Below are positions 1-11,779 of a stretch of DNA of 11,779 nt, piece after piece. The notes under the pieces are model-generated. The model saw only the letters and a list, made by a program, of their open reading frames with translations, had not been told where the DNA came from and did not search any database. Position 1 is the first letter of the stretch. Each line of letters opens with the position of its first letter. Origin of the DNA: Candidatus Jordarchaeales archaeon (GTDB lineage: Archaea; Asgardarchaeota; Jordiarchaeia; Jordiarchaeales; Freyrarchaeaceae); assembly GCA_038858525.1 (NCBI GenBank), contig JAWCFL010000027.1, forward strand, positions 11,608-23,386, read 5' to 3'. Position numbers and translations under genes: made by a program.

Positions 1-393
1 CACGTTGAGCATAATGTTATCTCTTATCACGTTGGCTTTGGGCGCCGACAGCTGCTTGATAGCTTCGAGAGCCTTCTCAGAGCGGTACTCCTGAGCAAAG
101 CCCAGAAAGGCGTTTATCAGAATTATAGCCACTATTACTATGCCATCCAGAAAGTGGCCGGTGGCAAGTGAAATAATAACGGCGACCGACAAAATATAGT
201 TTAGGGCATTGTTAAACTGTCTAAAAAGTAGTCTGGGAACTGACAGCCTCCTTAACTCGCCTATCGCGTTTGGACCATATATCTCCAACCTTCTAGAGGC
301 CTCATCGCTACTCAACCCTTGAGGACTAGTTCCTAGGACGCTCATGACTTCTTCTACACTCATAGCGTGCCAGCTTCTACCATCAGCCATCAT
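1..393 (-). CDS. Cation-transporting P-type ATPase, type II (Ca2+/PacL-SERCA-like), N-terminal 131 aa; runs off the left edge
   Basis: Not in the ORF track; translated by hand from ATG at 393: MMADGRSWHAMSVEEVMSVLGTSPQGLSSDEASRRLEIYGPNAI...LFRQFNNAL...IVAIILINAFLGFAQEYRSEKALEAIKQLSAPKANVIRD. This is the Cation_ATPase_N signature (WH..S.EE, GLS..EA..RL..YGPN) followed by TM1-TM2 and QEYR.EKALEA. GGTGG SD just upstream. The DKTGT motif lies outside the window, so the ion is inferred. Confidence 0.93.
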   Translation of the reverse strand, partial: MMADGRSWHAMSVEEVMSVLGTSPQGLSSDEASRRLEIYGPNAIGELRRLSVPRLLFRQFNNALNYILSVAVIISLATGHFLDGIVIVAIILINAFLGFAQEYRSEKALEAIKQLSAPKANVIRDNIMLNV

Positions 394-593
394 TAGCCAC
401 CACTTAAACGATTCCTCTAACTAAATATCCTGCCGAGTTTAAGTAGATAAACAGAGCTCCACTTTTTTATTTTTTGTTGTAGCCGCTTAGAAACCAGACA
501 AGGGATTTGACGAGCGACGCCCTTACTGATGAAGCAACGGGGTTGCTAACTTTTCTCACGTTAGGGCACATGGTTCTATTACTTCCCTTCTCC

Positions 594-1298
594 TTATATT
601 TTTGGGAGTATAGGGGCGTACTTCTCCATTCTCATTCTTTTTCCTTCAGGCTGTATGAGCCAGGTCATCCAGCAAAGCTCTATCGGTCTGTAACCACACA
701 CCGAAGCCATCCACTCCACTCTTCTCACAAACTCCACATCGTCGTTCACAGGGTGAAGCCCAGCCTTCACCAGTATCTCGTTCAAAACCCTCTTGACTAT
801 CTTGTCGGGCATCACGGTGTCAACTCCACCCATCATTCTCAGATATTGAAAGGTGACCAAGCCAACTCCCCTTATCCTGCCGACGGGGTCTTCTCTCCAG
901 TTTTCGATGCTGGCTCTCCTAGCCCAGCTCCTCAAGGCTTCCCTGTCGTCGCCGCTTACCGTTGAAAGGTACGCCGCCACCTCCTTTGCAACCATTAAAG
1001 ACCTTCTATTACGCCAAACAGCCATGAGCTCCTCCACGTCGGCATTGGCTAAGTCTCTTAGGCGGGTGAGCCTCCCTGTTTCAACGAACACTCTGCTGAA
1101 CTCCTCAACCTTCGGCACTACAGCAGTAAAATAGTTTAGCCCTATTGAAGTGAAGGCTGCGTCGACAATCATGAGCACGACGCTTCCACCCCACCTCTCA
1201 GTCCTCAGGCACCTCTCACAATGCTCCCTTAACCCTGAAACCTTCCCCATGTATTCATCAACAATTCGCTTCAGCAGTGACGAGTCAGCCCCCTGCAA
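594..1298 (-). CDS. HhH-GPD superfamily (DNA glycosylase-like) protein
   Basis: ORF 594..1319(-). Helix-hairpin-helix-like motif VGRIRGVGLVTFQYL followed by GVDTVMPDKIVKRVL, with the Asp at the HhH-GPD catalytic position. No 4Fe-4S Cys cluster. Likely start is TTG at 1298, about 6 nt after a GGTGG SD; the track start is 1319. Confidence 0.62.
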   Translation of the reverse strand: MQGADSSLLKRIVDEYMGKVSGLREHCERCLRTERWGGSVVLMIVDAAFTSIGLNYFTAVVPKVEEFSRVFVETGRLTRLRDLANADVEELMAVWRNRRSLMVAKEVAAYLSTVSGDDREALRSWARRASIENWREDPVGRIRGVGLVTFQYLRMMGGVDTVMPDKIVKRVLNEILVKAGLHPVNDDVEFVRRVEWMASVCGYRPIELCWMTWLIQPEGKRMRMEKYAPILPKI

Positions 1299-1422
1299 GC
1301 ACAACCACCAGCCCATCAAAATTGCAATAAAAACGAGAATACAAGCTTTACGCGTCTAGCCAACAGGTCTAGTAAAAGGAATAAGCAAAGGGAGAGAATG
1401 ATTGTTCTCTATGTGGTGGTAC

Positions 1423-1646
1423 GTGGACAGAGCGGAGCGATACAGGAAAAAAGAGATTATTTTACGTCTAAGTTGGCGTTTCTCCCTCCGACTTTGATGA
1501 CGTTTACAGGTTAAGGGACATTATAGTTCACAGATACAAACAAGCTTGAAGTTGCCGAGAAAAAGCTCGACGGGCTTGTGAAGGGCATATTCAAGTTTCT
1601 AGAGGATGTTGGGGGGGTCCTACGTGAGATCTTTAGAGGAAATTAA
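1423..1646 (+). pseudogene. HEPN (DUF86/HepT-like) RNase toxin remnant, frameshifted and internally deleted
   Basis: Fragments in different frames: VDRAERYRKK (1423-), DVYRLRDIIVHRY with the Rx4H HEPN motif at 1514-1531, then NKLEVAEKKLDGLVKGIFKFLEDVGGVLREIFRGN* ending 1646. About 75 codons versus roughly 140 expected for DUF86. Lies directly upstream of and overlaps an MNT remnant. Confidence 0.72.
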
Positions 1647-1990
1647 AAAGGAGCAGCCTGAAAGGATTCTGGGTTGTGGTTTATGGGAGCTGGGAAGGGA
1701 GGAGGTGATCTTCCGGTCTGATATCGACATTGCAGTTACGGGAAGCAGCCGAGAGAAGAACTTGGAAGTTGCGCTTTGGCTTCTCGGAAAGGCGCCGCCT
1801 CTACTACGCCGTGAAGGTTTTCGAGCTACTCCCTCCTTTCACTTGAAAGCTAAAGTGGTGACGCGGTATGTGGCCGTTTTAGGGGGATCCCCTTGAGATC
1901 TTCGAGTAATTCTACTACTGCAAGCTTCGGAAGGATGTGGAAAAGACGATGGGGGGAATCAATACTAAAGATACAAGGAGCTCCTTCAAG
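1624..1990 (+). pseudogene. Minimal nucleotidyltransferase (MNT/MntA-like) antitoxin remnant with several frameshifts and an in-frame stop
   Basis: Stitching frames gives VRSLEEIKK / SLKGFWVVVYGSW (GS motif at 1685-1690) / FRSDIDIAV (DxD at 1720-1728) TGSSREKNLEVALWLLGKAPP / YAVKVFELLP / HLKAKVVTRYVAVLG / DPLEIFE*FYYCKL. This is colinear with archaeal MNTs of HEPN-MNT pairs. Track ORF 1606..1896 covers only part of it. The 3' end is approximate. Confidence 0.82.
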
Positions 1991-2373
1991 CTATAGAGGA
2001 GGAGCCAGCCAGACGTAGAGAGGAAGCCAGACGACACACGTTATATGAGCCGGGCATCAGTTGACGTGCCCTCGGGAGAAGCTAAATGCTCGGCGCTGCT
2101 CTTCGCCATTAGGCTATGCAAAGCACCACTCATGACTTAAGGCCTTAATTTCTTGTGGTAGGCATTAGCTTCCTCCTGGAAAGCTCAGAGATGGGTTCAG
2201 CATCAGTTTGCTGGTTCTTCTCCTTTTAGGAAGGGTAGGAAGAAAATCCTTTTTTCTATGCGGTTTCCAGTGGTCCCCAATCAGCTTCTCCGTTAAAGAA
2301 AAAGTCCCTACCGAGACATGTTACTTCAATCAGGGAGGGGATAAACGTTTTCCGGGGATAGATGCGCTAAGAA

Positions 2374-2390
2374 ATAAACTTTTTAAAGAT
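2374..2390 (+). promoter_or_regulatory. Putative BRE/TATA promoter for the amidotransferase gene
   Basis: A-rich stretch followed by TTTTTAAAG (ATAAACTTTTTAAAGAT) about 45-55 nt upstream of ATG 2435; AAGGGGA SD at about 2423-2429. Confidence 0.4.
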
Positions 2391-2434
2391 TAAATTTGCA
2401 GACGTTGACGGAGTGTCTAGTTAAGGGGACCGAC

Positions 2435-3259
2435 ATGTGTGACATTTTGGCGATGTGCTTCAGCAAGCCTGTCACGGCTTCCTTCTCCCTCAGAGGATTT
2501 AAGATGAAAGGAAAGTTTAACTACCACGGGTGGGGCGTCGCATGGTACCAAGATGGGGCTGCCCAAATCGTTAAAGAGCCGGTCACGGCGCTGAGGAGCA
2601 GGCTCTTCGACAACTTACTTAAAAACATGGAGGCACGCTCCGAAATTTTCATCGCGCACGTCCGCCGGGCATCAGACGTCAAGCTGGCACCCCCATCAAT
2701 CGTGAATACTCACCCATTCTGGAGGGAGCTGAAGGGTAAGACGTACGTCTTCGCGCATAACGGTTCCCTCAGGCAAGACGTTAAAAGGATGGAGTTCAAA
2801 AGGAAGTTTCCACTGAGTAATATTAAACCTCTCGGTGAGACAGGGTCTGAATATATCTTCTGCCACCTCCTCGCGTGCATAGAGAAAGAAGTAGAGGTGT
2901 GGGATGAAGCTGGGTTCTCGTGGCTTGCAGACAAGCTAGCCGAGATTAACGAGTACATTTTTCTCAACTGCGTCATGAGTGACGGAGACCACCTTTTCCT
3001 TTACCATGACGCTGAAGCTTACAATGGAATGGCGTTAACTCTTAGGAGAGCGCCATTCCCGGTTATACGCTTAATGGACGACGAGGAGGAGGTTATTCTG
3101 CAGGAAGAAAAGGGAAGGGACTTGCAGGGCGTTGTGGCAACGACGCTTTCCCTAAGATACTCGGACACACCAGTATACCTGACCAACGAGAAGTGGACGC
3201 ACGTTGAACCGGGAAAACTCCTTGTGTTTAGAAAGGGGCGAGAGATTTATCAGCGGTGA
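2435..3259 (+). CDS. Class II (Ntn) glutamine amidotransferase, YafJ/EgtC-like (GATase_4)
   Basis: True start is ATG 2435 (MCDILAM), which places the nucleophilic Cys at position 2. Motifs GWGVAWY, FIAHVRRAS, NTHPF, FAHNG and GETGSE match the YafJ-type family. The track's TTG start at 2396 would mask the N-terminal Cys. Confidence 0.88.
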   Translation: MCDILAMCFSKPVTASFSLRGFKMKGKFNYHGWGVAWYQDGAAQIVKEPVTALRSRLFDNLLKNMEARSEIFIAHVRRASDVKLAPPSIVNTHPFWRELKGKTYVFAHNGSLRQDVKRMEFKRKFPLSNIKPLGETGSEYIFCHLLACIEKEVEVWDEAGFSWLADKLAEINEYIFLNCVMSDGDHLFLYHDAEAYNGMALTLRRAPFPVIRLMDDEEEVILQEEKGRDLQGVVATTLSLRYSDTPVYLTNEKWTHVEPGKLLVFRKGREIYQR

Positions 3260-3414
3260 ATACGCGTACTGCTACTTCCAATGGTCGGTTTTTTAACGTT
3301 TAAGCTTTGCTTTCGGTAGTGGATGTGGCGGATTTCGGCGTTAAAGCGTTGCCATTTAAAGATTCCACTATATTTATTTGCCTGGTGGTTTTTATGTTTT
3401 TTTGGTGATTAAGC

Positions 3415-3666
3415 ATGATTCATGGTGTTGAAGTTAAAAAAGTGGATGAGCAAGGGAGAATAGTTCTCCCGGCGGATTGGAGGCAGAAGGAGCTTGGAGA
3501 GAGTAGAGAGGTTATAGTGATAAAGGGTGAAGGGGTTCTGAAGATAATCCCTAAGAAGAGAGTGGACCTCACCAGGTTCTTTGACAGCATAGACTTGGGA
3601 GTGAACGTCGGCGACTGGGACGGGTTCGAGGGGAGGTTTTACCGTGACGAGGTTTCTCGACGCTAA
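3415..3666 (+). CDS. vapB: AbrB/MazE/SpoVT-family antitoxin (VapB-type)
   Basis: VKKVDEQGRIVLPADWRQKELGESREVIVIKGEGVLKIIP is the swapped-hairpin AbrB signature, with an acidic C-terminal tail. GGTGA SD at 3404-3408. Overlaps the downstream PIN gene by 23 nt. Confidence 0.9.
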   Translation: MIHGVEVKKVDEQGRIVLPADWRQKELGESREVIVIKGEGVLKIIPKKRVDLTRFFDSIDLGVNVGDWDGFEGRFYRDEVSRR

Positions 3667-4090
3667 CGTCTTCATATACGCCTATTATAAGCCGAAAGGG
3701 GCGCTAAGTGAAGAGCAAAAAAGGATGAAGGAGCAAGCTAAGAAAATAATAAGGCGGGTTAATGAAGGAGAAGAAGTCGTGACCACCGTGGTTCACCTAT
3801 CTGAGGTTGCGAACATACTTAAGAGGGGACTTCCTACTAGGGACCTTCACGCGCTTCTACTTAGCCTGTGCTCAATGGACAACGTCAAAGTAGTAGGCGT
3901 CACAAAGGAGGATTACATGGAAGCTATCGACATGATGAAGGACATCGGACTGGACCCAAATGACTGTTTGGCTGTAAAAATCATGCGGATGGAAAGAATA
4001 GAGGAAATATACTCGTTCGATAAAGCGTTCGACAATGTTGAAGGCGTAAGGAGAGCCACGCTGCAGTTGGAGAACAGCAGCGATACTTGA
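3644..4090 (+). CDS. vapC: PIN-domain ribonuclease toxin (VapC)
   Basis: FLDANVFIY (D6), HLSEV (E54), DPNDCL (D107) and YSFDKAFD (D126/D130) give a complete PIN acidic tetrad. GTG start with GGGAGGT SD, translationally coupled to the antitoxin. Confidence 0.92.
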   Translation: MTRFLDANVFIYAYYKPKGALSEEQKRMKEQAKKIIRRVNEGEEVVTTVVHLSEVANILKRGLPTRDLHALLLSLCSMDNVKVVGVTKEDYMEAIDMMKDIGLDPNDCLAVKIMRMERIEEIYSFDKAFDNVEGVRRATLQLENSSDT

Positions 4091-4094
4091 ACTT

Positions 4095-4482
4095 TCAGCC
4101 GAGCAACCTTACGTAGCTCTCCCGATCCCTAATTGAATGCCCTCCAAGCTCGGCGGAAAAGATGCTATTCTTCTTTTCAACATGGCGAAACCTGTTTATT
4201 TCGGTTGCAGTGATCCACTTTGTGCTCTTGCTACACTACTCTTGCTACACATAATACTTCAAACGTCTTCTCCCAGCTTGCGATTCTGTTAACCCCCATC
4301 TTCTTCCGGTCTAACGGTTTCTGGAAGCGCGAAGCCTAACCCGTCCACTTCGTGCAAAATATGCCCTATGTCTTCGACAGGGATCTAAAGATGGGCGCAT
4401 CTTTTCCGAAATTCTCTATAGACGTTAAATCCTCCTCAAGCCACTTGAAGCGCCTCATCAGACTAATATTTGGAGTCAACAT
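4095..4482 (-). pseudogene. Possible decayed gene of unknown family
   Basis: Successive short protein-like fragments in shifting frames on the minus strand: MLTPNISLMRRFKWLEEDLTSIENFGKDAPIFRSLSKT*, IPVEDIGHILHEVDGLGFALPETVRPEE, MGVNRIASWEKTFEVL and KSTKWITATEINRFRHVEKK...VRLLG*. A frame-disrupting 14-nt-period duplication lies inside. No family recognised. Confidence 0.25.
4225..4250. repeat. Direct repeat CTCTTGCTACAC x2 (14-nt period)
   Basis: Exact 12-mer at 4225-4236 and 4239-4250. Confidence 0.9.
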
Positions 4483-4583
4483 AAATTGCAGCACAGGCTT
4501 AAGGACTACGTTAGTTCAGTGAGCCTCGAAGCGGTTTCAATATCCCCGGTTCTCACTAAGTTAAACCAAAAACCAGAGAAGGA

Positions 4584-5015
4584 TTAACACTTTGACAGAA
4601 GTTTACTTCCCCTCTCCTTCTCCTCCACTTCCTTTACTGCTTCAGCTACTTTCAGGAAAATCTCCTTAACCTTTATCTTGTCTCCAGTTTTCATCGCTTC
4701 AAGGAAAACTGGCCCCAGCTCTCCTAAACCAAACCTTGAAAAAACGTCTGTGAACAACAAACTTAGAAAGGAATCTGCCACCGAGCTTTTCAGTCTTAAT
4801 AAAGCTAGCTCGTAAAACTCCTTCGGATTCTCAAGGAGTCTTCCAAGAAAATCTTCATGATCTTCACACCCGACTTCACTCATGATACGATCAACTAATC
4901 CAATGGTTGGAACATTACCCCTTAGTTCGCTCCCACGCTTACTCATACGCCTAGCAACAACCCTAATTGCTTCCTCTAAATCCACTTCTAAAACCCCAGA
5001 AAAACATTTGCTCAC
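4584..5015 (-). CDS. Small helical archaeal protein, possibly DUF3227/NitrOD5-like
   Basis: 143-aa ORF with protein-like composition. LLENPKEFYELALLRLKSSVADSFLSLLFTDVFSRFGL resembles the recalled 'L.EDP..F..AL..LFG..A' pattern of DUF3227/NitrOD5. An alternative start is GTG 4985, preceded by GGGGT. Confidence 0.55.
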   Translation of the reverse strand: MSKCFSGVLEVDLEEAIRVVARRMSKRGSELRGNVPTIGLVDRIMSEVGCEDHEDFLGRLLENPKEFYELALLRLKSSVADSFLSLLFTDVFSRFGLGELGPVFLEAMKTGDKIKVKEIFLKVAEAVKEVEEKERGSKLLSKC

Positions 5016-5151
5016 TTCTTTTTAAAATCTTTGCTTTTGGCATCATACAAACTTTCACTAAAAGACCACTAAGCTTATTTCCTTCTTTGAGGCATCACTC
5101 TCCGTAACACTTCACTTTTGTCGCATCCCCCTTCTTCTCCCAATTTAGGGA

Positions 5152-5164
5152 GAAAAAAATAAAA
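5152..5164 (-). terminator. Oligo-T tract, putative archaeal terminator of the zinc-finger gene
   Basis: Minus strand reads TTTTATTTTTTTC, about 60 nt downstream of the stop at 5225. Confidence 0.4.
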
Positions 5165-5224
5165 TGCTGTTCCTTTCGGTGGAGACTGTTTGGGTGTTTG
5201 AAGAGAGCTTACTTTTTTTGGGAA

Positions 5225-6268
5225 TCACAATGTGATTATTGTGTAGTTTTTTCCGCCTCCTGCTGCGAATACCTGTATTCTTTTCCCCTTTGCTGTTTCT
5301 ACGTCCAGCCTCAATATGGGAAATATGTATATCGGGTAGAGTGGGGTTTCACCTGTCTTGTCGGCTTTCTTTTCGAGATCGGCGAATATCTTCTTTGCTC
5401 TGCCAGCCTTACTATCCACGTCTTTATTGTAGAACCCAAGCATAGCTTCCAGGTCGTTTTTGTTAAGCTGCTCGTGATTGTTTATTTTTACTGATTCTAG
5501 CTGACTAACCTTCGCCTCCAGCATCTCGGATAGGACGTCGTCAACCTCTGGCTTAGAGTATATGAGGTACAACTTCTTCCCCGAGACTGGCGGGGGTGAA
5601 ACGCTGTATGTGAATATAACACCAGCGCCCTTGCATTTTTTGCAGGGAAATTTGCCGTCGCCTCCGCATTCGTTACAAACAAGCTTAGCAAGCCCACCAC
5701 ACTTACCGCACACTACTTTTCCGGAGCCGAAACACGTGGGGCACTGAACTTTCATTTCCCTCTCCGTCTCCTCTCCGTCTGAAACAACGCTCAGCGTTAA
5801 CGCAACCTCCTTGGCTCCTTCACACTCGTCGCAGGAAATCTCTCCGCTCTCACCGCACTCGTTACATGGCAACGTCCCTTTCCCACCACACTTGTCACAT
5901 TCGAGGTAACCTGTGCCAGCACATTCAGAGCACTCAACTTTCTCCAGCGAGCCGAACATGGGAATTCTGGAGTCAAGCTTGAGTTCGGGTGGAACCTTGC
6001 CCTTGGGAAACTCATAAAACTTAACCTTCAATATTCCTTCATAGTTACTTTCCTTTCTCTCAGCTTCCACGCTCCCCGTTTCAATCTTAGACGCAAAGAA
6101 GACGGCGATTTTCCTGTCGACCTCCTTAACAAACTCCGCAGCAGACACGCTTGACTTGTCAAAAGGCATGTCCTTCCGAGCAAACAACTCTTCAAGTTCG
6201 TCATCCCTCATCCCGTTAACCCATCTCGAAAAAACCTCATCAGGTGACGGCGGCTTAAGAAACGACAT
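5225..6268 (-). CDS. Protein with eight DnaJ-type CxxCxGxG zinc-binding motifs and no J domain; SSUH2-like
   Basis: Motifs start at residues 113, 124, 135, 146, 176, 187, 198 and 209 (CSECAGTG, CDKCGGKG, CNECGESG, CDECEGAK, CPTCFGSG, CGKCGGLA, CNECGGDG, CKKCKGAG). No HPD motif, no G/F region. GGAGGGG SD upstream of ATG 6268. Confidence 0.85.
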   Translation of the reverse strand: MSFLKPPSPDEVFSRWVNGMRDDELEELFARKDMPFDKSSVSAAEFVKEVDRKIAVFFASKIETGSVEAERKESNYEGILKVKFYEFPKGKVPPELKLDSRIPMFGSLEKVECSECAGTGYLECDKCGGKGTLPCNECGESGEISCDECEGAKEVALTLSVVSDGEETEREMKVQCPTCFGSGKVVCGKCGGLAKLVCNECGGDGKFPCKKCKGAGVIFTYSVSPPPVSGKKLYLIYSKPEVDDVLSEMLEAKVSQLESVKINNHEQLNKNDLEAMLGFYNKDVDSKAGRAKKIFADLEKKADKTGETPLYPIYIFPILRLDVETAKGKRIQVFAAGGGKNYTIITL

Positions 6269-6438
6269 AACAAACCCCTCCGCTCATTATAATGTAAAAT
6301 ACCCTTTTAAGACTTCCTTCCCTAAAAGGAATACAGGATAAAGGCGCAGCATAAAGCTTAGTGAAACAGTTACCCAAAAGATAAAAAATGGGCGAATGAC
6401 CTGCCGTTTGATTTTGATTTCACTATTTTCCTAGAATC

Positions 6439-6446
6439 TTTATATT
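6439..6446 (+). promoter_or_regulatory. Putative TATA box (TTTATAT) for the small ORF/membrane protein transcript
   Basis: TTTATAT about 32 nt upstream of ATG 6478, in the AT-rich divergent intergenic region. Confidence 0.35.
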
Positions 6447-6477
6447 TTTCATTTTTCTTCATGAGCCGGCGGTGGAA

Positions 6478-6588
6478 ATGATGAGTAGTGTTTCACTTAA
6501 CAGATGGGCTAGTGGGGCACCGGCGGGCAAAAGCGCGGCGGGCAAAAGCGACTTAGAAAGGAATAATAGGCGGAAATCCTTAATTTAA
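6478..6588 (+). CDS. Possible 36-aa small ORF (MMSSVSLNRWASGAPAGKSAAGKSDLERNNRRKSLI)
   Basis: GGTGG SD at 6471-6475, then ATGATG. The stop TAA overlaps the AGGAGG SD of the next gene, and the internal 15-bp duplication keeps the frame. Below the track's length cutoff; no homology recognised. Confidence 0.3.
   Translation: MMSSVSLNRWASGAPAGKSAAGKSDLERNNRRKSLI
6521..6550. repeat. Perfect 15-bp tandem duplication CGGCGGGCAAAAGCG x2
   Basis: Identical 15-mers at 6521-6535 and 6536-6550. Confidence 0.95.
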
Positions 6589-6601
6589 GGAGGCGGCTGA
6601 C

Positions 6602-7033
6602 GTGGAGCGTACCAGAGGAGTTACTTTTCTCAGCTTAGTTTTCTGTGCTTTAGGCGTTTTTCTAGCGGCCATATCCATTTGGAGTTTAAGGGACTTGGTT
6701 AGCTGGGGTCTTCTCCAGTTTCTTGACACAGCTATACTCGCAATGTTTCTTGTGGCGGGATTAACATGTAGTGTTGCAGCCATAGGCCTTTTCCAGCTCA
6801 GAAACTGGGGGAGACGATTCATCATGGTTTTTTCTCTCTTTATGATAATTGCTGGCTTGGCTGGGATAATTCTTTCTCCTGATCAGTTCTCTTCGAGAAG
6901 CGCATTCTTCACCTTGCTCCTCTACAGGCTACCCCACTTCAACATTACTGGAGGAGTATTAGCTATTATCCTTGGGTTAACGGCGATCTGGTACCTTTCA
7001 AAGCCGAGAGTAAAGTTTTTGTTCTGGTGGTAA
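6602..7033 (+). CDS. Hypothetical integral membrane protein (about 4 TM helices)
   Basis: GTG start with AGGAGG SD at 6588-6593. Four hydrophobic segments; R.RGVT.L start, GL..L.NWGR loop and WYL.KP.VK end are typical of a widespread uncharacterised small membrane family. Confidence 0.8.
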   Translation: MERTRGVTFLSLVFCALGVFLAAISIWSLRDLVSWGLLQFLDTAILAMFLVAGLTCSVAAIGLFQLRNWGRRFIMVFSLFMIIAGLAGIILSPDQFSSRSAFFTLLLYRLPHFNITGGVLAIILGLTAIWYLSKPRVKFLFWW

Positions 7034-7133
7034 AATGCGCTTCTCATGATGGATGGCAAACTTACTAAAAAGAAATGCTTTGCCTTTTTACTTACACACG
7101 TGATAGGTGATTCCAAAAACTTTTATCGGTTGA

Positions 7134-7152
7134 GAAAAGAAAACTTTAAGGT
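7134..7152 (+). promoter_or_regulatory. Putative BRE/TATA for the V4R gene
   Basis: GAAAAGAAAACTTTAAGGT about 57-75 nt upstream of ATG 7209; near-identical in form to AAAAACCTTTAAGT upstream of the hydrolase. Confidence 0.45.
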
Positions 7153-7208
7153 TTGCTTCATAGACTATATACTTGGCTTTTTACAAGTAGGGTAGGAAGA
7201 GTGAACCA

Positions 7209-8402
7209 ATGAGAGACACTGAAGAAATGGTTGATGAGGTTAGGAATGGAGTTGCGATCGACGGGTGGCGGATTGTTTATGTAGGCATGCGTTACGCTTT
7301 CACTGCCCGGGAGCTCTTCATGAGGGTGGCCAAGGAATTGACGGGGTTTTTAGGGTCATCCGTTAGGAGTGTCATTTTACAGTTCACGTCCCTCTCGGGT
7401 TTAACCGAGATGGAGCGCATGCTGAAACAGGGTAATTTATTTTTTGAGGAGGCACTTGAAAGATACGCTAATTTTCTCACAGCTTCAGGATGGGGAGTTA
7501 CCGAGGTCGTTGAGTCAGACTTCAGCAAGCACGAGTTCGTGTTCAGGGTGCACAACTCTGGGTTTGCCACGTGGCTGAGGGACAACTTAGGCGACGTCGA
7601 AAAAGTCTTCCCATTTTACGACTGCGGCTTGCTAGGTTACCGCTTAGTGGGGGCCACTACAGCCATCTTAGAGGAAGCAGGCATAAAGGAGCCCTTATCC
7701 TACGAGGAAATAGAATGCTTGGCTAAAGGCGGACGCTACTGTGAGTTCCACGTAAAGAGGGACAATGACGCTGCCCCAATACGCAGGCTAGAAGAAGAGA
7801 TCCCAAGGCCAATGTTCAGCTATGACGAAGTGAAGGCTGCGTCGTGTGGCGTTAACCTGTCCAAAAGAAACCCGAGAAGCGTGATCGGCCATTTCCTTAA
7901 TGCCTTAGATGTGAAAGAGAGGGGGGTGCTTAAAGTGGGGAGGGACTGCGTCTTCTTTGTGCCGTCACTTCTTCACTCCATTGCCTACTGGATGCTACCT
8001 CTCGAAAAATTCGGCGACTTTATACATAATATTTACAGGAGGGCGATCAACGAGTATGGTAGAACCCTCGCAAAGGAAGGAGAAAGGTATGGCAGTATGG
8101 GTGTGACTGCGTTCTTCCTGAATTCGACTTCAGCTATGGGGTGGGGCGGAATGGAAATAGAGGAGTTCAGTGACTCAAAGGTCTCCTTCAAGATATACCA
8201 TTCACTTCTCGGCGAGGACGTTAAGGCGTACTCATCATGGAAAGGCTTAAGGCTTCAGCCATCATGCCACCTGATAGGCTACGTTGTTGAAGGCATACTA
8301 AATTACTTCGCAGAGCAGGAGGGGGATCGATTCACGGCGAAAGAGGAGAAATGCGTAGCAGCAGGTGACCCCCTATGCAAGTTCGTGATAGAAAAAGAGT
8401 GA
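7209..8402 (+). CDS. Tandem (2x) XylR_N-like/V4R domain protein, stand-alone small-molecule sensor
   Basis: Two repeats, each with an N-terminal hairpin, a GWG motif and a C..E-x2-C-x7-C set: C139/E167/C170/C178 (EEIECLAKGGRYCEF) and C353/E379/C382/C390 (EEKCVAAGDPLCKF). No AAA+, HTH or kinase domain. Confidence 0.88.
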   Translation: MRDTEEMVDEVRNGVAIDGWRIVYVGMRYAFTARELFMRVAKELTGFLGSSVRSVILQFTSLSGLTEMERMLKQGNLFFEEALERYANFLTASGWGVTEVVESDFSKHEFVFRVHNSGFATWLRDNLGDVEKVFPFYDCGLLGYRLVGATTAILEEAGIKEPLSYEEIECLAKGGRYCEFHVKRDNDAAPIRRLEEEIPRPMFSYDEVKAASCGVNLSKRNPRSVIGHFLNALDVKERGVLKVGRDCVFFVPSLLHSIAYWMLPLEKFGDFIHNIYRRAINEYGRTLAKEGERYGSMGVTAFFLNSTSAMGWGGMEIEEFSDSKVSFKIYHSLLGEDVKAYSSWKGLRLQPSCHLIGYVVEGILNYFAEQEGDRFTAKEEKCVAAGDPLCKFVIEKE

Positions 8403-8425
8403 ATTAGAGCTCGACAACTTCTCCC

Positions 8426-9595
8426 CTAAAACATATATTTTGCGGCCCTTAGTATGGCCACCTCCATGTTCCCTATGAGCTCAGACTTTGTAGGCTTCCC
8501 GGAAGCCACCATTAAAACCTCGTTTAGGATCCTCCTCCCCGCATCCTCTATAGTCTCTTCCCCCTCGATTATTGAACTGACATCCACGTCTATGTCGCAA
8601 CGCATCTTGTTGAAGGTCTCCTTGTTAGCTGTAACTTTCACCACCGGCGAGACAGGGCTTCCAGCGGGAGTTCCTCTACCAGTGGTAAAAATGATCACTT
8701 GGCATCCCGCCGCCGCTAAGCCTGTTATTGATTCAATGTCAAGGCCAGGCTCATTCATAAGGTAAAGGCCTTTCCCCTTCGGCTTTTCGCCATATCCAAG
8801 TACGTCCTGCACAGGCCTGCTTCCAGCCTTGCATATGGTGCCAAGTGACTTCTCCTCTATAGTTGTTATCCCGCCGGCAATGTTGCCAGGAGTAGGCTGG
8901 GCGCCACGGAAATCTATGCCCAGCTCCATCGCACGTTTAACGTAGTACTCGACGGCGTCATAGCACTTCTTGGCCACCTCGCTATTAACTGCACGCGAAG
9001 CCAGTATGTGTTCCGCTCCTATCCATTCAGATGACTCTGGAAGTATCACGGTTCCGCCAGCGTCAACAACAATGTCTGCTACAACCCCCACGGCGGGGTT
9101 CGAAGCTAAACCAGATGTTGCATCTGAACCGCCACACTCCGTTCCGAGCACAAGCTCATTCAAGCCACAAGGCTCCCTCTCCACATCCAAAGCGTCGCCA
9201 GCCATCTCAACCAGCAGCTCGCACCCCCTCTGCACAGCCTTCAAGCTTCCTCCCTCATCCTGAATGTTTATCCACTCCACTGGCTTCCCGGTCTTAGCTA
9301 TCTCGCCAGCAATCAAGCTGGCCGTGACGTTCTCACACCCTAACCCGACGACCAAGACACCGGCAACGTTAGGGTTTGCACCTAAGCCCGAAAGCGTCCC
9401 CCAAACTCTTAGAAAGTCTTCTCCTATGTGGCCGCAACCGTAAGGATGCGTGATTGACACGGCGTTCTTAACCTGCTCAGCTATTCTCCTAGCTACATGA
9501 TTGGCGCATGACACTGCCGAGACGACGAGCAGATGATTTCTTACGCCGACGCTTCCATCCTTCCTCCTATACCCCATAAATTCAAGCCCACTCAA
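8426..9595 (-). CDS. UxaA/GarD-family dehydratase (altronate/galactarate dehydratase-like), large/beta subunit
   Basis: Motifs GYRRKDGSVGVRNH, HPYGCG, GLGCEN, ECGGSDATSG, QPTPGNIAGGITTIEEKSLG and FTTGRGTPAG. Likely start is TTG 9595, overlapping the alpha-subunit TGA, after a GGAGG-rich SD; the track start is 9625. Confidence 0.93.
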   Translation of the reverse strand: MSGLEFMGYRRKDGSVGVRNHLLVVSAVSCANHVARRIAEQVKNAVSITHPYGCGHIGEDFLRVWGTLSGLGANPNVAGVLVVGLGCENVTASLIAGEIAKTGKPVEWINIQDEGGSLKAVQRGCELLVEMAGDALDVEREPCGLNELVLGTECGGSDATSGLASNPAVGVVADIVVDAGGTVILPESSEWIGAEHILASRAVNSEVAKKCYDAVEYYVKRAMELGIDFRGAQPTPGNIAGGITTIEEKSLGTICKAGSRPVQDVLGYGEKPKGKGLYLMNEPGLDIESITGLAAAGCQVIIFTTGRGTPAGSPVSPVVKVTANKETFNKMRCDIDVDVSSIIEGEETIEDAGRRILNEVLMVASGKPTKSELIGNMEVAILRAAKYMF

Positions 9596-9894
9596 CGCTC
9601 CCCCGCCTCCTTCATCGCCTTCCACACAAAGGAGCTCACTACGTTGTGAACGTGAACATGCTCCCCTGCCTTTATCGGCTTAGTCGCAACACCTATAACC
9701 TCCCCGTATTTCACCACGTTCCCTCCAACATCTATGTCTCTGAGGGCAAACTTGTGGCCGAATGGTATGTCGTTTTTAATCTCAACCTCCAACTCTCGAC
9801 CTCCAATTCTGACATTAACCTTTGTGCCTGAGCGTATTTCTGAAACTGCAGTGGCAACATTGTCTTTCTCACTCATAACTACAAACTTCACCAT
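9592..9894 (-). CDS. UxaA-family dehydratase small/alpha subunit (SAF domain)
   Basis: DNVATA...IPFGHKFALRDIDVGGNVVKYGEVIGVATKPIKAGEHVHVHNV is the UxaA N-terminal SAF domain. ATG 9894 has a GGTGA SD 5 nt upstream; the track start is 9912. Confidence 0.93.
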   Translation of the reverse strand: MVKFVVMSEKDNVATAVSEIRSGTKVNVRIGGRELEVEIKNDIPFGHKFALRDIDVGGNVVKYGEVIGVATKPIKAGEHVHVHNVVSSFVWKAMKEAGER

Positions 9895-9961
9895 AATGTT
9901 CACCAAAAACAAAAAGAGGGAGAAATAGCAGTAAAAGTTTTCCTAGGCGACGAGTTTTATC

Positions 9962-10759
9962 CTATTTAAGGAAGTCTATCACTAGTTTCACGAACCTCTC
10001 CCTCTCTTGAGTTATCAACCCATGTCCCGATCCTTCGAAGACTACCAGCTTAGCGTTCGGTATCTTTTCCGCTATTAACCTTCCATTTTCCGGCGGGACA
10101 AGTATGTCCTTTCCTCCCGAAACAACCAGAGTCGGCTTGTTGATGCTTCCAAGCCTATCGTAAGCGTTAAACTTCAGTATAGCGTTGATCTGCCTCATGT
10201 AGGCGTCGGCCGGAATAACGAACTTCGAGATCCTTTCAACAGTCGCCTCAGCAACCTCCGGGTGCGCCTTAATGAACTCCTCAGGGTAAAGTACTTTTAA
10301 CGTCTCCCTCGCTATTTGCTCGTCAGTTAACTTGCTTCTATCCATGGTCAATAGAGCCATCGCCTCAGGCTTAGGTGGAACAGTAACTTGCCCTCCAGGA
10401 GCAGTAACGCACAGAACGAGTTTCTCAACTCTGTCAGGGTAGTTTAACGCGACCTCCTGAGCTATCATGCCACCCATCGAAACTCCTAGAACATGCGCTT
10501 TACTGATACCCAAGTAATCCATCAGGCCAACGGTATCATCAGCGAACATCCCCATGGTATACTCTACTCCAGGCTTATCGGTTCTCCCAGCACCCCTATT
10601 GTCGAAAACCACCACCTTAAAATGCTTCGAGAACTCATCTATAATGAACGGGTCCCACCAGTACACGTTGGCTCCAAGCCCCATTATCATAACCAGCGGG
10701 AACCCCTCACCGTGGACCTCATAGTACATATTTAAGCCTCTAACCTTCGCGTAAGGCAT
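9962..10759 (-). CDS. Alpha/beta-fold hydrolase (3-oxoadipate enol-lactonase/esterase-like)
   Basis: FDNRGAGRTD motif, nucleophile elbow GVSMGG (S94), acid D218 (GGKDILVP) and H246 (GSGHGL) form an intact triad. GGAGGTGGAG SD. Confidence 0.93.
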   Translation of the reverse strand: MPYAKVRGLNMYYEVHGEGFPLVMIMGLGANVYWWDPFIIDEFSKHFKVVVFDNRGAGRTDKPGVEYTMGMFADDTVGLMDYLGISKAHVLGVSMGGMIAQEVALNYPDRVEKLVLCVTAPGGQVTVPPKPEAMALLTMDRSKLTDEQIARETLKVLYPEEFIKAHPEVAEATVERISKFVIPADAYMRQINAILKFNAYDRLGSINKPTLVVSGGKDILVPPENGRLIAEKIPNAKLVVFEGSGHGLITQERERFVKLVIDFLK

Positions 10760-10801
10760 TTACTCCACCTCCCACCCATTATGCACAACGTTGCACCATG
10801 A

Positions 10802-10818
10802 AAACTTAAAGGTTTTTC
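10802..10818 (-). promoter_or_regulatory. Putative BRE/TATA for the hydrolase gene
   Basis: Minus strand reads GAAAAACCTTTAAGTTT about 43-59 nt upstream of ATG 10759. Confidence 0.45.
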
Positions 10819-11585
10819 TTCCATCATAAGAACAGCCTCCAGAGTAGGCAAAGCTTCTGCGGCTTCTCATAAAAAACAAGCGCACACAAAATCAAAACGT
10901 GGCTTAAGATTTAACCTTATAGGTCTCTCAGGTGTTGCAAAAGAAGAGATATATGCCGGACCTACAACGCCAGGCTAATTAATGAGGATGGATCAAAATT
11001 TCTTGTTCGCATCCACTTTTTAACTTAATACATTGGAGCTCTGCAGCCTCCCAGAGCTACACTACGTGAGACGAACAGTATTTCGCAGCGGTGAAGCGAA
11101 TCCTTGAACGGTGTCTCAGAAATAATATCCCCACCATCGGCTTCATCCTTAAAACGCCACTTCCCTCACGTAGCGATGTTGAAATTAAAGACGTAACTGC
11201 TTCCCGGTCTCCACTAAAGCTCATCGAATTGCGTGCAATGCATAAAACGTCGAAAAAACGCCCCATTTTCTGCAACTCTAACGGGCTATGTTAATCCAGC
11301 AACATACTAGTTTATCTACTTGCAAGCTCCAGTTTCCCGTTATTTCATGGAAACTAGCCTTACAGGAAAATCCCTATGGGAGAACGTCAGCATAACTTTC
11401 CTCCAGCCCATGAAAAACAAGAATGCCACGCTCATCCGAAACGCCAGCATCCGGCGACGTCACAGTGTATAATTTTTCTCTACGGAAAGCGACACGAACC
11501 CAAATGGTCTCCTAAACGTAGGAGTCAACGTTTCTCTAAAGAAAAAATTAATAGTAAAACTAATAAATGATTTATTTAGGAGGGA

Positions 11586-11779
11586 CTAGAGCATGTATGC
11601 TTTCACGATGCAATGTGGCTTGTTAAACTCGATGAGATCATAGTCCCAATCGTATCCTGAGGAAAACTTGAAGAACTGGCAGAGCGATGAAACAACGGGG
11701 CACATCATTCTTCCATCAACTCTTCTAAGAATATTCTCACTAAATGCACGCAGGCAAGCATCCTTATAGTAACAGCTTG
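11586..11779 (-). CDS. C-terminal 63 aa of a Cys-containing protein, possibly V4R/ATC-hydrolase/MetOD1-like; begins beyond the right edge
   Basis: Not in the track. Open frame from the edge: SCYYKDACLRAFSENILRRVDGRMMCPVVSSLCQFFKFSSGYDWDYDLIEFNKPHCIVKAYML* (TAG at 11586-11588). The C-x5-C...CP...C-terminal C pattern before a last beta-strand recalls V4R-superfamily folds. Confidence 0.5.
   Translation of the reverse strand, partial: SCYYKDACLRAFSENILRRVDGRMMCPVVSSLCQFFKFSSGYDWDYDLIEFNKPHCIVKAYML

Follow-up and report, generated by a model that had tools for sequence, protein, structure and literature searches.

The cysteine-rich domain of DnaJ (PF00684; PDB 1exk) carries four CxxCxGxG knuckles, whose Zn(Cys)4 sites lie between antiparallel segments; it is an insertion within a beta-rich domain and displays thiol-disulfide oxidoreductase activity in vitro. 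Plastid BSD2 (PF25436; PDB 6ekb), a zinc-finger protein of CxxC type with a length of about 80 aa, also has four motifs, has no J domain and serves as an assembly chaperone acting without Hsp70. SSUH2 (also termed C3orf32 or fls485, and the homologue of C. elegans ssu-2) is conserved in animals and linked to dentin dysplasia; to our knowledge it has no known molecular function, no Pfam model of its flanking domains and no solved structure. Like BSD2 it is without a J domain, and its two-armed CxxC array, with as many motifs in one arm as in the other, lies between an N-terminal helix-plus-hairpin part and a C-terminal hairpin-helix-hairpin part.

Here we analyse a gene from a Candidatus Jordarchaeales archaeon, contained in a stretch of 11,779 nucleotides (the window), whose product likewise is without a J domain and shows, in its AlphaFold model, a similar layout. 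A sequence-only reading of this DNA had proposed an archaeal orthologue of SSUH2 and candidate eukaryotic signature protein (ESP). The explanation that we prefer, and to which as a whole we give a probability of roughly one in two, is that the product belongs, as a divergent member, to a wider SSUH2-like superfamily, rather than being a demonstrated orthologue of SSUH2, and that it acts as an Hsp70-independent, protein-binding zinc rod. The features referred to below, all on the minus strand, are as follows.

5225..6268, minus strand: complete coding sequence of a zinc-finger protein of 347 aa (stop codon at 5225-5227; single frame; full-length homologues)
5933..6268, minus strand: N-terminal part, residues 1-112; three helices followed by a beta-hairpin, with a strand that connects to the zinc array (AlphaFold, pLDDT 78-94)
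5810..5932, minus strand: first arm of the zinc array, residues 113-153; CxxC motifs 1-4, repeating every 11 residues (Cys invariant in close homologues)
5744..5809, minus strand: beta-hairpin insert at the array tip, residues 154-175 (AlphaFold; found across the family)
5621..5743, minus strand: second arm of the zinc array, residues 176-216; CxxC motifs 5-8, repeating every 11 residues (Cys invariant in close homologues)
5228..5620, minus strand: C-terminal part, residues 217-347; beta-hairpin, helices, a long helix and three terminal strands
5237..5464, minus strand: SSUH2-like C-terminal segment, residues 269-344; long helix and beta-hairpin (Cys-masked HMM search; hhalign)
6275..6298, minus strand: putative expression signals, i.e. 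an A/T-rich TATA-like stretch (6285-6298) and GGAGGGG (6275-6281), read off the sequence

A single-copy gene of a conserved Asgard family

Translation of the window at 5225-6268 on the minus strand gives a single open frame of 347 codons for amino acids, and full-length homologues of the product are found at E values from 1e-40 to 1e-230. Compared with the window, a near-identical strain represented in a metatranscriptome differs within the coding sequence at third codon positions in eight of eight cases, a bias that indicates purifying selection, and carries indels only outside it. Contigs from the RNA library cover 5106-5849 and 6072-6214 of the gene, which may therefore be transcribed, although parts are left uncovered and DNA carry-over may contribute to this coverage. 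One copy is present in the window's own genome. The frame is thus a genuine single-copy gene of a Jordarchaeales (Asgard) archaeon from hot springs, and encodes a soluble, acidic protein. That the host might belong to the Asgard archaea had been suggested from the DNA itself, and agrees with the closest named homologue (84% identity), which comes from Candidatus Jordarchaeales, the others being from Helarchaeota.

The protein is a member of a real and conserved Asgard family annotated as "CR-type domain-containing protein". It matches the family profile (alignment A2) with E 5e-116 over profile positions 3-349, i.e. through the N-terminal part, the array and the C-terminal part, and HMMs of the N and C domains are specific to this family, which is present in 182 of the 400 Asgard genomes searched and in 43 of the 90 of high quality. 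Structural neighbours of the protein model in the ESM Atlas are 96% archaeal, mostly Promethearchaeota (TM 0.48 and 0.44). No neighbour gene is conserved across orders in the 14 Asgard genomes compared, so that genomic context offers no functional hint; those kept locally (a DEAD helicase with DUF5814, a CLC channel, an ECF riboflavin S component, a PLP enzyme and a Ras-like GTPase) make up no coherent system. Of the putative signals, GGAGGGG (6275-6281) would sit 7-13 nt upstream of the ATG.

The zinc array and the core into which it is inserted

All 16 cysteines of the protein fall within eight CxxC motifs, which start at residues 113, 124, 135 and 146 and again at 176, 187, 198 and 209, i.e. 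at a period of exactly 11 residues inside each block of four. The translation therefore bears out the arrangement first noticed in the letters, of two four-motif blocks at an 11-residue period with an insert between them and no HPD tripeptide; together with the lack of a PF00226 match in Pfam, this last point also upholds the statement that there is no J domain. The description of the motifs as eight copies of CxxCxGxG holds for the CxxC part, but the strict pattern is kept in five only, since motif 3 reads CxxCGxxG and motifs 4 and 6 have K and A, respectively, as their last residue. Every one of the 16 cysteines is invariant across 11 close homologues, and all eight motifs are kept in 34 of 41 wider family members; this conservation of the array is far beyond chance. 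The stretch that had been singled out as a beta-hairpin-like insert corresponds to residues 155-175, and AlphaFold indeed places strands at 154-163 and 166-175 (pLDDT about 90). By contrast, the GAK-ending motif at the turn, which had been read as a parallel to SSUH2, is limited to the Jordarchaeales clade, other family members having G-x-G at this place, and its resemblance to SSUH2 is probably a coincidence.

The nested pairing of motifs that had been proposed by analogy with DnaJ is supported by comparison of relatives. Over about 270 proteins the numbers of motifs in the two arms are symmetric and often odd: 3+3 in 42 SSUH2 sequences, 5+5, 7+7 and 3+3 in other proteins, and 4+4, 2+2 and 3+3 within the Asgard family, in two members of which motifs 2 and 7 are degenerate jointly. 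Symmetric, often odd arm counts lead to a testable rule, i.e. that zinc is bound by pairs of motifs across the arms and that the length of the rod is set by the number of motifs. For the present protein it is most likely that the two four-motif arms run antiparallel, with cross-arm pairs 1-8, 2-7, 3-6 and 4-5. Such pairing would yield four Zn(Cys)4 sites, a stoichiometry that we infer from the motif count, in a rigid two-stranded rod capped by the beta-hairpin. The AlphaFold model of the 347-aa protein reaches a pLDDT of 84.8, with four of the five models at only about 58 and with motifs 3 and 6-7 below 50; the geometry of the rod is accordingly poorly modelled.

On either side of the array lie flanks of 112 aa (N side) and 131 aa (C side), which in the model appear to fold jointly into one cystatin-like alpha+beta core, with the eight CxxC knuckles as an insertion. 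Conservation of the N-terminal part (residues 1-112) is limited to the Asgard family, and the family comparison reveals no conserved residues of catalytic type outside the cysteines. Searches of the protein sequence against Pfam, NCBIfam and the PDB returned sub-threshold matches only, all inside the Cys array. The Vps28 N-terminal domain was matched weakly by residues 13-76 (E 0.009), probably a spurious result, the model having strands where Vps28 is helical, and a match of the family profile to plant EMB2737 (PDB 8xku) is confined to the Cys array.

Relationship to SSUH2 and to bacterial proteins

SSUH2 sequences were fetched with a 48-residue bait, itself 100% identical to database SSUH2, and the sample so obtained consists of amniotes only. 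The two SSUH2 strings that had been cited in support of the original comparison, FQVPHSSLVKEC and IELIPLTEVHYWYQGKTYVYYIYG, are genuine, each being present in database SSUH2 proteins. No named SSUH2 came out of a word-indexed search for homologues with the family profile. Full-length profile comparison with SSUH2 gave 98% probability and E 6e-14, in register through to the C terminus. With the Cys array removed, the Asgard family compared with amniote SSUH2 at E 0.062, a value that is not significant and comes from a shallow profile; the same holds for the single domains (C domain E 0.039, N domain E 0.4). When the cysteines were masked and a broad SSUH2-type C-domain profile was used, hhalign returned E 1.7e-4 (50% probability, 71 columns), against E 0.15 for the reversed control and at least 0.3 for 20 column shuffles. 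When the SSUH2 C domain was used to seed an iterative HMM search with masked cysteines, residues 269-344 were recruited in rounds 6-9, and iterative searches with the SSUH2 N and C domains found no matches in a reversed database. These comparisons support a relationship of the C-terminal helix and beta-hairpin to SSUH2-type proteins at the level of a superfamily rather than a family.

Similarity to SSUH2 is consequently not confined to the Cys repeats as far as the C domain is concerned, whereas the N domain shows none that is significant. For the latter, comparison of the N-terminal part with the SSUH2-type N domain by hhalign gave E 0.05 over 17 columns, with a shuffled minimum of 0.09, and is not significant. 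An iterative HMM search with the SSUH2-type N domain converged without recruiting any Asgard protein. The corresponding profile (A4), derived from SSUH2 and related bacterial proteins, matched in none of 400 Asgard genomes at E 1e-3, the positive control scoring E 3e-29, and gave no meaningful PDB match. Weak scores with both types of N domain (about E 2e-3 each) were obtained for a second Asgard family, of longer proteins.

In architecture, as had been proposed, the protein does parallel SSUH2. In both AlphaFold models (that of SSUH2 at pLDDT 81.2) the same elements follow in the same order, i.e. helices, hairpin and strands, then the Cys array at the same insertion point, then hairpin, helix, strand, long helix, hairpin and strands, and the two models have weak cystatin-like PDB matches in common (e.g. 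6i1m, 4it7, 6uio, 4r80, 5boi and 7fik); the TM-score between the whole models is, however, only 0.36. The similar order of secondary structure leaves room for a remote homology of the N domains despite the missing sequence match. The differences are nevertheless considerable: the Asgard protein has 4+4 motifs as opposed to 3+3 in vertebrate SSUH2, a structured beta-hairpin at the array tip where SSUH2 has a basic linker, an N domain that is not recognisably of SSUH2 type, and an acidic rather than a basic composition, and it is devoid of both the C-terminal CCGC tail and the long disordered N-terminal extension of SSUH2. The sequence relationship of the C-terminal long helix and beta-hairpin runs via intermediates, the link to SSUH2 being made partly by transitive, PSI-BLAST-like recruitment.

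Outside the eukaryotes, the closest relatives of SSUH2 detected are bacterial. The SSUH2 N and C domains recruit bacterial proteins in rounds 1-5, ahead of any Asgard protein, the named sources being Bacteroidota, Marinimicrobia, WOR-3 and Chloroflexota. The SSUH2 model matches models of bacterial clusters at TM 0.52-0.58, and its 30 nearest structural neighbours include no Asgard cluster, the nearest that are not eukaryotic being bacterial. These bacterial SSUH2-type proteins are unnamed in databases; examples occur in Rikenellaceae, Paludibacteraceae, Marinimicrobia, WOR-3 and Ktedonobacterales, with lengths of about 550-1400 aa. They resemble the Asgard protein in their plan of core, two-armed CxxC ladder and core, often with 4+4 motifs, in a related C-terminal segment, and as ESM Atlas neighbours of its model (TM 0.30-0.37). 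Unlike it, they carry the SSUH2-type N domain and have the module fused to Ser/Thr kinase, TPR, WD40, PEGA, TM2 or TerB domains; they are also rare and patchy, the module occurring in one of 251 Bacteroidota genomes sampled (that one being the seed genome); among Asgard genomes, by contrast, the short stand-alone form is frequent. In a tree of the C domain, with SSUH2 represented by amniotes only, a starred branch (99/94) splits the Asgard family from SSUH2 and the bacterial proteins. A constraint that unites SSUH2 and the Asgard family on the same side of a branch lowers the log-likelihood by only 2.2 units (AU p 0.4), so that, whilst similarity largely places SSUH2 with bacterial homologues, a sister relationship of SSUH2 and the Asgard family is not formally rejected.

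On these grounds we do not uphold the proposal of an SSUH2 orthologue and ESP. The array-free comparison is not significant, the SSUH2-type N domain finds no counterpart in the 400 Asgard genomes searched, and SSUH2 lies nearer to bacterial proteins than to the Asgard family; it is because bacterial members are the closer ones that the protein is no demonstrated orthologue or ESP. We consider instead that it would represent a divergent line within a wider SSUH2-like superfamily, built on the plan "core, zinc ladder, core", to which eukaryotic SSUH2 (3+3), the longer Asgard family and the sporadic bacterial fusion proteins would also belong.

It is unlikely, in our estimate, that the protein is nonetheless a true Asgard orthologue or ancestral descendant of SSUH2, and so a genuine ESP, whose N domain has diverged and whose bacterial copies are secondary transfers. 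Such a history would account for the equal architecture and order of elements, for the C-domain link, for a family that is common in Asgard archaea beside a module that is rare in bacteria, for the small cost of the joint constraint, and for the scores of the longer Asgard family with both N-domain types. Against it stand the order of recruitment, with bacteria in rounds 1-5 and Asgard proteins no earlier than rounds 6-9 when the C domain is used and at no point when the N domain is used, the empty search of 400 Asgard genomes with a working positive control, the bacterial character of the nearest non-eukaryotic structural neighbours, the starred branch of the C-domain tree, and the restriction of the SSUH2 sample to amniotes. 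A related scenario that we regard as similarly improbable is that both Asgard families and eukaryotic SSUH2 descend vertically from an archaeal "zinc-ladder" protein at eukaryogenesis, the bacterial copies being later transfers.

The opposite view, that there is no SSUH2 ancestry beyond DnaJ-type Cys repeats, would have a mobile CxxC array that entered, independently, an unrelated small alpha+beta core, with the resemblance of the flanks convergent or coincidental. The array-free value of E 0.062, N domains that sequence does not link and the low TM-score against SSUH2 are what such a case would predict. We think it doubtful, however, given that the Cys-masked C-domain match lies three orders of magnitude beyond its reversed and shuffled controls and at the homologous position, that the iterative search lands on one C-terminal segment in all groups with no matches in the reversed database, that the elements follow one another identically from one end of the chain to the other, with the array at the same insertion point, and that the same bacterial Atlas clusters adjoin both models.

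Under the preferred reading of a divergent superfamily member, the whole plan of SSUH2, i.e. a core split by a two-armed zinc ladder, recurs in prokaryotes: it is found sporadically among bacterial signalling proteins and, in a more divergent version, in a stand-alone protein that is common in Asgard archaea. A superfamily is thereby defined that offers small, thermostable, single-domain versions for structural and biochemical work; the claim of an ESP is tempered, and on present evidence the Asgard protein should not be listed as one. We found nothing relevant in the literature on SSUH2 together with archaea or prokaryotes. Were vertical descent true, SSUH2 would have its prokaryotic prototype in the Asgard proteins, which would provide a heat-stable and tractable model, and the module in general would be a zinc ladder whose length can be adjusted (from 2 to 10 zinc sites), acting as a molecular spacer or client-binding rod.

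Candidate functions

Together with that of BSD2, the cysteine-rich domain of DnaJ is the nearest characterised counterpart of the array; it is the best PDB sequence match (1exk, E 0.0097), and DnaJA2 is the top Foldseek match. The likeness consists in CxxCxGxG knuckles, in Zn(Cys)4 sites between antiparallel segments, which in the Asgard protein are predicted, and in the insertion of the cysteine-rich domain into another domain. PF00684 (DnaJ_CXXCXGXG) nevertheless scores 18.1 bits, below its cut-off of 32.7 bits, there are eight motifs and not four, and J domain, HPD, G/F region and DnaJ C-terminal domains are all missing; we therefore reject assignment to type I DnaJ/Hsp40, the host moreover having no Hsp70. 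In the 92.7%-complete host genome neither the J domain (PF00226) nor Hsp70 (PF00012) was matched, in a search for which PF00012 was positive in 12 of 14 genomes as a control. As the host genome is without both, the protein cannot be an Hsp70 co-chaperone. The best Pfam match is BSD2_CRD (PF25436), at 19.1 bits against a cut-off of 27 and over residues 196-217 only; membership of the BSD2 type was likewise rejected, the score being sub-threshold and the protein having 347 aa with extra domains, whereas BSD2 is without a flanking core.

By functional analogy with BSD2, as a J-less CxxC zinc-finger protein, and with the DnaJ zinc-finger domain, it appears most likely that the protein acts alone as a zinc-stabilised protein-binding module, i.e. 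a holdase or assembly factor. The rod would present the binding surface, with client binding deduced from this analogy, and the core would anchor the rod or mediate assembly.

Rather than a passive rod, the array might be a redox-sensitive zinc switch (with Hsp33-like release of zinc) or a thiol-disulfide oxidoreductase with DnaJ-like disulfide isomerase activity. We hold this to be quite unlikely: although sixteen cysteines arranged as CxxC pairs, and the textbook in vitro activity of the DnaJ cysteine-rich domain, would suit it, structural Zn(Cys)4 sites are indicated by the full conservation of a zinc-knuckle pattern rich in G and by the strictness with which the 11-residue period is kept. 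The host, a hot-spring Asgard archaeon, is presumably anaerobic as is usual for its group, and would have no obvious need for an oxidative-stress switch. A role of the same kind has been proposed, from sequence, for human SSUH2/fls485 (PMC2838759).

A nucleic-acid-binding zinc-ribbon protein, its rod contacting DNA or RNA, is very unlikely. In its favour, a strongly basic character (pI about 9) prevails among the family members and in their Cys arrays, Arg and Lys abound in the array of vertebrate SSUH2, and SSUH2 has been reported as nuclear (PMC7818184); but the present protein and its Jordarchaeales relatives are acidic (pI 5.3; array pI 4.8), Pfam, NCBIfam and the PDB hold no match to a known nucleic-acid-binding family, and the closest characterised Cys arrays, those of DnaJ and BSD2, are protein binders. 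The difference in pI between this clade and most of the family indicates that the surface chemistry of the rod is not conserved, and fits poorly with a single conserved client or ligand.

The gene, its product and its family

A single open frame encodes the zinc-finger protein, and its strand, which the sequence-only reading had left unstated, is minus:

6268 down to 5225, minus strand: CDS of the zinc-finger protein, 347 aa

Its cysteines, exactly 16, all lie within eight CxxC motifs, which start at residues 113, 124, 135 and 146 and again at 176, 187, 198 and 209, with an exact 11-residue period in each block of four. The flanks comprise 112 aa (N domain) and 131 aa (C domain), the pI is 5.3, no hydrophobic segment is long enough to span a membrane, and neither an HPD tripeptide nor a J-domain match was found in the 347-aa protein. 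Translation and the AlphaFold model together bear out the sequence-only reading of two blocks of four motifs at this period, with a hairpin insert between them and no HPD, whereas its description of all eight motifs as CxxCxGxG holds in the strict form for five, the other three being variants.

Full-length homologues are between 99% and 27% identical to the protein; the closest named one (84%) belongs to Candidatus Jordarchaeales and the others to Helarchaeota, confirming an Asgard host, previously put forward as a possibility. The ESM Atlas clusters matching the model are 95-96% archaeal, mostly Promethearchaeota, and DNA of the window is present in hot-spring metagenomes from several studies. 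When the phylum was searched with a profile built from 41 family members (A2), 182 of 400 genomes, and 43 of the 90 high-quality ones, contained the family; the matches (E 1e-70 to 1e-125) are scattered over many families, and the zinc-finger protein is a full member of this unnamed Asgard family. The window's own genome carries a single full copy, its other A2 match being only a short Cys-repeat stretch (contig C32) broken by two stop codons; another Asgard genome holds tandem full-length copies some 90 nt apart (G127:C5:1338591-1340780, minus strand; locus L008).

All eight motifs are kept in 34 of the 41 members, and some members retain motifs 1, 4, 5 and 8 alone. Outside the Cys/Gly pattern, family-wide conservation amounts to a handful of proline, glycine and hydrophobic residues, and no catalytic-looking set of residues was found among the conserved positions of the alignment. 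There is a marked charge switch inside this one family, the Jordarchaeales members being acidic (protein pI 5.2-5.8, Cys array about 4.8) and nearly all the remaining members basic (pI about 9).

Sediment metatranscriptome contigs match window positions 5106-5849 and 6072-6214; the contigs matching the neighbouring genes, at 4725-4862 and 6636-6935, are different ones. One metatranscriptome-library contig of 743 nt represents a closely related strain, and when codon positions were worked out from the coordinates all 8 of its 8 differences within the CDS fell at third positions; no indel interrupts the CDS, the contig's three being placed just beyond it, and together this gives a clear signature of purifying selection. 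The gene is real and well conserved. The origin of these contigs in an RNA library, which cannot prove transcription, provides a hint of expression.

Predicted structure and zinc pairing

From an 11-sequence alignment AlphaFold produced one good model of the zinc-finger protein (mean pLDDT 84.8, pTM 0.72), four others scoring about 58. In this model three helices and then a long hairpin come first; strands next lead into the array (the two arms of CxxC motifs), which carries a hairpin at its tip, and after it come a further hairpin, helices and three terminal strands. The beta-hairpin between the blocks (residues 154-175) is confidently modelled, the long helix spans residues 282-300, and motifs 3 and 6-7 score below 50 in pLDDT. 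Marmot SSUH2, modelled from a 34-row alignment (pLDDT 81.2, residues 1-58 disordered), is predicted to have an identical element order and array insertion point. Significant Foldseek PDB matches of the Asgard model were to DnaJA2 chains only, with poor TM-scores, and weak matches to cystatin-like PDB chains are common to both models (6i1m, 4it7, 6uio, 4r80, 5boi, 7fik, 5ts4, 7cd8, 4exr, 2lqv, 6w3w, 4xmn).

Asgard genomes encode parts of the ESCRT machinery. Four PDB entries of the ESCRT-I Vps28 N-terminal domain were weakly matched (E 0.009 to 1.3) by the family profile at its residues 13-76 (window about 6041-6232), a resemblance that is probably compositional, since segments that are helical in Vps28 are strands in the Asgard model.

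Nested pairing of motifs across the two arms, as earlier proposed, gains comparative support when each array is split at its largest gap and the motifs are counted per arm.

Commonest arm counts, with occurrences in brackets
Asgard short family (the protein's own): 4+4 (42), 2+2 (3), 3+3 (2)
SSUH2: 3+3 (42)
Other proteins: 4+4 (50), 5+5 (18), 3+3 (8), 7+7 (7), 6+6 (5), 8+8 (4), 10+10 (3)

If each arm were made up of self-contained two-zinc units like those of DnaJ, equal arms with an odd number of motifs could not arise; such arms fit the prediction of cross-arm pairing, which we infer from these sequence comparisons. The joint degeneration of motif 2 (to CxC) and motif 7 (to HxxC) in two family members agrees with such pairing, and may represent a single event.

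Relationship to SSUH2

Homologue searches with the zinc-finger protein and with the family profile did not return SSUH2. SSUH2 sequences were fetched with a 48-residue bait that extends a string given in the sequence-only reading; the bait is 100% identical to database proteins named SSUH2, and the SSUH2 strings of that reading are thus genuine. The sequences retrieved were from amniotes only, 22 being aligned (A3), and vertebrate SSUH2 has six CxxC motifs (3+3) and a C-terminal CCGC. Full-length profiles of the Asgard family and SSUH2 match with 98.2% probability (E 5.9e-14), in register from the pre-finger strand through the last strands, with the cysteines dominating the score. Against amniote SSUH2 the C domain gave E 0.039 over 31 columns, at the strands paired in the earlier reading, the N domain E 0.4, and both flanks joined with the array deleted E 0.062, none of them significant (cross-controls for the domain-only comparisons, E 0.12-0.19).

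Iterative HMM searches were run on roughly 220 collected proteins with every Cys array masked with X. The SSUH2 C-domain seed was joined by non-Asgard proteins in rounds 1-5 and by the Asgard family in rounds 6-9, and converged with all SSUH2 retained, the Asgard recruitment always occurring at the C-terminal 75 residues (269-344 in the 347-aa protein). For the Asgard C domain, comparison with a broad SSUH2-type C profile, which was free of Asgard short-family sequences and included P0082 from a second, longer Asgard family, gave E 1.7e-4 across 71 columns (reversed control, E 0.15; 20 column shuffles, E at least 0.3). With the SSUH2 N-domain seed, 29 non-Asgard proteins had been gathered at convergence and none from Asgard, and the Asgard N-domain seed gathered its own family alone. 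The broad SSUH2-type N profile (A4) gave E 0.05 with the Asgard N domain, only just ahead of shuffles (0.09 or more). A reversed database yielded zero matches for all four seeds. None of 400 Asgard genomes matched A4, a positive-control bacterial genome scoring E 3e-29. Similarity to SSUH2-type proteins beyond the Cys repeats is thus seen in the C domain, and is not significant in the N domain.

In the ESM Atlas several bacterial clusters are among the neighbours of the Asgard model, and so is a cluster of chordate SSUH2 (TM 0.36 over 200 aligned residues). The same bacterial clusters are the non-eukaryotic neighbours of the SSUH2 model and score higher with it (Bacteroidota, TM up to 0.58 with 270 residues aligned; Chloroflexota, 0.52), and no Asgard cluster is among its 30 nearest neighbours. 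Named members of clusters with both SSUH2-type domains are Paludibacteraceae, candidate division WOR-3 (annotated as a protein kinase), Marinimicrobia, Ktedonobacterales and a Rikenellaceae MAG. One of these intermediates, P0017, is encoded in a compact run of five genes that read the same way and whose stops and starts overlap, as is typical of prokaryotes. Bacterial members are rare, the SSUH2-type N domain being found, among 251 Bacteroidota genomes, in the seed genome only. They are long proteins with the module fused to Ser/Thr kinase, TPR, WD40, PEGA, TM2 or TerB, partners which suggest a role in signalling or stress proteins; P0105, P0128, P0158, P0117, P0061 and P0177, on bacterial contigs, variously carry an N-terminal Ser/Thr kinase with C-terminal TPR/WD40/PD40 repeats, PEGA with TPR, TM2, or TerB.

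The best bridge between the Asgard short family and SSUH2-type proteins in profile comparisons is the longer Asgard family (600-690 aa; Odinarchaeota and 'Asgardarchaeia' members), whose N flank matches both N-domain types at about E 2e-3, a weak hint that all N domains are related. P0075, P0082, P0087, P0088, P0155 and P0328 of this family (about 370-690 aa) combine the same module with an uncharacterised C-terminal extension.

In an unrooted C-domain tree (72 columns, 50 proteins, three groups) a starred branch (99/94) places the Asgard short family on one side and all the rest, namely SSUH2, the bacterial proteins and one long Asgard protein, on the other. SSUH2 and one marine-metagenome protein (P0198) form a clade within an unresolved comb of bacterial lineages, and forcing SSUH2 together with the Asgard family was not rejected (AU p 0.4). 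With three groups, no root and this AU value, we state ranks of similarity, not descent. P0198 (461 aa; L001) has strong SSUH2 matches (N 8.7e-10, C 1.7e-12) and is the sole gene called on its 3128-bp contig, with about 1.5 kb alongside empty; it may be a protist SSUH2.

The sequence-only reading had put forward an archaeal SSUH2 (C3orf32) orthologue and candidate eukaryotic-signature protein. With no significant N-domain match, C-domain agreement at the superfamily level only, and bacterial proteins ranking nearer to SSUH2, this claim is not supported by the evidence at hand. The zinc-finger protein would work like SSUH2 and is probably a remote relative of it, and membership of the SSUH2 family proper is not supported. 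No literature linking SSUH2 to prokaryotes was found.

Possible function and gene neighbourhood

Among characterised Cys arrays, the searches place the DnaJ zinc-finger domain and BSD2 closest, and each of these binds non-native or assembling proteins. Identity as DnaJ and as a BSD2-type protein were each tested against defining features, which the protein lacks, and it is instead an interesting structural variant among J-less DnaJ-type zinc-finger proteins. Neither Hsp70 (PF00012) nor a J domain (PF00226) was found in the window's own genome, which is 92.7% complete, whilst control genomes were positive; the protein must hence act without an Hsp70 system. Given this, and protein binding by the DnaJ zinc finger and BSD2, the most likely mechanism by analogy would be the binding of protein clients or partners by a zinc-stabilised rod, with the small core (both flanks together) as anchor, a proposal in which our confidence is modest. 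Nucleic-acid binding by the rod is argued against by the acidity of the Jordarchaeales protein, and the lack of conserved rod charge argues against one universal ligand. Functional proposals for SSUH2 in the literature found are based only on sequence (chaperone or oxidoreductase; PMC2838759) or on localisation (PMC7818184).

No gene neighbour conserved across Asgard orders was found. Other genes noted in the window are:

1-393, minus strand: P-type cation ATPase, N terminus
2396-3259, plus strand: class-II glutamine amidotransferase (GATase_4)
3415-3666, plus strand: AbrB/MazE-type antitoxin ORF, 83 aa, overlapping the PIN ORF by 23 nt
3644-4090, plus strand: PIN-domain ORF, 148 aa
6602-7033: small membrane-protein ORF, between the zinc-finger gene's upstream side and the V4R gene
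7209-8402, plus strand: 397-aa protein; two V4R-domain matches, each with conserved Cys pairs nearby
8426-9625, minus strand: GD_AH second and C-terminal domain ORF, 399 aa
9592-9912, minus strand: SAF-domain ORF, 106 aa, with a 34-nt overlap with the 399-aa ORF
9962-10759, minus strand: alpha/beta hydrolase

The V4R gene reads away from the zinc-finger gene, an arrangement not seen in the neighbourhoods of other Asgard orders sampled. The ORFs at 3415-4090 (plus strand) are a VapBC-like toxin-antitoxin pair, and those at 8426-9912 (minus strand) look like a split altronate/galactarate dehydratase.
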